This document shows, piece by piece, positions 1-64,000 of a stretch of 64,000 bases of DNA. This DNA comes from an uncultured Candidatus Saccharibacteria bacterium (GTDB lineage: Bacteria > Patescibacteriota > Saccharimonadia > Saccharimonadales > JACQNP01). The position numbers were made by a program, and so were the translations under genes. Where the stretch lies: contig CAZSZC010000002.1 of NCBI GenBank assembly GCA_964610775.1, positions 33,600-97,599 of the forward strand, written 5' to 3'. The notes beneath the pieces were generated by a model. It saw nothing but the letters and a program-made list of their open reading frames with translations. It was not told the origin of the DNA and searched no databases. The number at the start of each line of letters is the position of its first letter. Position 1 is the stretch's first letter.

Positions 1-998
1 GCCAAACAGGTTTTTACCGCGTAAGTTATGACACTCGGCAACTTGAGCAAATAGGTGCACAAGTTAAATTAGGGGATTTGTCACCAATAGATAGATTAGG
101 CGTACTCAGCGATGCGTTTGAAAGCGCCAAAGCTGGCTTTATTAATACAGTTGACGCCCTACGTTTTATGAATAATTTTGAACATGAAGATAACAGTGCA
201 GTCTGGGACGTTATGGTCGGAAGTATAGGCGCTACAAGGTCTGTCATGGACGACGAAACTCTCCGAGACAACATGAAGCCATTTATTACTTCTTTGGCCT
301 CTAAGCAATACAAAAGACTAGGCTGGCAAGCTAAAAAGTCAGATTCGTATTTCGATCAGCTATTGCGTCCAACAATTCTAGGCATGATGTCAGGTGCTGA
401 CTATAAGGATGCTGTCAATGAGGCGCTTGGGCGGTTTGATGGGTCTAAGCGGCTAGAGGATATTGAGCCAGATCTTAGATCAATAATCTTCCATACAGCT
501 GTTCGCATTCGTAACGACAAAAAAACATTTGATAAGTTATTTGATTTATACGAGACCAGTCACCTTAGCGAAGAAAAAACGGTCATCGCTTCAGCACTAA
601 CTGGCTTTAAGTCACCAACTTTATACAAAAAAGCACTCAGCTTGATTAAAACTGATGTCGTAAGGGCGCAGGATATAAGTTACTGGGTTGTTTACAGCTT
701 CTCGAATCGTTTTGCGCGGCAGGAAACTTGGAAATGGATGACTGAAAACTGGTCATGGCTAGAAAAGACCATAGGCAGTGATCTTAGTTTTTATCGTTTC
801 CCTATATATGCCGCTAACGCTTTTAGTGATAAGTCTTTCATCCCTGAATACACTAAGTTCTTTTCGAAGCACAGCAACTCGGCTTTGGAACGCACTATCA
901 AGCAAGGCTTAGAAACACTTACGTGGCAATCAGACTGGAAGGAAAGAGATCTCAAGTCAGTCAAAGAATTCTTTAATACATACAAATTAAGCAGCTAA
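1..998 (+). CDS. pepN: M1-family aminopeptidase N, C-terminal part; 5' end lies upstream of the window
   Basis: Reading frame is open from position 3 to the stop at 998 (no stop upstream of the TTG the ORF caller picked at 78). Translation QTGFYRVSYD... matches the conserved GxYRVxYD segment and the helical ERAP1-like C-terminal domain of aminopeptidase N. Confidence 0.6.
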   Translation, partial: QTGFYRVSYDTRQLEQIGAQVKLGDLSPIDRLGVLSDAFESAKAGFINTVDALRFMNNFEHEDNSAVWDVMVGSIGATRSVMDDETLRDNMKPFITSLASKQYKRLGWQAKKSDSYFDQLLRPTILGMMSGADYKDAVNEALGRFDGSKRLEDIEPDLRSIIFHTAVRIRNDKKTFDKLFDLYETSHLSEEKTVIASALTGFKSPTLYKKALSLIKTDVVRAQDISYWVVYSFSNRFARQETWKWMTENWSWLEKTIGSDLSFYRFPIYAANAFSDKSFIPEYTKFFSKHSNSALERTIKQGLETLTWQSDWKERDLKSVKEFFNTYKLSS

Positions 999-1736
999 AT
1001 CGAAGGCTTGGGTTGTTGCTTTTTGCATTCTGTCACGCGTCACTTTCAGTACTTCCTGTTGACTCATACCATCTGGACAGAATGGCTCAGGCACTACCAC
1101 TAATGGGCTAAGTTTAAGTCGTGGGTGCTTATAGGCAATTCCAGGTGTGATGATAAGTAGATCGGCCGGTCTCTTTACGCCCAAGGCGATGCGAGCAATT
1201 CCCTGCCTCAATTCCTGAACTTCTTGAGGATTGTTTTTATTACGAGTAGCTTCTGAAAAAATCGCAACATTACCACCGTTATTTATATAGTCAATATTGA
1301 ACTGTATTAAATTGTCAGTCACTTCACTGCGCAACTCTTTGCCAGCTTCATCATGACTAAAGTTCTTACCCCTAAAGGCTGGGTGAGCTAGCATGTGCGG
1401 GAAGAATTTGCCAATAAGAGGCCAGTCGAACATTTCGGCTTTGGCTGGAATAATAGTCGTGTTACGTAGTAACTCGAAAGGCTTTTCATAGACTAGACCT
1501 GCAACTGTAGGTGTATCAGCATTTGATTGATGATTAGGGGAGAGTATAGCCCTACCATTGTTACTCAGGTGCTCAGATATTATCGTACTAGCGCTTCCTT
1601 CATAGTGAACCTCGCTTCCGTAAAGACAGTGCATAACAGCAAAACCAATCTTTTGTATTCGTTGACTAGGTTCAAAATTACCAAAGTACTCATATATCAG
1701 CTGGTGATTCTCTGGTATTAACTCCGGTAATTTCAT
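987..1736 (-). CDS. lysophospholipid acyltransferase, PlsC/LPLAT family
   Basis: 249 aa; HQSNAD fits the HX4D acyltransferase catalytic motif; 12-bp convergent overlap with pepN 3' end. Confidence 0.5.
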   Translation of the reverse strand: MKLPELIPENHQLIYEYFGNFEPSQRIQKIGFAVMHCLYGSEVHYEGSASTIISEHLSNNGRAILSPNHQSNADTPTVAGLVYEKPFELLRNTTIIPAKAEMFDWPLIGKFFPHMLAHPAFRGKNFSHDEAGKELRSEVTDNLIQFNIDYINNGGNVAIFSEATRNKNNPQEVQELRQGIARIALGVKRPADLLIITPGIAYKHPRLKLSPLVVVPEPFCPDGMSQQEVLKVTRDRMQKATTQAFDLAA

Positions 1737-1837
1737 TAGTACAGCATATTACAACTGTTAAAATTACACAACTAATACATATTATTGTTATTTTGTATAT
1801 TTTGTGCTTAGTGCTTACGTTTAATTATACTGGAAAT

Positions 1838-2056
1838 TCAGACATTTAAGACTTGCAAAAGATGATATAGCAAGTAGGCTGGCCAGACACAAGCCTTAAA
1901 GAACGCAACAATTATATTCCAGAACCCATCAACTTGACCTACGAAATATACAAGTGCCCCAAACCAAGCCACAAACAAGACGAAACCCGTAGGACCACTC
2001 TTATCGATAACTTTTACTGGCACGTTTTTACTATTAGGTGCAGCTTGTTTAGCCAT
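1838..2056 (-). CDS. small membrane protein (2 predicted TM helices), hypothetical
   Basis: Start moved to the internal ATG (MAKQAAPNSKN...) because a weak AAGGA lies about 7 nt upstream and the stop of the upstream DUF4342 gene is 1 nt away (translational coupling). Hydrophobic C-terminal two-thirds. Confidence 0.45.
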   Translation of the reverse strand: MAKQAAPNSKNVPVKVIDKSGPTGFVLFVAWFGALVYFVGQVDGFWNIIVAFFKACVWPAYLLYHLLQVLNV

Positions 2057-2057
2057 A

Positions 2058-2306
2058 CTAATCCTTGTTTTCTCGTTCCACAACGATAGTGCACTCCGTA
2101 ACAAGAGCAGCAATAGTACCGACAGCCGCTAAAGCAGGAGCTAGAACAGCACCCACAACACCCACTGTAAGCGGCAAAACTACAATGTTTTTACCTTCCT
2201 TGTTACGTATTGTCAGATTACGCACATTACCTTCAGCAATTAAAGATTTGACCTTTTTGAGAAGATCCTCGCCATTTACATTGAATTCTTCCTTTTTTGC
2301 CGTCAC
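2058..2306 (-). CDS. DUF4342-domain protein
   Basis: 82 aa; EFNVNGEDLLKKVKSLIAEGNVRNLTI...LTVGVVGAVLAPALAAVGTIAALVTECTI matches the DUF4342 signature from memory (charged N-terminal half, Gly/Ala-rich hydrophobic segment, TEC motif). Confidence 0.6.
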   Translation of the reverse strand: MTAKKEEFNVNGEDLLKKVKSLIAEGNVRNLTIRNKEGKNIVVLPLTVGVVGAVLAPALAAVGTIAALVTECTIVVERENKD

Positions 2307-2307
2307 A

Positions 2308-2505
2308 TTACTTCCCCCGGCCTTGGCTTAATGTAGTACGTGCACGAAAAACTGAGTGAGGATTAAAATGCCTTGTTAGATAAATGTAGTGATCAGTAAA
2401 CTTTCCAGGATTATTAGCACGTTCTGTTGTGAGGTGCCCTTTCTCACTCACGGTTTGATAGATACTATGGGGTTTTTGTACTTTTTGACGTTTAGTATGT
2501 GTCAT
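2308..2505 (-). CDS. small strongly basic protein, hypothetical (65 aa)
   Basis: ATG at 2503-2505 (minus strand) is preceded by GGAGGG with a 4-nt spacer (plus-strand ccctcc at 2510-2515). The caller's TTG start at 2517 would lie inside the SD. Protein is K/R/H-rich; stop is 1 nt from the DUF4342 start. Confidence 0.5.
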   Translation of the reverse strand: MTHTKRQKVQKPHSIYQTVSEKGHLTTERANNPGKFTDHYIYLTRHFNPHSVFRARTTLSQGRGK

Positions 2506-2592
2506 ATTACCCTCCAATTCACACTTCTTATTATACTCTCATGTAGAAATAATACTGATATTGCGAGGAAATATTAATTATCTTTTATTTTT

Positions 2593-2622
2593 GTGTTATT
2601 GTCTAATTTATGTCAATAACAC
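2593..2622. repeat. 9-bp perfect inverted repeat spanning the start codon of the 2610 gene
   Basis: GTGTTATTG (2593-2601) / CAATAACAC (2614-2622) with a 12-nt loop that contains the ATG at 2610. Confidence 0.4.
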
Positions 2623-3263
2623 GTCATCACTGTCCTAAATATAAGGCTCGCACAGAACCCGTTTTAGGTGATAGAGGTCTTAGTATCTATAGACCGGCCA
2701 ACAAAGATGCATTAAGCGAAGTTTTTGGTACGTTTGAGTGTGCTACCAAAGGGATAATCAGTAGAATGCGTGGAATAGCTATTGATAAAGATGCTGCATT
2801 GAGTCAGTTGAGCTTACAAGAAGTTAAGTATAACAAGCCATTTATAGGTCACGTGGCCATTAAAGAAGTTACCGATACTCTTTATGCTGGTGTTCGCTCG
2901 CTCAGAAAGCCCATGAAACTTAGCATTACTCGTGCAGCACTTGTTGGTATGCCCCACAATCCATTAGTGACTATGGCACTTATATTTGATAAGGATGATA
3001 GAGATACAGTTCAAGAAGAACGGCTAAAAGTCCTAGACATACTAGAAAGCTACGTCGGCGAGATGCCTGGGGACAGACTACCAGAAGAGGACGAAGAACT
3101 TCGATGGTACTATAGAGAAATACCACATGTTTCAATTGGTAAATTACCCGCTGAAACTCCTCAAAACGATATTATTAGGATCCGTGGCTGCATAGAACGT
3201 GTTGCTCCTCAAGAACTACAAATCGGAAGAGCCATAATTCACAACCCAGTTCAGGCAAATTAA
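2610..3263 (+). CDS. hypothetical protein (217 aa), no recognisable family
   Basis: Long ORF with coding-like composition; no motif I can place; start codon sits inside a 9-bp perfect inverted repeat. Confidence 0.5.
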   Translation: MSITRHHCPKYKARTEPVLGDRGLSIYRPANKDALSEVFGTFECATKGIISRMRGIAIDKDAALSQLSLQEVKYNKPFIGHVAIKEVTDTLYAGVRSLRKPMKLSITRAALVGMPHNPLVTMALIFDKDDRDTVQEERLKVLDILESYVGEMPGDRLPEEDEELRWYYREIPHVSIGKLPAETPQNDIIRIRGCIERVAPQELQIGRAIIHNPVQAN

Positions 3264-3266
3264 AAA

Positions 3267-3872
3267 CTACTGTTCAGGCTCACGCGGTAGATAGTGTGCT
3301 GGCAGTAAACTCAAAAGATCAGGCAGGACCTCGATAGTAGCTTGACGTATTATCTCGTTTTCGGCTCTTGACTCGGTGCAAATCTGCACGGTACCAAAGG
3401 GTATACCTGGTCTACTATAACGACGCCAATTATAGACTGCGTCGGGAGCAAAGCTTTCCATGGCTTCTACTACCTCGACTCTTTCATCGAGAATTAACCC
3501 TTGACTTTCTTTACTAAGATCAATAATTGCTAGAAATGTAGACCCATTGGACATCGGTATAAAACCAACACCTTCAACTTCTACAGTCAATTCGATGGCA
3601 TGAGCACCCACCCTTTCAGCAAGTCTAGTTTTTGCCAAAGCAACTGGAATATCACGAAGGGCATCCTGGTTTCTAGCTTCTCTATACTCTACCTCGTTAA
3701 CCCCTAAATACTTACGCGGTGTAAAGAATCGACTATACCGACTTGTCGCCCCTACTACTGACCGAGCAACCTCAAATGATAAGTCGCGCTCAACTGACAA
3801 ACCACAAGCACCTATGCTATAAGGTCTTGGTAAGCCTGTTTTTTTGATACTTGACTGGTTATTAATCGACAT
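3267..3872 (-). CDS. hypothetical protein (201 aa), no recognisable family
   Basis: Long ORF convergent with 2610..3263 (3-nt gap between stops); no motif recognised. Confidence 0.5.
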   Translation of the reverse strand: MSINNQSSIKKTGLPRPYSIGACGLSVERDLSFEVARSVVGATSRYSRFFTPRKYLGVNEVEYREARNQDALRDIPVALAKTRLAERVGAHAIELTVEVEGVGFIPMSNGSTFLAIIDLSKESQGLILDERVEVVEAMESFAPDAVYNWRRYSRPGIPFGTVQICTESRAENEIIRQATIEVLPDLLSLLPAHYLPREPEQ

Positions 3873-3942
3873 GTTAATGACTATAGTTTACTAATAAAAT
3901 TTATGCTACTTGTGCTAAGCACAATCTATACGAGATGGATCG

Positions 3943-4290
3943 CTAAATAATAGTACCTACGAATTCTATTTCATCCATAAATTCACCGCTCACTTCGATG
4001 GCACCTAATTGATACTCACCTTGCCATTCATGATTACTTACCCATAGTTCCGCAGCGAACTTCATCTGCTTAAGTTTCTTGGGTGTTATATAGTCAAATC
4101 CCAAGCCCTGTTTGCTTGTTTTGCGATATTTAACTTCAATCAAATACACAACACCATCCTTTTCAGCAACTAAATCAATCTCGCACCATTTAGTTTTCCA
4201 GTTTATGTCAATTACTCTGTAGCCTTGCTGTGCTAAATATTTTGCAGCGTGCCCTTCTGCAAGATGGCCACTTGAGTAATTAGTCTGCAT
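3943..4290 (-). CDS. yraN: YraN-family (UPF0102) endonuclease
   Basis: 115 aa; GEDLAAxYL-like N-terminus (GHLAEGHAAKYLAQQGYRVI) and an EID...EVK core typical of UPF0102; conserved position immediately downstream of rnhB. Confidence 0.7.
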   Translation of the reverse strand: MQTNYSSGHLAEGHAAKYLAQQGYRVIDINWKTKWCEIDLVAEKDGVVYLIEVKYRKTSKQGLGFDYITPKKLKQMKFAAELWVSNHEWQGEYQLGAIEVSGEFMDEIEFVGTII

Positions 4291-4843
4291 TCGTAAAAGC
4301 CTTTACTGGTTTATAGCTCTTGCGATGAACGTTAGTTACGCCATTACGTTTTAATGAATCTATGTGAAGTTTTGTGCCGTAACCAACGTGCTTTTCAAAT
4401 CCGTAGTCCGGATAGGTTTTAACCAGCTCTGTCATAAATTCATCACGAGCAACTTTGGCATAAATACTGGCAGCACTAACTATCGGGAACAAATCGTCGG
4501 CATCAATAACGCACCTTGATTGAATATATTCTTTCGAACAATAGTTAATATTACCATCGACGATTATCTCCTCTGAAAACGAAGCATCAAGGCTCGTGAG
4601 TGCTCTTTCCACACCTAAGTACATAGCTCTAGTCAATCCCATTTCATCAACTTCGCTAGGCGTAACCCAACCCTCACCGACCTCGCAGGCTATCGCAATG
4701 TCATTCGATAGGCTTTTACGGCGTTTTTTTGTAAGTAATTTAGAGTCTTTTAAGCCTTCAGGCAATACATCCGTCTGACGTACAGCAACAACTAATAACG
4801 GGCCAGCCCAAGCACCACGACCAACTTCATCAATCCCTATCAT
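4280..4843 (-). CDS. rnhB: ribonuclease HII
   Basis: MIGIDEVGRGAWAGPLVVAAV N-terminus is the RNase HII catalytic signature. Start placed at the internal ATG (residue 15 of the caller's ORF); 11-nt overlap with yraN. Confidence 0.85.
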   Translation of the reverse strand: MIGIDEVGRGAWAGPLLVVAVRQTDVLPEGLKDSKLLTKKRRKSLSNDIAIACEVGEGWVTPSEVDEMGLTRAMYLGVERALTSLDASFSEEIIVDGNINYCSKEYIQSRCVIDADDLFPIVSAASIYAKVARDEFMTELVKTYPDYGFEKHVGYGTKLHIDSLKRNGVTNVHRKSYKPVKAFTNAD

Positions 4844-4928
4844 TACATAAACATAATATCGATATGCTAGCAAAAAGAAAACCACCCGTATTTATAGGTG
4901 GTTATTTCTGACCTGTAAGGCTTACCTC

Positions 4929-5474
4929 TTATTTATCAGTATCGGCCTTTGCAGCCTCTTCGTGGGCAGCAAGAGCTGCAGCTACTTTGGCCTCTTCTTT
5001 AGCAGCTTCTTCAGCCTTCTTGGCTTCTTCAGCTTCGTGAGCTTTCTTAGCCTCTTCAGCTAATTTAGCCTCTTCCTCTTCGGCTTTAGCATCATGCACG
5101 GTATTAACGCTGTCTTTATCAAAATCAACGTTACTTAGACGAGCGGATTTACCGGTTCGCTCACGCATGTAGGTTAAGTAATTACGGCGAACCTTGCTTC
5201 GTTTAGTAACCTCAATCTTTACTACAAGTGGACTGTGCAATAAAAAGCTCTTTTCAACACCGACACCGCTGCTAATTCGGCGAACCAGAATACGTGCAGT
5301 GTGACTCTGCTTTCGATCAACGCGAATTACCAAACCTTGGAATATCTGAACACGTTCTTTGTTGCCTTCTTTAATTTTTTGGTGAACCTTTACGGTATCA
5401 CCAGGCATAACGTCAACGACTTGTGACTTCCTATACTTATCTTCAATTTTCTGAATTACAGATTGCATGACCAA
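4929..5474 (-). CDS. rplS: 50S ribosomal protein L19 with an Ala/Glu/Lys-rich C-terminal extension
   Basis: Core (PGDTVKVHQKIKEGNKERVQIFQGLVIRV...VGVEKSF...SPLVVKIEV) is canonical bL19 of about 115 aa, followed by about 65 aa of AKAEEEEAKLAEEAKK...-type low complexity. Confidence 0.85.
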   Translation of the reverse strand: MVMQSVIQKIEDKYRKSQVVDVMPGDTVKVHQKIKEGNKERVQIFQGLVIRVDRKQSHTARILVRRISSGVGVEKSFLLHSPLVVKIEVTKRSKVRRNYLTYMRERTGKSARLSNVDFDKDSVNTVHDAKAEEEEAKLAEEAKKAHEAEEAKKAEEAAKEEAKVAAALAAHEEAAKADTDK

Positions 5475-5510
5475 ATAATCCTACACTATTTTCACCAGAG
5501 TTGCAACACT

Positions 5511-5732
5511 TTAGTGAATATCATTTTTTCGAGCAAGGTGTTCCCTAAGTCCATAGTAGCCCAATGACCTGGCTTTATTTTTGAAAATATCATCGCCAAG
5601 TGATTCATCTACTCGCCTAATGACATTATCGGCCGCTATACCCAGAAATATGTCACGCACCCGAACTTCATAATTAACAGATTGATCATTGTCATCTTGT
5701 TTTGGAAATTGAATAATCTCGTCGTCTAACAT
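5511..5732 (-). CDS. hypothetical small acidic protein (73 aa)
   Basis: ORF immediately upstream of rplS on the same strand; no family recognised. Confidence 0.4.
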   Translation of the reverse strand: MLDDEIIQFPKQDDNDQSVNYEVRVRDIFLGIAADNVIRRVDESLGDDIFKNKARSLGYYGLREHLARKNDIH

Positions 5733-5793
5733 GGTTCCTTTTTGTATGTTTTTACAATAGATATCGATTATACATGGGTGTTATGATAAGTCC

Positions 5794-6930
5794 ATGACAA
5801 ACTTTGGGGAAGAAGCACTAAAAAGACACAAACAACTAAAGGGGAAAATCTCTGTTTCGCTTAAGGATAATCTAGATTCACGTGACAAATTAAGTACTTA
5901 CTACACACCTGGTGTTGCTACAGTTTCGAGCTACGTTGCCGAACATCCCAATGAAGCCCGTGATTACACGTGGCTTAACAACTCTGTTGCTGTTATAAGT
6001 GATGGTTCAGCCGTATTAGGGCTAGGAGATATCGGGCCTTATGGTGCTCTACCGGTAATGGAAGGTAAAGCCATGCTATTCAAGCATTTTGCTAATATTG
6101 ATGCTGTGCCTATTGTTTTAGACGTACATAGTGCAGACGAGATTGTGGCAGCCGTAACCGCTATTGCGCCAAGCTTCGGTGGTATTAACCTAGAAGATAT
6201 TGCCGCACCCATTTGTTTTGAGGTAGAAGAACGCGTAAAAGAAGTTCTCAACATACCCGTCATGCATGATGATCAACATGGTACAGCGATTGTAGTACTA
6301 GCCGGGCTTATTAACGCCATGAAAATAACCGGTAAGAACTTGTCTGATTGTAGAGTTGTAGTAGTTGGCGCTGGAGCGGCCGGAACGGCTATTATTAAGT
6401 TACTATACCTTTATGCTGAGCCCGAGATACTAGCTATTGATAGTAAAGGAATCGTCAGCCATGATCGTTCTGACCTAAATCACGATAAGAAAAAACTCCT
6501 AGAGTTTACAAACCCTAAAAATATTAATGGCAACCTAGAGAATGCGCTAAAAGACGCTGATATATTCATTGGCGTTAGCAAGGCGGGAATATTAACTACT
6601 GCAATGGTCAAGTCCATGTCCAAGGACCCGATCATTTTCGCTATGGCTAACCCAACTCCAGAAATAATGCCAGATGAAGCTGTAAAAGCAGGTGTAGCAA
6701 TAATGGCGACTGGACGCTCTGATTTCCCAAATCAAGTTAATAATGCTCTGGCCTTCCCTGGTATATTTAGAGGAGCGCTAGATAATAAAGTTGCTAAAAT
6801 AACCGACAAGCACAAAATTGCAGCTGCGGAAGTTATCGCCAGCTTAGTTGAAAATCCTTCTAAAGACGCAATCATACCATCTGTTCTTGACGAACGACTG
6901 GTACCTGAAATTGCAAAAGTTATTGTCTAA
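5794..6930 (+). CDS. NAD(P)-dependent malic enzyme (short form)
   Basis: 378 aa; YTPGVA, VISDGSAVLGLGDIGP, HDDQHGTAIV and the GAGAAG dinucleotide-binding motif are canonical malic enzyme signatures. Confidence 0.85.
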   Translation: MTNFGEEALKRHKQLKGKISVSLKDNLDSRDKLSTYYTPGVATVSSYVAEHPNEARDYTWLNNSVAVISDGSAVLGLGDIGPYGALPVMEGKAMLFKHFANIDAVPIVLDVHSADEIVAAVTAIAPSFGGINLEDIAAPICFEVEERVKEVLNIPVMHDDQHGTAIVVLAGLINAMKITGKNLSDCRVVVVGAGAAGTAIIKLLYLYAEPEILAIDSKGIVSHDRSDLNHDKKKLLEFTNPKNINGNLENALKDADIFIGVSKAGILTTAMVKSMSKDPIIFAMANPTPEIMPDEAVKAGVAIMATGRSDFPNQVNNALAFPGIFRGALDNKVAKITDKHKIAAAEVIASLVENPSKDAIIPSVLDERLVPEIAKVIV

Positions 6931-7177
6931 ATTTTGAGGCTCAGAGGCGGTCATATCGCACCATATATTTAAATGTCGACGAGTTACTAAAGAAAATTCT
7001 AGACATTCTTCTCTTACATCACACCGTTCACGCAAATACTTAAACTCATCTACCTCTTAGTCTGATAACACGATATTATCATTCTTTTTCTAACGTGCAG
7101 CATCACCACACTGGGCAAAGATCTTCCAGTTATTATCCCATTCAAACAAATTGCGCACCTGGTGAGCATATTAAAAA

Positions 7178-8791
7178 CTAGCCAACGACTCTATAAACCT
7201 CTTCTAGGGTCGTAAGCCCCGCGCATACTTTTAGAATACCATCTTGTAACATCGTCTTCATTCCACTACGAATTGCTGCTTCTTCTATAGTTTGTACCGA
7301 TAGACCCTTTTGACCTGACTCAAGCAAGGTTCGTATTTCACCAGTCATAACAAATTGCTCACGCAAAGGTACTTGACCAACATAGCCATAAGGATTCTCA
7401 GCCGACTCGCCTGGCTTATATAATTGCAGGTTGTCTAGATTAGGTTTTTCGATATTTTCTGGCAGAGTATCTACGATTTCACGTATCTTGGCTAGAGTAA
7501 CTTCGTCCGGTTGGTAGACTTGCTTGGTAGTATCGTCGAGCAGCCGAACTAACCGCTGAGCCATGACCAAACGAATAGCGGAAACAAACAACGGATTCTC
7601 ACCGATTACATCCATTATTCTTGTCAGGGCCGCAGCTGCTGATGAGGCATGAAATGTTGAAAGCACTAAATGACCTGTCAGAGAGGCCTGTAGGGCGGTT
7701 TTTGCAGTATCCATATCCCTAATCTCCCCCACCATGACAATGTCAGGGTCAAGACGCAAAATAGCTCGAAGTTTATTGGCAAAACTAGTACTATCTTGCA
7801 CCCCTTGAGTTGTTACTGGTATTTGAGTGATCCCAGCAAACTGATATTCAACTGGGTCTTCAATAGTAATTATCTTGCGTTCTTCCGTATTAAGAGTATT
7901 AAGCATTGAATATAGTGTTGTCGTCTTACCGGAACCGGTTGGACCAACCACCATTACTAAGCCACTCGGCTTGACAATTATTTCGTCGACAATTGCTCTT
8001 TCTTGTGGTGAGAGTTTTAGGCGGTCGAGATTATACATCTCTGCATCCATATTAAATAAACGCATCACCATATCCATGCCATTAACAGTAGGGACTGTTT
8101 CTAGACGCAAATTAACATCTACCTCCGTGCCGTCCTCCATCATCAAATGTTGAGAAATGTGCCCTTGCTGAGCCTCACCCGATGACGTGGATACATCACC
8201 AGCACTAGCAATTGCCGATACCAAAACCCGATACTTCTCAGGGCTCAACCTCGCTATCGGGTGCAAAACTCCATCAATCCTGAATCTGATCCGAGCATGA
8301 TCACGCTGGGTCTCCACGTGTATGTCGGAAGAATTAAGCTTATGAGCTTGCTGCACAAGGTAAGCCAATATATCATTAGCTTTAACTTGTTCTAAAGTAG
8401 CCGAAACGGACTCAATTACGTCTTGGTTTCCAGTCTCATTAATCTCAATATCGTGATAAACAACTTGCTTTGGCGGATCGTATAATCTCATGTAGTCTCG
8501 GAAACCATTGTCAGAAATCAAAGAGAAGGATACTCTTTGGTCCAAGAAACGATTCCGTAAGTTTGTCATTGTTTGCTGAGAAGTCGTATTTGTAACACCA
8601 AATAGAATGCTGTGCTCAGTTACTTTTATTGGAATAGTTTTGAGTGACTTAAGCTCGTCAAGTGACAATACTTCCTTATATAACTCTTTCTGTTCTAGGG
8701 GTGTTTGGGACGTATCAAAATAATCAAGCCCCAGTATACGGGCTCTACGCTGAGTATTAGCCTCTTCGTCTCGTCTCGCGTCTTGTGCCAT
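7178..8791 (-). CDS. pilB: type IV pilus / type II secretion ATPase (GspE/PilB family)
   Basis: 537 aa; Walker A VGPTGSGKTTTLY, Asp box DPDIVMVGEIRD, His box GHLVLSTFHA; T2SSE_N-like N-terminal domain. Confidence 0.85.
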   Translation of the reverse strand: MAQDARRDEEANTQRRARILGLDYFDTSQTPLEQKELYKEVLSLDELKSLKTIPIKVTEHSILFGVTNTTSQQTMTNLRNRFLDQRVSFSLISDNGFRDYMRLYDPPKQVVYHDIEINETGNQDVIESVSATLEQVKANDILAYLVQQAHKLNSSDIHVETQRDHARIRFRIDGVLHPIARLSPEKYRVLVSAIASAGDVSTSSGEAQQGHISQHLMMEDGTEVDVNLRLETVPTVNGMDMVMRLFNMDAEMYNLDRLKLSPQERAIVDEIIVKPSGLVMVVGPTGSGKTTTLYSMLNTLNTEERKIITIEDPVEYQFAGITQIPVTTQGVQDSTSFANKLRAILRLDPDIVMVGEIRDMDTAKTALQASLTGHLVLSTFHASSAAAALTRIMDVIGENPLFVSAIRLVMAQRLVRLLDDTTKQVYQPDEVTLAKIREIVDTLPENIEKPNLDNLQLYKPGESAENPYGYVGQVPLREQFVMTGEIRTLLESGQKGLSVQTIEEAAIRSGMKTMLQDGILKVCAGLTTLEEVYRVVG

Positions 8792-8847
8792 TAGTCTTAT
8801 TAAAGCATAAGCATGAGCGATATTGAAGATGATGTTACACTTTTCAA

Positions 8848-9360
8848 GTGAATGCTAAATCTTTTGTTGTTATCGCCCATGATATTCGAAGTTGTCTTAA
8901 TATTGGCAGCTTATTGAGAACAGCCGATGGACTTGGTGTCGATAAGCTGTACCTAACTGGCTACACACCCTATCCATTATCAAATCATGACGACAGACTA
9001 CCTCACCAAGCCCAAAAAATTCATAATCAAATTCATAAATCCGCTCTTGGTGCTGAAGACATAGTCAATTGGGTACACGAGTCAGACGTACATAAGGTAA
9101 TCAAGAAACTAAAAGACCAAGGTTACGAAATATTTGCACTTGAGCAAAGTGCCAAATCGATCGACCTTAGACAGCTCACGCCTCCACAGAAAATAGCACT
9201 ACTACTTGGTCGTGAAGTTGAAGGCATAGACTCTGAACTACTCGATGAATGTAATCAGATTATAGAAATACCAATGCGCGGCAAAAAAGAATCATACAAC
9301 GTAGTCCAGGCCTTTGCCATGGCTGGTTACCAAATACGGTTCGGACAATTTGTTAAGTAA
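8848..9360 (+). CDS. SpoU/TrmH-family RNA 2'-O-methyltransferase
   Basis: 170 aa; SPOUT-fold motifs (LLLGREVEGI, IPMRGKKESYNVVQAFAM). Confidence 0.7.
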   Translation: MNAKSFVVIAHDIRSCLNIGSLLRTADGLGVDKLYLTGYTPYPLSNHDDRLPHQAQKIHNQIHKSALGAEDIVNWVHESDVHKVIKKLKDQGYEIFALEQSAKSIDLRQLTPPQKIALLLGREVEGIDSELLDECNQIIEIPMRGKKESYNVVQAFAMAGYQIRFGQFVK

Positions 9361-9490
9361 TACTTACGCTTGTATAATAAATTACGTGCAGCGGACAGCT
9401 CAACAAAAAAACATCCACCAAAAAAAACGCTACGGCTACCACCAAAAAAGATCAAAACGATTTGGTAGTACGTATTTTCCTTATTTGCCA

Positions 9491-10300
9491 ATGATCCTGA
9501 TACTATTTGTAAGTGTTATTCTCAGTGGCTATACGCCAAGACGCGGCACACTAGCATACGCGACAGAAATGAGCCAACAATCGCTTCTCAATGCAACTAA
9601 CTCTGAAAGAACAAATAACGGTAAAACTACGCTAAAACTAAACAGTACCTTGTCTCAAGCCGCCCAAGCCAAAGCTAATGACATGACAGCAAGGAACTAT
9701 TGGTCTCATAAAACGCCCGAAGGACAAGACCCGTGGGTGTTCTTTAATAAAGTCGGTTATAGTTACCTGAAGGCTGGCGAAAATCTTGCCTACGGATTTA
9801 CGACCAGTCGCGACACCGTTACAGGGTGGATGAATAGCCCTTCGCACAGAGATAATCTTCTTGATCCTGACTTTAGTGAAGTCGGCTTCGGGTACGCAAA
9901 TAGTAGCAATTATAACAAGGCTGGGCAGGAAACAGTTGTTGTGGCCATGTATGGCAACCCTCAAAAAACTACACCAAGCCAACAACAATCCCCACAAACC
10001 CTCGCTGGACCAGAAACTCCTAAACCAACAATTAATCAGCCCGTAACAGCAAATACGACTAGACCAATTACAAGAGTAGAAACTATAACCGGCGGTAAAG
10101 CTCCATGGGCGATGACTGCGATTGGCTTTCTGGCGGGCACCATGGTTATGTTCCTAATGCTGCGTTATGGCTTCCGAATTAAAAAACTCATTGGTGACAG
10201 TGAGAATTTCATACTTCACCACCCACTTATAGACGGAACTCTAGTAGCGCTGGTTGTATTATGTTTAGTTTTATCGAGAACAGTTGGCTTTATTCACTAG
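9491..10300 (+). CDS. membrane-anchored CAP/SCP (PR-1-like) domain protein
   Basis: Start moved to the ATG at 9491 to remove overlap with the TrmH gene. N-terminal TM helix, CAP-domain core (GQDPW...SPSHRDNLLDPDFSEVGFGYA...VVVAMYG), Pro/Thr/Gln-rich linker, C-terminal TM helix. Confidence 0.6.
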   Translation: MILILFVSVILSGYTPRRGTLAYATEMSQQSLLNATNSERTNNGKTTLKLNSTLSQAAQAKANDMTARNYWSHKTPEGQDPWVFFNKVGYSYLKAGENLAYGFTTSRDTVTGWMNSPSHRDNLLDPDFSEVGFGYANSSNYNKAGQETVVVAMYGNPQKTTPSQQQSPQTLAGPETPKPTINQPVTANTTRPITRVETITGGKAPWAMTAIGFLAGTMVMFLMLRYGFRIKKLIGDSENFILHHPLIDGTLVALVVLCLVLSRTVGFIH

Positions 10301-10305
10301 AATAA

Positions 10306-13300
10306 TCAGTTTAATCGTACGTTGTTTGAGCCGACAATATCGCTTATAAGAGCTATATTTTCATCAGATGCCGAAGTTCTTTGAGGCAAGCGAATGGCTT
10401 GACGATCACTATCATTGCCAAGTACTAAAACTACTTCCGTATCACCGGGAGCCGCTGTTATTGTTTCTTTTAAATTAATCAGTTGTTGCGTATCATCACT
10501 AGAGTGCATGCGAATATATATACGTTTTAGTTGTTCCTGAATAGTTTCTTTTTTTGGCATCACCCTTGCTTTTTTTGTTACAAGTTTTTTAGGAGATTTA
10601 CCAGTTGGCTTATATGCGCTTGCCTGTTCAGCCGTAAGTTCTCTTGCATCATCAATAAGTAATTTGGCCTCCTGGGTTAAGTTTCCTTCCTTATCTTTGG
10701 CGGTTATTTTACCTTTCACCAAGACTATATTATCGCGCTCCCAAATACCTAAAGTCTGTTGATAAATGTTAGGAAAGATTATGAGTTCTAGTTCCGAAAA
10801 TGAATCGGCTACTTTAACAAAAGCCATCTTTTGACCGTTTTTTGTGGTAATCTCTTTAGATTCAAGGATAATGCCTCCTATTGTAACTGACTTATTATCA
10901 TGTTCGGGCTTAATTTCACTAATTGGTACCGTCAGCTCAGACAGCATTGCCTCGTAGCTTTGAAGTGGATGTTGACTGAGATAAATACCTAGCAATTCAC
11001 GCTCCCATTGCAGTTGCTCGCGTTCTGGAATCGAAACATCTGGCGACTGTAACAGAAGAGCAGTTTTTACCGATTCGCCAGATACGGATCCGAAGAGGTC
11101 AGTTTGGCCAGAGAGTTTTTGCTTCTGCTCTTTGTTTGCATAAGCCAGTAGAACGTCAAGATTATGCAACAAGAAACTACGGTCATTAAAATTATCGAAT
11201 GCGCCTGACTTTATTAAACTTTCTAAAACCTTACGATTTACCTGCTTTACACTAACTCTCTCAAAAAAATCTTCAAGTGAAGAAAATTCACCTGCTTCTC
11301 TCGCCCTCAGAACCTCCTCCACGGCGCCTGTACCTACATTTTTTATCGCCGCCATGCCAAATCTAATTTGATTAGTCTCTGGCACAACCGCAAACTCCAC
11401 GAACGATTCATTAACGTCTGGTGGTAATACTTGAATACCAATGTGTTTACACTCATTCATTTCAATAGCCAACCTATCTGTATCGTCGTAATCACTAGTC
11501 ATTAGGGCTGCCATAAAGGCGGCTGGATAGTTAGCCTTTAGATAGGCCGTCCAGTAAGCAATGAGTGCATAGCACGAAGAGTGAGCCTTTGGAAATGCAT
11601 AGGACGCAAATGCCTCTAACTGCTTCCAAAAGACTTCCATCGCTTTACGATCTGCACCGACGGTTTTAACAGCACCCTCTATAAACTCGCTTTTAAATCT
11701 AGCTAGTACTTCCGGAATTTTTTTCCCAATACCTTTTCTAAGAGTATCAGCCTGACCACCAGTAAATCCACACATCTCTTTACTGATCTGCATTACCTGC
11801 TCTTGATAGACAATAACTCCGTAGGTATTTGCAAGTGCAGGTTTCATGGCTGGATGTAAGTAACTTATTTCTTTCTCTCCATGTTTCCTAGCAATAAAGT
11901 CATCAATCCACTGCATTGGTCCTGGCCTATAAAGTGCATTCATAGCGATTAAATCGTCAAACACTGTCGGTTTCAACTCTTTAAGGTAGCGTTTCATGCC
12001 AGCCGATTCAAACTGGAAAACGCCAGTTGTGTCTCCGCGCTGAAAAAGCTCAAAAGTTTTATCGTCGTCAAGAGGAATGGCGTTAAAATCTATATCTTGG
12101 TTATAAACCTTTTTGATGATACGCAAAGCATTTTTAATGATCGTTAAGTTAGATAATCCCAGGAAATCCATCTTAAGCAGACCAAGCTCCTCAATAGGGC
12201 CCATTGAGTACTGCGTAGCCACCACCCCCTTCTGTGCCATTTCTAGTGGCACAAACTCTACTATTTTGTCAGGAGCTATAACCACACCCGCTGCGTGAAC
12301 CCCGTGACTGCGAATAGTGCCCTCTAGCTGAACAGCTAGATCAAAGACCTTCTTGGATTGTTCGTTATGTTCATACTCCTGCTTTAAATCAGGGTCATCT
12401 TTTAATGACTTAACCAAGGGTATGTGCCGACCCTGAATGGGGGGTGGGATCATCTTGGCTAAACGATCGGCATCAGCGTAGGGAACTTGAAGTACTCTAG
12501 CTACATCCCTAACAGCATTTCTGGCAGCCATCTTACCAAACGTAACTATATTAGCTACTCTATCTTCACCATATTTGGCTACACAATACTGGATCACTTC
12601 GTCGCGTCTGGAATCTTGAATATCAATATCAATATCAGGCATTGATATGCGATCGGGGTTTAAAAACCGTTCAAATAGCAAATCATACTTTAGAGGATCA
12701 AGTTCGGTAATCTTTAGACTATACGCAATAATCGACCCAGCAGCACTTCCACGACCCGGACCAAATACAATACCTTTATTTTTTCCCCAGTTTATGAAGT
12801 CTTGAATTATCAAGAAGTAGCCATTAAATCCCATACTATCAATGACACCAAGTTCATATTTCGCACGGTCTTGAACGTGTACTGGAATTGACTTCTTAGC
12901 AGAGCTTATTGATAGCTTACTGGTTTTTTCTTCCTCCACACCACCATATCTCCAAGCTAGACCTCGATAGACCAAATCCTCGAGGTGTGTTTTTTCTGTC
13001 TTACCTTTAGGTACCTCAAATTTTGGTATTAATATTTTGCCAAGTTCAATTTCAATATCACACCGCTCGGCAATTTTAGAGGTGTTTTTGATAACTTCGG
13101 GGTGTGACTTGCCCCAACGCTCAATTATTTCAGCTGGGTCTGTCAAGTGTAGTTCCATATCCTTGAGAGACATGCGCTTTTCATCAGATAAGAATGAGCC
13201 AGTCTGTACGCAGAGTAAAACTTCGTGCGCTTCTTGATCCTGATGTGTTAAATAGTGAGCGTCACATGTTAGTACGCAAGGCACTTCAAGCTCTTCAGAG

Positions 13301-13917
13301 AGTTTAAATAATTGTTCGTTAACCCTTACCTGTTCGTCCCACTTTGAGGGATGATCAGGGTGGCCATGATCCTGAACCTCTAAGAAATAACGATCATCAA
13401 ATACTGACCTATACCAACCGGCAACTTCTTTGGCCTTATCATACTGCTCCTGACGTAAAGCGTCGGCAACTTCGCCACCTATACAGCCACTTAAAACGAT
13501 TAAACCTTCATTGTATTTTTTAAGTAACTCGTGGTCTATGCGCGGTTTATAGTAAAATCCTCTTAAATTAGCCTCTGTGCTCAATCGCATCAAGTTTTTG
13601 TAGCCCTTGATATTCATAGCTAACAAGATCAAGTGGTAATATACTTTATCTTTGCCAGCATCCTTATCTTCCATAGAACGAGCAGCTACATAGGCTTCGA
13701 TGCCTAGAATCGGCTTCACACCCTCCGACTTAGCCTGTTTATAGAACTCAATAACGCCGGATAAAGTACCGTGGTCAGTTATAGCTACTGACTCCATGCC
13801 AAGTTTTTTTGTATATTCAATCAATGCCGGTATCTTGCTCAAACCATCGAGCAAACTGTAGTGTGTATGATTATGCAGATGAACGTAGTCACTGCTTTTT
13901 AGCATTGTCTTAGTCAC
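10306..13917 (-). CDS. dnaE: DNA polymerase III alpha subunit
   Basis: 1203 aa; N-terminal PHP domain (HLHNHTHYSLLDG), polymerase core and an OB-fold region follow. Confidence 0.95.
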   Translation of the reverse strand: MTKTMLKSSDYVHLHNHTHYSLLDGLSKIPALIEYTKKLGMESVAITDHGTLSGVIEFYKQAKSEGVKPILGIEAYVAARSMEDKDAGKDKVYYHLILLAMNIKGYKNLMRLSTEANLRGFYYKPRIDHELLKKYNEGLIVLSGCIGGEVADALRQEQYDKAKEVAGWYRSVFDDRYFLEVQDHGHPDHPSKWDEQVRVNEQLFKLSEELEVPCVLTCDAHYLTHQDQEAHEVLLCVQTGSFLSDEKRMSLKDMELHLTDPAEIIERWGKSHPEVIKNTSKIAERCDIEIELGKILIPKFEVPKGKTEKTHLEDLVYRGLAWRYGGVEEEKTSKLSISSAKKSIPVHVQDRAKYELGVIDSMGFNGYFLIIQDFINWGKNKGIVFGPGRGSAAGSIIAYSLKITELDPLKYDLLFERFLNPDRISMPDIDIDIQDSRRDEVIQYCVAKYGEDRVANIVTFGKMAARNAVRDVARVLQVPYADADRLAKMIPPPIQGRHIPLVKSLKDDPDLKQEYEHNEQSKKVFDLAVQLEGTIRSHGVHAAGVVIAPDKIVEFVPLEMAQKGVVATQYSMGPIEELGLLKMDFLGLSNLTIIKNALRIIKKVYNQDIDFNAIPLDDDKTFELFQRGDTTGVFQFESAGMKRYLKELKPTVFDDLIAMNALYRPGPMQWIDDFIARKHGEKEISYLHPAMKPALANTYGVIVYQEQVMQISKEMCGFTGGQADTLRKGIGKKIPEVLARFKSEFIEGAVKTVGADRKAMEVFWKQLEAFASYAFPKAHSSCYALIAYWTAYLKANYPAAFMAALMTSDYDDTDRLAIEMNECKHIGIQVLPPDVNESFVEFAVVPETNQIRFGMAAIKNVGTGAVEEVLRAREAGEFSSLEDFFERVSVKQVNRKVLESLIKSGAFDNFNDRSFLLHNLDVLLAYANKEQKQKLSGQTDLFGSVSGESVKTALLLQSPDVSIPEREQLQWERELLGIYLSQHPLQSYEAMLSELTVPISEIKPEHDNKSVTIGGIILESKEITTKNGQKMAFVKVADSFSELELIIFPNIYQQTLGIWERDNIVLVKGKITAKDKEGNLTQEAKLLIDDARELTAEQASAYKPTGKSPKKLVTKKARVMPKKETIQEQLKRIYIRMHSSDDTQQLINLKETITAAPGDTEVVLVLGNDSDRQAIRLPQRTSASDENIALISDIVGSNNVRLN

Positions 13918-13994
13918 ATTACCCCTTTACTACATTTTAATAAATTAGTGCCTTTTGTTCGACACTATTTATTACAACGGTTGAGGAGCTATGC

Positions 13995-14405
13995 TTATTT
14001 GGAGTTTTTTGAGGCGTAAATTTTTAGATGAGAAATTGAGGTTCTTAGATCCTGTACGGCATTATTGAGATCTTCGTCATCGGCCTCACCGTTGTTTAGG
14101 GCACGCACGACTTCGCGTGCTTTATCTTTAGCTATCTGCGCCCTGACTATTGCTTCTTGTAATTCTGCTTTTGCTGCACCACTAAGACTTTTTAGGCGAG
14201 AATTTGCATCCTTTAGTAACTTGGAAGCGTCGGCCTGTAAGGATTTTATTTTGGCTTCCATCTGTTCTTTTGTAGCAATTGCCGTGTTCTTCAAGTCCTG
14301 TCGTGTTTCTTTGCCACTTTTTGGCGCCGTTAATATACCTGCGACATAGCCAGCTGCGGCCGCTAAAACAACACCTATTGCAACGTTTCTAGTATTCTTT
14401 GACAT
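13995..14405 (-). CDS. YtxH-domain membrane protein
   Basis: 136 aa; N-terminal TM helix followed by APKSGKETR, then coiled-coil Ala/Lys-rich region, typical of YtxH. Confidence 0.6.
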   Translation of the reverse strand: MSKNTRNVAIGVVLAAAAGYVAGILTAPKSGKETRQDLKNTAIATKEQMEAKIKSLQADASKLLKDANSRLKSLSGAAKAELQEAIVRAQIAKDKAREVVRALNNGEADDEDLNNAVQDLRTSISHLKIYASKNSK

Positions 14406-14408
14406 AAT

Positions 14409-14651
14409 CTATCTCCTCTTACTTTTAGTTACACTACCAAGGGCATTAACAAGTGATGCCAGTATTCTTATTATGGACATGGACTTTATTGAAGCCTCCA
14501 CAGATTCACTTACTTGCTCAGCTTTTTCTGAAAGTCTGTTAAGGCTTTTTAGTAATCTAATTATTAATACCAAAGAAATGATACCGAGAATCAAAAAAAC
14601 TGCCAGCGCACTGGACAAAATAATAACTAAAACCTGCTCTGCCTCGTTCAT
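14409..14651 (-). CDS. DUF948-like small membrane protein
   Basis: 80 aa; single N-terminal TM plus short helical tail; commonly paired with YtxH; 3-nt gap to the YtxH gene. Confidence 0.55.
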   Translation of the reverse strand: MNEAEQVLVIILSSALAVFLILGIISLVLIIRLLKSLNRLSEKAEQVSESVEASIKSMSIIRILASLVNALGSVTKSKRR

Positions 14652-14678
14652 AGTATGATTATACCATATTATTGCAAT

Positions 14679-15572
14679 CTACACTATAGAGCGTAGATAT
14701 GTAATGAAGTCATCTTTGACATCATCATGCTTTAATGCAAAGTCTACGACGGTTTTCAGGTACTCTAGTTTATTTCCTGTATCATAATATCTGCCATTCT
14801 CGATTTCTAGACCGTACACATTATGGCCATCGTTTATCATCTGTTGAATCGATGGTTGTTGAATAAATTCTTCACCTTCGATTCTAGAATCTTTTGCCTT
14901 TTGTAGATACGTAAATAGTTCAGGCGTAAACACGTAGCCGCTCACACTCGCTAGATTACTTGGAGCATTATCTTTGCCAGGTTTCTCAATAATCTCACTG
15001 ATTTTTATCAACCCCTCTTTAATGGGCTGACCGGCCACAATACCATACCGACTATAATCTTCATCCCTCTCAACAGGAATGCAAGTCAAAACACAGGCAC
15101 CTGTCTGTTCATAAACCTCTATCATTTGTTTGAATCGTGATTTAGGCTCGGCAACCACAAAGTCATCGGCAAATGTATAAATAAAAGGTTCATCACCTAT
15201 TAGATGCTCGGCGTTCAAGATTGGCATTGCATTGCCGTATGGACCCTTTTGGCGAATATAGGCAAAATTAGCCAAATCGGATATTTTTTTTGTTTGATCA
15301 AGTAGCTCAGTTTTGCCACCCTGCTTCAGGTTTAATCGCAGTTCAGCGCTAATATGATCAAAATGGTCCTCGATTGAACGCTTGTGATAGCCTGTAACTA
15401 TAACAATGTCTTCAATACCTGCATCAACCAATTCTTCAACAATATATTGGATGATTGGCTTATCAACGAGTGGAAGCATTTCCTTTGGCATTGCTTTGGT
15501 TTGGGGCAAGAAACGCGTGCCAAAGCCAGCAGCCGCAATCACAGCTTTTCTAACTGTTTGTGTATTTTTCAT
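14679..15572 (-). CDS. galU: UTP--glucose-1-phosphate uridylyltransferase
   Basis: 297 aa; AVIAAAGFGTRFLPQTKAMPKEMLPLVDKPIIQY is the GalU signature. Confidence 0.85.
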   Translation of the reverse strand: MKNTQTVRKAVIAAAGFGTRFLPQTKAMPKEMLPLVDKPIIQYIVEELVDAGIEDIVIVTGYHKRSIEDHFDHISAELRLNLKQGGKTELLDQTKKISDLANFAYIRQKGPYGNAMPILNAEHLIGDEPFIYTFADDFVVAEPKSRFKQMIEVYEQTGACVLTCIPVERDEDYSRYGIVAGQPIKEGLIKISEIIEKPGKDNAPSNLASVSGYVFTPELFTYLQKAKDSRIEGEEFIQQPSIQQMINDGHNVYGLEIENGRYYDTGNKLEYLKTVVDFALKHDDVKDDFITYLRSIV

Positions 15573-15638
15573 AGTTACTCCATTGTAACATCTAACAATA
15601 TTTACGGCAGGCTAAACTTGTACTACAATGATTTAACT

Positions 15639-16358
15639 ATGAAGTCAAATGTATTGGGTCTCACATTACTAGGTGCAGCTGTTCACGAACGAGTTACGCC
15701 AAAATATACTGATTGGCCATTTCATAACCAACAACACGCTGATCAAGTTACTTTAGATGCAATGAAGCTAGCTAATTTCTGCGAAAAGAATGGTCTGAGC
15801 TCCGATCGTTCTGTAATTCTAGTCGCAGCTCAGTATCATGATGCACTATTCCATGAGCATTCACTCGGTAGTGGATTTTCTAGTGCAGAGCGTCAGTCAG
15901 CGGCAATTGCGATGGAAGAATCATACGATCTAGGTTTTACTGATAGCCAAATTGAGCATGTTGGCGCATGTATTGAAAGTACGGAACGTGGCGTTAGCTG
16001 CCAGTCATTAGAGGCAAAAATTATTCGCCGTGCTGACCTTGCTAACTTAGGCGGTTCACTTGGTGGATTTGTAATTTCTTCGTTCAAACTATATAACGAG
16101 CTACACATGCAAAAAAGATTCCCTGGTGACTGGATTAGCTTAATTCAGGGGTCTAGGGCAAGTTTAGCTGATTATTTATCTGAGGATATTAGTTTCGGTG
16201 AATTTGATCGCCACCACAATAAATCACTTTGGTTGATTCAGACCGAGAGAAATCTTAGGATATTAGATCGAATTGTAGCCCAGCCAGCTGAAAGCGCAAA
16301 CACACTACTTAATAAGATTCTGGAACGAGCAAGCTCTATAAACCGAGCTGCTTCTTAA
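15639..16358 (+). CDS. HD-domain phosphohydrolase-like protein
   Basis: Start moved to the ATG at 15639; the caller's upstream 85 codons run antisense through galU. H...HD pattern (QQHADQV ... YHDALFHEH). Confidence 0.55.
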   Translation: MKSNVLGLTLLGAAVHERVTPKYTDWPFHNQQHADQVTLDAMKLANFCEKNGLSSDRSVILVAAQYHDALFHEHSLGSGFSSAERQSAAIAMEESYDLGFTDSQIEHVGACIESTERGVSCQSLEAKIIRRADLANLGGSLGGFVISSFKLYNELHMQKRFPGDWISLIQGSRASLADYLSEDISFGEFDRHHNKSLWLIQTERNLRILDRIVAQPAESANTLLNKILERASSINRAAS

Positions 16359-17784
16359 TGAGCTGTTGGGCAATACCTGGATTTGCCTTACCTTGACTAG
16401 CCTTCATAACCTGTCCAACTAAGAAACCAATAGCCTTCATTTCACCGTTTTTGACATCTTCAGCAGCTTTAGAGTTTTCAGCCAAAACTCCAGCCACAAT
16501 CTTTTCAATTTCAGCTGAATCAGAAACCTGTAGCAAATTATTTTTCTCAGCTATCTCTTCTGGGTCGGTGTTCGAATTAAACATTTCGAGCCAAACTTCT
16601 TTAGTCGCCGATGAACTTAGTTTGTTTTCTGCGACTAGGTTTGAAAGTTTAACTGCATTTTGCCAAGACACTGGCCACGGTGCATCATCTTGTAAATCAT
16701 CACTAATGCTCGCGACATTCACCACCCACAGAGCAACACGACGAGCTGCCTCATCGTTACTATTTTCTCTAATATCTTTTAAGAATCTCCCGGCTCTAGG
16801 ATCAATTAATAGTGTTTCGGCTGTAGCGGTGTCTAGTTTAAGTTCACTATATAACTGTCTGTATACGCTCGGCAGAGTTGGCATATTCTTTTTGACTTCT
16901 TCTATGTAAGATTCATCAATTTCTACAGGTGGGATATCAGGATCAGGGAAATATCGATAATCGTGAGCATCTTCTTTGCTTCGCTGACTAAATGTTTTTT
17001 GATTCGCATCATCCCAACCACGTGTTTCTTGGATTACCTTTTCACCTCGAATCAGTAATTCTGTTTGCCGCTTTATTTCATATTCGACAGCTTTTTCAAC
17101 TGCTCTAAAGCTATTAATATTTTTAGTTTCGGTGCGTAACCCCAGCTTATTGGGGTCATCACTAATACTGACATTAACATCAAAACGCATATTACCATGA
17201 TATAAATCAACATCAGATACACCAGAATATTTCATGAGCAGCCAAAGTTCATACGCATATGCTCTAGCTTCCTCGGCGCTATGTATATCGGCTTCAGATA
17301 CAATTTCTAGAAGTGGGGTACCTGCACGATTGAGATCAACTAGACTATAGTCTTTACCCATTGGATGAGTACTTTTACCAGCATCCTCCTCAATTTGAAC
17401 CCTGTTAATACGGATAGTCCTGTGTTCGCCGTCGACATTAATACTTACTATGCCACCTACGACAATCGGCTGACTCAGTTGGGATATCTGATAACCTTTA
17501 GGTAAATCTGGGTAAAAGTAGTGTTTTCGTTCAAAAACACTGTACTTTTGTGGCTCAACACCGAGAGCAAAAGCTGCTCGAGAAGCATATTCTAAGACCT
17601 TTTCATTTAAGACAGGCAATGCTCCGGGCATGCCTAAACAAATATGGCTAACCAGTGTGTTCGGTTCAGCATTTCTAGCATCATTTGGTACCGCAGCAAA
17701 CAACTTGGTAACAGTCTTTAGCTGAACATGGCATTCAACACCTATGGTGGGTAAATAATCGTTATTTGTTTTTTGTTTGCTCAC
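16336..17784 (-). CDS. gatB: Asp-tRNA(Asn)/Glu-tRNA(Gln) amidotransferase subunit B
   Basis: 482 aa; PTIGVECHVQL N-terminus and the C-terminal YqeY-like GatB domain. Confidence 0.9.
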   Translation of the reverse strand: MSKQKTNNDYLPTIGVECHVQLKTVTKLFAAVPNDARNAEPNTLVSHICLGMPGALPVLNEKVLEYASRAAFALGVEPQKYSVFERKHYFYPDLPKGYQISQLSQPIVVGGIVSINVDGEHRTIRINRVQIEEDAGKSTHPMGKDYSLVDLNRAGTPLLEIVSEADIHSAEEARAYAYELWLLMKYSGVSDVDLYHGNMRFDVNVSISDDPNKLGLRTETKNINSFRAVEKAVEYEIKRQTELLIRGEKVIQETRGWDDANQKTFSQRSKEDAHDYRYFPDPDIPPVEIDESYIEEVKKNMPTLPSVYRQLYSELKLDTATAETLLIDPRAGRFLKDIRENSNDEAARRVALWVVNVASISDDLQDDAPWPVSWQNAVKLSNLVAENKLSSSATKEVWLEMFNSNTDPEEIAEKNNLLQVSDSAEIEKIVAGVLAENSKAAEDVKNGEMKAIGFLVGQVMKASQGKANPGIAQQLIKKQLGL

Positions 17785-18193
17785 TTTTCAGTGCTCCTAC
17801 GTCTCTCAAAGCTTGCCTATAAGCAATAAGTGCTTCTTTAACATCAATCTCTTTAAGCCTGCTAAGCTCTTCGGAGGCAATTTTTTTATAAAGATTATGG
17901 GCAAACCATATGCCGTCATTATCTGTAAAAACCTTTTGCGCCGATACCATTCGTTCTCCCATAGTTTTGCCTTTAAACTTCCGCTTTTTCAAGGCTTTGT
18001 CCAATAGATTGTCGGCTTTGGTAAGAGCTTCAGGCCAAGTCTTCCTGTCTTTACAAAGAGTCTGCAAATCTTTCCATTGCTTTGCGAAATTATCTGACTT
18101 TAGCCTCTTAGGTATCTTTCTATATATAAAAAACAATACCGATACAGCAAGCATGGCTCCACAGGCAATTAATGCAATTAATTCGGGACTCAT
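17762..18193 (-). CDS. hypothetical membrane-anchored protein inserted between gatA and gatB
   Basis: 143 aa; one N-terminal TM helix then a Lys-rich helical domain; 4-nt overlap with gatA stop and 23-nt overlap with gatB start. Confidence 0.5.
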   Translation of the reverse strand: MSPELIALIACGAMLAVSVLFFIYRKIPKRLKSDNFAKQWKDLQTLCKDRKTWPEALTKADNLLDKALKKRKFKGKTMGERMVSAQKVFTDNDGIWFAHNLYKKIASEELSRLKEIDVKEALIAYRQALRDVGALKSEQTKNK

Positions 18194-19611
18194 GAGACGA
18201 TCTCCTCTGCTTTATTTGCTAGTGCTAGTAATCGACGATCTTGATTGCTGGCCGCCATAAGCTGCAAGCCGACAGGAAGCCCATTGATATTACCGGCTGG
18301 TATACTTACGGCTGGTATACCCACTAGATTCGCTGCAACAGTCATAATGTCTGTTAAATACATCTGTAAAGGATCTTCATTAGCGCCAATTTCGAAAGCA
18401 GTATTAGGTGCAGTCGGTCCAACCAAAAAGTCGTTAGTCCTAAATGCTTTAGCGAATTCAGATATTAACTTAGTGCGTACCTGCTGAGCCCTACGATAGT
18501 AGGCATCGTAGTATCCGCTACTTAAAACATACGTACCAATCATAATCCTTCTTTTAGCCTCATGACCAAAACCTTCGCTCCGCGACCATAGATAACTTTG
18601 CTCAAGATCCTTAGCCTTTGAGCTTGAATAACCGAAACGCTGTCCATCATAACGACTAAGATTACTACTGACCTCAGCTGGCATTATGACGTAATAGCAA
18701 GCTAGTGCACTTGGAAGCGATGGTAGACTAACTTCTTTTACCTCACAACCAGCCGACTCTAGTTCCTTAATAGCTAGCTCCACTTTAACCTTTACATCGG
18801 GATCGAGCCCTTCACCGAAATATTCCTTAATGACTCCTATCCGAGTACCTTTAAGTGCAATACCTAGATCAGTGTAGCTGGTCTCCGGCCGTTCTATAGT
18901 AGTCCCATCTAACAAATCACGGCCCGCCATGCAATCAAGAACAAGCGCTGCATCTTCAACACTACGAGTCAAAGGACCAATAACATCAGTACTACTAGCC
19001 ATAGCTACTACGCCAGAACGCGACACCAAGCCATAAGTAGGCTTTAATCCAACCGCACCACAATATGCAGCAGGCAAACGTATCGATCCACCGGTATCAG
19101 TTCCAAGTGCGAATGGTGCCATATCAAGGACTACTGCTGCCGCCGAGCCACCAGATGAACCTCCGGGAACGCGTTGTTTATCATGTGGGTTTTTAGTAAC
19201 CATAAAATCGCTATTCTCTGTACTTGATCCGTGTGCGAAGGCGTCCAAATTAGCCTTAGCTACACATATAGCTCCTTCGGCCTCTAATTTTTCAATTGCT
19301 GTTGCTTGATATGGTGCCTCGAATCCTTTTAGCATATTGCTTGCAGCAGTGGTTTCTGACCCAAATGTAAGGAAGTTATCTTTAGCAATAAAAGGTACGC
19401 CAGCTAACCTACCAACTCTACCATTAGCCTTAATCTTATCATCTATATCTTGAGCGCGCTTTAGTGCTCGCTTTTCGGTAGTAGCGATAACTGCATTGTA
19501 TTCTTTGTGTTTTTCAATAGTATTTAGTGCTTGATTTACCAAAGCAACAGCCGAGTACTCACCAGATTTCACACCATCAGCTATTAAAGCAATAGATTTC
19601 CATTGACTCAC
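18190..19611 (-). CDS. gatA: Glu-tRNA(Gln) amidotransferase subunit A (amidase)
   Basis: 473 aa; amidase signature GGSSGGSAAAV and Ser-cisSer-Lys triad context. Confidence 0.9.
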   Translation of the reverse strand: MSQWKSIALIADGVKSGEYSAVALVNQALNTIEKHKEYNAVIATTEKRALKRAQDIDDKIKANGRVGRLAGVPFIAKDNFLTFGSETTAASNMLKGFEAPYQATAIEKLEAEGAICVAKANLDAFAHGSSTENSDFMVTKNPHDKQRVPGGSSGGSAAAVVLDMAPFALGTDTGGSIRLPAAYCGAVGLKPTYGLVSRSGVVAMASSTDVIGPLTRSVEDAALVLDCMAGRDLLDGTTIERPETSYTDLGIALKGTRIGVIKEYFGEGLDPDVKVKVELAIKELESAGCEVKEVSLPSLPSALACYYVIMPAEVSSNLSRYDGQRFGYSSSKAKDLEQSYLWSRSEGFGHEAKRRIMIGTYVLSSGYYDAYYRRAQQVRTKLISEFAKAFRTNDFLVGPTAPNTAFEIGANEDPLQMYLTDIMTVAANLVGIPAVSIPAGNINGLPVGLQLMAASNQDRRLLALANKAEEIVS

Positions 19612-19901
19612 TACAGCATTCTCCGTACTTTTATATAGCCTTTTTCTGTTCTGGGTACATTCTTTAACAAAGATTCCTTATCAAGACCATAATCAATTAC
19701 TTCATCAGGCCTGGTGACGGTATGTAGGCCAGTAACCTGATAAGTTGGCTCTATTCGATCAACGTCTACATTCTGAAGTTGAGTTGCATACTCCAATATA
19801 GCGCTTACTTCCTTCTGAAAGCGCACAATTTCATCTTCACTCAAATGCAAACGGGCTAAACGAGCCAAATTTAATATATCTTCGCGTGTGAGTTTCGCCA
19901 T
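19611..19901 (-). CDS. gatC: Glu-tRNA(Gln) amidotransferase subunit C
   Basis: 96 aa; LTREDILNLARLARL start typical of GatC; 1-nt overlap with gatA. Confidence 0.8.
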   Translation of the reverse strand: MAKLTREDILNLARLARLHLSEDEIVRFQKEVSAILEYATQLQNVDVDRIEPTYQVTGLHTVTRPDEVIDYGLDKESLLKNVPRTEKGYIKVRRML

Positions 19902-19994
19902 TTATAATTATTATACACCGATGTTAAACATTTAAGTTGCAGTTTTTAGAAAAAGTTCTATCATTAAGGTAAGCATTGAAATAGGACACAAACA

Positions 19995-21125
19995 ATGTCA
20001 AACACCGGGGAACGCGATCCAATAGACTTTATGCCAGACGGCTGGCGTCTACAATTAGTCCCAGAAATAGACAAGACACTACAAACACCCACAGAAGACG
20101 AAGTGGGTGTTTTTGATTTTTATGAGAGAGTCGAGTGGCTAAAAGCCAGTGCTGGTTTCCGTGAAAAGCCCACCCTGCTGTCGCAAGAATCATTTGTTGG
20201 TGGCTACTTAAAAAGATACGGCTTTGTCACCAATCTTGGCTACACCTATGATGCTACGGTTGGCATACCACTTAATCCCGCCACAAATATACCAACTCTT
20301 CAGACGAGCGCATGGGTAACTAGTAGTCACGGACACAACGAACATACATTGAGAAGGTTTGTAGAATCGGGATCACCTTTTATATTCGTTGGGCCAGAGG
20401 GAAGTTATAGACCAAATAGTAAATACCCAATACCAAAAGATGGTATCTCATTAGCAAGCTCAGCCGCAGCAGTACTTAACTTTAGTAAAGAAATATCTTT
20501 TGGCCACCAATACGACTTTGATCCAGCACTTCGTAGCGTGATCGGTGAGTCTAGGGGAGCTATGACTGCTATGGGAATACTGGCTTTGGATAGTGTATTT
20601 AATCAGGAAGTTATATTTGCCGACCTTACAGCTCCATGTTTCCCGCGTAAAGCCGAAATTCGTGATATTTTAAAACTATCAGGCCACCTAATAAGTGAAC
20701 CCAGATCCATACTCAAACTTGCCGGAAAACTAGGTCTATCAAGACTCATTCACTATCCATCAACAATAGATCCACATCCCTACTCTTTGGCGCATCAGAT
20801 AGCAATGGGCCCTGCACTTTTCAGTGGCGAAGCGGGGGACTTAGCGAGACTTATATCTAATGATAAGGTGTTACACATAACCTGCTTTGACGACGACTTC
20901 GCATCGATGCCTAAAGTGTGGAAAGATATTTTTGAAAACCATAATGATGTTCGAATTACTTTACTAGAAGGAAGCCATCTAACAATTGCAGATCCTGAAA
21001 CTCTGAAATACCTCGTGGCAAGAAACATGGCATTAAGACAACAGTTAGCATCGAATAGCAATCAAAACATAGATGGTCAAGCTATATTTGATTATGCCCA
21101 CCATATAGTGGACACAATTAGTTAA
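19995..21125 (+). CDS. alpha/beta-hydrolase-like protein (putative esterase), hypothetical
   Basis: 376 aa; GESRG nucleophile-elbow (GxSxG) motif; otherwise unrecognised. Confidence 0.5.
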   Translation: MSNTGERDPIDFMPDGWRLQLVPEIDKTLQTPTEDEVGVFDFYERVEWLKASAGFREKPTLLSQESFVGGYLKRYGFVTNLGYTYDATVGIPLNPATNIPTLQTSAWVTSSHGHNEHTLRRFVESGSPFIFVGPEGSYRPNSKYPIPKDGISLASSAAAVLNFSKEISFGHQYDFDPALRSVIGESRGAMTAMGILALDSVFNQEVIFADLTAPCFPRKAEIRDILKLSGHLISEPRSILKLAGKLGLSRLIHYPSTIDPHPYSLAHQIAMGPALFSGEAGDLARLISNDKVLHITCFDDDFASMPKVWKDIFENHNDVRITLLEGSHLTIADPETLKYLVARNMALRQQLASNSNQNIDGQAIFDYAHHIVDTIS

Positions 21126-21954
21126 GCCTTACCGAAGCTTGACTGACGTCATTTTGGTCAGGGCCTCTAAACGGCCTCGAATAGCGATCTATTTCACCTC
21201 CATCAGAAGAAATACGTACCAAATCCCCACTCCATCCTTCCCATACCAAGGCAAAATCAGCATCTTTTTCAGTAGCAAGATATAAGCGCTTGCCGTCGTT
21301 TGAAAATCGACTTTCGAAGTTTTCGAATGGTCGATGAAAGTGGCCATTAATTAATAGTTTATTTAATCCACTTAGTGCAACGTTTTCGTCAACCAAAATT
21401 TCAACATCCTGTATCTGTTCTGGTATATAACTCCCCTCAATATAGTATCGATTATCATTTAGCCGGACATCGTTACGATACTCAAGTTGCTCTCTCTGTG
21501 ACCGCCAATCTTCCGAAGTAACTCCACCATGTATCACAAGCACGTCTTCAGTTTCAAAAAACATATCTGCACCAAGCAAGAGGTCCTTATGGTTATTAGG
21601 CATCTTGTCAATAAGTCTTAGGGCATTAGCTGGCGAAGCCAAATCAGGGTAAACGCCATAGGAAGACAACACTCTGTCATGAACTCTAGGCCATAACGAA
21701 GCAGCAAAGTCATAACGAACCGATTCATCAGTCTCAAAAGTAGTACCGAGTAGACCCCACTCGTGATTACCAAGAATTAAGAGAGCACCGATATCACAGA
21801 CTGCCTGAATTGCACCTTTTGAGTTATTCCCATCCAGTATATCGCCATCGATTATAAGCCTTTTACTAGACCTGTAGAAATCATCAATGGCATAAAGTAA
21901 CTCTGGTCGTCCATGGTTATCTGAAACTACTACTATCTGATCCAAATTGGTCAT
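21118..21954 (-). CDS. calcineurin-like metallophosphoesterase
   Basis: 278 aa; VVSDNHG, GDILDG, GNHEW motifs of the metallophosphoesterase fold; 8-nt convergent overlap with the previous gene. Confidence 0.7.
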   Translation of the reverse strand: MTNLDQIVVVSDNHGRPELLYAIDDFYRSSKRLIIDGDILDGNNSKGAIQAVCDIGALLILGNHEWGLLGTTFETDESVRYDFAASLWPRVHDRVLSSYGVYPDLASPANALRLIDKMPNNHKDLLLGADMFFETEDVLVIHGGVTSEDWRSQREQLEYRNDVRLNDNRYYIEGSYIPEQIQDVEILVDENVALSGLNKLLINGHFHRPFENFESRFSNDGKRLYLATEKDADFALVWEGWSGDLVRISSDGGEIDRYSRPFRGPDQNDVSQASVRLN

Positions 21955-22006
21955 AGCAAATTAGTTATACGCCTTTATTTGCCAAAATTCAATGAATATT
22001 TTTTCA

Positions 22007-23971
22007 CTAAAGTTTTGATTGGATATCCGAAATTATATCTCGCAGCTCGGCGGCCTTTTCAAATTCTAAATTAGCCGCTGCTAAGTCCATTTGACCTGTC
22101 AGGTCTTTAATCAATTGACCGTATTCGTCCTTGGGTATTTTCTTGAGATTAAGCTTGGCTCGTTTGACTTCTTCCGGCAGATCAGGTCGCATACCTTTTT
22201 CGATGGTTTTTGCGATACCCTTAGGTGATATACCGTGCTTTTTATTATATTCTTCTTGCACCTTGCGACGACGAGTTGTCTCATCAATAGTTCGTTGCAT
22301 ACTACCAGTAACATGATCGGCATACATAATAACTCGACCCTCCTGATGACGAGCAGCCCTACCTACAGTCTGAATTAAAGCCTGTTCGCTTCGCAAGAAT
22401 CCCTCTTTGTCGGCATCCAAAATAGCAACCAAACTAACCTCGGGCAAGTCTAGCCCTTCCCTTAGTAGATTAATTCCGACTACAACATCGTAAGTACCTA
22501 GCCGAAGATCTCGCAAAATGTCTGTCCGATCAAGCGTGTCAACATCACTATGAAGATAGGCAACTTTGACCCCCAGTTCTTTCAAATAATCCGTTAAATC
22601 CTCGGACATACGCTTAGTGAGAGTAGTAACTAGCACACGTTGATGCTTGGAAACCGTATCTCTAATTTCGTCTATAAGGTCATCAACTTGCCCATCAACA
22701 GGACGCACGTCTATCGGTGGATCAAGAAGACCTGTAGGACGAATAACTTGTTCTACAGGTGCTGGTGAACGCGACAACTCATATTCAGCTGGCGTAGCAC
22801 TTACGTAGACTACTTTATTAACATGTTTCTCAAACTCAGTGAATGTCAGTGGACGATTATCGAGGGCGCTTGGTAATCGAAAACCATGCTCCACCAGCAC
22901 CTCTTTACGCGCACGATCGCCGTTATACATACCACGCAATTGCGGAATAGTCATATGAGATTCGTCGACAAACATCAAATAGTCATCTGGGAAATAATCT
23001 AGTAACGTAGCTGGCTGTTCGCCTGGCTCGCGATGGGTAAGATAACGACTATAATTCTCGATACCCTTTACAAAACCCGTCTCTTCCATCATTTCGATAT
23101 CAAAACGAGCCCGCTGCTGCAAGCGCTGTGCCTCCAGCAACAAGCCGTGCTTTTTAAAGTAGGCAAGTCTATCGTCTAGCTCCTTCTCGATTTCAATTAT
23201 CGCAAACTTAAGCTTGTCCTGAGGTGTTACATAATGACTGCTTGGAAATATCTTTAGCGTACTAAGTTTGCCAAGCACTTCGCCAGTTAATGGATCAAGT
23301 CGAATTATTCTTTCAATTTCATCACCGAAAAGTTCAATCCTGTAGGCTAATTCTTCTCCTGCCGGAAATACATCAATAACGTCACCCCTTACCCGAAATG
23401 TTCCTCGATGAAAATCAATATCATTGCGTTGATATTGTATATCTGTTAGTTGCCTAAGAAGTTTGTCCCTAACGCGTCGCTCTCCAACACTAAGCTTAAC
23501 TGCCATAGAATCATAGTCATCAACCGAACCAATACCATATATACAACTTACGCTAGCCACAATTATCACATCACGACGCGATAATAACGAGTCAGTAGCT
23601 GCATGGCGTAGTCGATCAATCTCTTCATTAATCTGACTATCTTTTTCGATATATGTGTCGCTCCGAGGTATATATGCCTCGGGCTGGTAATAGTCGAAAT
23701 AACTTACAAAATAGTGAACCGCGTTATTTGGGAAGAATTGCTTGAATTCACCGTAGAGTTGAGCTGCTAAAGTTTTGTTATGACTCAAAATAAGCGTTGG
23801 TTTCTGCTGCGCCTGTATCACGTTTGCCATCGTGAAAGTTTTACCCGACCCAGTAACACCGAGTAAAGTCTGTTCTTTTACATTAGCCTCAAGTTGACTA
23901 ACTAACCGCTTAATTGCCTTTGGCTGATCTCCAGTTGGCTTGTAATCACTCTTTAACTTAAAATGGGCCAT
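22007..23971 (-). CDS. uvrB: excinuclease ABC subunit B
   Basis: 654 aa; [10 protein letters not shown] Walker A, helicase motifs, C-terminal UVR domain ([13 protein letters not shown]). Confidence 0.95.
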
Positions 23972-23989
23972 CTAACTATTGTATCAAGC

Positions 23990-24631
23990 TTAGCCCTTAC
24001 GGTCTTTACTGTGCTTTATTATGGGTCGCCCGTACTCATCACAGTCATCATTGAGATACCAACAAGCTGCAAGAACTTTAGTATCCATGTCTTTGTAATC
24101 TCGGTCTAGTCTAGAAATAACTTTTTCAACTAACTTTTCTGGGTCACTATCATAGATAACATTATCTCGATTAACCCCTTCAAGATTTTCCATCAAAATC
24201 TCTATCATATCTGCAGTTCCATCACTACCGGTTAAAATACCGCATATAGTATTGCTCTCCAAAGCCGTCGTGAATTCATGAAGACTTCCCATACGCCCAC
24301 CAATCGTAATAACAGCATCACTAGACAATACAAGATAGGCATCACGACCAACGTAATTAAGGCCTGTGTAATTAACAAAATCAAATATACCTATTGGCAG
24401 ACGATACTTAAAGATATGTTCACGAAGTGTTGATGCCGGTGAGAAGCCAATGCTTAGTCCGCCTTCAAGCTTAGCAGCTCGAGCAGCGTAGTAGGGTAAG
24501 CCAATCGTAGCCCCGGTGGTAATTATGTGACCATTTTTCGCGATTGCAGCACCAAGCCTTGCAGCTAAATCTTTATCCTTTTCAACCGTCTTGCCTGCCG
24601 CTGCACCAGATACACATATAGAGTAATTCAT
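23990..24631 (-). CDS. LOG / TIGR00725-family Rossmann-fold nucleotide-binding protein
   Basis: 213 aa; GGRMGSLHEF resembles the GGGxGTxxE motif of LOG-family proteins. Confidence 0.55.
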   Translation of the reverse strand: MNYSICVSGAAAGKTVEKDKDLAARLGAAIAKNGHIITTGATIGLPYYAARAAKLEGGLSIGFSPASTLREHIFKYRLPIGIFDFVNYTGLNYVGRDAYLVLSSDAVITIGGRMGSLHEFTTALESNTICGILTGSDGTADMIEILMENLEGVNRDNVIYDSDPEKLVEKVISRLDRDYKDMDTKVLAACWYLNDDCDEYGRPIIKHSKDRKG

Positions 24632-24686
24632 ATCGATTAAGCTTTTCCCTTTGAGAATATTGTACGGGTTTTAAGATAATTTGCCA

Positions 24687-25931
24687 CTATATATCCCCCA
24701 CCACCTGATCTGACTCCAACTGAGACTTAACCTGGTAATTGAGGGCGTCTGTACCCAAATACCTTATAAATAGCTCGTTCCATAAACTATTTTGCATATG
24801 TCCATAAGTACGAGATGGGTAGCTTATATTGTTAATTAAGTTAACAGCAACATCCATCAAATTAAAGCTAATTGGAGCACCGTCTCTTACTACACCCACA
24901 AAGTCCATTCCAGCCCAGAAATGCAGTGCTGGCTCAATCTTATATAAAATATCTTCAGCCTTCCGCGCAAAAAGATCTTCGGGACGAATATGAGGTTCAA
25001 AAAAGTCTGGATGACTATCTGTGTCTTGGTTGCCATAGTAATTGTGAATAACTCGCCAATGCAAATGCTGACCAGCCATATTAATATGCCGGGCTGGATC
25101 GCGATTTATTGTGTCAGATATAATGCTGCCAAATTGCGGTTTAACTTGCTGTAGTTTGAAATACGAACTATATGCTCTTACCTCGTTAAGGTAGAACAGC
25201 AAACGAGGAAGTAAAGTTATTGTTACACCATCGAGGTGAGTCATAGGAAGCGGCAATAACGCAACTACACCCATCTCTTTCAAATGAGTGATATTTTGAT
25301 GTTTTTTTTCCACAAACTTAAAGGTTTGATTTCCCCACTTACGACCATCAAGCAATAAGAATGCTACATCGCGAGTTTCGAAATCGTTTGGCTGCAGATT
25401 ACTGTATTTCTTCACAAATGCGCGCTGCCAATCTAATGTCTCAATGAAGCGCACACCTATCATCAATTCATCAATATTTTCTCGTTTGAGTAATGAGTCT
25501 ACAGATCTATAGCCCAATTGCTTCATAACTTTCTTTGGTGGAGTAGATTTCAGCAACCTTTTTATGACACTATGCTTAATAACCCAAACCGATTTAGGTA
25601 TATTTATAACTTCAACGAAATGCTTAATTCTAGGTAGAAGATCGGCAATATCTCCTGTGTTGCTGCCGCCTAACCTTTTTACGAGAAACTTGTCATGTAG
25701 TGCAGCCAGATCAAGTAAGCCGTAATATAACTCTTCGCCGGTCGTATCATCGGGGTCAAAGCCTAAGGCTCTAGTATGCATGTGAACTTTGGCAATAATC
25801 TCGGCAGTCAGTGCTACATCAATACCCAGACCACCACTAGCCTGCTCGAGTTGTTGTACTTGCAGGCTAAAAAGTTGTTCCGCACTACCCACCAAATGGG
25901 ACAACATTTTGGACATATATACCACAAGCAT
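24687..25931 (-). CDS. hypothetical protein (414 aa), no recognisable family
   Basis: Long ORF, His-rich C-terminal third; true start may be the internal MSKML (residue 6 of the caller's ORF). Confidence 0.5.
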   Translation of the reverse strand: MLVVYMSKMLSHLVGSAEQLFSLQVQQLEQASGGLGIDVALTAEIIAKVHMHTRALGFDPDDTTGEELYYGLLDLAALHDKFLVKRLGGSNTGDIADLLPRIKHFVEVINIPKSVWVIKHSVIKRLLKSTPPKKVMKQLGYRSVDSLLKRENIDELMIGVRFIETLDWQRAFVKKYSNLQPNDFETRDVAFLLLDGRKWGNQTFKFVEKKHQNITHLKEMGVVALLPLPMTHLDGVTITLLPRLLFYLNEVRAYSSYFKLQQVKPQFGSIISDTINRDPARHINMAGQHLHWRVIHNYYGNQDTDSHPDFFEPHIRPEDLFARKAEDILYKIEPALHFWAGMDFVGVVRDGAPISFNLMDVAVNLINNISYPSRTYGHMQNSLWNELFIRYLGTDALNYQVKSQLESDQVVGDI

Positions 25932-25963
25932 AACACCGGTACAGTCCTAGGTAAAGCTTATGC

Positions 25964-26707
25964 TTGCACCAGCTGCTAAAATTCTTTAAAGTCACAGTAA
26001 TGTCCGCAGTTGAAGTCATAGAACCACCTATTTTGCATGAGCCCAGTCATTACGTAGCAATCGAGGCCGCTAATCACTTTAATAAAGCCGATAGATTATC
26101 TGATTGGCGAGGTAAAGTAGTGTGTTTACTGGGACCAGCCATAGCCTGTTTACCAGACAACCCAATTACCTGCGGCATTACACTTCACGGCATCGATACA
26201 GATAGGCGAGATGGCCGAAGGGCTCGCATGGGCGCAGCCCTACTTGGACCGAACGCAACAACAACTAAAGAAGGCGCAGCCAAAGATCATGAGAATGACA
26301 AAGAATTTGTAAATAACCTATTACCTGCTATTGCTGCAAAAGACATTGTTAGTGGTCGAAGAATCACTGCCGCTATAGTGACTAGTGCTGCCTTAATTAA
26401 CGTAAAACGTGACGAAAAAATGGCTAGTACTCGAGCAATGGCAAGCAAATATGGACTAGATACAAAAGCTATATTTATAAACAAATTTAAAACTGGTAGC
26501 ATTATGGCTGGCATAGGCCTCGATACAGTTCCTTTATATGGTAGATTTAAAAAATACGAGCGAATCAAGCCCATAGTACGAACAGCATTAATAGCTGGTG
26601 GGGTTGCAATTGGTGTTATAGGTCAAAGAGTGTATGAAAAACAGGTTCAGGAACAATTGCCAGAACACTCAAAAACAAAATTAAATAGATACTTTAATCC
26701 TTATTAG
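25964..26707 (+). CDS. hypothetical protein with C-terminal TM helix (about 235-247 aa)
   Basis: ORF divergent from the previous gene; start possibly at MSAVEV (26000); C-terminal hydrophobic helix (IVRTALIAGGVAIGVIG). Confidence 0.45.
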   Translation: MHQLLKFFKVTVMSAVEVIEPPILHEPSHYVAIEAANHFNKADRLSDWRGKVVCLLGPAIACLPDNPITCGITLHGIDTDRRDGRRARMGAALLGPNATTTKEGAAKDHENDKEFVNNLLPAIAAKDIVSGRRITAAIVTSAALINVKRDEKMASTRAMASKYGLDTKAIFINKFKTGSIMAGIGLDTVPLYGRFKKYERIKPIVRTALIAGGVAIGVIGQRVYEKQVQEQLPEHSKTKLNRYFNPY

Positions 26708-26714
26708 TCTTGGC

Positions 26715-27716
26715 CTAGAATTTTTCCGGGCGATACCACTCAGGAGCCTGCTTCAAGAAATCTTCTAACTGATCTTCGGTTAGTAACCCTTCTTGAGCAC
26801 CAGTATGCTGTACAACATTCATGGAATTAATTGGCGCCATCTGTAGTGCGCCTTCAACAGTGTTCCCCTTAATAAGTGACGCAACAAAGGTGCTAGCAAA
26901 CGCATCACCAGCCCCTGTGCGCTCAAATGGTGGTGCAGGATCAGGATAAGGTGGCATCTTGAAGCGATTATGACCATCGCTAGCATAAGCTCCAGCAGGT
27001 CCGTCCGTAAGACAAACTACCTTAGGGCCAATGCCATGCAATTTATCTATCAAGCCATGTACGTCATCATAATTACCACCAGTGACCTGAACCGCTTCTT
27101 CCCTATTTAATACAAGTACTTCTGTGCGTTGATATAGTCTGCTGAGGCGATCAACTCCTGCTTCTAGTTGGAAAGTGCCTGGCTGAAAGGCGAGTTTAAC
27201 ATCAGGATTATCTTGTAACCAATCCGAAACCTTATCATGGTAGCTGTCCAACGCATTCTTGCTTATCGAGCTGAAGTAAACCCACTTTGGGATGTCGGTT
27301 GACCGAAATCTTGGCCAATGATAATCATACTCTTCGTGCTTGATAAGAATTGTTCGCTCTTCCTTGTACCAAAGTACGTAGTGATAATTACTAATCTTGC
27401 CCGGGTTAATGTGAACAAACCTGTTGTCGACTTTTTTCTTATGCAGCGCGTTTATTATATCGCGACCAAACTGATCATCACCAACATTAGATATTAAACC
27501 GCTTTTAAGTCCTAATTTCGACAAACTAACTGCGGCATTAGCGGCGTTGCCGACTGCTTCAATAACTTCAGCATGATCAAATGGTACTTTCATACCAAAA
27601 GGCATGGCCAGCCATTTGCCCTGTTCGTTTTCGTAAGTCATCGCCCGATCGTCAAGCAACTTAATAAAGGCATCGGTCACAACATCACCTATGCAAAGTA
27701 CATCTATTTGACTCAT
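26715..27716 (-). CDS. PfkB-family carbohydrate/nucleoside kinase
   Basis: 333 aa; N-terminal GDVVTD and the C-terminal TGAGDAFASTF PfkB signature. Confidence 0.75.
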   Translation of the reverse strand: MSQIDVLCIGDVVTDAFIKLLDDRAMTYENEQGKWLAMPFGMKVPFDHAEVIEAVGNAANAAVSLSKLGLKSGLISNVGDDQFGRDIINALHKKKVDNRFVHINPGKISNYHYVLWYKEERTILIKHEEYDYHWPRFRSTDIPKWVYFSSISKNALDSYHDKVSDWLQDNPDVKLAFQPGTFQLEAGVDRLSRLYQRTEVLVLNREEAVQVTGGNYDDVHGLIDKLHGIGPKVVCLTDGPAGAYASDGHNRFKMPPYPDPAPPFERTGAGDAFASTFVASLIKGNTVEGALQMAPINSMNVVQHTGAQEGLLTEDQLEDFLKQAPEWYRPEKF

Positions 27717-27785
27717 CCCACCGCTCTTTCTGTATAAATGCTTATGGTTTTATGATATTGTGCCATACCAATCATGTGAGTTCAA

Positions 27786-28697
27786 CTAAACTTTGGCTTT
27801 ACCCACCGCGTTAAACAAATCTAATTTCTCTTCAACCACTAACTGGACGGCACTAATAACTTCACCCATGAGCTTAACTACTGCGTATTCTGATGGATTT
27901 TCCTTAAGTACTTTTTCTAGAGTGTTTCGGTAAGCTACCCGCATATCACTATTTATATTAATCTTGCTAACACCTACTTTTACTGCTTCTTGAAAATAAA
28001 ATCCTGGCGTTCCACTGCCACCATGAAGCGAAATATTACAAGTTGTAGCCTTTCTAAGATCTCTAAGTAAATCAATATCAAGCTTCTTAGGAACAGGATA
28101 CTTGCCATGCAAATTACCGATGGCTGCCGCATATGTATCTATGCCCGTAGCTTCCACAAACGACCTCATATCTTCTGGTGTACTAAAAGTCTTCTTTATC
28201 TCATTGTAGTCAATTTTTTCAGTATGAAGATTTGATGAACCACCAAAGTAGTGTGGTTCACTCTCAACAATAGCGCCAGTTAGTCGTGCATATTCAACTA
28301 CTTGACGTGTTTCAGTAATAATCTCATCTAAAGTAGCGTCTCGACGAGCCTGGCTTATATCGATATGAATAAACTCAAAACCAGCCTCAATACCAGCAAT
28401 AGCAGCAGCTACTGTTGGACTATGATCAAGATTAATGTAGATCTCGATACCTAATTCTTGTTTATAGTTGTCGACCATGTCTCGAACATTTTCAAGCCCC
28501 AAAGCATCAACTTCACCCTGACTAACCTCTACCATCAATGGAGCCTGCTTAGCTGCCGCTGCTCGTGCGATAGCTATAAGCGTATCCTGGTTATCAATAT
28601 TAAACGCGCCTAAGGCGAAATGCTCAGTACGTGCCCTGTGCATAGCATCACGGGCCTGCTGACAATTTCTTCTCATTTGTTCCAAGCTTAATGCCAC
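27786..28697 (-). CDS. fba: class II fructose/tagatose-bisphosphate aldolase
   Basis: 303 aa; LDHS...IHIDIS, HGGSG, GNLHGKY-type class II aldolase motifs. Confidence 0.8.
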   Translation of the reverse strand: MALSLEQMRRNCQQARDAMHRARTEHFALGAFNIDNQDTLIAIARAAAAKQAPLMVEVSQGEVDALGLENVRDMVDNYKQELGIEIYINLDHSPTVAAAIAGIEAGFEFIHIDISQARRDATLDEIITETRQVVEYARLTGAIVESEPHYFGGSSNLHTEKIDYNEIKKTFSTPEDMRSFVEATGIDTYAAAIGNLHGKYPVPKKLDIDLLRDLRKATTCNISLHGGSGTPGFYFQEAVKVGVSKININSDMRVAYRNTLEKVLKENPSEYAVVKLMGEVISAVQLVVEEKLDLFNAVGKAKV

Positions 28698-28709
28698 AAC
28701 TCTCTCCTT

Positions 28710-29690
28710 TTATTCACTCGTAATTACCATTTTATGAGCAGCCAAAGCTATGTGCTTTGCCGTTAGCCCGAAGTGTTCCATGAGCTCATCAGGCCTGCCT
28801 GATTCACCAAAACGATCACGAATCCCGATTCTTTTAACCGGAACGGGGAACTCTTCACTCAATAGTTCACATACCGCACCACCAAGACCGCCATTTATTT
28901 GGCCTTCTTCGAGAGTGATAACCTTTTTGGTTTTTTTAACGCTTTGCAGAACAGTAACCGCATCCAATGGTTTTATAGTTGGGCAATGTACTACCTCTAC
29001 ATCAATACCATCCTTAAACAGCATCTCAGCCGCAGCCAGCGCATGATATGTCATAGTGCCGGTACTAATCAGCGTTATATCATCCCCTTTGGCATACACA
29101 TAGGCTTTACCAATTTCAAATGGTGTTTTTTCGGTGCTAATAATTGGCGTTGCCTCGCGAGCTAGACGTAGATATGCTGGCCGCTTATCTTGTGCTAGTG
29201 CCATAGTTGCACGCTCCGCCTCTAAGCTATCACCAGGAGCTATGACGACCATGTTTGGTAATACGCGCATAAGAGCAATGTCTTCGAGCATTTGGTGTGT
29301 AGCACCATCAGGGCCGACCGAAACACCTGCGTGAGAGCCTACAACACGAACTGGCTGATCGTTTAGGCAAATAGTTGTACGTATTTGCTCCCAGTTCCTA
29401 CCCGGGCTAAAGGCTGCATAACTGCTCACAAATGGAATCTTACCCATAGCAGCTAGGCCAGAAGCTACGGTTACAAGATTCTGCTCTGCTACACCTACTT
29501 CTACAAAACGGTCCGGAAAGGCATCCTTAAACAAACTCATCTGAGTTGAATCTGTTAAATCCGCGCATGCGGCAACCACACGTTCATCCTGTTTCCCGGC
29601 CTCTAACAAACCCCTACCAAACCCTTTTCTTATTGGCTCACTTGTTACACTACTAGATAAAACATCCTCTACAAGAAACAGACTACTCAT
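28710..29690 (-). CDS. transketolase, C-terminal (pyrimidine-binding) subunit
   Basis: 326 aa; pyrimidine-binding domain plus transketolase C-terminal domain; 8-nt overlap with the N-terminal subunit gene. Confidence 0.85.
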   Translation of the reverse strand: MSSLFLVEDVLSSSVTSEPIRKGFGRGLLEAGKQDERVVAACADLTDSTQMSLFKDAFPDRFVEVGVAEQNLVTVASGLAAMGKIPFVSSYAAFSPGRNWEQIRTTICLNDQPVRVVGSHAGVSVGPDGATHQMLEDIALMRVLPNMVVIAPGDSLEAERATMALAQDKRPAYLRLAREATPIISTEKTPFEIGKAYVYAKGDDITLISTGTMTYHALAAAEMLFKDGIDVEVVHCPTIKPLDAVTVLQSVKKTKKVITLEEGQINGGLGGAVCELLSEEFPVPVKRIGIRDRFGESGRPDELMEHFGLTAKHIALAAHKMVITSE

Positions 29691-30546
29691 GTTCTCCCCT
29701 TATTTTACCTTTTAGGGTCCTTAGTTCGTGTAGTGCTTTTTTGGCTTGCTCGCTATCCGGCGGCTTACCATGCCAACTAAAATCATATTCCATAAAATCA
29801 ACACCTTTGCCTGGTATTGTATGTGCAATAATCATGACCGGCTTTTCTGTCATAGCTCTCGCCATAGCACAAGCATCAATGAATTGCTCGATATTATTAC
29901 CATCTACTTCTATAACATGCCAGCCAAAAGCCTCCCACTTTGCTTTTAGGTCTTCCAGTGGCATGACTTGCTCAACCGGTCCGTCGATTTGAATATTGTT
30001 TCTATCGATAATTCCAATAATGTTGCTAAGTTTATACTTACTGGCCAGCATGGCTGCTTCCCATATATTGCCTTCGTCCAGTTCGCCATCGCCCATAACC
30101 ACATACACCCAGCGATGGTTATCTTTGTTCATGCGCATTGCTAACGCCATTCCACTAGCTTGGCTCAAGCCACAGCCTAAAGGACCACTTGTATTTTCCA
30201 TTCCAGGGAGTTTCATGCGTTCAGGGTGTCCTTGTAGCCTTGATCCAAATTGACGTAAAGTCATTAGCTCTTTCGTATCAAAGTAACCAGCGTGCGCCAT
30301 GGCTGCATAACGAACCGGCACACAATGACCATTACTTAACAGTAAAATATCGCGCTCAGCCCAATCTGGCTTGGTTGGATCGTGTTTTAATACATCGAAG
30401 TATAGAGCTGTGAAAATATCTGCTAGCCCCAGAGGGCCAGCGCTATGTCCACTTCCAGCATGCTCCAACATTTTAATAATATCCTGCCGAATATCATTAG
30501 CTTTGAGCTCGAGCTCTTCAACCGAGTAAGTTTTTACTTTAGACAT
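29683..30546 (-). CDS. transketolase, N-terminal (thiamine-diphosphate-binding) subunit
   Basis: 287 aa; GHSAGPLG, GDGELDEGNIWEA TPP-binding motifs. Confidence 0.85.
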   Translation of the reverse strand: MSKVKTYSVEELELKANDIRQDIIKMLEHAGSGHSAGPLGLADIFTALYFDVLKHDPTKPDWAERDILLLSNGHCVPVRYAAMAHAGYFDTKELMTLRQFGSRLQGHPERMKLPGMENTSGPLGCGLSQASGMALAMRMNKDNHRWVYVVMGDGELDEGNIWEAAMLASKYKLSNIIGIIDRNNIQIDGPVEQVMPLEDLKAKWEAFGWHVIEVDGNNIEQFIDACAMARAMTEKPVMIIAHTIPGKGVDFMEYDFSWHGKPPDSEQAKKALHELRTLKGKIRGEHE

Positions 30547-30557
30547 ATTGGTTATGA

Positions 30558-31187
30558 TTATAACAAAGAGCTTGCTATGTTCTGAAAAGCTTTTTCTTTA
30601 TCACTGCTACCTTGAATAAAACCACCGACGTTTAGTACATCAATGCCGCCTTCAACGATTTGTTGGGCATTCTTATCGTTAATTCCACCATCCCAACCAA
30701 TTTCTACATCTGGATATTCATTTTTTATTTCATGAACCTTACTCAACAACCCCATGTCTGCTACGCCGCCATGCCTACCTAAATCACCACTAAATACCAA
30801 GATGTGATCGAAACTATGCATTATTTGGAAAATATTTTTTGCTGGGGTATCTTGAAGAACCGCTAACCCAACCTTTATGCCTTCTTTATGTAGTAGACCA
30901 GCGAACTCCATATGATGCACATCTGCTTCGGCCTGAATAATAACCATACTGGGCCGTAGCTTAATTAGCCAATCAAGGTAATTGGCGGGGTTCTGATACA
31001 TAAGATGTATGTCCACGACTTGATGACTTGGCAGCCAAATGCGTGATAATTCTGGTGAAGTCGTGGGCGCAAATAGACCATCCATAAGATCAATATGAAC
31101 TCGTTGGGCGAAATTAATTCCTTCCAACTGCTCACGATATTCGTGTAGATCACAGGCCGTTACAGTTGGACAAATCGTAGTCTTCAT
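30558..31187 (-). CDS. rpe: ribulose-phosphate 3-epimerase (divergent)
   Basis: 209 aa; HIDLMDGLFAP matches the Rpe H-x-D-x-MDG-x-F-x-P motif; TIM-barrel GGI phosphate-binding motifs. Confidence 0.7.
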   Translation of the reverse strand: MKTTICPTVTACDLHEYREQLEGINFAQRVHIDLMDGLFAPTTSPELSRIWLPSHQVVDIHLMYQNPANYLDWLIKLRPSMVIIQAEADVHHMEFAGLLHKEGIKVGLAVLQDTPAKNIFQIMHSFDHILVFSGDLGRHGGVADMGLLSKVHEIKNEYPDVEIGWDGGINDKNAQQIVEGGIDVLNVGGFIQGSSDKEKAFQNIASSLL

Positions 31188-31627
31188 AATTCGTCTAGTT
31201 CTTTAATACGGCGCCTAAAACGAGATGCATTGGCAAATGGAGTATTAAGCCAAGTTTCAACAATCACTTTTAGTTCGCCTTTTTCTAGCGCATTTGCGGG
31301 TAAGCATAATACATTACTGTCATCATCATTACGGGCTGCACGAACAGATTCTCGATCATAACCAAGACAAGCACGTATGCCCTTAAAGCGATTAGCCGCC
31401 ATACACATGCCCTGACCGCTACCGCACAACAAAATGCCTCGAGTTTCTATATCTTTATCAGACAATACATTCGTAACTACTTTTTGAGCAAATAATGGAA
31501 AGTCATCTTCAGGGTCTAGCTTCTTGTCACCGTCATCAACTACTGAATATCCAGCACTACGCAAATAACTTACTAAGTCATTACGAAACCGGAACCCGTT
31601 ATGGTCAGCCCCAACAAATATTTTCAC
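31184..31627 (-). CDS. rpiB: ribose-5-phosphate isomerase B
   Basis: 147 aa; MKIFVGADHNGF and CGSGQGMCMAANR are RpiB/LacAB signatures; 4-nt overlap with rpe. Confidence 0.85.
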   Translation of the reverse strand: MKIFVGADHNGFRFRNDLVSYLRSAGYSVVDDGDKKLDPEDDFPLFAQKVVTNVLSDKDIETRGILLCGSGQGMCMAANRFKGIRACLGYDRESVRAARNDDDSNVLCLPANALEKGELKVIVETWLNTPFANASRFRRRIKELDEL

Positions 31628-31633
31628 ATCACC

Positions 31634-32650
31634 CTACTTACTGTGAAGTATTCGGCCAACATCAGACACAACCTCGATCAATCGATTGCTGTAACCCCAC
31701 TCATTATCGTACCAAGCAACAACTTTTAGCATATTATCGCCAATAACTTTGGTTAAGTTTAGATCCACGATAGCTGAATGACTATTACCTATGAAATCAC
31801 TGGACACTAACTCTTCATCTGTCACATCCAAAATCCCTTGATAGAAGGGTTCTTTTGCTGCTGCTCTAAATACATCATTAACCGCGTCAACCGTGACAGG
31901 TTTTTTGGTGATTATCACAAAATCACTGAGTGAAACAACACTGGTAGGAACACGAACACTTAAACCTCCAAATATACCCTTAATAGCCGGGAATGCTTCG
32001 CCAGCGGCTATCGATGCGCCAGTTGTGGTTGGCACTATATTCTCAGCAGCATTTCTTGCCTCTCGCAAGTCTTTAGATGGACCGTCTTGAAGTGACTGAC
32101 TAGCGGTATAGCTATGCACGGTTGTCATCATAGCCTTATCAATTCCGAAATGGCTTTCTACGACTGCAGCTACGGGAGTAATACAGTTAGTGGTACAACT
32201 AGCGTTACTAATAATGTCGCCAGCTCCTTGGAGCTGGTCTTCATTAACACCCAAAACTATAGTGGTGGCACCCTCACCCTTTGCTGGTGCAGATATAACA
32301 ACTCTTTTAGCGCCAGCGTCTATATGCGCGCGAGCCTTGGCAGGATCAACAAAAAAACCAGTCGATTCAATAACTACGTCTATATCATGCTTCTTCCAAG
32401 GCAATAGCGATGGGTCGCGCTCAGCAAAGACCGTAATATGTTTACCTTCTACTATTATGCCCTTTTCGTCATAATCAACATCTTTAGCATAAGCACCATA
32501 GTTACTGTCGTGCTTTAATAAGTGTGCTAGGGTTTTCATGTCGGTTAGATCATTAATAGCAACAATCTCGATGTCAGTACGATCAAAAGCCACCTTGAAG
32601 GCATTGCGTCCAATTCGTCCAAAACCGTTAATTGCAATCCGTGTTTTCAT
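31634..32650 (-). CDS. gap: glyceraldehyde-3-phosphate dehydrogenase
   Basis: 338 aa; INGFGRIGR and the ASCTTNC active-site motif. Confidence 0.9.
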   Translation of the reverse strand: MKTRIAINGFGRIGRNAFKVAFDRTDIEIVAINDLTDMKTLAHLLKHDSNYGAYAKDVDYDEKGIIVEGKHITVFAERDPSLLPWKKHDIDVVIESTGFFVDPAKARAHIDAGAKRVVISAPAKGEGATTIVLGVNEDQLQGAGDIISNASCTTNCITPVAAVVESHFGIDKAMMTTVHSYTASQSLQDGPSKDLREARNAAENIVPTTTGASIAAGEAFPAIKGIFGGLSVRVPTSVVSLSDFVIITKKPVTVDAVNDVFRAAAKEPFYQGILDVTDEELVSSDFIGNSHSAIVDLNLTKVIGDNMLKVVAWYDNEWGYSNRLIEVVSDVGRILHSK

Positions 32651-32763
32651 ACCTCACCCCCTAAAATAAGTATAGTATTAAATGTCTAAGCCAATTATAT
32701 ACCGCTTACGGCTATAGAAAAAGTAATTATCATAATGCGTCTAACAACTACCAAATAACTGTC

Positions 32764-32788
32764 ATCAAGCGGGTACTTTTCGCTTGAT
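32764..32788 (-). terminator. hairpin downstream of ppa (possible terminator)
   Basis: Perfect 8-bp inverted repeat ATCAAGCG / CGCTTGAT with a 9-nt loop, about 20 nt past the ppa stop; no clean U-tract, so weak. Confidence 0.35.
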
Positions 32789-32806
32789 TATATAAGTGAG
32801 CGATAC

Positions 32807-33337
32807 TTACTGATCACTCCAGCGCTTAACACACTCAAATATTATTTTCTTTGCATCTTCTATATTACCCCAGCCCAAAACCTTAGTCGTGCCTGGCTTC
32901 TTTAGATCTTTATAGTGGTTAAAATGATGCTCGATTTTCAACTTCCATTGTTCATGTAATTGATCTTCACCTTTTATCTGGTCGCCAGTATTTCGATCAT
33001 CCTCTGGAACACATACAATTTTATGGTCCATCTCGCCATCGTCTTCGAAATTCAACACACCAACTACTCGAGCTTTTAGATAAACTCCAGTCGGAATTGG
33101 GTCGTTAGTTATTACTAAGGTATCGAGTTCATCACCGTCCTCATCTAAGGTTTGGGGTATAAAACCATAATTAACCGGTTTTGCAAAAATACTTGGCTCT
33201 ACCCTATCTAGCTGAAAAACTGCTAACTCACGATTCCATTCAATTTTTAGAGTTGACCATTTGGGAATTTCAATAACTGTATTTATAACCCCGCCGTCAA
33301 CATCTCCAGCATCTAATATTTTGTTGTAATCTGCCAC
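32807..33337 (-). CDS. ppa: inorganic pyrophosphatase (family I)
   Basis: 176 aa; DGDELD...KIVCVPEDD and surrounding acidic motifs typical of soluble PPase. Confidence 0.85.
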   Translation of the reverse strand: MADYNKILDAGDVDGGVINTVIEIPKWSTLKIEWNRELAVFQLDRVEPSIFAKPVNYGFIPQTLDEDGDELDTLVITNDPIPTGVYLKARVVGVLNFEDDGEMDHKIVCVPEDDRNTGDQIKGEDQLHEQWKLKIEHHFNHYKDLKKPGTTKVLGWGNIEDAKKIIFECVKRWSDQ

Positions 33338-33384
33338 TTACGACCTCCTTATATCATGGATTATTGTACACTAGATACTAACAT

Positions 33385-34098
33385 ATGAAAGTTATTGGAC
33401 ACCGCGGCGCGGCGGGATTAGCGCTTGAAAATACATTGGCAAGTTTTGAGCTCGCTAAACTCATCGGGGTTGATGCAATCGAACTTGATATCAGACTCAC
33501 ACTAGACCAACAACTAGTAGTTGTTCATGACGGCGACCTAAAAAGAATCAGCGGCAATAACCTTACAATTAAATCTCACAATTACAAGCAAATATCATCG
33601 ATAACACTTCGTGATGGACAATCTAGGATACCTACATTGGAATCCGTCATGCAAATAACCGACAATGTACCATTAATAATCGAGATAAAGGCCGAGAATT
33701 GCGTACAGCCTTTGGTAGAGTTGTTAGAAAAACACTCTTCACGAGAAATAGTTATTGTTTCATTCAAACATAACGAACTTTCGAAGCTCCGACAACTATT
33801 GCCAGACTATAAAATATATGTCAACGAGCAGACAAAGCCTATTGAAATTATTCAGATCGCCCGGCGCATGAAGCTGAATGGCATTGGCCTAAACTACTGG
33901 CTACTAAACCCTCTCACTTACTGGGCGGCCAAGAGAAACAAGATTGATATTTTTGTATATACTGTTAATAACCGATTAATTGGACGAATGATTAACTTTT
34001 TGTACCCAGACGTTGCAATATGCACCGATCATCCTGAATATTTCATAAAAAATGCCTACCCACTGGAAGAAAACATAACTAATAATGGGCTCGGGTAA
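33385..34098 (+). CDS. glycerophosphodiester phosphodiesterase family protein
   Basis: 237 aa; VIGHRGAAGLALENTLASF and ELDIRLTLDQQLVVVHD match the GDPD catalytic motifs. Confidence 0.75.
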   Translation: MKVIGHRGAAGLALENTLASFELAKLIGVDAIELDIRLTLDQQLVVVHDGDLKRISGNNLTIKSHNYKQISSITLRDGQSRIPTLESVMQITDNVPLIIEIKAENCVQPLVELLEKHSSREIVIVSFKHNELSKLRQLLPDYKIYVNEQTKPIEIIQIARRMKLNGIGLNYWLLNPLTYWAAKRNKIDIFVYTVNNRLIGRMINFLYPDVAICTDHPEYFIKNAYPLEENITNNGLG

Positions 34099-34101
34099 AT
34101 T

Positions 34102-34785
34102 ATGGAAGTAGTATTTGACCACAAGCAAAAATTAAACTCCGAAATAACTAGTTATTTTTTTGTGCCATCAAAACCCTTACACTATATTGCTGGTCAGTTT
34201 ATAGAACTTACACTACCAATTGCAGGCAATGCATCTGAAAAAAACCGTTGGTTTACTCTTTCGTCATCTCCAACCGAAAAACTATTATCAATAACAACCA
34301 GACACCCGAGAGACTTATCAAATTTTAAGAAACATCTGGCTAAAATGAAGCCTGGCGATGTGGCTCACATGAGTCAAGCTATGGGTGATTTCGTACTCCC
34401 AAAGGATCCACAAATTCCATTGGTATTTGTGGCTGCTGGGATTGGTATAACGCCCATGCGAAGCATGCTAGCTAGCCAGATTGAATCACGTCAAAAAAGA
34501 CACATAAACACCCTTTACTTTGTTAAGTCTCATGCTGATGCCTGTTTTGTAGATCTCCTAAAATCAACAAGTACAACACTGGATATAATTGTCACCAAAT
34601 CGAAAAATAGCATCAGTTCAATGATAGAGAATATTCATGATTACTCAAGCACTAATGGATTTGAGCATGTTTATTTATCTGGTCCCGAGCCACTTGTCGA
34701 GAACTTGAGTAATCATCTATCGAATGAAGGCTATCGAGATTATCGATTACATACCGACTTTTTCCCTGGCTATAACCATATATAG
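34102..34785 (+). CDS. ferredoxin-NADP reductase-like FAD/NAD(P)-binding oxidoreductase
   Basis: 227 aa; GQFIEL...RWFTLSS (RxYS-like FAD motif) and AAGIGITPMRSML (NAD-binding GxGxxP). Confidence 0.6.
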   Translation: MEVVFDHKQKLNSEITSYFFVPSKPLHYIAGQFIELTLPIAGNASEKNRWFTLSSSPTEKLLSITTRHPRDLSNFKKHLAKMKPGDVAHMSQAMGDFVLPKDPQIPLVFVAAGIGITPMRSMLASQIESRQKRHINTLYFVKSHADACFVDLLKSTSTTLDIIVTKSKNSISSMIENIHDYSSTNGFEHVYLSGPEPLVENLSNHLSNEGYRDYRLHTDFFPGYNHI

Positions 34786-34793
34786 CCCTGGGA

Positions 34794-35291
34794 TCAATCA
34801 GGAATATCGAAATCTATAAGTTTTCGTTGGACTGCAATATATTGCTCGATCTCCGAATCAGATAAATCAAACAACCAGTACCGCATTGCATGCAAAATTG
34901 ATTGCTCAGCATCATAGGCTAGTTTTTTACCACTTCGAGTTATTATTAAGTATTTAACCCGGCGGTCTTTAGAAGACACCTTTTGACGAACTAACGATCG
35001 TTTCACTAAATCTTTAACCAATCCAACGGCTTGTGGAGTATTAACATCAAATACTTCCCCGATTCTAGTAACTGTGAATTCTCCGGATTCATCATTAGCA
35101 AGAGTGTTAATTATAGTCCAATCTGTTACAGTCAGACCAAATTGTTTAATAGCCCTAGCCACTACCACGCGCAGCGCCGACTCAGCACGAGCATGTAGCG
35201 ACAACCACTCAGTAGCATCAAATAACCTCTCGGCTTCGAGTCCCGTAGTCGAAACATCGCCCTTTATACGTATTGGCACTTTTAGCGCCAC
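34794..35291 (-). CDS. MarR-family transcriptional regulator
   Basis: 165 aa; winged-HTH pattern (TVTDWTIINTLA...FTVTRIGEVFDVNTPQAVGLVKDLVKRSLV). Confidence 0.65.
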   Translation of the reverse strand: MALKVPIRIKGDVSTTGLEAERLFDATEWLSLHARAESALRVVVARAIKQFGLTVTDWTIINTLANDESGEFTVTRIGEVFDVNTPQAVGLVKDLVKRSLVRQKVSSKDRRVKYLIITRSGKKLAYDAEQSILHAMRYWLFDLSDSEIEQYIAVQRKLIDFDIPD

Positions 35292-35293
35292 AG

Positions 35294-36235
35294 TTATAGC
35301 CCTTCGTATTTATCTTCCAGGAATTCTCGAATACGTAGTGCAGCAGTTGCACCTTCGCCAGCAGCGCTAGCAATCTGCATGGTCGCACCGCTACGAACAT
35401 CACCTGCAGCAAATACACCCTTAATAGAAGTTTGTAGAGTACTGTCGGTCTTGATTAGACCAACTTTGTCTAGCTCTATGCCACTGTTTTCTAAGAATTG
35501 AGTATTGGGTAGTAAACCTATGAATACAAAAACCCCATCCGTAGGAAACTCTGTTTTTTTGCCATCTTTTTTACCAACCACTTTAACCACCTTATTATCT
35601 TCTGCAACTATTTCATCTGTTGATGTATTAAGATGAACGGTGATTTTATCATTTTTTTCAAGCTCGTGTATTAAGACATCAGAGGCACGCAACTCACTTC
35701 TTACCAATAGGTCAATTTTGCTAGCAAACCTAGTTAAAAATAACGCCTCCTGGACGGCCGAATTACCACCACCAACAACCACTAAATGTTTGTCTCTATA
35801 AAATGCTCCATCACATGTAGCGCAATAATGTACACCCCGAGCATAATATTCAGCCTCTCCCGGAATACCGAGTTTCTTATAATCACTACCAGTGGCTATG
35901 AGAACAGCCCTAGCTTTAATTTCGCCATCAGTAGTTTCTAAACTTTTATAATCACCCTTATCTACGATACTCAAAACCTCGCCTAGGCGAATTTCAGCTC
36001 CAAATCTCTCTGCTTGTTGACGCAATTCTTCAGATAAATCAAGGCCGGAAACGCCTTTAGCAAAGCCTGGATAATTATCGATCCAGTCAGTTATTGCCGC
36101 CAGCCCACCTATAACGCCTTTTTCATACAAAACAGTATCTATATCTTCGCGCGTAGTATATATAGCCGCAGTTAGTGCTGCTGGCCCCGCACCAACTATT
36201 ACAACCGGTAATACCTCGTCTTTGCTCTCACTCAT
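35294..36235 (-). CDS. trxB: thioredoxin-disulfide reductase
   Basis: 313 aa; VVIVGAGPAALTAAIY, redox-active CATCDG, second GGGNSA dinucleotide motif. Confidence 0.9.
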   Translation of the reverse strand: MSESKDEVLPVVIVGAGPAALTAAIYTTREDIDTVLYEKGVIGGLAAITDWIDNYPGFAKGVSGLDLSEELRQQAERFGAEIRLGEVLSIVDKGDYKSLETTDGEIKARAVLIATGSDYKKLGIPGEAEYYARGVHYCATCDGAFYRDKHLVVVGGGNSAVQEALFLTRFASKIDLLVRSELRASDVLIHELEKNDKITVHLNTSTDEIVAEDNKVVKVVGKKDGKKTEFPTDGVFVFIGLLPNTQFLENSGIELDKVGLIKTDSTLQTSIKGVFAAGDVRSGATMQIASAAGEGATAALRIREFLEDKYEGL

Positions 36236-36378
36236 AATAATTCTTCATATTGTATCAACAAACCACTGATTCTGTCAGTATGCAAAATTGTTTATTGCAG
36301 TAACCTGGCGCCGTAAATAAGACTTAGTAATGTGCGACGAGCGCAGAGCGCAAACCGCAGCATCATGCTTGAAATATC

Positions 36379-36627
36379 TTAATTTACTGCGGGGGCAAGC
36401 TTAGCTAGATTGTAGCCTACCACTACCTCTTTTGACTCGTCTTCCTTTGTTACTATCGTAACTGGCACAGCCAACTGCCCACTTACTTCAAATGCTTCTT
36501 TTTGGCGCTCTGGGTGAGTGTCCAAGTTCACTTCATCATAAGAATAGCCTTTGGCTTGAAGCCACTTCTTTACCATAACGCAGTAAGCACAGGTATTAGT
36601 TGTAAATATTGTTATGTTTTTGACCAT
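36379..36627 (-). CDS. glutaredoxin-like (NrdH/Grx) small redoxin
   Basis: 82 aa; CAYC active site, thioredoxin-fold length. Confidence 0.7.
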   Translation of the reverse strand: MVKNITIFTTNTCAYCVMVKKWLQAKGYSYDEVNLDTHPERQKEAFEVSGQLAVPVTIVTKEDESKEVVVGYNLAKLAPAVN

Positions 36628-36714
36628 CGTTTTTACCCTTTTTTAGTTATATATTGATATGCGTTTTAGTGTATATAGTGTTTATGTTTGAGTCAATACC
36701 CCCATATGTTGTGT

Positions 36715-37248
36715 TTATTGCTGCACTTGTATCATTTCTATGTCAAATACTAACGGCTCATTAGGACCGATCTTTGGCGGACTACCCTGCTCTCCATAAG
36801 CCAGCGAGGCAGGGATGATTAGTCGGCGCGTGCCACCAACTTTCATACCAGGAACACCTTCTTGCCACCCCTTGATAACTTGATTCAGCGGAAATTGTGC
36901 GGGCTGACCCGAGTCCTTAGAACTCTCAAAAATAATTCCATCTTTTGCAATAGCGCCAGTATAATGCGCTGTTACTGTTGCGTTAGCTTTGACAACCTCA
37001 CCAGTGCCTTCCTTCAAGTCGATGGTCTGTAATTTATCAACCGATGCAACTGGTGTATAATCTTGTAGTTTTGTACCCGCCAATTTACCCTCCTGAGTCT
37101 TGGGTGTTTCAGTTTGTGCTTGATCGTTCTTTTTGGTTGAACTATCCTTGCGAATCTGCCAAATAACCGCCAAACTAAATGCGACCGATGTGCCTAAAAA
37201 TAACGCAGCTGCTACCAAAGCGAACACGCGTTCGTGTGGCTTTGCCAT
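36715..37248 (-). CDS. FKBP-type peptidyl-prolyl cis-trans isomerase, membrane-anchored
   Basis: 177 aa; N-terminal TM helix; VTAHYTGAIAKDGIIFESS...VIKGWQEGVPGMKVGGTRRLIIP...LVFDIEMI is a canonical FKBP domain. Confidence 0.8.
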   Translation of the reverse strand: MAKPHERVFALVAAALFLGTSVAFSLAVIWQIRKDSSTKKNDQAQTETPKTQEGKLAGTKLQDYTPVASVDKLQTIDLKEGTGEVVKANATVTAHYTGAIAKDGIIFESSKDSGQPAQFPLNQVIKGWQEGVPGMKVGGTRRLIIPASLAYGEQGSPPKIGPNEPLVFDIEMIQVQQ

Positions 37249-37294
37249 GAACCCTCACTTCCTTTACGATATCCAGTATACTACTAATTTTTAA

Positions 37295-37741
37295 CTAGTT
37301 TGTAGTTATTTCGACAGCGTTATCCGGCCAGCCATTTTTGTGTCCATCTAGCACGAATTGTTTAAGTTTCTCTGATAGGAATGGTGAATTTGCCAACTTA
37401 CTCAACTCCAACCAACCCGGATTGTACAGATTGTGACCAAGTTTATTAATGATTGCTTCCTCGGAATTAGGCGCAAGCTGCGGGTTGCCAGAGACATACT
37501 CAGCTAGATAAACAAATTGATCACCATAAGGATCACCAGCGTGTTCTATACACACCAAACGAGGGTTAGTAAACGTAAGTGTTGTTTCTTCTTGGACTTC
37601 TCGCTGTAAAGCCTGCACATTAGTCTCGCCTACTTCAACATTACCTCCAGGCAGAGTGTCATATTCGTCACCAAATTTGTTTCGGTGCATGACCAGTAGT
37701 TTGTCATCTTTGATAATAATTACACGGACGGCTTTTCTCAT
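37295..37741 (-). CDS. NUDIX hydrolase
   Basis: 148 aa; Nudix box GGNVEVGETNVQALQREVQEETTL (GX5EX7REUXEEXGU). Confidence 0.65.
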   Translation of the reverse strand: MRKAVRVIIIKDDKLLVMHRNKFGDEYDTLPGGNVEVGETNVQALQREVQEETTLTFTNPRLVCIEHAGDPYGDQFVYLAEYVSGNPQLAPNSEEAIINKLGHNLYNPGWLELSKLANSPFLSEKLKQFVLDGHKNGWPDNAVEITTN

Positions 37742-37751
37742 AATTTATATT

Positions 37752-39527
37752 CTAAGCCTTTATGCCGTATGATTGTAGTTTTTGTTTAGTTTTCTCTGTC
37801 TTCTTACCTGTTTGTAGCTGTAATAATTGGGCATAAATGCCCCCCGTTTTGGCTAGTTCGGCCGGACTACCGACCTCATCAATAGTGCCATTCTTTAGCG
37901 TAACAATCGTGTCGACCGACTGGATCGTGCTTAATCTATGTGCAATTATCAGAGTGGTTCGTCCTCTCATCAAAATCTCCAATGCTTCCTGAACCATTCC
38001 TTCGCTTTTACTATCCAAACTACTTGTAGCTTCATCCAATACTAAAATAGGGGCGTTCTTCAACAGAGCCCTAGCTATCGCTATACGTTGCTTCTGACCG
38101 CCAGAAAGTTTCAAGCCCCTCTCACCAATTTCCGTATCATAACCCTTCTCAAACTTCTTTATGAAGTCATGTGCGTTGGCAGCCTTGGCGGCAGAAATCA
38201 CCTGTTTCTCGCTCGCGTGCGGATTAGCATAACTTATATTCTCTTTAATTGTGCCACTAAAAAGTGCTGGGTCCTGGAATACAACACCTATATTTTTTCG
38301 CAGAGAAGCCTGGGTTACTAGAGCTATATCTTGCCCATCAATCATGATCTTCCCTTGTTCTGGCTCATAGAGCCTCATTAGAATATTAGCAAGCGTGGTC
38401 TTACCTTCGCCACTTTCTCCAACCAAAGCAACTTTGGTATCGGGTTTAATTACTAGGTTGATGTTTTTCAAAACTGGCTGATTTTTGTCATAGCTAAACG
38501 AGATTTCACTGAATTCAATCTCACCGGCCTTTACCTTTAAAGTTTCGGCATTAACAATGTCTTTAATGTGCGACTGGATCCCCATCACTTCAAAGTAGTC
38601 TTTGCTGTCGGCAATCGCCCTCTGAGTACTGTCTACTAGAAAACTTATGGTAAATATAGGTATACGTATCTGCATGGCGTACAAAATTAAGGCTACAGTC
38701 GCACCAGGTGAATAATTACCTCGTGCGCCTTGTATAAATATGAAACTATATACAGCGAAAAAGATTATGTTCAAAACTAAGCGTCTCTCAATGTCTTTTT
38801 TATGCCAGTGTTTTGACTGTGGCACATTTATACTAACCGCTTTTTGCATATGACGATTAAAGAAAGATATTTCTCGTCTTTCTTGGTTGAAGCTTTTTAC
38901 GACCTTGATCTGATTAATGGCTTCCGCAAATCGCCCACTAGCAATATCAGCTTGATGGTTCTTTTTATGTTGATAATCTAACCATTTGCCACTACTTCTA
39001 ACCGTTAACCATATAAAAATCGGATAAAGCATAAGGAGCAATAACGCAACTTGCCAACTATATATTGCTACTACTACTAACGCAAAAACTGTGCCAAAAA
39101 TAAACTGCAAGAAATTATTGCTCATCATTTGCATAAAGTTACTTATCTGGGCAACTGAGCGATTCAAGCGATTGATGATTTTACCGCTTAGTTCTTTATC
39201 GAAATAACGCTGAGGTAAATCAAGCAAGTGTTCATAGTACTTATTGCCTAGAAGTTTATAGAGTCGAGCGGAAATTTGGTCACCATAGTAGCCACCAATA
39301 TTACTTATCAGAGTTATCCCAAGATCAGCAACAAAAATTCCTAAAGCAAGTAGCAATACATAATCAATCCGCGCACGACTACCCATTTTTATCTCATCAA
39401 TCGCCCACCCAGTTATAGCTGGTATCATTAGGTTGAGTAAAGCTATCGTGACCGAAAAGACACTAACCGCAACATACAAACGCCAAAGAGACGATGTGGT
39501 CTTTATTATCTTCAGCAAATACTTCAT
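37752..39527 (-). CDS. ABC transporter, fused permease/ATPase (MsbA-like exporter)
   Basis: 591 aa; 6-TM N-terminal domain; Walker A GESGEGKTT, ABC signature LSGGQKQR, Walker B ILVLDEATS. Confidence 0.85.
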   Translation of the reverse strand: MKYLLKIIKTTSSLWRLYVAVSVFSVTIALLNLMIPAITGWAIDEIKMGSRARIDYVLLLALGIFVADLGITLISNIGGYYGDQISARLYKLLGNKYYEHLLDLPQRYFDKELSGKIINRLNRSVAQISNFMQMMSNNFLQFIFGTVFALVVVAIYSWQVALLLLMLYPIFIWLTVRSSGKWLDYQHKKNHQADIASGRFAEAINQIKVVKSFNQERREISFFNRHMQKAVSINVPQSKHWHKKDIERRLVLNIIFFAVYSFIFIQGARGNYSPGATVALILYAMQIRIPIFTISFLVDSTQRAIADSKDYFEVMGIQSHIKDIVNAETLKVKAGEIEFSEISFSYDKNQPVLKNINLVIKPDTKVALVGESGEGKTTLANILMRLYEPEQGKIMIDGQDIALVTQASLRKNIGVVFQDPALFSGTIKENISYANPHASEKQVISAAKAANAHDFIKKFEKGYDTEIGERGLKLSGGQKQRIAIARALLKNAPILVLDEATSSLDSKSEGMVQEALEILMRGRTTLIIAHRLSTIQSVDTIVTLKNGTIDEVGSPAELAKTGGIYAQLLQLQTGKKTEKTKQKLQSYGIKA

Positions 39528-39532
39528 AAAGT

Positions 39533-42064
39533 CTAAAGTCTAGTTGCGCCTAGCTTTTTATGACTAGCTGTCGCTACTACATTTAATAAACTATTCACTT
39601 CATCAGTTACCAGGGTACGGTCGTTATGAGTCAGAGTTACTCGAAGTGTTATATTTTTGTGGTCATTTTCAGCCGGTTTATAAATATCTATTGGGCTTAG
39701 AGTAGCAGAGTATCCATGTTCTACTTCGGCTAATTTCAAAACGTCCCAAACGGTATTGTATACCTCTTGATAAGTTATTGAACCATTAACTTGCAAGCTT
39801 ATGTCTTGGTCAGTACTTGGAAAACGTGACAGAGGTGAGTATGCAGAATTTTGCTTCAGCTTTAGAAGCTGCTCAATATCTAGCTCAAAGCCGGCAATAA
39901 AATCTGGTAGCTTTAAGTTTTTTCGAACTTTCGATCGAAATTCACCAATCTCGCCAATAAATTCGCCGTCTTTATTCTTTACGATTGCTGAGCGCAAGGG
40001 TTCAAACGGCGCAAAAGCCTGTTTGGATACGTTTAGTTTGGGACTATAGTTTACCGTTGATTCAAACTGCGCTGTAAAGCCAAGTTCTTTTAGTAGGTAT
40101 TGCAAATATTTGCGAGCTTGGTAATACGGTGCGCCACTATACTTTGTGCTTGCCGTCTTATCATCAGCTACAACTACAAAAGCCAGCCGTTGTTCTTCTA
40201 TTGGCAAACCATCTTTATCCATAAAATCGTTGCAATGTGATTTGTTAATCTCAAATAGTGCGAATTCATCATGGCCAGCTTTTACATTCAAATAAATCTT
40301 ATCTAACAAACTCGGCATTAAGCTCAAGCGATAATATTGTAAATCTGGACTAAGAGCATTACTAAGCTTGAATGCTAGTTTCTTTTCCTGCCCAACCTTT
40401 TCTATCAAATCACCATGAACAAAGCTATAGGTTAATACTTCATTAGCCCCTGCAGCAGCCAACGTATTTCGAATCTTCTGCTTTAAATCAAGCATATGAT
40501 CCTTGGTTACGGGTGTATTTGTACGACTAGGCAATTGGAGTGGCAAATTATCATAACCATAGAGACGCCCTATTTCTTCTACAATATCTTCAGGTATATG
40601 AATATCAGTGCGCCAAAATGGATAATCAACAACTAGATCATCATCTTTGATGTCAACAACAAATTCGACATTCTCGAGTAGTCGTTTAATCTCGGCTTTG
40701 CTAAGTTTTGATCCAAGTCGCTCGTTAATAAAGGCTGCGCTCACTGTAACCTTCTTCTTTTCTGGCAAGCTGTTTTTTATATCAAAGACCTCAGAAGCTA
40801 CTACTCCACCGCAATTATCGACCACATCAGATATTATCTTAAATAAAATACGGTCGGTTTGATATATGCTCTGTCCCTTGGTAAAACGCGTCACAGCATC
40901 AGTAAAAAGACCATACTTCATGCTAGTTCTGCGTATGTTATACATATTGAAAGTTGCGCACTCTAGGATAATGTTTTTTGTGTTCTCGTCTACTTCGGTT
41001 TCTGAACCACCAATAACACCACCGACGCCAATAGCCTGCTTGTCAGTTGCAATTACAATTGTCGGTGCTTCGAACTCAATTGTCTTGCCGTTTAATAGTG
41101 CGATCTTTTCACCCTTTTTGGCTTTGCGAGCTTTTATTATAGGCATTTGGTCACTAAGCATTGCCACCTTGTCATAATCATAGGCGTGGAGCGGCTGACC
41201 AGTTAATAGGGAATAGTAGTTAGTTAGGTCAACTATGTTGTTAATGGGTTTAATGCCTACCTTGGCTAGTAATGACTGTAGCCAGATGGGGCTTGGCATA
41301 ACTTGTATGTCGCTCATCGCGACAGCCATAAATCTCGGCACAAATTCAGAATCCTCAACTTTAACTTCTAATGGTAAGTTGTCTATGATTTTGGGCTTTT
41401 CGCCATTTAAATACCAATCGGGACTATTGTAAGCAAGGCCTTGTATACCTGCCACTTCCCGAGCCACACCCAAAATACCAAAACAATCTGGCCGATGGGT
41501 AAACATCTTATTCTCAATTTCAACAATAATATCATCAAGTTCGTAGAGTTGCTTTAATGGAGTTCCAGGCCTAGTTAGACCTTCACCGACCTCATCTGCA
41601 TTAATCTCAAGAATTCCATCGTGATTATCGCTAATATCTAGCTCGGCGGGACTAGCCAGCATTCCATTGCTCACCTTGCCGCGTATTTCACGAACTTCCA
41701 AAACAAAAGGATCTTTATTGAACGTACTGGGGACGGTTGATCCAGGTGGTAACCAGGCCACGACAAGACCTTCTCGAACGTTTGGTGCGCCACAAACTAC
41801 TTGAACCAAGCCATCTTGTCCACGTTCTACACTTTCGGACTTTCCGCCATCATCAATTCTACAAACATGTAACTTATCAGCATCGGGGTGTTTTTCGCAC
41901 GACACAACTTTAGCAACCAATACTCCGTCATATCTAGATCCCCAATTAATTATCCCTTCAACCTCACCAAGCTGAGCTCCAATCTTACGGACAACCTCCT
42001 CAATACCCACAGATTTTAGATCAACATTGCTATAGTATTGGGCAGTATTGAGACTTACTTTCAT
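39533..42064 (-). CDS. pheT: phenylalanine--tRNA ligase beta subunit
   Basis: 843 aa; tRNA-binding, B3/B4, B5 and FDX-ACB domain order; 4-nt overlap with pheS. Confidence 0.9.
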   Translation of the reverse strand: MKVSLNTAQYYSNVDLKSVGIEEVVRKIGAQLGEVEGIINWGSRYDGVLVAKVVSCEKHPDADKLHVCRIDDGGKSESVERGQDGLVQVVCGAPNVREGLVVAWLPPGSTVPSTFNKDPFVLEVREIRGKVSNGMLASPAELDISDNHDGILEINADEVGEGLTRPGTPLKQLYELDDIIVEIENKMFTHRPDCFGILGVAREVAGIQGLAYNSPDWYLNGEKPKIIDNLPLEVKVEDSEFVPRFMAVAMSDIQVMPSPIWLQSLLAKVGIKPINNIVDLTNYYSLLTGQPLHAYDYDKVAMLSDQMPIIKARKAKKGEKIALLNGKTIEFEAPTIVIATDKQAIGVGGVIGGSETEVDENTKNIILECATFNMYNIRRTSMKYGLFTDAVTRFTKGQSIYQTDRILFKIISDVVDNCGGVVASEVFDIKNSLPEKKKVTVSAAFINERLGSKLSKAEIKRLLENVEFVVDIKDDDLVVDYPFWRTDIHIPEDIVEEIGRLYGYDNLPLQLPSRTNTPVTKDHMLDLKQKIRNTLAAAGANEVLTYSFVHGDLIEKVGQEKKLAFKLSNALSPDLQYYRLSLMPSLLDKIYLNVKAGHDEFALFEINKSHCNDFMDKDGLPIEEQRLAFVVVADDKTASTKYSGAPYYQARKYLQYLLKELGFTAQFESTVNYSPKLNVSKQAFAPFEPLRSAIVKNKDGEFIGEIGEFRSKVRKNLKLPDFIAGFELDIEQLLKLKQNSAYSPLSRFPSTDQDISLQVNGSITYQEVYNTVWDVLKLAEVEHGYSATLSPIDIYKPAENDHKNITLRVTLTHNDRTLVTDEVNSLLNVVATASHKKLGATRL

Positions 42065-43146
42065 GCGAATTGCCTCAAGAAGTCTAATTTTGCTGATTCA
42101 AAATGCCTAACATCCTCTATTCCATATTTCATCATTACTAATCTGTCCAGACCTAGACCGCCAGCAAATCCAGTATAAACAGTCGGATCAATACCCCCCA
42201 TTTTTAGAACATTTGGGCTAATCATTCCGCAGCCCAATAACTCAATCCAGCCAGATTGACTGCAAACATAACAGCCTTTTTTCTGACAAAATGGGCAACT
42301 TAGCGCCATCTCAAAACTGGGTTCTGTGAATGGAAAATAAAATGGTTGGGTACGTATTTCAATCTTCTGCTGATAATATTCTTCCAAAAATGTCTTAAAA
42401 GTAGCTGTTAGATTACCGACATTTATATTTTTGTCGATATAGCTAATCTCAACTTGGTAAAAAGTATGCTCATGGCGGGCATCAACATCCTCATTACGAA
42501 AAGTGCGACCAGTATAAACTACTGCGATTGGGTTGCCTTCGTCTAGATTATTTTTATACTTTTTCTGGAGGCGATTCTGCATAACACTAACGTGTGCTGG
42601 TGCTATTAGACCTTCTGTAGTGATAAACGTATCGTAGTCATCACGCGCCGGATGACCAATCGGAAAGTTTAGGCTATCAAACATGTGGTATTCGTCATCG
42701 AGTTGGCGCGAATCCATATGTACGAATCCCATACGGGCAAAAATATCTATTACTTTATCTAGTTCCGTCATTAATGGATGGATACTTCCCTTTTCGGCGG
42801 TTAGTAATCTAGGCCGCTTATCCGTCGATGTATTAATATCAAAAGGTGCTGTCACATCGATCGATTCTACAACTTCATGCGAATCCACACTTTGCTCAAC
42901 CAGCTTTGTTAGCTCGTTTTTAAGATCATTGATTTCTTTGCCAAAACTAGCTCGTTCTGGCGGGTCAAGCTGCGGAAGCTCCGCATATAGTGCTTTTAAT
43001 TCTGTAGCACGCAAAATAGACCCCTTATCATCTAACGAATCTATCCTTTTAATTAGCTGTTCTGCAACATCAGCAATACGGGAATGTTTATAACTCATTT
43101 GATGTATATTATACCGCCGTGGTATTGGTTCACACAACCTTTGCAA
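42061..43146 (-). CDS. pheS: phenylalanine--tRNA ligase alpha subunit
   Basis: Class II aaRS motifs (FRNE..., GLGLDRLVM); true start may be the internal MSYKHS (43098). Confidence 0.9.
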   Translation of the reverse strand: MQRLCEPIPRRYNIHQMSYKHSRIADVAEQLIKRIDSLDDKGSILRATELKALYAELPQLDPPERASFGKEINDLKNELTKLVEQSVDSHEVVESIDVTAPFDINTSTDKRPRLLTAEKGSIHPLMTELDKVIDIFARMGFVHMDSRQLDDEYHMFDSLNFPIGHPARDDYDTFITTEGLIAPAHVSVMQNRLQKKYKNNLDEGNPIAVVYTGRTFRNEDVDARHEHTFYQVEISYIDKNINVGNLTATFKTFLEEYYQQKIEIRTQPFYFPFTEPSFEMALSCPFCQKKGCYVCSQSGWIELLGCGMISPNVLKMGGIDPTVYTGFAGGLGLDRLVMMKYGIEDVRHFESAKLDFLRQFA

Positions 43147-43903
43147 GCTTCATCACAGCTCTGGCAGTTTTGAACCTATGTGATGGCTGATCGATCACAT
43201 ATAAATCAGCGTTAGCAAGACTAATAAAGTCATCAGAATTAGTAGTGTCGATCAGTACGTTCCCTGCGTTCATTCTTCCATTCCTCCAGATGTCATCAAC
43301 AGCAAATCTTAAAACAGTGTCCGCTAATGCTTTTGAGGTCCTATCGCATATTAGCCCAACAAGGCTGCGATAATCATCATCAAACTTCCAACCATTACTT
43401 AAACTAGATACTGTTCTGAAAGGACTAACCACTCTTTCCTGCAAACTTACAAAAACACCATCACTACTCCTCGCAGCCATATATTGTCTAGGAACACTGA
43501 TACCATCTTCGGGCTTGGCACTCAACTCACTTCGAACCCGATCCAAAAACATTGTTTGGACTATAAGATCTTCTGGGTCTCCCTTTTTTGGATCACCAAG
43601 AAAGTGCGCTTGCTTACTAATTTGGCTGGATGACATTTTGACGCAAATTTCGGGTATTTCAGGGACTGCTGATACTCGACCGTGTTTACCCATCCCAATA
43701 AACTCATACTCCCCCCTTCCCTCTGGATGGCTTAATTCACTTTCGACAACCTCAGAAAAAATATCAAGAATATTTAGATTTGACTCAATTAACTCGTGGC
43801 CATCATCTGTTATAAATACTTCGGCAAACCGACTAAAAGGACGTGGATTCATTTGCACTATTTTAACACTTTTTAGATTTTTGTTCAATGTTGGGGTACT
43901 CAA
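43130..43903 (-). CDS. hypothetical protein, possibly a degenerate kinase/phosphotransferase-like fold
   Basis: 257 aa; DIWRNGRMNAGNVLID loosely resembles the HGDLHxGNVL catalytic loop of APH/choline-kinase-type phosphotransferases; weak. Confidence 0.45.
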   Translation of the reverse strand: MSTPTLNKNLKSVKIVQMNPRPFSRFAEVFITDDGHELIESNLNILDIFSEVVESELSHPEGRGEYEFIGMGKHGRVSAVPEIPEICVKMSSSQISKQAHFLGDPKKGDPEDLIVQTMFLDRVRSELSAKPEDGISVPRQYMAARSSDGVFVSLQERVVSPFRTVSSLSNGWKFDDDYRSLVGLICDRTSKALADTVLRFAVDDIWRNGRMNAGNVLIDTTNSDDFISLANADLYVIDQPSHRFKTARAVMKLAKVV

Positions 43904-43926
43904 GATTTTCTTGTAGAATTGTAAGT

Positions 43927-44424
43927 ATGGGAAATTTTTCTTTTGATATAGTTTCGGATTACGATAAAGCAGAGATGAATAATGTGTTCGATCAGGCTCA
44001 GCGCGAGCTAGATAATCGCTATGATTTTAAAGGTACTAGCGCCCAACTAGAATGGTTAAATGGCGATAAGAGCGGCCTTAAGATAACCGGTGATAGTGAT
44101 TACCAAATCGAAGCAATCCTAGACATTGTTAGGAAAAAGTTAGCAGCTCGCGACCAAAGTCAAAAAACTCTAGATACCAGTTTTGAAGCAGTAGTTAGTA
44201 ACCTAAAAACTACCAAGGATGTACCCTTCAAACGAGGGCTTGACCAAGAAAAAGCCAAAAAAATCACTAAACTCCTGCGCGATGAAACTCCAAAAATCAA
44301 AACTCAAATTCAAGGCGAAGAAGTCCGCGTAACTAGTGGCAGTAAAGACGACTTACAATCTGCAATTCAACTATTAAGAAGCCAGGATTTCGACTTTCCG
44401 CTAAGTTTTACTAACTTCCGCTAG
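43927..44424 (+). CDS. yajQ: YajQ-family (UPF0234) nucleotide-binding protein
   Basis: Start moved to the ATG at 43927 (MGNFSFDIVSDYDKAEMNNVFDQAQRELDNRYDFKG); matches the YajQ N-terminal signature. Confidence 0.75.
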   Translation: MGNFSFDIVSDYDKAEMNNVFDQAQRELDNRYDFKGTSAQLEWLNGDKSGLKITGDSDYQIEAILDIVRKKLAARDQSQKTLDTSFEAVVSNLKTTKDVPFKRGLDQEKAKKITKLLRDETPKIKTQIQGEEVRVTSGSKDDLQSAIQLLRSQDFDFPLSFTNFR

Positions 44425-44920
44425 ATAAATTTTTGTACATCAGGGACTCCGTTATAAAACTTATTGACCCAATAACAAATCCAATCAAACCAACTATTAT
44501 AACTAGTCTCAAATCAAGGGCCCACATAAAACCGACTAACGGGACAAAAAGCAGCCAACCAACACTGTTAACGATAATGCAAAATATAACAAAGCCAATG
44601 GGCAGAAAAAACTTAGTATATATGTACTGTAATAATCTATGCACAACTCTAGCAATAAACCACCAAACCGCAATACTTACAAAACAAAGAACAATAATGG
44701 ATGATGATTGATATGTAAGCTCAGGTTGCGGCAAGGACTGATCATATGAAAAACTCTGATTGGAATTTAGTGTACTAAGGAGTGTATAAAGACCGGACGC
44801 TGCAACAAAAAGCCAAGCAACGGCGATAGAAAAGTAACCCGGGAAGCTAATTATTTTGACTAAAAGGGTTTCTTCTGGCTGCTTAACTATTTCGGGTTTA
44901 TATTTAAATCTTTTTTTCAT
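44411..44920 (-). CDS. hypothetical integral membrane protein (4-5 TM)
   Basis: 169 aa; mostly hydrophobic; no family recognised. Confidence 0.45.
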   Translation of the reverse strand: MKKRFKYKPEIVKQPEETLLVKIISFPGYFSIAVAWLFVAASGLYTLLSTLNSNQSFSYDQSLPQPELTYQSSSIIVLCFVSIAVWWFIARVVHRLLQYIYTKFFLPIGFVIFCIIVNSVGWLLFVPLVGFMWALDLRLVIIVGLIGFVIGSISFITESLMYKNLSSGS

Positions 44921-44957
44921 AACACTAAATATATTCTACAATAAACATGAGCGATAT

Positions 44958-46277
44958 ATGGAAGATACACAAACAATCCTCGAGACTTGTCAATCAGTTC
45001 TAAATACCAATGACCAGGGTAGCTATACCGTTCCAGCAACTGGGATGTACCCTCATCAATGGCTATGGGACAGTTGTTTTATCTCCATTGGTCAACGACA
45101 TATAGATGTTGAGAGAGCAAAACAAGAGCTACTTAGCTTAAAGAGGGGTCAGTGGGCTAACGGCATGCTGCCAAATATGATTCTTAGTAAAACCGGTCAC
45201 CATATACGACACGGTAACGTATGGCGAAGCTGGTTAAATCCTAACTCGCCCGACGGTATAGTCACGAGTGGAATAACTCAACCACCAATGTTAGCTGAGG
45301 CAGTTGTTAAAATTGGCGAAAAAATGTTAAAAAGCGAGCGACTTAATTGGTATCAAACCATGTATCCGGTTATCTTAGCGTACCACCAATGGCTCTATAA
45401 TGACCGCGACCCACACAGTGAAGGCCTAGTACTGCAAATACATCCGTGGGAGACTGGCTTAGACAATACGCCGCCATGGATGCAGGAACTAATCGATCAT
45501 CAATTGCCATTATGGGTAAGATCAGTGAGTTTTTTGCACCTTGAACCACTTATTAATATGATTCGCAGCGACACTAAATTTGTTCATGCTAGCGAACGCC
45601 TATCAACCCTTGAAGCAATGGCACTTTACAGCGTACAGCGCCGACTCAGGCGCAAGAACTATGATACCGAGAGGATTTTGACACATTCGCTTTTTGCAAT
45701 TGAAGACGCTACGTTTAACGCTATATTTATTCGCGCCAATCAACACTTGATACAAATAGCAAAAGACTTACGAAAAATAATTCCGAGTGAGTTAGAAGAA
45801 AAAATTGAACGCAGTAAAGTAGCTTATGAACAGCTATGGGACCCCTACGCTGGTCAGTACTATTCACGCGAATTTGTAACTCATAAACTAATTAAGATAC
45901 CAAGTATCGCTACCCTAATGCCATTGTATGCTGGTTCAATATCCAAAGAGCGAGCCCGCAAACTAGTACGTCTGCTTGAAGATTCGCACCAATTTGGCAC
46001 AAACTATCCAGTGCCAAGCGTTCCATTAAGTTCTGAATGGTTTCAGGCCCATCGCTACTGGCAAGGACCAACTTGGATCAATACAAACTGGCTCATTATT
46101 GACGGTCTAAAACGATACGGTTTTAACGACCATGCAGAAACTTTAAAAGAAACTACTATCGAACTGGTCGAGAAGTCAGGTTGTTATGAGTATTTTAGTC
46201 CAATAGACGGCTCACCGGCAGGTATAGCAAACTTTTCTTGGACTGCTGCACTTACTATCGACTTACTCAACTCTTAG
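44958..46277 (+). CDS. (alpha/alpha)6-barrel glycoside hydrolase, GH63/glucosylglycerate-hydrolase/debranching-enzyme-like
   Basis: Start moved to the ATG at 44958 (MEDTQ...). YPHQWLWDS near the N-terminus and QGPTWINTNWLIIDGL near the C-terminus are typical of GH63/GH37/GDE_C-type hydrolases. Confidence 0.6.
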   Translation: MEDTQTILETCQSVLNTNDQGSYTVPATGMYPHQWLWDSCFISIGQRHIDVERAKQELLSLKRGQWANGMLPNMILSKTGHHIRHGNVWRSWLNPNSPDGIVTSGITQPPMLAEAVVKIGEKMLKSERLNWYQTMYPVILAYHQWLYNDRDPHSEGLVLQIHPWETGLDNTPPWMQELIDHQLPLWVRSVSFLHLEPLINMIRSDTKFVHASERLSTLEAMALYSVQRRLRRKNYDTERILTHSLFAIEDATFNAIFIRANQHLIQIAKDLRKIIPSELEEKIERSKVAYEQLWDPYAGQYYSREFVTHKLIKIPSIATLMPLYAGSISKERARKLVRLLEDSHQFGTNYPVPSVPLSSEWFQAHRYWQGPTWINTNWLIIDGLKRYGFNDHAETLKETTIELVEKSGCYEYFSPIDGSPAGIANFSWTAALTIDLLNS

Positions 46278-47338
46278 TCTATAGAAATATCACTGAGTTC
46301 TTTTTTATCAACAGTGTTTTCTGAGTAATCAGTTATCTGGTCTACTACTTTAGTTAAGGCCCTGTTGCGCGTTCCCTCAACCTCTAGATAAGTTCTTTGC
46401 ACCGTTTCAAGCTGCTTGCCTAGTCGCTCAACGCTTTCACCGAACTTGCCATACTCCACTTGGAACTTCTCGATTAAACCAAAAATCTGCTGTAGACCCT
46501 TTTCATATTTAAAGTTCTTGTATGCCTGTAATACTAATCTGAGTACCGCCGTGAATCCAAATGGACCAGCCAAAACGACTTTCTTCTTGTTACAGTATTC
46601 GTTTATATCTGGCAATTTTTCGTAAATAAAACTAAATATCATTTCATTAGGTATAAACATGACGACAAAATCTAGGGTATTATCCTGAGGATTAATGTAG
46701 TCTCTGGTCGACACCTCGTTAACTTTAGTCTTGACGGCAGTTCTGAACGACGCGATTGCATCGTTTCTGGCTCGCTCCGTTTTAGCTTCTTGATAAGCAA
46801 TAAGGTCGTCAAATGGAAACTTGGCATCAACATTTAACTTAGAGCCATCGGGCAACAATATTGTAAAATCTGGTATTCCTGAGCCAGAAGATGTTTGTTT
46901 AAGATAGTTGATTTTTTCAACAAAACCAGCCGCCAATAGTAAATCTTCAGCAACTTGCTCGCCCCAGTTACCGCGAAGCTTGTTATTAGAAAGAAGTTTT
47001 CTTAAGCTTTCAGTAGACACCTGTAATCCCTCAGTAATCTTTGCGGTATTGGCAAGCTGTTCTCGAATTGCTGCGTTTTGTTTTTTCAAGTCACCAACTT
47101 CATTACGACCACCTTCTAGCTGCTTCTCTAAACCTTTGACTATTTCCTGAAGTAACTTTTGATTATCATTAAGTATTCCCTTGACACCAGATTCAATTTC
47201 TTCTTTATCGTTCTTACGCTGTTGATTGTTGAGGTTTGTCAGCTTAATTACAGTTTTCTGAAACACAAAGTAACTGAGTGCGATACTGACACAGACCACT
47301 ATAAATATTACGATAATCAAAACTGCACTTATATTCAT
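46274..47338 (-). CDS. rmuC: DNA recombination protein RmuC
   Basis: 354 aa; N-terminal TM, long coiled-coil, conserved RmuC C-terminal domain (GPFGFTAVLRLVLQAYKNF...). Confidence 0.7.
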   Translation of the reverse strand: MNISAVLIIVIFIVVCVSIALSYFVFQKTVIKLTNLNNQQRKNDKEEIESGVKGILNDNQKLLQEIVKGLEKQLEGGRNEVGDLKKQNAAIREQLANTAKITEGLQVSTESLRKLLSNNKLRGNWGEQVAEDLLLAAGFVEKINYLKQTSSGSGIPDFTILLPDGSKLNVDAKFPFDDLIAYQEAKTERARNDAIASFRTAVKTKVNEVSTRDYINPQDNTLDFVVMFIPNEMIFSFIYEKLPDINEYCNKKKVVLAGPFGFTAVLRLVLQAYKNFKYEKGLQQIFGLIEKFQVEYGKFGESVERLGKQLETVQRTYLEVEGTRNRALTKVVDQITDYSENTVDKKELSDISID

Positions 47339-47357
47339 ATCTATTAGTATAGCTTAC

Positions 47358-48116
47358 TTAAGTGACTAAAATATGTGTCATCTCAATAGCAAACCCTACG
47401 ACAATAACACCCATTAAGAGCATAATTACTTGACTATCAAAAAGCGCTCTGTTGGAAGCATGGTCGTGAATATCGGGAATAATATCGCTGAGAGCAATAT
47501 ATAGCAAGAAACCAGCACTAAGCCCAAGCAATACACCTACAGGAAGGGCTTCGGTAGTACCAAGTGAATACACAATGACTGCCACTATCACAGTCGCAAA
47601 ATTACTCAGCATAGTTATTATAAGAGCTCGAGCGCGTGCTAGATTCTTATGTACAAGCAAACCAAAATCAGCTGCGTTATGAGGTACTTCATGAATTGCG
47701 ACTGCGAAAGTTGTAACAATACCGGTTGGAACATTTATCAAAAATGCTGCGGCAATAGCAACCCCATCTAACGCATTATGCATACCATTACCGACGATAA
47801 TGAGCGGTATTGACGGATCGCGTTTACTATCTAAAGACTCATGATTATGATGAAACCAGTCTAGAAACCTCTCGGCCAAAAAAAACAACAATATTCCAAC
47901 CAGCACGGACAGGAGAAGAGTGCTCGAAAGTGAGTATTCTAAGCCATCTTTGAGTAGATCAAGAAACACGGCGGATAGCAGTGCGCCAGCAGCAAATGGA
48001 GTAGCTAAGTGTATAATCTTGCGATTATGTTTAGTACCGATAAACAATAGGATGCAGCCCAACAATGAAAACATCGCACCTAGTGAACTTACTAATATAA
48101 CTTGTTTTAAATTCAT
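47358..48116 (-). CDS. zupT: ZIP-family zinc/metal transporter
   Basis: 252 aa; 8 TM; HEVPHNAADFGLL is the ZIP signature; AAGGAG SD (plus-strand ctcctt 48125-48130) 8 nt upstream of the ATG. Confidence 0.8.
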   Translation of the reverse strand: MNLKQVILVSSLGAMFSLLGCILLFIGTKHNRKIIHLATPFAAGALLSAVFLDLLKDGLEYSLSSTLLLSVLVGILLFFLAERFLDWFHHNHESLDSKRDPSIPLIIVGNGMHNALDGVAIAAAFLINVPTGIVTTFAVAIHEVPHNAADFGLLVHKNLARARALIITMLSNFATVIVAVIVYSLGTTEALPVGVLLGLSAGFLLYIALSDIIPDIHDHASNRALFDSQVIMLLMGVIVVGFAIEMTHILVT

Positions 48117-48156
48117 ACAGTTACTCCTTAAATAGTTTAGATTTTATGGTACTTTT

Positions 48157-48186
48157 TTGCAATTTTGTCGCAATTTATGTTATATT
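48157..48186 (+). promoter_or_regulatory. sigma70-like promoter for zur in the zur/zupT divergent region, containing TTGCAA hexamer palindromes (candidate Zur operator)
   Basis: -35 TTGCAA (48157-48162), 18-bp spacer, extended -10 TGTTATATT (48178-48186), ATG at 48193 (near-leaderless). TTGCAA-like palindromic hexamers at 48157, 48168 (TCGCAA) and 48186. Confidence 0.4.
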
Positions 48187-48192
48187 TGCAAC

Positions 48193-48612
48193 ATGTCTAG
48201 TCAATCATTTATACTTAACAAAATATTAAGAAACAAGGGCTTTAGTAATACTGTTGTTCGTCAAAATATCTTTGAATCACTTCAAGGTAAAGAACCCTTA
48301 ACTATACAAAATATAATATCCTCAAACCCAACAATAGATCGAGCAAGTGTATATAGAACTATTGACCTATTTGAAAAGATTGGGGTTGTACAGAGGTTAC
48401 AGATTGGCTGGAAGTATAAAATCGAATTGACTGATCAGTTTCACGCTCATCATCACCACGTAGTTTGCATAGTTTGCGGTCGCATTGATAACTTCTCCGA
48501 ACCAGATTATGTAGAAACTAATGTTATGCGAGCCGCCAGTAAGCTAGGCTATAAACCAACTAGTCATCAGTTAGAAATACGTGGTCTTTGTCCAGATTGT
48601 CAAACTAAATGA
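48193..48612 (+). CDS. zur: Fur-family metalloregulator, likely Zur
   Basis: Start placed at the ATG at 48193 (caller used TTG 48157, which falls inside the predicted -35). Winged-helix N-terminus, His-rich HAHHHH, two CxxC pairs (CIVCG, CPDC). Divergent from the ZIP transporter gene. Confidence 0.75.
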   Translation: MSSQSFILNKILRNKGFSNTVVRQNIFESLQGKEPLTIQNIISSNPTIDRASVYRTIDLFEKIGVVQRLQIGWKYKIELTDQFHAHHHHVVCIVCGRIDNFSEPDYVETNVMRAASKLGYKPTSHQLEIRGLCPDCQTK

Positions 48613-48635
48613 CCCCGAGCTACTGCTCAGGGTCT

Positions 48636-48662
48636 TATATGGAAGTCTCTCACTTCCATATA
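48636..48662. repeat. 11-bp perfect palindrome between zur stop and the dagK-like gene
   Basis: TATATGGAAGT-CTCTC-ACTTCCATATA; no following T-tract; an imperfect GC hairpin (CCCGAGC...GCTCAGGG) lies just before it. Confidence 0.4.
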
Positions 48663-48710
48663 AAGCATAACCTAAATAATTTATCGGTACAAGCTATAAT
48701 TGAATAAAAT

Positions 48711-49592
48711 ATGAAACCCTATAGTCCAGTAATAATTATCTATAATCCAATGAGTACAAGTGGTAAGGCTAAGGCTAAAGCCTCTAGATTACAAAAGCAA
48801 TTAATCAGAAGGAAGTATAAAGATGTCAGATTACTAGAATCAGAGTACCCGGGCCACAGTGAAGTTATCGCATACGAAACAACCAAAGAATACAAGCGAC
48901 CACTAATTATTTCAGTTAGTGGCGACGGGGGCTACAACGAAGTAATTAATGGGGCACTAAGAGCAGAGATAGAAACTCCTGGGCATCAGGCAATTTGTGC
49001 TATTGTTGCAGCTGGCAACGCTAATGATCATCGTCGAGCGACTGCTATAAGACCTATGATATGGGCGATTACTCACGTAAAGCCTGAACCAATAGATGTG
49101 CTTAGGATTCAGTATGGCAAAGTTACTCGTTATGCACATTCTTATATTGGCATAGGTATTACAGGGGAAACCGTGGCACAGCTAAATCGTGAAAAATTAA
49201 CACGCTGGAAAGAAATCAAAATTGTAACTAGAAATCTGCTCAACTTCCAACATTTCACGATCCAAACTCCTGAGAGGACTAGAGAGATTGATAGTTTAGT
49301 CTTCGCAAACATACACCGCATGTCAAAAATAATAAGAGTTAACACTCGCACTGATTTACATGACGGATTATTTAACTTTGTGCTAATACCCCACCGAACT
49401 CGTTTGAAATTTTTATTCATACTCATTGGAATAGTAGTATTTGGCGTAAAGAACCCTGTGCTCTTAAGTTCATATCAATTTACCCTACCAAAGCCACAGT
49501 TAGCCCAGCTCGATGGTGAAGCAATTGCTTTGCCAGCAAAAACCATAATTAAAGTCGATGTTCTTAATGAAGCGCTCCTTACTGTCCGCTAG
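48711..49592 (+). CDS. diacylglycerol/lipid kinase catalytic-domain protein (DagK/YegS-like)
   Basis: 293 aa; VIIIYNPMSTSG and SGDGGYNEV (GGDGT-type) motifs of DAGK_cat. Confidence 0.7.
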   Translation: MKPYSPVIIIYNPMSTSGKAKAKASRLQKQLIRRKYKDVRLLESEYPGHSEVIAYETTKEYKRPLIISVSGDGGYNEVINGALRAEIETPGHQAICAIVAAGNANDHRRATAIRPMIWAITHVKPEPIDVLRIQYGKVTRYAHSYIGIGITGETVAQLNREKLTRWKEIKIVTRNLLNFQHFTIQTPERTREIDSLVFANIHRMSKIIRVNTRTDLHDGLFNFVLIPHRTRLKFLFILIGIVVFGVKNPVLLSSYQFTLPKPQLAQLDGEAIALPAKTIIKVDVLNEALLTVR

Positions 49593-49974
49593 TTCTTTCA
49601 TTACGTTCTAAAGAGTGAATTCTGTTATGATCAAGTCCAAAATAGTGCGCCACTTCATGCCATAAAGTGCGGCCAATCTTATCACGTAGACCATCAATAC
49701 TGTCTGCGGCTGATTCGAGCGGCAACTTAAAAAGCGTTATCTTGTCCGGTAGCACTAGGTTGTAGCCTGCACCTCTTTTTGTCAGCGGAATGCCCTCATA
49801 CAACCCGAACAATGTTTGATTACAATGTAATTTTAGATTTTTGCGCTGTTCCTCGGTTGGCTCGTTTTCCCAAAAAATACCAACATTATCCATCCTTTTT
49901 GCGTACTTATCTGGAATATTATCAATAGCCTGTACTAACAATTCCTCAAATTTATCATCAGAAACTTTAATCAT
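49579..49974 (-). CDS. zincin-like metallopeptidase-family protein (DUF1025-like)
   Basis: 131 aa; HEVAHYFG HExxH motif near the C-terminus; 14-nt convergent overlap with the DagK gene. Confidence 0.6.
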   Translation of the reverse strand: MIKVSDDKFEELLVQAIDNIPDKYAKRMDNVGIFWENEPTEEQRKNLKLHCNQTLFGLYEGIPLTKRGAGYNLVLPDKITLFKLPLESAADSIDGLRDKIGRTLWHEVAHYFGLDHNRIHSLERNERTSGQ

Positions 49975-49989
49975 AAATTTTTATATTCT

Positions 49990-50868
49990 TCAGCTCTTGA
50001 ACTTTCGGTAAGAGGCGTCGGTGATACTAATTCTAAATACCACAAATGATCCCTCTTGAATTTTGGTTACTGGTGTTGTTGATTTGTTATCTTTATATTG
50101 TCGTTCTTTGGTTAGTAAACTAAATACCTGATTGGTCACCGCTACGTCTGTAACCACTGAAGCCAGTCCACTAACTTGTAAAGATTGTAGGGAATACTCG
50201 TCAAAAATAGTCAAAGCAACCTGTGGGTGCTGTAACATATTACGCGCCTTACTTGTTTCAGACTTGGTCAATATATATAACTGATCATCTGGGTCGCAAA
50301 GATAATACACAGTTGCGCCGCATACATTACCTGTTCGATCTATAGTTGATAACACACCTATGGTATTAGTTTGTAAAAAACTTCGAGCAGGGTTGTCAAG
50401 TTCATAAGGTTTTGCCAAAGGTTGCCATGAAGCATCAAAGCTATCTGGAGCTTCTTTGTTCCTAACTGAGTTTGACTGCTCTAACTGCTTAGATTCTAAA
50501 TAATTAACAAACTTATTTGCCTGTTTATTATTTACAAACCTTAGGTTATATTCACCAACCCTTGTATGAACAATAATATTAGAAAACAACCCTTGCGTAT
50601 GATGCATAACCCCCGAAACAACATCATAACTAATCTCATCAATGGATGAATAGAACGATTTGCAATCAAGAAATAATAGTCGTTTATCTGTTGCAACCAG
50701 CATAACCGCTCCAGTAGCAGAACGACCGTTTATAGCTGCACCTATATGTTCATCGTCATGTATTACCTGCGGCAACCGTCGCGTTTCGTTCTTTGTTAAT
50801 GAATAACGCGTCAATCCTGCAGACAGTAATTCTTTCTTGACTCGTCGTTTATGATCCTGCTCAGTCAT
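49990..50868 (-). CDS. fusion protein: bacterial PH-like domain plus pyridoxamine-5'-phosphate-oxidase-like (FMN-binding split-barrel) domain
   Basis: 292 aa; N-terminal region (GAVMLVATDKRLLFLD...ISYDVVSGV) has the bPH pattern; C-terminal region (NTIGVLSTIDRTGNVCGATVYY...VALTIFD) has the PNPOx-like split-barrel pattern. Confidence 0.55.
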   Translation of the reverse strand: MTEQDHKRRVKKELLSAGLTRYSLTKNETRRLPQVIHDDEHIGAAINGRSATGAVMLVATDKRLLFLDCKSFYSSIDEISYDVVSGVMHHTQGLFSNIIVHTRVGEYNLRFVNNKQANKFVNYLESKQLEQSNSVRNKEAPDSFDASWQPLAKPYELDNPARSFLQTNTIGVLSTIDRTGNVCGATVYYLCDPDDQLYILTKSETSKARNMLQHPQVALTIFDEYSLQSLQVSGLASVVTDVAVTNQVFSLLTKERQYKDNKSTTPVTKIQEGSFVVFRISITDASYRKFKS

Positions 50869-50994
50869 AATACTACCTCTTAGTTAATATTATACGCTGC
50901 TTGCGATATGCAAACTATTAATCGCACAATTATTATTTTAACCTACAGCTAATTGATGTCGCGGAGTATAATTAGTAGTGTAGAAATAACAAAG

Positions 50995-51000
50995 AGGAGG
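50995..51000 (+). promoter_or_regulatory. Shine-Dalgarno AGGAGG for the gene at 51006
   Basis: Perfect AGGAGG with a 5-nt spacer to the ATG. Confidence 0.5.
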
Positions 51001-51005
51001 ATTAT

Positions 51006-51419
51006 ATGAAAGGACCTATTGATTACATTGTTGTCGGCTTTGATGGCAATAAGTTTGATGGCAGTATACTCAAGGCAATAGGTGATGCCATAGAAAGTGG
51101 AACCATCGGTTTGGTAGCATTATCAGTAGTTATTAAAGACAGTAATGACCAAGTGACCTCACTAGATATTGCAGCATCAGGCGATGATTATATTGTTGAT
51201 TTTGTTGAAAAATACAAGCCAAATAATGACCTAATCAGCATGGAAGATGTCGATGAAGTAGCCGAATTATTAGAACCCAATACTAGTGCCGGATTCTTAG
51301 TAATTGAGCATTTATGGGCTAAGCCACTCAAAAAGGCCATTATCGATGCCAATGGATTTTTAGTTGCTGAAGGACGCATACATCCTGAAGCATTAAACGA
51401 ACTTGATAAGGAGGACTAA
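51006..51419 (+). CDS. hypothetical soluble protein (137 aa)
   Basis: Strong AGGAGG SD 5 nt upstream of the ATG; acidic protein; 3-nt gap to the following SHOCT gene. Confidence 0.55.
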   Translation: MKGPIDYIVVGFDGNKFDGSILKAIGDAIESGTIGLVALSVVIKDSNDQVTSLDIAASGDDYIVDFVEKYKPNNDLISMEDVDEVAELLEPNTSAGFLVIEHLWAKPLKKAIIDANGFLVAEGRIHPEALNELDKED

Positions 51420-51422
51420 ACC

Positions 51423-51689
51423 ATGCCAGGACTACTAAGAGGTATGGCTCGTACAGCCGTCATAGCCGGAACTGCTACAGCGGTTTCAAATAATGTAAGT
51501 CGCCGACAGGCACAAAGATGGGCCGCAGATGAGCAGCCTACTGAGGCCGCTCCGTCGCCACAGCAAGCCGTTCCGGCCAACGAAGATCCTGCAGTTGCTC
51601 AATTACAGCAGTTGGCACAACTAAAAGAACAGGGCATTTTGACAGAGGAAGAATTTGACGCAAAGAAGAAGCAGATCCTAGGTATCTAA
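51423..51689 (+). CDS. SHOCT-domain protein
   Basis: 88 aa; Gly/Ala-rich N-terminus, Pro/Ala/Gln linker, C-terminal LKEQGILTEEEFDAKKKQILG is the SHOCT motif. Confidence 0.6.
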   Translation: MPGLLRGMARTAVIAGTATAVSNNVSRRQAQRWAADEQPTEAAPSPQQAVPANEDPAVAQLQQLAQLKEQGILTEEEFDAKKKQILGI

Positions 51690-51707
51690 CTTCCCTATTA
51701 GTCAATA

Positions 51708-51738
51708 TTAAGAAACACACCAATGGTGTGTTTCTTAA
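51708..51738. terminator. bidirectional intrinsic-terminator-like hairpin between the SHOCT gene and the MFS gene
   Basis: Perfect 14-bp inverted repeat TTAAGAAACACACC / GGTGTGTTTCTTAA with a 3-nt loop, flanked by T/A-rich sequence; overlaps the MFS stop codon; convergent gene ends on both sides. Confidence 0.6.
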
Positions 51739-53363
51739 TTAGATGACTTAATAACTTTGTCTGGAATAGACTTAGAAAGCATAATAGATAAAAGTGTGAT
51801 TATAATTAGAACAAATATTGCTCTTTTCAGGCCAAAAAGTTGTGATGATTCGTAATCAGAGCTAAGTTGAGAAGCTTGCTGTTCGGATAAGCCATTACTA
51901 AGTGCACTTTGTTCAACACTTGCAGCTGAAACTATAGGCACGCCAGTTTGTTGTGCTTTTTCAGAAATCGAGGATTTTACGTTATCTGGAAGTGACGGAT
52001 TATTTGTGATCGAACTCATAAAACTACTTGTTAATGCCAAGACCATCATAGAACCTATCAGTGCTGTACCAAATGATGATCCAAGATTTTGGAAAGTCCC
52101 ACTCAGCCCACCAACCTCACTTGATTTTGACTCGTCAACGGCCGACATATTAACGGCGCCTAGTTGAGACGCCAGAAGACCAAGTCCGGCACCAACAGCA
52201 AACATTGATAACGCAAATGCATAGCCCGTTAATTCTGGATCGATAGCCGCCAGCAAGCAAACCGAACCAATAACCAACAACCACTGACCAACACGTACAA
52301 TTTGTTTTGGCGTTTTCCTATTAACCATTTTCGAGCCAAGAATGGAGAATATAATTAAGGCCACAGACAGTGGGAATATCTTTATTCCGGTTTTAAGAGC
52401 ATCAAGTCCGAGAACCATTTGAAGGTAAATAGGTACAACAAAGAAGACGGCCGCAGTGACAACATATTGTGACATTAGTACTACTAGACCCGATTGTAGT
52501 TGAGCAATTTTAAGCATCGATACTTGCACTAGAGGATTGCGCTTCAAGTTCTCGAGCTTAGTTTGACGATCAATGAAAAGTTTCATTACAAATAAACCGC
52601 CAATTATTAGATACGCAACGATTGATATGCCAAGCGGCGCTATTGAATGACCATTAATTGAAGGTTTTGCCATCGGAGTTATCCAACCCCAAGTTTTACT
52701 TTGCAGCATCCCATATACCAACAAAACCATACCAGTAACTGATAGAAAAACGCTCGGGAGATCAATCTTAATCTTTAAGGGTTTCGATGTGTCTTCGAAT
52801 CGGCGTGACATTATAAGGACGAATAGCATCACGATTGTTTCAGCAATAAACACATATCTCCAAGATAAATAAGTGGTCATAAAACCACCGATTAACGGTC
52901 CGGCAGCGGCTGCTGCTCCGCTAATACCGCCAATTATGGCGTATGCTACGACCCGATCTTTACCCTTGTAGTTTATAGCAATTAAGGCTACAATAGCAGG
53001 AATAACCAAAACAGCACCCAATCCTTCTATGATAGACCAGCCTAAGAAAAGTGTAGTTATATTTGGGCTTAGTCCTGTCAGTAACGAACCAATGCCGTAA
53101 ACTACCGAACCTATTACAAAAGCACGTAATAGTCCCCATTTAGCACAAAGCTTAGCCCCAAGTAACATAAATGCTGCCATCGTCAGAGTATAAAATGTAA
53201 TCGCCGACTGTAACGCACTGACTGTTGTATTTAAGTCTTGGACAACTTTAGATATTGAAACATTCATAACGGTACTATCAAGAACCATAACAAATTGAGC
53301 TAATGCTAGGATTGCTACTACCAACCACTTACTCTTCTGGTTTGATTTAGACATTGGTTTCAT
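51735..53363 (-). CDS. MFS transporter, DHA2 (14-TM drug:H+ antiporter, EmrB/QacA-like)
   Basis: 542 aa; about 14 hydrophobic segments; MFS motif A-like GxLxDRxGxR variants; central extra TM pair typical of DHA2. Confidence 0.85.
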   Translation of the reverse strand: MKPMSKSNQKSKWLVVAILALAQFVMVLDSTVMNVSISKVVQDLNTTVSALQSAITFYTLTMAAFMLLGAKLCAKWGLLRAFVIGSVVYGIGSLLTGLSPNITTLFLGWSIIEGLGAVLVIPAIVALIAINYKGKDRVVAYAIIGGISGAAAAAGPLIGGFMTTYLSWRYVFIAETIVMLFVLIMSRRFEDTSKPLKIKIDLPSVFLSVTGMVLLVYGMLQSKTWGWITPMAKPSINGHSIAPLGISIVAYLIIGGLFVMKLFIDRQTKLENLKRNPLVQVSMLKIAQLQSGLVVLMSQYVVTAAVFFVVPIYLQMVLGLDALKTGIKIFPLSVALIIFSILGSKMVNRKTPKQIVRVGQWLLVIGSVCLLAAIDPELTGYAFALSMFAVGAGLGLLASQLGAVNMSAVDESKSSEVGGLSGTFQNLGSSFGTALIGSMMVLALTSSFMSSITNNPSLPDNVKSSISEKAQQTGVPIVSAASVEQSALSNGLSEQQASQLSSDYESSQLFGLKRAIFVLIIITLLSIMLSKSIPDKVIKSSN

Positions 53364-53369
53364 TATATA

Positions 53370-54074
53370 TCAATAAGATCCCTTAGAGAATGGTGACGCA
53401 TATTGAATGCTATTAAAAATTAAACGCGCTTGGTCGAGAGCATGCTCGCGATCAACTGATTGATCAAACATGCCAAATGGTAGTGCTGTGATTTCGCATC
53501 CCGCAATCTTGGCATCAACCTCTACTATAGGTGTATACGGGCTTTTATTTATGAAATATAGCTCTCCGTCTTCCTGTTCGAAAGCGGCACTATAGGTTTT
53601 ATCACTATGCCTTCGCCCGTGCTGAGATTGGTCAAATGCGTCCACCGCATCAACAAAATATTGTGCATCGCCAAAATGATCAACCGTAATATCACGCGTA
53701 ATCATACATCCTGGACATACAATGTTTTCATAGAAACGAATTAACGGCGGTTCTATTTTTGATCTGTCGCTAGCAACATCCATAGTTACTAGAGTCTCGG
53801 CACTTTCCCACCAATTATCATTTTCTGTATTTTCATTGGGGAAACTTCTAAACATCAGCCAGGTGTGATTACCCTCCAAATTATTTCGCTGAAACATATT
53901 AATAACATCGGCCCTGAAAACAGCTACTTGATCCTGAAAAGCTGATTCTATCAATGCCAGATTATTGGAAATTAGTTTACGCATTGCAAAATGCGACTCA
54001 CTCAATTCATGAATTGAAGTTATGCTTCTAGGGGTCATAGTTGCTATTGTTGTCATAATTGGAAAAGAATGCAA
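53370..54074 (-). CDS. hypothetical protein (234 aa) upstream of the MFS exporter
   Basis: ORF with 6-nt gap to the MFS gene; Cys pair CPGCM; no family recognised. Confidence 0.5.
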   Translation of the reverse strand: MHSFPIMTTIATMTPRSITSIHELSESHFAMRKLISNNLALIESAFQDQVAVFRADVINMFQRNNLEGNHTWLMFRSFPNENTENDNWWESAETLVTMDVASDRSKIEPPLIRFYENIVCPGCMITRDITVDHFGDAQYFVDAVDAFDQSQHGRRHSDKTYSAAFEQEDGELYFINKSPYTPIVEVDAKIAGCEITALPFGMFDQSVDREHALDQARLIFNSIQYASPFSKGSY

Positions 54075-54157
54075 GCTATACCACTATATTGACTCCTTAG
54101 TGTGATGCTTCTACAATCAGGCTTATAAACATAAGCAATACGCGTCGGAGGGATATA

Positions 54158-54934
54158 ATGAAACGTAAACACGATCAACGCGGAGCTTTGAGCCCCGTAC
54201 TCATTGTAGTAATTGTTATAGTTATAGGAGTTATTGGTTTCGCTGGCTATAGTGTCTATAACAATAAGAAAAAAGATCAATCAACAACCTCCAACGCTAC
54301 TATCTCGAATGAAGTTAAGGAAGAAGTTAATGCAGCTTGTATAAAAGAAGTAAACGACAAGGATCTGTGTAAGTTCTTAAGCAACTGGGAGAATTCCAAG
54401 ACCTACAAAGCAACTATAATCAGTACAGATGCACAAGGCCAAAAGAATGTTATGAAACTTGAGGCTGATGGCGATAATACGTCAAGTACAGTTCTAGATA
54501 ACGACAAAGAGACATCTGCCTATATTAGCTTGAATAAGGTTTACTACATGAAGGACGAGGAAAAGGGAGTGTGGTACAAAATGCCAAGCACCCAAACGCC
54601 GGCAGCGACCGAAACTAACCCAGTTTCCAAGCTTAGCAATGAAACAAAAGAACCAGAGACGGCAGGTGAAACAAAAAACACCACAACATATAAGAAGATT
54701 GGCAAAGAAGCCTGTGGCAACAAAACATGTTTTAAGTATCAAATTATAGATACATCAGATAGTGAAACTGTTGAATCATACGTCTGGTTCAGTGATAGCG
54801 ACTACAAGTTAGTGCGTTGGTCAACCAAGTCCAAGGATGGCAGTACTAGTGACAGTAACTTTAGTTACGACAAAGTGACCATTGTCGCTCCAACACCAGT
54901 TCAGGACTATCAAATGCCTGATTTGCCTCAATAA
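54158..54934 (+). CDS. hypothetical membrane-anchored extracytoplasmic protein
   Basis: 258 aa; N-terminal TM (VLIVVIVIVIGVIGFAGYSVY), Ser/Thr/Asn-rich region, four Cys; followed by a perfect 15-bp hairpin. Confidence 0.5.
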   Translation: MKRKHDQRGALSPVLIVVIVIVIGVIGFAGYSVYNNKKKDQSTTSNATISNEVKEEVNAACIKEVNDKDLCKFLSNWENSKTYKATIISTDAQGQKNVMKLEADGDNTSSTVLDNDKETSAYISLNKVYYMKDEEKGVWYKMPSTQTPAATETNPVSKLSNETKEPETAGETKNTTTYKKIGKEACGNKTCFKYQIIDTSDSETVESYVWFSDSDYKLVRWSTKSKDGSTSDSNFSYDKVTIVAPTPVQDYQMPDLPQ

Positions 54935-54944
54935 AGCATATACA

Positions 54945-54982
54945 AATAAATAACACCACCTTTTTAAGTGGTGTTATTTATT
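54945..54982. terminator. bidirectional intrinsic-terminator-like hairpin between convergent genes
   Basis: Perfect 15-bp inverted repeat AATAAATAACACCAC / GTGGTGTTATTTATT with an 8-nt CTTTTTAA loop, 10 nt after the stop of 54158..54934 and 18 nt after the stop of 55000..55263. Confidence 0.6.
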
Positions 54983-54999
54983 ACTTACAAAATATATAG

Positions 55000-55263
55000 T
55001 TATTTACTTCTTGCCGAATAAAGGGCAAGTTTTCGACGAGCTGCGGCAATACTTGTAGACACAACAATTATGTATAGTAATCCAACTGTGCATGTTTCGA
55101 TCATACGACTATGGTTAGCAAATATGAGATAGCCACCACTTGCAATTGTTACAAATAACAAACTGTAAGAGGTCCTCAGTCGCAAAGTAGTAGGTTTGTT
55201 ATACAATGCCAATGTATAGATTACGCTGGTGATAGCAATAATTATGTGAATCAATAAAATCAT
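55000..55263 (-). CDS. hypothetical small membrane protein (87 aa, 3 TM)
   Basis: Hydrophobic ORF downstream of cyoE; no clear SD, so weak. Confidence 0.35.
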   Translation of the reverse strand: MILLIHIIIAITSVIYTLALYNKPTTLRLRTSYSLLFVTIASGGYLIFANHSRMIETCTVGLLYIIVVSTSIAAARRKLALYSARSK

Positions 55264-55286
55264 AAGCAGGATTATACACTATAGCT

Positions 55287-56141
55287 TCAAGGAATCCAGG
55301 AGTTTATAGACAATATTACACATAAACAAGTTAAAACGATCAGCGAAAAACCAAACATCTTACCTGCCCAAATACGCGTATCGACTACATTGTAGCCCTT
55401 AGCACTTCTATAAAACCATACCACTGACAGGCTGAGCATAACAATTAGATATGTAATCCCCGTATAGCCAAATATTGTTAGTAAAGGAACTGTTAAAGTA
55501 AAAACTATAATGTAGATGAGGATCCTCTTTTTAGTTACTTCCAGCCCCCTGCTTACAGGCAGAATTGGAATACGCGCCTTTTTATAATCTTTAAGTCTGA
55601 AAATACCAACTGCATAAAAATGTGGCATCTGCCAAAAAACTAACAGAAGAAATAGACACAGACTAGCGATGTCAAATCTTCCAGTAAAAGCACAATAACC
55701 TACAACCGGCGGGACTGCTCCTGAGATACTTCCTATTTCTGTACTAAAAACAGTAACGCGCTTGAAATATCCATAGACAATTACATACATAAAAAAACCA
55801 AAAAGTGCGAATATCGTAGCTAGGGTTGTCGTAAAATAACCCAGCATTACTGTTCCTATTATTAATAGAAAAAATGCAAATATTAGGGCGTTGACTACTG
55901 GTACACCACCGGTTGCCAGAGCTCTCTTACTCGTTCTAGACATCTTTTGATCAATATCTTTATCTATGTAGTTATTGCATACACAAGCGGAAGCTATTAT
56001 GCAGCCCAGACCAATTATTACGGCAACCAAAGACTTCCATTCAACATTACCTTGGGCGGCTAGTAGAAAACCAGCTATAGCGGTCATGGCATTACCGCGA
56101 ACAATTCCGGGCTTAGTTAGGCTAGTATATTCTTTCAACAT
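55287..56141 (-). CDS. cyoE: protoheme IX farnesyltransferase (heme O synthase, UbiA family)
   Basis: 284 aa; NxxxDxxxD (NNYIDKDID) and second Asp-rich region, 8-9 TM; divergent from cyoA. Confidence 0.85.
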   Translation of the reverse strand: MLKEYTSLTKPGIVRGNAMTAIAGFLLAAQGNVEWKSLVAVIIGLGCIIASACVCNNYIDKDIDQKMSRTSKRALATGGVPVVNALIFAFFLLIIGTVMLGYFTTTLATIFALFGFFMYVIVYGYFKRVTVFSTEIGSISGAVPPVVGYCAFTGRFDIASLCLFLLLVFWQMPHFYAVGIFRLKDYKKARIPILPVSRGLEVTKKRILIYIIVFTLTVPLLTIFGYTGITYLIVMLSLSVVWFYRSAKGYNVVDTRIWAGKMFGFSLIVLTCLCVILSINSWIP

Positions 56142-56325
56142 ACTTACTAAACGAACACAGCAACATTGGTAATAGATTTAGCTTTGGCAATCCCACTATT
56201 ATAGCAGTAATATTCTTATGTTAATTGGCTGCTTGGTGTGGTGAAGTAAGAGATTATGTTATGTCAATCTGGGCTATGCTATAGTTACTATTATGGTTAC
56301 GGTTACATATTAATGGAGCCAAGTA

Positions 56326-57231
56326 TTGTCACGAAGTAGTAAAAAATCTAGATCTTCTTTGATCGTAGCAGTTGCTATGTCGATGCTGATTTGTTTTGTG
56401 CTTATTTTACAAGCTCTTCTTCGCGGCAAAAATGTTGCCTTACTTAACCCCAAGGGTCTAATCGCACAACAACAACACAACCTTCTGGTTTTTTCAGTAA
56501 TTTTACTTCTTACGATCGCTATACCAACACTTATTTTTCTTTATTCTACCGCTTGGAAATACCGTGATTCAAGCCCGAGAGCTATACATAATCCAGCTAA
56601 CAATCGTAGCAAATTACTTGTATTAAGCATGTGGCTACTGCCAACCATATTTATGCTTATTCTTGCCAGCGTCATGATACCGGCAACACATAAACTGTCA
56701 CCTCAAAAAACAATTGCCACCGACACCGAACCATTAACAATACAGGTAATATCATTACGCTGGAAATGGTTATTTATCTATCCTGATCAGAAAATTGCAA
56801 CGATTAACTTTGTGCAAGTTCCAATAAACACTCCTGTAACGTTTGAACTAACTGCGGATGAAACTCCCATGAGTTCATTCTGGATCCCAAATATCGGTGG
56901 ACAGTTATACTCGATGACCGGACATGTAAATAGACTAAACCTTATGGCAGAGAAAGCCGGCGATTACACAGGAAGTACAGCAGAAATAAACGGTGCTGGC
57001 TTTGCTGGTATGAGGTTTACAACCCGCGCCAGCAATAACGAAGACTTCGATCATTGGGTCGAAGAAGTAAAGAAGTCTCCTGATATTCTAGACAATGATA
57101 CTTATAGCAACTTGTTGAAACCCAGCGAGAACAATAAGACCGCTTTCTACTCTAATTATAAGGGTGATTTATATGATAAAGTGGTTATGAAATACTCAGA
57201 ACCGAGCGAAGGGCATATGCATCACGAATGA
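56326..57231 (+). CDS. cyoA: cytochrome bo3-type quinol oxidase subunit II
   Basis: 301 aa; two N-terminal TM helices; WKWLFIYP and SFWIPNIGGQ cupredoxin-domain motifs of CyoA (no CuA ligand set). Confidence 0.8.
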   Translation: MSRSSKKSRSSLIVAVAMSMLICFVLILQALLRGKNVALLNPKGLIAQQQHNLLVFSVILLLTIAIPTLIFLYSTAWKYRDSSPRAIHNPANNRSKLLVLSMWLLPTIFMLILASVMIPATHKLSPQKTIATDTEPLTIQVISLRWKWLFIYPDQKIATINFVQVPINTPVTFELTADETPMSSFWIPNIGGQLYSMTGHVNRLNLMAEKAGDYTGSTAEINGAGFAGMRFTTRASNNEDFDHWVEEVKKSPDILDNDTYSNLLKPSENNKTAFYSNYKGDLYDKVVMKYSEPSEGHMHHE

Positions 57232-59318
57232 AAGAACTACTAGTTGGCAATTTGAGTTGGCAAGCATTACCCCATGAATGGTTTACCATCGGTGGTACAC
57301 TAACATTTTTGCTACTCGCACTAATCGTGATTATAGTCATAACACGTACTAAGCGGTGGACTTGGCTTTGGAAAGAATGGCTGACTACAGTTGATCCGAA
57401 GAAAATCGGTATCATGTATTTCATTGCAGGCGGGGCTATGCTCCTTCGTGGCGGACTAGATGCGCTAATGATATGGCTACAACAAGCTCTCTCATCTGGC
57501 AGTTCACACGGATATCTTTCGTCAGACCACTTTCAACAAATTTTTACAGCCCATGGCAACATAATGGTATTTTTTGTGGCTATGGCCTTTATTTTTGGTC
57601 TCATAAACTACATTGTACCTCTACAGATTGGTGCGCGTGATTTAGCATCACCTCTCATGAACACACTTGGGTTTTGGTTGTTTATTGGCGGAATAATAAT
57701 GGTGAACATGTTCTTCCTATTTGGTGGCCAGTATGCGGCAACTGGTTGGCTGGCGGTTGCCCCGCTTTCCGGGAAAGAATTTAGCCCCGGTGTAGGCGTT
57801 GATTATTGGGTATGGAGCTTGATGATATCGGGTATAGGTACAACCCTTGGTGCAATTAATTTCATTATGACAATCCTGAAGATGAGAGCGCCAGGTATGA
57901 AGTTGTTTATGATGCCCCTTTTTACCTGGGGTTCACTTTGTAGCATGGTTATGGCGGTCACAGTGTTCCCATTGCTGACGGCAACACTTTTTTTGGTGTA
58001 CTTTGATCGCGCTCTTGGAACACACTTCTTTACAACCATGGGAGGTGGCGACCCTATGATGTATACCAATCTGATCTGGATGTGGGGACACCCGGAAGTA
58101 TACGTTTTGATTCTGCCAGCTTTCGGCCTATTTTCAGAAGTAGTTTCAACATTTAGCCGAAAAGCTATCGCCAGTTATAAGTCGGCTGTATGGGGTATGA
58201 TTGGCGTTTCGTCACTAGCATTGTCTGTATGGCTACATCATTTCTTTACTATGGGGGCTGGAGCTGATGTAAATTCGTTCTTCGGTCTCATGACCATGTT
58301 GATTGCAATACCGACTTCGGCACTCGTTTTCAACTGGATAGCAACTATGTACAAAGGCAATATACGATTCGACACACCAATGTTGTGGTTTCTCGGATTT
58401 GTTAGCATATTTGCCATTGGCGGCATAACTGGTGTAATGCTGGCTGTGCCGCCAGCAGATTTTCAGTTGCATAATAGCCTATTCTTGGTGGCTCATTTTC
58501 ATTCAACCGTAATTGGCGGGGTACTCTTTGGAGTTTTCTGCGCCTTGTCTTATTGGTTCCCAAAGTTCACAGGCTTTAGACTCAATGAGAGAATTGGTAG
58601 ATATGCATTTTGGTGCTGGTTGATTGGATTCTGTTTGTCATTTATACCCATGTACATATTAGGATTTATGGGTGCTAGCAGAAGGCTCGACCATTACGAA
58701 GCTTCTACTGGCTGGCAGCCATTTTTTATACTAATGCTGATTGGGGGCATAGTTATCGCCATAGGTGTAGCTTTGCAGCTTGCTCAAATTCTAGCTAGTT
58801 TTATAGAAAAGAAGCGGCTTCGCACTACTGCTGACCCTTGGGACGGGCGATCGCTGGAATGGTCAGTTGACTCACCTCCGCCATTTTATAACTTTACGAC
58901 TATACCTCACGTATCGACACGAGATGCATATTGGCAAAACAAGCGACATATTAAGCCGACAAAAGCCAAATACGAGGATATACATATGCCAAAAAATACT
59001 GCAGTCGGTATATATATCTCGATTTTTGGGACGCTTGCATCTTTTGCTTTCGTTTGGGACATAGTCTGGCTTGCAGTGGTATCAATAATTGGTATTATAG
59101 TGACCTTTATTATTCGAGGATTCAATGAGAATTCCGAGTACACACTTGCCGCCGCAGAAGTACAACATATTGAGGAATCCAGATTAAAGGCTGTATCATC
59201 AGCTGGGCCCATCAAAACATACAACAAGGATGAAGACATGGGCTTATTAGATCTTGTTAAATTTATATATGGATTCACTCTAGATTTTATACGTAATAAA
59301 CGGTGGTCATCACAATGA
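57228..59318 (+). CDS. cyoB: cytochrome bo3-type quinol oxidase subunit I (heme-copper oxidase)
   Basis: 696 aa; canonical HCO subunit I His ligands (WGHPEVY, HHFF..., VAHFH); 4-nt overlap with cyoA. Confidence 0.95.
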   Translation: MKELLVGNLSWQALPHEWFTIGGTLTFLLLALIVIIVITRTKRWTWLWKEWLTTVDPKKIGIMYFIAGGAMLLRGGLDALMIWLQQALSSGSSHGYLSSDHFQQIFTAHGNIMVFFVAMAFIFGLINYIVPLQIGARDLASPLMNTLGFWLFIGGIIMVNMFFLFGGQYAATGWLAVAPLSGKEFSPGVGVDYWVWSLMISGIGTTLGAINFIMTILKMRAPGMKLFMMPLFTWGSLCSMVMAVTVFPLLTATLFLVYFDRALGTHFFTTMGGGDPMMYTNLIWMWGHPEVYVLILPAFGLFSEVVSTFSRKAIASYKSAVWGMIGVSSLALSVWLHHFFTMGAGADVNSFFGLMTMLIAIPTSALVFNWIATMYKGNIRFDTPMLWFLGFVSIFAIGGITGVMLAVPPADFQLHNSLFLVAHFHSTVIGGVLFGVFCALSYWFPKFTGFRLNERIGRYAFWCWLIGFCLSFIPMYILGFMGASRRLDHYEASTGWQPFFILMLIGGIVIAIGVALQLAQILASFIEKKRLRTTADPWDGRSLEWSVDSPPPFYNFTTIPHVSTRDAYWQNKRHIKPTKAKYEDIHMPKNTAVGIYISIFGTLASFAFVWDIVWLAVVSIIGIIVTFIIRGFNENSEYTLAAAEVQHIEESRLKAVSSAGPIKTYNKDEDMGLLDLVKFIYGFTLDFIRNKRWSSQ

Positions 59319-59899
59319 CTCATAAAATCGATCACGAGTCAGAAGCTAACGACAGAGCACTTTTCGGGTTTTGGATCTACTTAATGACCGACCTTTTAAT
59401 GTTTGCAGTTCTTTTTGCTGTTTATTCAGTCCTGCACAATAACACAAGCGGAGGAGAAACAGGACGTCAACTTTTCAGTCTACCATTGGCACTTACTGAA
59501 ACTATAATTTTGCTTACCAGTAGCTTCACTTGTGGGATTGGTATGATCGCAGCCCGTCGCGGCAATAAGAGCCAAGTACTACTTTGGTTTGGTATTACCT
59601 TCGCTTTAGGATTAGCATTTTTGAGCCTAGAGCTAAAGGAATTCTCCACACTAATACAAGAAGGTCATACCCTGCGAAGTAATGCATTTATGTCTTCGTT
59701 CTTTGTGCTTCTAGGTACTCACGGTCTTCACATTGCCTCTGGTTTGCTATGGATGGGTACTACCATGGCATTTATCATAAAGCGAGGACTCAATTCACAC
59801 ATGGTGCGCAAGCTTACAATGCTAAGTCTATTCTGGCATTTTCTGGACATAGTTTGGATCTTTATATTTACCATTGTGTATCTGGGGGCATTTGTATGA
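59303..59899 (+). CDS. cyoC: cytochrome bo3-type quinol oxidase subunit III
   Basis: 198 aa; FGFWIYLMTD, GTHGLHI, LFWHFLDIVWIF motifs. Confidence 0.85.
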   Translation: MVITMTHKIDHESEANDRALFGFWIYLMTDLLMFAVLFAVYSVLHNNTSGGETGRQLFSLPLALTETIILLTSSFTCGIGMIAARRGNKSQVLLWFGITFALGLAFLSLELKEFSTLIQEGHTLRSNAFMSSFFVLLGTHGLHIASGLLWMGTTMAFIIKRGLNSHMVRKLTMLSLFWHFLDIVWIFIFTIVYLGAFV

Positions 59900-60582
59900 G
59901 CAAGACCCATCATCATTCAACCACTGAGCACGGAACCATAGTTTCTTACGTAATTGGATTCATTCTATCTTTACTATTCACGTTCATACCTTATTACCTT
60001 GTCGTTAATCAAATCATTACAGGTACCTCACTGCTAATAACTATTGTTGTTTTCGCTTTAATACAAATGGTTATACAAATAACCTTCTTTCTTCACATTG
60101 GCAGAGGGCCGAAGCCGAATTGGAACTTGTTCTTTTTCTTATCAACATTTGTAATCATATTGGCTGTAGTGGGTGGATCAATTTTCATCATGAATAACCT
60201 TCACTACAATATGTCACCAAAAGACAAAATAAAGAAAATAGTCAATGACGAGGGCATATCACAAATTGGGGGCGAACCCACAGGAGCCTGTCAAGAACTC
60301 TTCGATAATCATAGGATAATTATTAAGAACGGCCAGGCCTACCCCTACAGTGTCACGGCAAAAAGATGCGACACACTTACATTTATAAACGAGGACGAAA
60401 CGACACGCGAGATTGCGTTCGGTGAGCACCCATACCATGAATCTTATGCTGGCAGCAGCGAAATTATAATTGTGCGAAAAGGACGAGGCAAAACGATAAC
60501 CCTATCCGAAAACGGAACTCATAAGTTCCACGACCACCTTCACGAAGAGACGGCTGGCGAATTCACCGTAACAAGCGAATAA
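59896..60582 (+). CDS. cyoD: quinol oxidase subunit IV fused to a ~115-aa C-terminal beta-rich (cupredoxin-like) domain
   Basis: Start at the ATG at 59896 (ATGA overlap with the cyoC stop); the caller's upstream extension overlaps cyoC. First ~110 aa has 3 TM helices (CyoD-like); remainder is soluble, with the pattern CDTLTFINEDETTREIAF and a His-rich THKFHDHLHEE stretch. Confidence 0.75.
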   Translation: MSKTHHHSTTEHGTIVSYVIGFILSLLFTFIPYYLVVNQIITGTSLLITIVVFALIQMVIQITFFLHIGRGPKPNWNLFFFLSTFVIILAVVGGSIFIMNNLHYNMSPKDKIKKIVNDEGISQIGGEPTGACQELFDNHRIIIKNGQAYPYSVTAKRCDTLTFINEDETTREIAFGEHPYHESYAGSSEIIIVRKGRGKTITLSENGTHKFHDHLHEETAGEFTVTSE

Positions 60583-60585
60583 GAC

Positions 60586-61128
60586 TTACTGTATTTGCTC
60601 GGCGATTTGCATGAGTTTGCGCAGTGTATTTATGTTGCGAATTGTCATCTGTGAATATAGTTCCGTATTAATCAATCTTGGAACTTTGCTTTTTGACAAA
60701 TTATTACGATCGATATTCCATACTAGGGCACCATCACAATACTTAAGTGTTTCAATGTTTGGATTTACACCAATTTTGTTAAGTATGTTTGAATTATTAA
60801 TATTGTCCTTGAGGAACATTACATCAGTTTTAGTTGCACCATTATTTTCCCAACTAATAGGTATTGAATCATTAATGTAACGAAGTTTATTTAAGCCCAT
60901 AACAACAACTGGGATAGTGAAGCCAAATTCATCATCAATAGCACCTTCAATTTGCATTCTTAACTGCGATGTTGAGCTATCATATGCAGCAAAGACTACA
61001 TTACCGGAATTTATGTAAGTTACTACCTTGTCAAAACCCAAATTCTCAAATAATTTTTTAAGCCTTAGCATTTCAACTCGACTATTGCCTCCAACATTTA
61101 CACCTCTTAGAAATGCGACATAAACCAT
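60586..61128 (-). CDS. DUF1697-domain protein
   Basis: 180 aa; MVYVAFLRGVNVGGNSRVEMLRLKKLFENLGFDKVVTYINSGNVVF is the DUF1697 N-terminal signature. Confidence 0.65.
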   Translation of the reverse strand: MVYVAFLRGVNVGGNSRVEMLRLKKLFENLGFDKVVTYINSGNVVFAAYDSSTSQLRMQIEGAIDDEFGFTIPVVVMGLNKLRYINDSIPISWENNGATKTDVMFLKDNINNSNILNKIGVNPNIETLKYCDGALVWNIDRNNLSKSKVPRLINTELYSQMTIRNINTLRKLMQIAEQIQ

Positions 61129-61137
61129 ACTTATATA

Positions 61138-61797
61138 TTAGTTCTTTTTGTTTGCTTTGTTTTTACCAGAAAAAAGTGACATACGCAGTATCCGCACAGC
61201 CACGGCTATAATCAAAACTATAAAAGTAACTAGTAGTATCAATCTCCAAAATGATTCTTTGAAATCCGTACCGCTGTTAAGAACATGAAATACAACCAAA
61301 ACCATGACTGCATAGCTAATAACATGCGTCCATTTCCACAATCTTTTATGTTTCGATATCCAACCTACCGTATCAAGTGAGCTAAATATGACAACATAGG
61401 CTCCATATGCCGCCAATATACCGGCTGGAATAGCTAAAAGTCCTAGATGCAAGCCAAATAATGATGTGCCGTTCGAGTAGTTCTTTAAAAATGGTACGAA
61501 TATTTGAGCCAAAGAAAAATTAACATAATGATCAGCTAATAATCCTAGCATATGGATAGCGATACTAACAGCCAAAGTTATAGCCATAGCCTTGTGTACT
61601 GACCAAGCTTTAACGGGAGAAAAAAGGCGATAAGTCCAGCCTGTAACATGACCAATACCAGATATCATAAGAAGTACTAATAGGGTTAACGAAACGAGTC
61701 CTGAAGCTCTAATAACATACCAAGCCCAAGAATCGCGAAGTGTTGACGTAACTACTTCTGATGACGATACTGCAAAATATACATAACTAGGATGCAT
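61138..61797 (-). CDS. ferric-reductase-type transmembrane domain protein (MsrQ/NOX FRD-like bis-heme b membrane subunit)
   Basis: 219 aa; 5-6 TM; two His pairs spaced 13-14 residues apart in separate helices (HKAMAITLAVSIAIH; HVISYAVMVLVVFH), as in heme-ligating FRD helices; 11-nt overlap with apbE. Confidence 0.7.
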   Translation of the reverse strand: MHPSYVYFAVSSSEVVTSTLRDSWAWYVIRASGLVSLTLLVLLMISGIGHVTGWTYRLFSPVKAWSVHKAMAITLAVSIAIHMLGLLADHYVNFSLAQIFVPFLKNYSNGTSLFGLHLGLLAIPAGILAAYGAYVVIFSSLDTVGWISKHKRLWKWTHVISYAVMVLVVFHVLNSGTDFKESFWRLILLVTFIVLIIAVAVRILRMSLFSGKNKANKKN

Positions 61798-62710
61798 GTA
61801 TCATGCCCTCCTTCTGATCTATCATATATGAACCGTCTGTATATTGCAGCGCCTTACCGAGTATGGGTTCACTACTTTTACTTTTAGCAAAATCAATGGA
61901 TGAGTTAATCAAAATTGATTTAGCATATACATCGGCCGCTATAGCACTGGAACATACAACAGTAACTGATAAAATGTTGGTGTTAGCAGACCCACCAGTT
62001 CGTGGATCGATTATATGATGCCAATTTTTACCTCGTCGTTTAGTTACGCCAGAGGTTGCAATGGCTATTTTACCAAACTTCTCATTCGTGACTACGGCTA
62101 ATGTCATTTTATTGTCCGAGGCTTTTGCAATCTCAATCTCCCAAGCCTTACCATCAACATCTTTACCGTTGCATATTACGTCGCCGCCAAGAGAAAGCCA
62201 GTAGTTATGAATCTGCTTTTTGTCCAAAATATGCGATAGAGAATTTAGTAAGTAACCCTTGCCAATGCCGCCAAAATCGAGAGCCGTATCATAAGGTATC
62301 ATCGCTAAATCGTTTTTTAGATTAATCATCTCTGCATTTGCTATTTTGCGACCCCTAAGGTCTAGCTTACTATCATATATATCAGGTGCCGGCCACGAAC
62401 CAACATAGCCCGCTTGTTGGAGTGATGGCAAAATAAATGGATTGAAGATACCCCCTGTTAGTTTCGAGTAATACTTAGTCTCTTGTAATAATTTAGTGAA
62501 TTCGGGCGATACCTTCACATTGTGTCCAGATTGTGCATTAAAAAGTGACAATTCACTATCAGGCCTAAACCTACTAAATCGCTGTTCAAAATCATCAACA
62601 TATTGCCATATCTCCAAGAATAGAGAATCAATTTTTACTATCGGATGAACTACTAGAGTAATAACAGCTTCGGAACCGAGCTTGTATTCAATCTGTTGAT
62701 AGCGTTTCAT
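61787..62710 (-). CDS. apbE: FAD:protein FMN transferase
   Basis: 307 aa; FGGIGKGY and ATSGVTKRRGKNWHHIIDPRTG are the ApbE signatures; no obvious signal peptide; 2-nt gap to the upstream gene. Confidence 0.8.
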   Translation of the reverse strand: MKRYQQIEYKLGSEAVITLVVHPIVKIDSLFLEIWQYVDDFEQRFSRFRPDSELSLFNAQSGHNVKVSPEFTKLLQETKYYSKLTGGIFNPFILPSLQQAGYVGSWPAPDIYDSKLDLRGRKIANAEMINLKNDLAMIPYDTALDFGGIGKGYLLNSLSHILDKKQIHNYWLSLGGDVICNGKDVDGKAWEIEIAKASDNKMTLAVVTNEKFGKIAIATSGVTKRRGKNWHHIIDPRTGGSANTNILSVTVVCSSAIAADVYAKSILINSSIDFAKSKSSEPILGKALQYTDGSYMIDQKEGMIHAS

Positions 62711-62711
62711 G

Positions 62712-63791
62712 TTATGAAACCTGTGATCGCGGACTTTGATAACTATTCATCATTGTTGGGCTGCTAGTAGAATTTGCAGAACTTGGGGTTGACGACGAGC
62801 TTGGTGCAGGAGTAATAGGCTGAGCTGGAGCAAGATTATTGTCTGTTGTTGTATTACTAAGAGGTAGGTCATCGTCCTCTTCTGTGCTTTCAGGAATTGT
62901 GGGTGAGATCTTTTTGGTAGTTTGCTGAACTTGTGTACTTGGCTCTAGTGACTGTGCCAGATTTAACTTGTGTTCAATATCTTTAAAGCCTACGCCACTA
63001 ACAAGTACCAAGAAAGCAACAAAACTCAGTGTATAGGCAACCTGAGAAGGAGTAAGTCCAAATACTTTTGAAGATTTTTTCGTACTTGATGAAAAACTCT
63101 CCGTCCATATATTATCTTCGTGCACGCCCATACCGCTCAGGACTTTTGTCATAGAATTCATCATTCCTTCGGGCCCACAAATGTAATAATCGAACTCGTT
63201 GACCCGTTCGCCAACCAGCGAGCTCAAATGACTGTCGTCAATCGGGCCCTTAATATAACCCCTGTTTTCCCCTGGTAGTTTTGATAAGAAAAAATAAGCT
63301 TTTATCTTAGGATTATCGTTTACTATCTGCCTTATGTCTTCCTCATAAGGTATGTCACTCATGTCACGACAAGCATAAAGCAATGTTACCGACCGGTCAG
63401 AGTGGTCTATCTCTGTGGTACGCAACATACTAATGAACGGTGTTATACCTATACCGCCAGCCATCAAGACAACACTTTTATCATCTTCGTGTAGCACAAA
63501 GTCTCCATAGGGTCCCTGTACCTTAATATCATCACCGGTTTGTGAACTTGCTAAATCTCGAGTAAAATCCCCAGTTACTCTAAAAGCAAATTCTAGTACT
63601 CCGGCTTGGTTTGATATGCTCGTAAACGACAAACATCGAACAGGAGACCAGTGATTATTTCTTTTAATCGATAAAGTAGCGTACTGACCGGCCCAAAATA
63701 CCATCTGATCACGAGACGTCTCCGGCTTCAAAGTTAATACTACGTAACTACCTCTTTTATCTACGTTATAAACTTTATATTTATTCATCAT
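62712..63791 (-). CDS. FNR/Fre-like NAD(P)H:FAD oxidoreductase with C-terminal TM anchor and extracytoplasmic Ser/Thr/Pro-rich tail
   Basis: 359 aa; FAD motif RCLSFTS, GPYG, NAD(P) motif VLMAGGIGITPF, YYICGPEGM. Then KKSSK plus TM helix (VAYTLSFVAFLVLVSGVGF), then an ~85-aa low-complexity P/S/T/acidic tail. Confidence 0.7.
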   Translation of the reverse strand: MMNKYKVYNVDKRGSYVVLTLKPETSRDQMVFWAGQYATLSIKRNNHWSPVRCLSFTSISNQAGVLEFAFRVTGDFTRDLASSQTGDDIKVQGPYGDFVLHEDDKSVVLMAGGIGITPFISMLRTTEIDHSDRSVTLLYACRDMSDIPYEEDIRQIVNDNPKIKAYFFLSKLPGENRGYIKGPIDDSHLSSLVGERVNEFDYYICGPEGMMNSMTKVLSGMGVHEDNIWTESFSSSTKKSSKVFGLTPSQVAYTLSFVAFLVLVSGVGFKDIEHKLNLAQSLEPSTQVQQTTKKISPTIPESTEEDDDLPLSNTTTDNNLAPAQPITPAPSSSSTPSSANSTSSPTMMNSYQSPRSQVS

Positions 63792-63834
63792 TTTATACTT
63801 TATCCAGATTTACTTAGTTAAAGCTGAGAAGTAA

Positions 63835-64000
63835 TTAAATTCTTTGGTCGTAAGCCTTTATGACTGAATCAATATTAATCCCGTTAGTTACATTCCTATA
63901 GCCAGCTTGATCTAGTTGATACTTAACCTTCCCCGCCCTGGCTCCGGTCCGACAATAAAGAACTATTTCTGCATCTTTAGGAATCGAACCAAAACTTTCT
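63835..64000 (-). CDS. rhodanese-domain protein, C-terminal part (5' end beyond window)
   Basis: Minus-strand translation ...ESFGSIPKDAEIVLYCRTGARAGKVKYQLDQAGYRNVTNGINIDSVIKAYDQRI* has the rhodanese active-site loop CRTGARAG; stop codon at 63835-63837. Confidence 0.5.
   Translation of the reverse strand, partial: ESFGSIPKDAEIVLYCRTGARAGKVKYQLDQAGYRNVTNGINIDSVIKAYDQRI

Follow-up and report, generated by a model that had tools for sequence, protein, structure and literature searches.

Subunit IV (CyoD) of bo3-type quinol oxidases is normally a single-domain membrane protein of about 100–110 aa, and the E. coli protein (109 aa) has three helices and ends after the third. Outside the oxidase itself, Cox11/CtaG and PCuAC are extracytoplasmic beta-sandwich proteins, often encoded in oxidase operons, of which Cox11 is tethered to the membrane and carries the motif CFCF. 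They deliver copper to CuB or CuA (PMC6696091, PMC10588857), and PCuAC has the motif H(M)X10MX21HXM (PMC6696091). A membrane-anchored cupredoxin, AcoP, binds to a haem-copper oxidase and maintains the activity of that enzyme; it has been proposed to preserve the metal centres of the oxidase and/or to pass electrons (PMC10804444). FtrB (Cup-II, PDB 8VUK), part of the ftrABCD iron transporter, has a cupredoxin fold that lacks the His-His-Cys ligands of a type-1 site; its ligands for Cu2+ are an Asp (D118) and a His (PMC11966278). Here we compare with these systems a gene from a 64,000-nt stretch of a Saccharibacterial genome (the window), in which CyoD continues into a cupredoxin-like (CUP) domain. 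A literature search found no published description of a CyoD–cupredoxin fusion, in line with what an earlier note on this DNA had supposed.

The fused cyoD gene and its operon

The fusion gene (59896..60582, + strand; 228 aa plus stop), recognised from its open reading frame, 726 homologues and an independent gene call of a homologue, runs from an ATG at 59896 to a TAA at 60580–60582. Its ATG shares bases with the cyoC stop codon (ATGA), making it the fourth and last gene of cyoABCD. Upstream on the same strand lie cyoA (subunit II, 56326..57231; COX_ARM and COX2), whose product has a His-rich C-terminal tail, EGHMHHE, as seen when the tails were compared; cyoB (subunit I, 57228..59318); and cyoC (subunit III, 59303..59899; PF00510). 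CyoA is 39% identical to E. coli CyoA and has STAEINGAGFAGM at the Cys position of CuA oxidases. CyoB is 53% identical to E. coli CyoB and, in that alignment, keeps R71, D75, H98, Q101, H106, H421, H419, H284, H333, H334, Y288 and E286, with its quinol-site, haem and CuB ligands intact. With the CuA cysteines missing from CyoA and the histidine ligands of CuB retained, CuB is the sole copper centre of this oxidase. Divergent from cyoA is the haem O synthase gene cyoE (55287..56141, − strand; PF01040 UbiA, E=4e-51), in the same position as in related loci, followed by a gene for an 87-aa membrane protein (sm85; 55000..55263, − strand), recognised by BLASTP to nine locus proteins and by synteny. 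The sm85 gene comes after cyoE in most Saccharibacterial cyo loci, and a Pfam search with the protein gave no match. Within the window there is no second CUP copy, and a motif scan found no genes for the copper-trafficking proteins CopA, CopZ, Sco, PCuAC or CopC/D. A cluster encoding an FNR-like protein, ApbE and a membrane protein begins 0.6 kb downstream of the fusion gene; the membrane protein has the histidine pairs HX13H and HX12H. The 'aerobic island' of Saccharibacteria comprises cyo, NDH-2, a FAD-linked dehydrogenase, polyprenyl synthase and Ni-SOD.

Residues 1–106 (59896..60213, + strand) are a genuine CyoD, homologous to the E. coli protein and encoded at the same operon position. 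Residues 12–106 match the CyoD profile TIGR02847 at 89.5 bits (cut-off 81.45), the protein matches PF03626 at 46.6 bits (cut-off 28.9), and the AF2 model has three transmembrane helices, at 15–37, 43–68 and 74–104. Lys and Arg in this part are confined to the loop 69–73, a distribution that predicts the N terminus inside and the C terminus outside; together with the N-terminal membrane anchoring of the stand-alone relatives, it agrees with the extracytoplasmic placement that the earlier note had given the extra domain. In the alignment E. coli CyoD stops opposite residue ~106, so that the fusion protein has 122 extra residues and, as had been claimed, exceeds the usual length of subunit IV. 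Beyond the E. coli end, Saccharibacterial CyoD proteins add a tail, and those that lack the fusion finish in the same ...DEGIxQ that the fusion protein carries; in the lineage of the window the cupredoxin domain follows as well. This tail forms part of a conserved linker (residues 107–137; 60214..60306, + strand), in which a helix (108–119) is followed by DEGIxQxGGxxTGAC. Cys132 of the linker (60289–60291) is invariant, as is Cys158 (60367..60369, + strand) in both fused and stand-alone proteins, and since the domain sits outside, the two probably form a structural disulfide. We also considered the linker's TGAC as a target of ApbE flavinylation ([ST]GA[ST]), and rejected it; TGAC ends in Cys, and stand-alone members lack the motif.

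The extension could in principle be an artefact, in which a frameshift or stop-codon read-through joined cyoD to a downstream gene. CyoD and CUP are indeed separate genes in other lineages; however, the CUP gene there precedes cyoA rather than following cyoD, and it encodes an anchor of its own. The reading frame is unbroken, and the junction sequence, NDEGIxQxGGxxTGAC, is conserved in the 726 homologues, the best 120 of which are full length and cover 92–100% of the query. More than 120 full-length Saccharibacterial homologues, 61–99% identical and drawn from many samples and assemblers, carry the same fusion with a gapless junction, and an independent gene call on a 777-kb contig gave a 226-aa homologue with PF03626 plus PF13473. 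The conservation of the junction and this gene call rule out a frameshift or read-through for practical purposes, and answer the questions of frame and of retention in orthologues on which the earlier note had made its reading depend.

Fold and ligand positions of the added domain

The CUP domain (residues 138–226; 60307..60573, + strand) is modelled by AF2 as eight beta-strands with pLDDT 86–98, except in the loop 181–190. Foldseek matched it to amicyanin and plastocyanin (the best matches) and to purple cupredoxin with TM 0.70–0.79 and probability 1.00, and thus it has the cupredoxin Greek-key fold. Pfam and PDB profiles point the same way: the extension matches Cupredoxin_1 (PF13473) with E=1.6e-5 to 9e-5 (22.9–25.3 bits, slightly below the cut-off of 27), a stand-alone member scores 19.7 bits against the same cut-off, a precomputed PF13473 match is present on many homologues, and the family profile matches amicyanin at E=5e-4. 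Against the plastocyanin profile TIGR02656, the fusion protein reaches 13.9 bits, short of the cut-off of 87.85. The model of a stand-alone homologue has the same fold (pLDDT 92), with an anchor helix at residues 2–34. The description of the gene as a CyoD with a folded, C-terminal cupredoxin-like domain is therefore borne out by profiles, model and structural matches.

The likeness to cupredoxins holds for the fold, but not for the classic type-1 copper ligands. Arg171 (60406..60408, + strand) stands at the position of the first type-1 His ligand, as aligned by hmmalign to amicyanin His53, and is Arg in 86–91% of sequences. Asp213, aligned to amicyanin Cys92, falls where type-1 sites have their Cys and is Asp in 99%, and the remaining ligand positions are variable (Gln/His216, Thr/Val219). 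The ligand set His ... Cys-x(2-4)-His-x(2-4)-Met is absent, and the CUP domain is therefore not a blue copper protein. Two pairs of histidines are kept instead. The first, H178-P-Y-H181 (60427..60438, + strand), lies in the loop after strand 4 and is 94–96% conserved in both the fused and the stand-alone subfamily; the second, H212-D213-H214 (60529..60537, + strand), surrounds Asp213, and its histidines are conserved in 95–97%. The earlier note had proposed the whole stretch HKFHDHLHE as a metal site; its H212, D213 and H214 are conserved, but H209 is mostly replaced by Tyr or Phe, and position 216 varies between Gln and His. All four of H178, H181, H212 and H214 are present in 310 of 337 sequences and at most one in 14, and both the sequence counts and mutual information, which is dominated by the split between fused and stand-alone proteins and informs only on histidine co-loss and not on contacts, indicate that the two pairs are lost together. 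Judging from this conservation pattern, the candidate metal site consists of these four histidines rather than the entire His-rich stretch.

Histidines that flank the type-1 Cys position (HCH or HSH) and bind non-blue copper on the same face of the fold are found in domain 1 of multicopper oxidases and in the type-2 site of nitrite reductases. The CUP domain resembles these sites in having HDH at the Cys position and further histidines after the first ligand position. In the enzymes, however, two domains together build the site, which takes 3 to 8 histidines; the upstream pair of CUP is shifted by 4–5 residues, and local matches to the laccase motifs 'GTFWYHSH' and 'HCH' are not significant (E about 0.7–1). 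AcoP is comparable in build to the stand-alone CUP proteins, as a single-domain cupredoxin held at the outer face by an N-terminal membrane anchor, but it has a complete green type-1 copper site (Cys, His, Met), its partner is the aa3 cytochrome c oxidase of an acidophile rather than a bo3 quinol oxidase, and it is not fused to an oxidase subunit. With FtrB the CUP domain shares only the fold without type-1 ligands: Asp213, at best a putative counterpart of D118, is invariant, whereas the His at +3 (H121 of FtrB) and the Glu triad are not conserved, the four-histidine pattern has not been described for FtrB, and the fusion lies in cyo rather than ftrABCD. The Cox11/CtaG, PCuAC and Sco families of Pfam gave no match in the fusion protein at E<=0.1, the motifs CFCF, H(M)X10MX21HXM and CxxxC are absent from its sequence, and the Met or Cys motifs usual in Cu(I) chaperones are missing too.

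Stand-alone relatives and their genes

The CUP family is found mostly in Saccharibacteria, with 1191 representatives at E<=1e-3 and 302 at E<=1e-10, mostly 125–145 aa in length. The majority stand alone, as proteins of ~135 aa anchored in the membrane by an N-terminal hydrophobic segment that is present in 142 of 143 of them, and annotation pipelines name family members 'plastocyanin' or 'hypothetical'. The fused domains form one clade, and the CUP domain of the fusion is one branch of this membrane-anchored family; the domain is thus not unique to the fusion. We scanned genomes for CUP genes with a profile of 21 sequences and the pattern CDTLTIxNxD, and because of this pattern the scan is biased to one part of the family. 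Stand-alone CUP genes adjoined cyo genes at 17 of 47 loci, typically directly upstream of cyoA, and the other 30 had no cyo gene in the flanking stretch covered; five further loci were fused, and one had both a fused and a stand-alone copy. Two more stand-alone genes, chosen only for their long contigs, were both directly upstream of cyoA. In the reverse direction, a sample selected by CyoC gave 23 cyo loci with complete flanks, of which 18 had no CUP gene within 1.5–3 kb upstream of cyoA or 3–6 kb downstream of cyoD; linkage of the domain to the oxidase in cis is therefore not obligatory. Among 113 genes neighbouring CUP, Pfam families included the redox- or quinone-related FAD-linked oxidase, NDH-2, polyprenyl synthase, VKOR and ferric-reductase-like proteins, as well as VIT1 and MMPL, and the 25 commonest families included none for copper trafficking. 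The occurrence of stand-alone CUP genes at the cyo operon makes the fusion a Rosetta-stone version of an existing partner of the oxidase.

Possible roles at the oxidase

The structural and evolutionary account is held with high confidence: this is subunit IV of a bo3-type quinol oxidase bearing an outer-face, cupredoxin-fold domain that also exists as a stand-alone protein, whose anchor CyoD replaces here. With the type-1 site gone and four histidines kept, the domain probably serves the oxidase as a built-in aid in handling metal. In E. coli, deletion of cyoD reportedly impairs incorporation of CuB, in work attributed to Saiki et al. 1996. The route of CuB insertion in bo3 oxidases is stated as unknown (PMC10588857). 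In the mechanism that we propose, H178/H181 (HxxH) and H212/H214 (HxH) would form a type-2-like extracytoplasmic site for a metal, most likely copper; the domain, held at the outer face, would pick up copper and pass it on to CuB of CyoB, or keep CuB loaded, and would thus be a factor for assembly or maintenance, like Cox11, PCuAC or AcoP. We give this explanation as a whole, fusion and type-2-like copper site serving CuB together, a probability of about 40%; the delivery step taken by itself is tentative, and at best as probable as the whole. Several results speak against it: the lack of a CUP gene close to most cyo loci, the stand-alone CUP genes with no cyo gene beside them, the missing Met and Cys motifs of Cu(I) chaperones, and a neighbourhood of redox genes whose commonest families include none for copper trafficking.

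The four histidines might instead form a redox-active or catalytic copper centre, which would let electrons enter or leave at the outer face, for example with NOX- or ferric-reductase-like carriers, or would scavenge reactive oxygen species beside the oxidase. In mycobacteria, the outer face of the respiratory supercomplexes bears a Cu-SOD that is anchored in the membrane. The HxH around the lost Cys is reminiscent of HCH and HSH in multicopper oxidases, although that match is not significant. The genes flanking stand-alone CUP encode mainly redox proteins: a NOX-like protein (Ferric_reduct + FAD_binding_8 + NAD_binding) adjoins CUP at two loci (L030, L031), an FNR-like protein and a membrane protein lie between two CUP genes at another (L001), and the window has its own FNR-like/ApbE cluster close by. 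However, such reductase neighbourhoods occur in only a few lineages, the domain lacks the type-1 site suited to fast electron transfer, and a related island has a Ni-SOD gene. A normal quinol route exists, given that CyoB retains its quinol site and that NDH-2 and a FAD-linked dehydrogenase are encoded in the same islands. On balance we consider a redox centre unlikely, and its strongest form, a working type-2 copper centre that serves as a second active site on the outer face, more unlikely again; such a site could possibly remove superoxide or other reactive species at their source, or exchange electrons with NOX/ferric-reductase-like proteins or external donors.

About as improbable as that second active site is a metal-free structural module, which would stabilise the oxidase or dock an envelope or host component and use its histidines for protein contacts or pH sensing. 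Metal-free cupredoxin folds are known, the CuA-less domain of CyoA being one; in CUP, Arg and Asp stand in place of the type-1 site, and linker and domain are equally conserved, which suggests packing against the complex. Four histidines that are 94–97% conserved among sequences otherwise ~45% identical, and that are lost together, are nevertheless typical of a metal or catalytic site. Lower still we place iron or haem, with the domain acting as an FtrB-like Fe2+ oxidase or as a receptor for scavenged haem. FtrB, which oxidises Fe2+ (PMC11966278), matches the stand-alone model at TM 0.75 and rmsd 2.6 A, and genes for the VIT1 iron transporter and ferric-reductase-like proteins are among the CUP neighbours; yet sequence searches gave no FtrB match at E<=10, the equivalent of its His121 is Gln in half of the fused proteins, and Ftr1/EfeU permease and haem transporter families are absent from the 25 commonest neighbour families. 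We know of no haem-binding cupredoxin. In favour of haem, the oxidase requires it and Saccharibacteria are unable to make it, encoding only the final haem-modifying step (PMC6031116).

The CUP domain is a candidate metal-binding domain, tied to the bo3 oxidase by the position of its gene in many genomes and, in one lineage, by covalent fusion. Saccharibacteria are ultra-small, with ~1-Mb genomes and few other copper enzymes, so that the question of how CuB receives its copper is directly testable in them. The finding also defines a sizeable cupredoxin-fold family without a type-1 site, as judged by the representatives at E<=1e-10. If a second active site were present after all, the fusion protein would be an accessory oxidase subunit that carries out chemistry of its own, and a natural single-domain cupredoxin with only the 'non-blue' site of multi-domain enzymes. 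A metabolic reconstruction of Patescibacteria took proteins annotated as plastocyanin to be electron carriers (PMC12931201), an assignment that needs a second look should they turn out to be members of the CUP family. Whether the Saccharibacterial aerobic island serves respiration or oxygen removal is debated (PMC6031116, PMC8407418), and the CUP fusion adds one component to this small island.

The extended CyoD and its oxidase locus

The window holds a complete cyo locus, consisting of cyoE (55287-56141, minus strand), cyoA (56326-57231), cyoB (57228-59318), cyoC (59303-59899) and the cyoD-CUP open reading frame (59896-60582; 228 aa), whose ATG shares bases with the stop codon of cyoC. Residues 12-106 of the fusion protein scored above the TIGR02847 (CyoD equivalog) cut-off and also matched PF03626, and residue ~106 is where the aligned E. 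coli CyoD (109 aa) stops, confirming the earlier note's claim of an unusual C-terminal extension, here 122 residues relative to E. coli CyoD. The frameshift or read-through origin considered in that note is excluded, since the junction NMSPxDxxKKxxNDEGIxQxGGxxTGAC is kept gap-free across homologues, and a 226-aa product with both PF03626 and PF13473 was called independently on a contig of 777 kb. A search of ~5.8 billion proteins returned 726 homologues, the best 120 of which are 212-271 aa long and cover 92-100% of the query at 61-99% identity, so that the extension is present in orthologues. Those named among these 120 are Saccharibacteria, Saccharimonadales or Patescibacteria, and in many the two Pfam families had been jointly precomputed. 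The cytoplasmic N terminus of CyoD (59896-59937) is His-rich, MSKTHHHSTTEHG, as it is in E. coli, MSHSTDHSGASHG, and E11 and G13 are nearly invariant family-wide.

AlphaFold2, using an 80-sequence alignment, predicted helices at 15-37, 43-68 and 74-104, a linker helix at 108-119, and an eight-stranded beta domain at 138-226 (pLDDT 86-98; 70 in loop 181-190). Foldseek matched the model to amicyanin, plastocyanin, pseudoazurin and purple cupredoxin in the PDB (target-normalised TM 0.70-0.79), amicyanin was also matched by sequence with the family profile (E=5e-4), and the Pfam Cupredoxin_1 match to the extension fell slightly below threshold. The proposal of a folded, cupredoxin-like domain (CUP) is thus upheld by structure prediction. 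The N terminus of E. coli CyoD is cytoplasmic and the sole positively charged loop of the CyoD part lies at 69-73, between helices 2 and 3, which places the C-terminal domain outside the membrane. The invariant C132 and C158 would fit an extracytoplasmic disulfide. A vitamin-K-epoxide-reductase (VKOR) family membrane protein is encoded near CUP or cyo genes at several loci (L011, L016, L020), and could form this disulfide using quinone.

The stand-alone family and a candidate metal site

The CUP domain is a family in its own right. Among 1.84 billion cluster representatives, a domain-only profile matched 1191 proteins at E<=1e-3, of which 302 also reached E<=1e-10. Of the 150 CUP proteins listed, most span 125-145 aa and carry the domain C-terminally. 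An N-terminal hydrophobic segment occurs in 142 of the 143 having a complete N terminus and is preceded by Lys or Arg in 136, indicating that stand-alone CUP is membrane-anchored with its domain outside. The AF2 model of one such protein, P0144 (pLDDT 92), places an anchor helix (2-34) ahead of the same beta-sandwich, and matched the same PDB folds as well as FtrB (8VUK; TM 0.75, rmsd 2.6 A). Public labels for these proteins are 'hypothetical protein', 'plastocyanin' and 'cupredoxin domain-containing protein'. In a 2025 study, patescibacterial genes for single-domain 'plastocyanin', which may belong to this family, are taken to encode electron carriers (PMC12931201).

Domains from 128 fused and 209 free proteins, 337 sequences in all, were aligned to a profile together with amicyanin. 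The first His ligand position is Arg171 (Arg in 86-91%), the Cys position is Asp213 (99%), the second His position is a variable Gln/His and the Met position is Thr/Val, which rules out a type-1 copper site. Asp213 is probably structural, because it is retained even in members without the histidines described below. Residues kept in both subfamilies are C132, H139, C158, D159, N165, D167, R171, F175, G176, H178, H181, Y184, G186, E189, L203, G207, H212, D213, H214, G221, F223 and V225. Among these, H178, H181, H212 and H214 were all present in 310 of the 337 sequences, with 2-3 present in 13 and 0-1 in 14; independent loss of ~5% per site would predict far less than one sequence without any of the four. 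By this pattern of joint retention, the four histidines behave as one functional unit. In nitrite reductase (His135-Cys136, His100) and multicopper oxidases (HCH, HSH, HxH), non-blue coppers are bound on one face of the fold by residues flanking the Cys position and just after the first ligand strand. The CUP histidines resemble this pattern, although their spacing is shifted and the sequence similarity is not significant.

Association of CUP with cyo genes

A scan for CUP in one genome per species gave 53 loci, almost all of them in MAGs of Saccharibacteria; ORFs were called in these loci and scored with profiles built in this analysis. Five loci had the fusion only, 17 had a free CUP gene at cyo genes, and 30 had a free CUP gene with no cyo gene within the available stretch. 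The remaining locus, L049, carries the fusion and a free copy 3.6 kb downstream (9933-10380 of L049), demonstrating that the two forms can coexist. The typical order in the 17 is CUP-cyoA-cyoB-cyoC-cyoD(short)-cyoE-sm85, with CUP divergent from cyoA in some, and two further stand-alone genes, picked solely for lying on long contigs, proved by independent gene calls to be directly upstream of cyoA. Stand-alone CUP was observed at cyo in 36% of cases, compared with the ~1% of genes that lie within 6 kb of any locus in a ~1 Mb genome, so that, taking CUP as the starting point, the two are associated far more often than chance would give. From the cyo side, CUP is not obligatory in cis. Among 80 metagenome loci sampled via CyoC, independently of CUP, eight were fused (L055-L059, L061-L063), all of them the window's closest relatives (CyoC at least 71% identical), and five had a free CUP gene nearby. 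Requiring at least 1.5 kb upstream of cyoA and at least 2.5 kb downstream of cyoD left 23 loci, comprising 2 fused, 3 with CUP adjacent and 18 without CUP in the available stretch.

Other features of these neighbourhoods were also recorded. The sm85 gene, at 55000-55263 (minus strand) in the window, encodes a membrane protein (84-100 aa across loci) without a Pfam family. In the majority of cyo loci of Saccharibacteria it comes after cyoE (L007, L009, L016, L029, L042, L049-L052 and many of L055-L134), and the protein may be a small subunit of the oxidase, or an assembly factor for it, that has yet to be described. CyoA has a C-terminal tail (57190-57228) that is His-rich in the fused-CyoD lineage (EGHMHHE, GHMHHGAHHE; L045 and L048-L052) and mostly not in others; the E. 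coli CyoA C-terminal region also shows His. Convergent with cyo is a four-gene run, 61138-63791 (minus strand) with 60586-61128, encoding an FNR-like FAD/NAD-binding protein whose C terminus has a membrane helix and a tail rich in Ser, Thr and Pro (62712-63791, minus), an ApbE flavin transferase (61787-62710, minus), a membrane protein of 219 aa that has no Pfam match and contains HX13H and HX12H pairs of histidines (61138-61797, minus), and a DUF1697 protein (60586-61128). The run resembles a transmembrane electron module of the NOX/ferric-reductase-like type in split form. In L001, L030 and L031, relatives of the run's FNR part adjoin free-standing CUP genes. At 47358-48612, a 252-aa membrane protein lies beside a 151-aa protein, Fur-family-like by eye, and the two may be a metal-uptake pair. 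A recurrent 'aerobic island' around cyo (L006, L007, L009, L087, L091, L099, L113, L135, L137 and others) contains NDH-2, a 554-aa FAD-linked oxidase and a polyprenyl synthetase, with a Ni-superoxide dismutase in L135.

Possible role and history of the fusion

CyoB is 53% identical to its E. coli counterpart and has a complete quinol site (R71, D75, H98, Q101), with the haem ligands, CuB histidines, Y288 and E286 also retained, while CyoA (39% identity) lacks the CuA cysteines; the enzyme is therefore a normal quinol oxidase with CuB as its only copper. The E. coli subunit IV is itself reportedly required for CuB incorporation, a point in favour of a role there. We propose that the CUP domain is a tethered extracytoplasmic metal site, probably for copper, that serves the oxidase, most plausibly by supplying or maintaining CuB, a role to which we give a probability of roughly 35-40%. 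This proposal is made because fusion and operon position tie CUP to a one-copper enzyme, because the free form, an anchor plus an outside beta-sandwich, is built like Cox11 and AcoP (PMC10804444), because the route by which copper enters bo3 oxidases is unknown (PMC10588857), and because FtrB, a cupredoxin without type-1 ligands, binds Cu2+ (PMC11966278). AcoP and FtrB are the closest known systems; AcoP shares the build and partner type of CUP but has a real type-1 site, whereas FtrB lacks one, as CUP does, but differs in context and has no sequence similarity to CUP. Published work on the cyo operons of Saccharibacteria covers cyoABCDE, points out that quinone and haem synthesis are missing, and refers to 'a blue-copper protein' or additional ORFs, but makes no mention of an extended CyoD (PMC6031116, PMC8407418), and our literature search found no paper combining these subjects.

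Against CuB supply, the domain lacks Met or Cys motifs of the Cu(I) type, the families listed for 113 neighbour genes, mostly redox or quinone proteins, include no copper-trafficking genes, and the cyo-side link to CUP is loose (18 of the 23 flank-filtered loci without it). A redox or catalytic copper site is a less probable reading; that the domain should be needed as an electron entry point is made less likely by the NDH-2, FAD-linked oxidase and polyprenyl synthase genes of related islands, which argue for electrons arriving via quinol. That the domain is a metal-free structural module seems somewhat less probable again, and we consider iron or haem handling improbable.

In a neighbour-joining tree, a single clade holds 120 of the 128 fused CUP domains. 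The short CyoD of cyo loci with a free CUP gene ends in DEGIxQ, the beginning of the fusion linker. Most simply, an oxidase partner that already existed in anchored form would have lost its anchor and become joined to the CyoD C terminus in a single lineage.

Follow-up and report, generated by a model that had tools for sequence, protein, structure and literature searches.

What does a bacterium with a reduced genome do with a dehydrogenase, a flavin transferase and a heme membrane protein that are encoded side by side? The question is raised by the end of the window, by which is meant the whole stretch of 64,000 nucleotides that was analysed, from an uncultured Candidatus Saccharibacteria bacterium. 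The initial annotation described five minus-strand genes there as one operon, a candidate for electron export in a reduced-genome organism. The organism is indeed a CPR bacterium, and the named relatives are all Saccharibacteria or other Patescibacteria, except for one protein whose source is labelled Dormibacteraeota.

The gene arrangement is confirmed: all five open reading frames are present (Table 1). The overlap between apbE and the FRD gene is 11 nt (61787-61797), as described earlier, but the gap between the FNR-like gene and apbE is 1 nt (62711) instead of 2. The FRD gene is 9 nt from the DUF1697 gene, and the rhodanese gene 43 nt from the FNR-like gene. Profile searches that had been proposed place ApbE, DUF1697 and the FNR-like protein in the expected families. 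For the FRD protein this worked only in part: the window protein itself has no Pfam match at E <= 0.1, while PF01794 is found in the majority of its 47 homologs. Its assignment is therefore based on the homologs' PF01794, the invariant histidines and the AF2 fold.

Table 1. Features of the locus, in window coordinates.
Feature	Position	Strand	Remarks
DUF1697 gene	60586..61128	-	PF08002 E = 8.4e-36; co-directional neighbour outside the conserved cassette
FRD-type di-heme membrane cytochrome, 219 aa	61138..61797	-	Predicted N-terminus outside, C-terminus inside; five helices
apbE, FAD:protein FMN transferase, 307 aa	61787..62710	-	PF02424 E = 2.1e-50
FNR-like dehydrogenase gene, 359 aa	62712..63791	-	NAD_binding_1 PF00175 E = 4.8e-16; FAD_binding_6 PF00970 E = 1.3e-6
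C-terminal motif YQSPRSQVS-COOH, candidate flavinylation site, terminal Ser359	62715..62741	-	Ortholog conservation
S/T/P-rich tail, 89 residues, predicted extracytoplasmic	62715..62981	-	S+T+P = 37 of 75 tail residues counted
Membrane helix, dehydrogenase residues ~249-270	62982..63047	-	The protein's only hydrophobic segment
Cytoplasmic FAD + NAD(P)H domain, residues 1 to ~235	63087..63791	-	Pfam matches
Rhodanese gene, single-domain, 3' end	63835..64000	-	Upstream neighbour outside the conserved cassette

The functional unit is a cassette of three genes, not five. Of 39 related cassettes, 36 have the order FNR-like dehydrogenase, ApbE, FRD cytochrome, with genes abutting or overlapping; these comprise 32 of 35 genome loci, the window itself and 3 cassettes that are more divergent. 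Because the same order recurs while the proteins are just 30-50% identical, this arrangement is far beyond chance. The apbE gene is thereby kept in the unit, as first proposed. Nearly all cassettes come from Saccharibacteria or other CPR bacteria. An FNR-like ortholog is present in 41 of 44 related loci, and no further gene family recurs around the three genes in the neighbourhoods of these loci. In L007, L018 and L025 the tail motif discussed below is kept with no apbE between the two genes (as checked at the locus itself).

The other two members of the proposed operon are occasional neighbours and not conserved partners. DUF1697 occurs in 3 of 44 loci: adjoining in the window's own species and in L005, distant in L014. 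The partial rhodanese gene (coding 63838-63999, stop 63835-63837) has the active-site loop CRTGARAG, and its translation ends ...LYCRTGARAGKV...DQRI before the stop. On the 96-100% identical contig of L001 it is a full-length 88-aa gene matching PF00581. Elsewhere a rhodanese gene lies within a few kb only in L005, L036 and L037. The window cassette also adjoins cyoABCD (56326-60582) and cyoE, an adjacency found only in the window's own species; the other ~40 loci have no cyo genes within 6 kb. In L027 the sole cyo-related neighbour is a cupredoxin-like homolog of the CyoD extension.

The FRD protein had been described as having two His pairs, and it does: H68/H82 and H158/H171 are invariant, with the x13 and x12 spacings of NOX. 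As to heme-ligating geometry, the fold matches of the AF2 model (pLDDT 90.9) are to di-heme membrane cytochromes, NOX and STEAP among them, even though the protein is Pfam-negative. Both hydrophobicity and the model give five helices, not six. The positive-inside rule predicts that the N-terminus is outside, and orthologous FRDs have signal peptides and exported N-terminal domains.

The FNR-like protein consists of a FAD/NAD(P)H domain, one membrane helix and a tail, with NCBIfam matches besides those of Pfam. Its dehydrogenase motifs are GGIGITP at residue 112, CGP at 205 and ESF at 231. The single hydrophobic segment bears out the earlier claim of a one-helix anchor. In orthologs this helix is preceded by (K/R)LTY and followed by DLxRxVPK, which are only partly conserved in an alignment of 36 proteins; the window has VAYTL and FKDIEHK. 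Outside its own family, the closest relatives of the dehydrogenase domain are FRD-FAD_8-NAD_1 fusions of ~440 aa from CPR bacteria.

That the FNR-like and FRD proteins are two halves of one module, as was first suggested, is further borne out by natural fusions. Four single chains (P0115, P0116, P0127 and P0129) run FAD_6-NAD_1-helix-Ferric_reduct, and are among the best matches of the FRD profile (E = 1e-50 to 1e-69). Their equivalent helix lies immediately before the FRD core. P0116 was modelled with AF2 at a pLDDT of 89 and a pTM of 0.70, with the first helix at pLDDT ~60-66, and its dehydrogenase domain aligns with FNR, cytochrome b5 reductase and the dehydrogenase domain of SpNOX at E = 1e-13 to 1e-15. 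Given the His spacing, the di-heme fold and these dehydrogenase-first fusions, the module appears to be a split and permuted NOX-like one, in which dehydrogenase-helix-FRD reverses the NOX order. The likeness to NOX holds for the split NOX/MsrQ-type halves, but not for domain order, helix number or the external N-terminus.

The fusions lack the tail, and they also lack apbE. An adjoining apbE is absent from 4 of 4 tail-less fusions and present in 36 of 39 split cassettes (Fisher p = 2.8e-4, ignoring phylogeny). The contigs around the fused relatives are 2.4-9.4 kb, so apbE may lie further away. In P0115 an external loop stands in for the tail and contains a canonical SGAT.

What, then, does ApbE modify? 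The initial annotation found no canonical flavinylation motif, and [ST]GA[ST] is indeed absent from the FNR-like protein, ApbE and FRD (regex scan) and from DUF1697 (translation read). It also left the target open, which can now be narrowed: the leading candidate lies at the very C-terminus of the FNR-like protein. Tail sequences cannot be aligned among orthologs, yet after the helix and this linker the protein ends in Y-x-x-P-x-[ST]-x-[V/A]-S. Counting back from the end, S(0) and P(-5) are present in 36/36 orthologs, S/T(-3) in 35/36, V/A(-1) in 32/36 and Y(-8) in 33/36. The C-terminal Ser is the only S/T that is both invariant in every cassette and in an exposed, flexible context. A sister class, class B, has Cys-bracketed tails ending C-T-T-x-x-S-G-V-T-T-C-x, whose S-G-V-T looks near-canonical for ApbE. 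The tails of P0086 and P0082 contain Ig-like repeats with Cys; such repeats, and a Cys-bracketed loop, are typically seen in exported regions. By prediction the tail lies outside the cell.

Neither the Gly nor the Asp of canonical D-x-x-[ST]-G-A-[ST] is present in the window's S-Q-V-S. In published mutagenesis of the motif, D to A has a minor effect, G to A and A to V leave ~50% flavinylation, and Ser is accepted (review, PMC12052999). By that review's account of Tong et al. 2021, a 7-residue flavin tag performs best at a protein terminus. Flavinylated C-terminal extensions also have a precedent in FMN_red proteins (PMC11334425).

The closest solved relative of the window's ApbE is the Vibrio cholerae ApbE 6nxi (E = 9e-23), with S220, H232 and D260 aligning with catalytic S241, H257 and D285. 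The earlier statement that it has no signal peptide holds for the window protein and for all full-length orthologs among the 37 recovered. These begin at the mature domain (M-x-R-x-Q-Q...LGS), and there is no room for an upstream extension. A cytoplasmic ApbE and an external tail are predictions in conflict, although cytosolic ApbEs are known (PMC12052999).

On balance the cassette probably encodes a transmembrane electron exporter of NOX/MsrQ type, split and circularly permuted, with a C-terminal flavin tag. In favour of this are the synteny, the fusions, the FRD topology, the aligned ApbE catalytic residues and the invariant terminal Ser. Cytoplasmic NAD(P)H would reduce FAD in the dehydrogenase domain, as motifs and fold suggest. 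This domain would be held to the membrane by its own C-terminal helix and dock on the cytoplasmic face of the FRD protein, whose conserved loop GIGHVTGWTY may be the counterpart of the NOX B-loop. Electrons would cross via two b hemes, with H68+H158 and H82+H171 as probable ligands given their invariance and the fold. The outside acceptor would be FMN, phosphoester-bonded to Ser359 at the end of the tail. ApbE would attach it to Y-x-x-P-x-[ST]-x-V-S-COOH, which would make this a natural C-terminal flavin tag. The tethered flavin could then hand electrons to an external acceptor, possibly O2, Fe(III), a quinone or the surface of a partner cell. Lacking a signal peptide, ApbE would act in the cytoplasm on a C-terminus that is still free, and helix and tail would be inserted afterwards, post-translationally. 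We know of no precedent for the export of a pre-flavinylated tail. If true, a reduced-genome bacterium would be delivering electrons from NAD(P)H to a tethered external flavin. Points that may count against this are the non-canonical S-Q-V-S, the apparent compartment conflict, the three loci with no intervening apbE, the low confidence of the first P0116 helix, a window FRD below Pfam significance and the lack of an evident linked terminal reductase.

The module could also export electrons with a C-terminal motif that serves docking, sorting or glycosylation. ApbE would then modify the cytoplasmic T-G-x-T loop of the FRD protein or a protein encoded elsewhere, or be a FAD pyrophosphatase or flavin chaperone. 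This is unlikely, though the predicted cytoplasmic ApbE and the motif's departure from the canonical one fit it. Some Ftp/ApbE proteins are FAD pyrophosphatases (PMC4767422), and ~4% of surveyed genomes have apbE with no predicted substrate (PMC8238504). The loop T52-G53-x-T55 is present in most FRD orthologs, as a canonical TGAT in L032. However, five cassettes with apbE (L027, L042, L035, L046 and L047) have M, V or I in place of T55, and the loop does not track ApbE, because fusions with no adjoining apbE retain it. The self-contained cassette, the terminal Ser and the SGVT of class B tails also speak for the tail as target.

Two further readings do without a flavinylated tail, and both seem improbable. 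In one, the di-heme protein, like Escherichia coli MsrQ, trades electrons with quinone or quinol, so that the FNR-like and FRD proteins are the missing NAD(P)H:quinone reductase for the adjoining bo3-type oxidase cyoABCD. Saccharibacteria have cyo but are not known to have a recognised NADH:quinone reductase. In the catalogue of PMC8238504, MsrQ figures as the subunit that binds quinone in the periplasmic methionine sulfoxide reductase. Against this, the cyo adjacency is confined to one species, no quinone-site motif was identified, and neither apbE nor the conserved tail is explained. In the other, equally doubtful, the cassette is a plain SpNOX-like NADPH oxidase making superoxide at the outer heme, with flavin and tail accessory or irrelevant. 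Fold and His geometry match NOX and SpNOX, and the fusions presumably work with no tethered flavin. However, the strict retention of apbE and the tail-end motif in split cassettes argues that they matter for function.

The kind is not unprecedented. Clusters of MsrQ-like PF01794 proteins with apbE were catalogued by Meheust et al. 2021 in eLife (PMC8238504). These are bioinformatic predictions, mostly from Actinobacteria (PMC8238504; Huang et al. 2024 mSystems, PMC11334425), with a PF00175 FNR-type NAD-binding module proposed as cytosolic donor (PMC8238504). Shared are the di-heme protein clustered with apbE and the proposed NAD(P)H-driven extracytosolic transfer through a covalently bound flavin. 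The window cassette differs in having no FMN_bind (PF04205), DUF2271 or DUF3570 substrate gene in the cassette neighbourhoods, and five FRD helices versus six. Its NAD/FAD module is separate, and in fusions N-terminal to the membrane domain, not C-terminal. The candidate site lies at the very end of a long tail of low complexity. The survey dropped clusters lacking a signal peptide and found flavinylation components markedly under-represented in CPR, the lineage of this cassette (PMC8238504). The ApbE here has neither signal peptide nor lipobox, so this cluster falls outside that filter.

With NOX (SpNOX, csNOX5, NOX2) the cassette shares two His pairs, x13/x12, in the TM3 and TM5 equivalents, and a dehydrogenase of FNR type that carries GGxGxxP, CGP and a terminal E-x-F aromatic. 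The cassette differs in encoding two polypeptides, in the order dehydrogenase, helix, five-helix core; it also brings in ApbE and a putative tethered flavin, and O2 is only one possible acceptor. As in Escherichia coli MsrQ (YedZ)/Fre/MsrP, a separate FNR-family reductase would feed a separate FRD-family heme protein. Here the reductase is membrane-anchored and in the same cassette, and there is no MsrP-type molybdoenzyme within ~6 kb of any related locus. YedZ-type short forms usually keep two or three His (PMC3591440), whereas four are present here.

Nqr/Rnf-like two-subunit flavinylated systems (Meheust 2021) are found in Saccharibacteria too, where those of L036, L037, L039 and L032 lie beside an orphan FRD gene. 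They likewise combine a NAD-binding module, an ApbE with no signal peptide and a membrane-anchored flavinylated subunit, there with canonical SGAT. They differ in their NqrB/RnfD-like membrane domain and dedicated FMN_bind subunit. The tail is closest to the flavin tag, for which a short unstructured terminus ending in S/T suffices for ApbE (Tong et al. 2021, as relayed in PMC12052999), and to FMN_red proteins, in which a natural extension bears the site (PMC11334425). Unlike these, the motif is [ST]-x-V-S or S-G-V-T instead of D-x-x-[ST]-G-A-[ST], and the site is predicted to end an exported linker of 60-330 residues, separated by the membrane from the flavin domain of the same protein.

Five co-directional ORFs fill the minus strand from 60586 to 64000. 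These are the five genes described in the initial annotation, except that the FNR-like gene and apbE, there given a gap of 2 nt, are 1 nt apart by their ORF coordinates. The table lists these genes and their neighbours.

Genes of the cassette and its surroundings
Feature	Position	Strand	Evidence or remark
Heme O synthase gene	55287-56141	minus	beyond cyoA
cyoABCD	56326-60582	plus	convergent with the DUF1697 end of the cassette
DUF1697 gene	60586-61128	minus	Pfam PF08002, E = 8e-36
FRD-type membrane protein gene, 219 aa	61138-61797	minus	homology, His pairs, AF2 model
apbE	61787-62710	minus	PF02424, E = 2.1e-50
FNR-type flavoprotein gene, 359 aa	62712-63791	minus	PF00175 E = 5e-16, PF00970 E = 1e-6
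Rhodanese, 3' end only	63835-64000	minus	loop CRTGARAG; PF00581 in a near-identical contig

Scans of the whole window (1-64000) found no tRNA gene, no Rfam family at gathering score and no FMN riboswitch. A promoter and terminator scan gave a site count not above that of shuffled sequence. GC skew is negative along almost the entire 64 kb.

The conserved unit is smaller than the five genes. One genome per species was searched with conserved peptides of the FRD membrane protein, which gave 42 loci. All those with a title come from Saccharibacteria, apart from one Falkowbacteria and one unclassified Patescibacteria. Both outer genes can be seen in 35 loci; with the window proteins as tblastn queries, 32 of these have the order FNR, ApbE, FRD, and the genes typically abut or overlap. 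Three more divergent cassettes, reached via homologs of the FNR-like protein, keep this order as well. apbE is present in 36 of 39 split cassettes; at three loci (L007, L018 and L025) FRD comes directly after FNR, with no apbE between.

All ORFs within roughly 6 kb were also clustered over 44 loci. Three families recur, in 44, 41 and 39 loci, and these are the families of the cassette; the clusters ranking next are antisense artefacts. The unit is therefore a three-gene one and not the five-gene operon first proposed: the synteny check suggested there holds for FNR, ApbE and FRD, and fails for DUF1697 and rhodanese. DUF1697 is found in 3 of the 44 loci and a rhodanese nearby in a few more. Present in no more than 3 or 4 of 44 loci, both were rejected as components of the system.

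Some loci carry variations of their own. In L005, a Saccharibacteria contig of 427 kb, apbE falls into two ORFs and the DUF1697 gene is broken as well (7128-8019, 8628-9168); either the cassette is decaying or the assembly contains frameshift errors. The Falkowbacteria locus L046 has an extra gene for a small secreted acidic protein between the FNR-like gene and apbE (4312-4728). In L048 (7835-8830) and L050 (5102-5695), the FRD gene is overlapped at its 3' end by a gene for a membrane-anchored protein. Pfam gives the L050 product a weak Ig-like match (Big_14, E = 1e-5); the L048 product looks similar by eye and has no Pfam match. In these two lineages, such proteins could serve as a further partner outside the cell.

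Functional coupling of the cassette to the neighbouring cyo operon is a minor rival reading. The two adjoin in the window, but they do so only in the window's own species, and this adjacency is not conserved across the loci. The cyo operon has a peculiarity of its own: CyoD (59896-60582, plus strand) has a C-terminal extension of about 120 residues, which is His-rich (HKFHDHLH) and cupredoxin-like (Cupredoxin_1 E = 9e-5, below the cut-off). Locus L027 has, at a distance of 2 kb from its cassette, a stand-alone, membrane-anchored homolog of this extension (40% identity; 8646-9068, plus strand), which adjoins another multi-His membrane protein (8017-8655, minus strand).

The FRD protein of the window matches nothing in Pfam at E <= 0.1. 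Orthologs at 42-48% identity do match PF01794, with E = 2.5e-8 to 5e-7 (30-34 bits, cut-off 28), and most of 47 database homologs of the window protein carry a precomputed PF01794. H68/H82 and H158/H171 are conserved without exception across 26 sequences, at spacings of x13 and x12, and these two pairs in two membrane helices probably ligate two b hemes. An AF2 model from the 26-sequence alignment (pLDDT 90.9) has five long helices, and hydropathy likewise gives five segments. SpNOX is the only solved structure matched by the FRD sequence profile, and that marginally (E = 0.07); fold searches were needed.

The Lys/Arg-rich parts of the protein are loop 47-64, loop 141-155 and the C-terminus, which places the N-terminus outside and the C-terminus inside. 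In L046 and L048-L050 the same first core helix comes after a signal peptide and an acidic or low-complexity domain that is exported; these features, predicted from sequence, independently confirm the N-out topology. Given this topology, the His helices run from inside to outside, like TM3 and TM5 of NOX. The conserved loop GIGHVTGWTY is cytoplasmic, at the position of the NOX B-loop.

The N-terminal 25 residues of the window FRD protein are not hydrophobic, and AF2 models them as one helix with the first membrane helix (H3-52), which would imply a helical stalk outside the membrane. At the base of this stalk W24 is nearly invariant and W26 invariant. In Falkowbacteria and other relatives (L046 5680-6522, and proteins P0139, P0167 and P0172) the FRD protein starts with a signal peptide and acidic bacterial TSP3 (calcium-binding) repeats.

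Residues 1 to about 235 of the FNR-like protein are a standard FAD/NAD(P)H domain, with GGIGITP at 112, CGP at 205 and ESF at 231. A single hydrophobic helix follows at about 249-270, and after it a tail of 89 residues, rich in Ser, Thr and Pro. Orthologs have recurring LTY and DLxRxVPK motifs flanking the helix, and the window copy departs from both. The closest relatives of the dehydrogenase domain outside the family are Ferric_reduct-FAD_binding_8-NAD_binding_1 proteins of about 440 aa, one of them from the CPR lineage WWE3. The window also holds a second FNR-family protein, soluble, 227 aa long and 26% identical to the cassette dehydrogenase (34102-34785, plus strand). Beside it are a small ORF (34794-35291, minus strand) and what is by eye a thioredoxin-reductase-type flavoprotein (35294-36235, minus strand), whose FAD-binding motif includes an SGAT by chance.

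When the FRD alignment was used as a profile in an exhaustive search, 4132 relatives came up. Among the best matches, with E = 1e-50 to 1e-69, are four single-chain proteins (P0115, P0116, P0127 and P0129) consisting of FAD_binding_6, NAD_binding_1, one helix and Ferric_reduct, in that order. This is the reverse of NOX. Relatives in the canonical order, P0167 and P0172, were found too. Such natural fusions indicate that the FNR-like and FRD proteins of the window work as one machine. The cassette is very probably an NAD(P)H-driven, di-heme transmembrane electron-transfer module. The split electron-export system of the initial annotation is in part borne out and in part refined: the fusions back the pairing of the two halves, while the unit is not one of five genes.

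The FRD fold lacks a first helix, and the dehydrogenase helix may supply it. Both the order of the genes and the natural fusions are compatible with this; in the fusions, the predicted dehydrogenase helix leads straight into the first core helix via a short, putatively external loop. Against this, divergent FRD orthologs have an N-terminal signal or anchor helix of their own. The linking helix is also modelled with low confidence: in the AF2 model of fusion P0116 (pLDDT 89, pTM 0.70), it reaches only about 60-66.

In the window ApbE, S220, H232 and D260 align to S241, H257 and D285 of V. cholerae, the catalytic residues named in a review (PMC12052999). Together with the profile match, this Ser/His/Asp set marks it as a predicted FAD:protein FMN transferase. 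It lacks a signal peptide and a lipobox, and so do all full-length sequences among its 37 recovered orthologs; for the window protein alone, the missing signal peptide was noticed first. The full-length orthologs begin at the mature domain, with no coding room upstream. Signal peptides and lipoboxes are typical of ApbE and not universal; cytosolic ApbEs exist (PMC12052999).

A second system, unrelated to the cassette and present in some Saccharibacteria, shares this feature. At L036 (6601-9286, minus strand), and also at L037, L039 and L032, a two-subunit Nqr/Rnf-like flavinylation system lies beside an orphan FRD gene. In L036 a 500-aa protein joins an NqrB/RnfD-like membrane domain to an NAD-binding one. 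With it come a 149-aa FMN_bind protein, anchored in the membrane by its N-terminus and carrying a canonical SGAT, and a dedicated ApbE of 245 aa, again without signal peptide. An ApbE that lacks a signal peptide and serves an apparently exported substrate may thus be a general feature of the phylum. Upstream of that orphan FRD gene are rhodanese, glutaredoxin-like and Fur-like genes.

What ApbE would flavinylate in the cassette is less obvious. A motif scan found no canonical [ST]G[AS][ST] in the window cassette proteins. The initial annotation had reported this absence correctly and left the target unknown; alignment of the tails from their C-termini now offers a likely one. The window tail ends in YQSPRSQVS. 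The C-terminal Ser and Pro(-5) are present in 36 of 36 orthologs, S/T(-3) in 35, Tyr(-8) in 33 and V/A(-1) in 32, while the linker before them is unalignable.

A wider comparison took in 48 FNR-like proteins. Ten of these, class B, have a Cys-bracketed end C-T-T-x-x-S-G-[V/T]-x-x-C, usually plus one residue, with S-G-V-T or S-G-V-K in nine and S-G-T-T in one. An example ends in ...CTTSQSGVTTCK, and P0077 (...CQTTPSGRCI) is a looser variant. Val at -1 is common to nearly all tails of class B and of the first class. A third class ends in ...PRTTVSTPPP. The tails of P0086 and P0082 have Ig-like repeats with cysteine pairs, and these, along with the bracketing cysteines of class B, point to an exported tail.

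The fused proteins are tail-less, but in one of them, P0115, the external loop standing in for the tail contains a canonical SGAT. None of the 4 fused tail-less proteins has an adjacent apbE, versus 36 of 39 split cassettes (Fisher p = 2.8e-4, a figure that ignores kinship and involves short contigs for the fused form). Published mutagenesis and tagging make the chemistry at the tail end plausible. In the ApbE motif, D to A has little effect, G to A and A to V leave about 50% flavinylation, Ser is accepted, and a seven-residue flavin tag works best at a protein terminus (review PMC12052999). Flavinylated C-terminal extensions are known in FMN_red proteins (PMC11334425). On balance, we slightly favour the C-terminus of the tail as the site that ApbE flavinylates.

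Two other candidates were discarded. The cytoplasmic FRD loop T52-G53-x-T55 has M, V or I for T55 in five cassettes that keep apbE, and the T-G-x-T is also retained in fused relatives without adjacent apbE. A hidden FMN_bind partner was sought in the window (best tblastn E = 3.5), in the cassettes and in the N-terminal extensions of 10 related FRD proteins, and no homolog was found in any of these.

In the proposed mechanism, electrons would pass from NAD(P)H to FAD in the cytoplasmic dehydrogenase, then to the inner and the outer b heme. From there they would move to an FMN held in ester linkage by the tail's C-terminal Ser, and on to an external acceptor. At full extension, a tail of 89 residues could reach over tens of nanometres. 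The free C-terminus would be flavinylated first, by cytoplasmic ApbE, and helix and tail would be inserted afterwards. Since the helix falls in the last 110 or so residues, translation is probably complete before membrane targeting. This order of events would be the simplest reconciliation with a cytoplasmic ApbE, and it is the weakest part of the model. As a whole, the model has FMN on the last residue of an exported, S/T-rich leash of 60-330 residues, charged by a split and circularly permuted NOX and flavinylated in the cytoplasm before export. The tail end would then be a natural flavin tag, and the whole a protein-tethered flavin shuttle outside the cell. It is put forward tentatively, as a possible but rather doubtful account.

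The genomes of Saccharibacteria and other CPR are tiny, and hardly any respiratory chain can be recognised in them. If true, the cassette would be a compact, mobile three-gene device that moves NAD(P)H electrons outside these cells. The NOX core would then tolerate both splitting and circular permutation. ApbE would have a new class of substrate, a C-terminal peptide by itself, flexibly tethered and free of any FMN-binding domain, and this opens the question of how a cytoplasmic flavin transferase serves an exported target. Should the tethered shuttle hold, it would be the first case of a polypeptide flavinylated first and exported afterwards, and CPR epibionts could discharge NAD(P)H, independently of quinones, onto external acceptors or the host-cell surface. 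The cassette is small and self-contained, and the central prediction is FMN on Ser359.

In the literature that was searchable, no paper mentions both Saccharibacteria and ApbE, nor does any link Saccharibacteria or Patescibacteria with ferric-reductase-type proteins. Bacterial proteins with an FNR-type dehydrogenase at the N-terminus are not described in a 2013 survey of the FRD superfamily (PMC3591440).

The known systems differ from the cassette in several ways. The core of NOX and SpNOX is one chain, FRD followed by a C-terminal FAD/NADPH domain; in the window these are separate genes, and in the fused relatives of the cassette the order is reversed. NOX, STEAP and MsrQ have a six-helix fold; the window FRD, with five predicted helices, may still share it. 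The ApbE substrate motif is D-x-x-[S/T]-G-A-[S/T], as against P-R-S-Q-V-S at the window tail end and S-G-V-T in class B. In MsrPQ the periplasmic molybdoenzyme MsrP is encoded beside MsrQ, while no MsrP-type molybdoenzyme recurs within about 6 kb of the cassette in the 44 loci.

The nearest comparison is with the 'MsrQ-like' clusters of Meheust et al. 2021 (PMC8238504), which are mostly from Actinobacteria. They combine PF01794, apbE and typically an FMN_bind gene, and in many of them PF00175 forms the C-terminal part of the MsrQ-like protein. The same survey found flavinylation components strikingly under-represented in CPR. It required a signal peptide, so the cassette falls outside its filter: ApbE lacks one here, and none of the three other families is present. 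By definition, 'MsrQ-like' means PF01794 within five genes of apbE/FMN_bind; here the FRD gene and apbE overlap by 11 nt, with PF01794 seen via the orthologs. We therefore class the cassette as a variant of these flavinylation-associated systems, themselves so far only predicted. It is set apart by the missing FMN_bind gene, a separate and permuted dehydrogenase, a five-helix FRD and a putative terminal tag on a tether.
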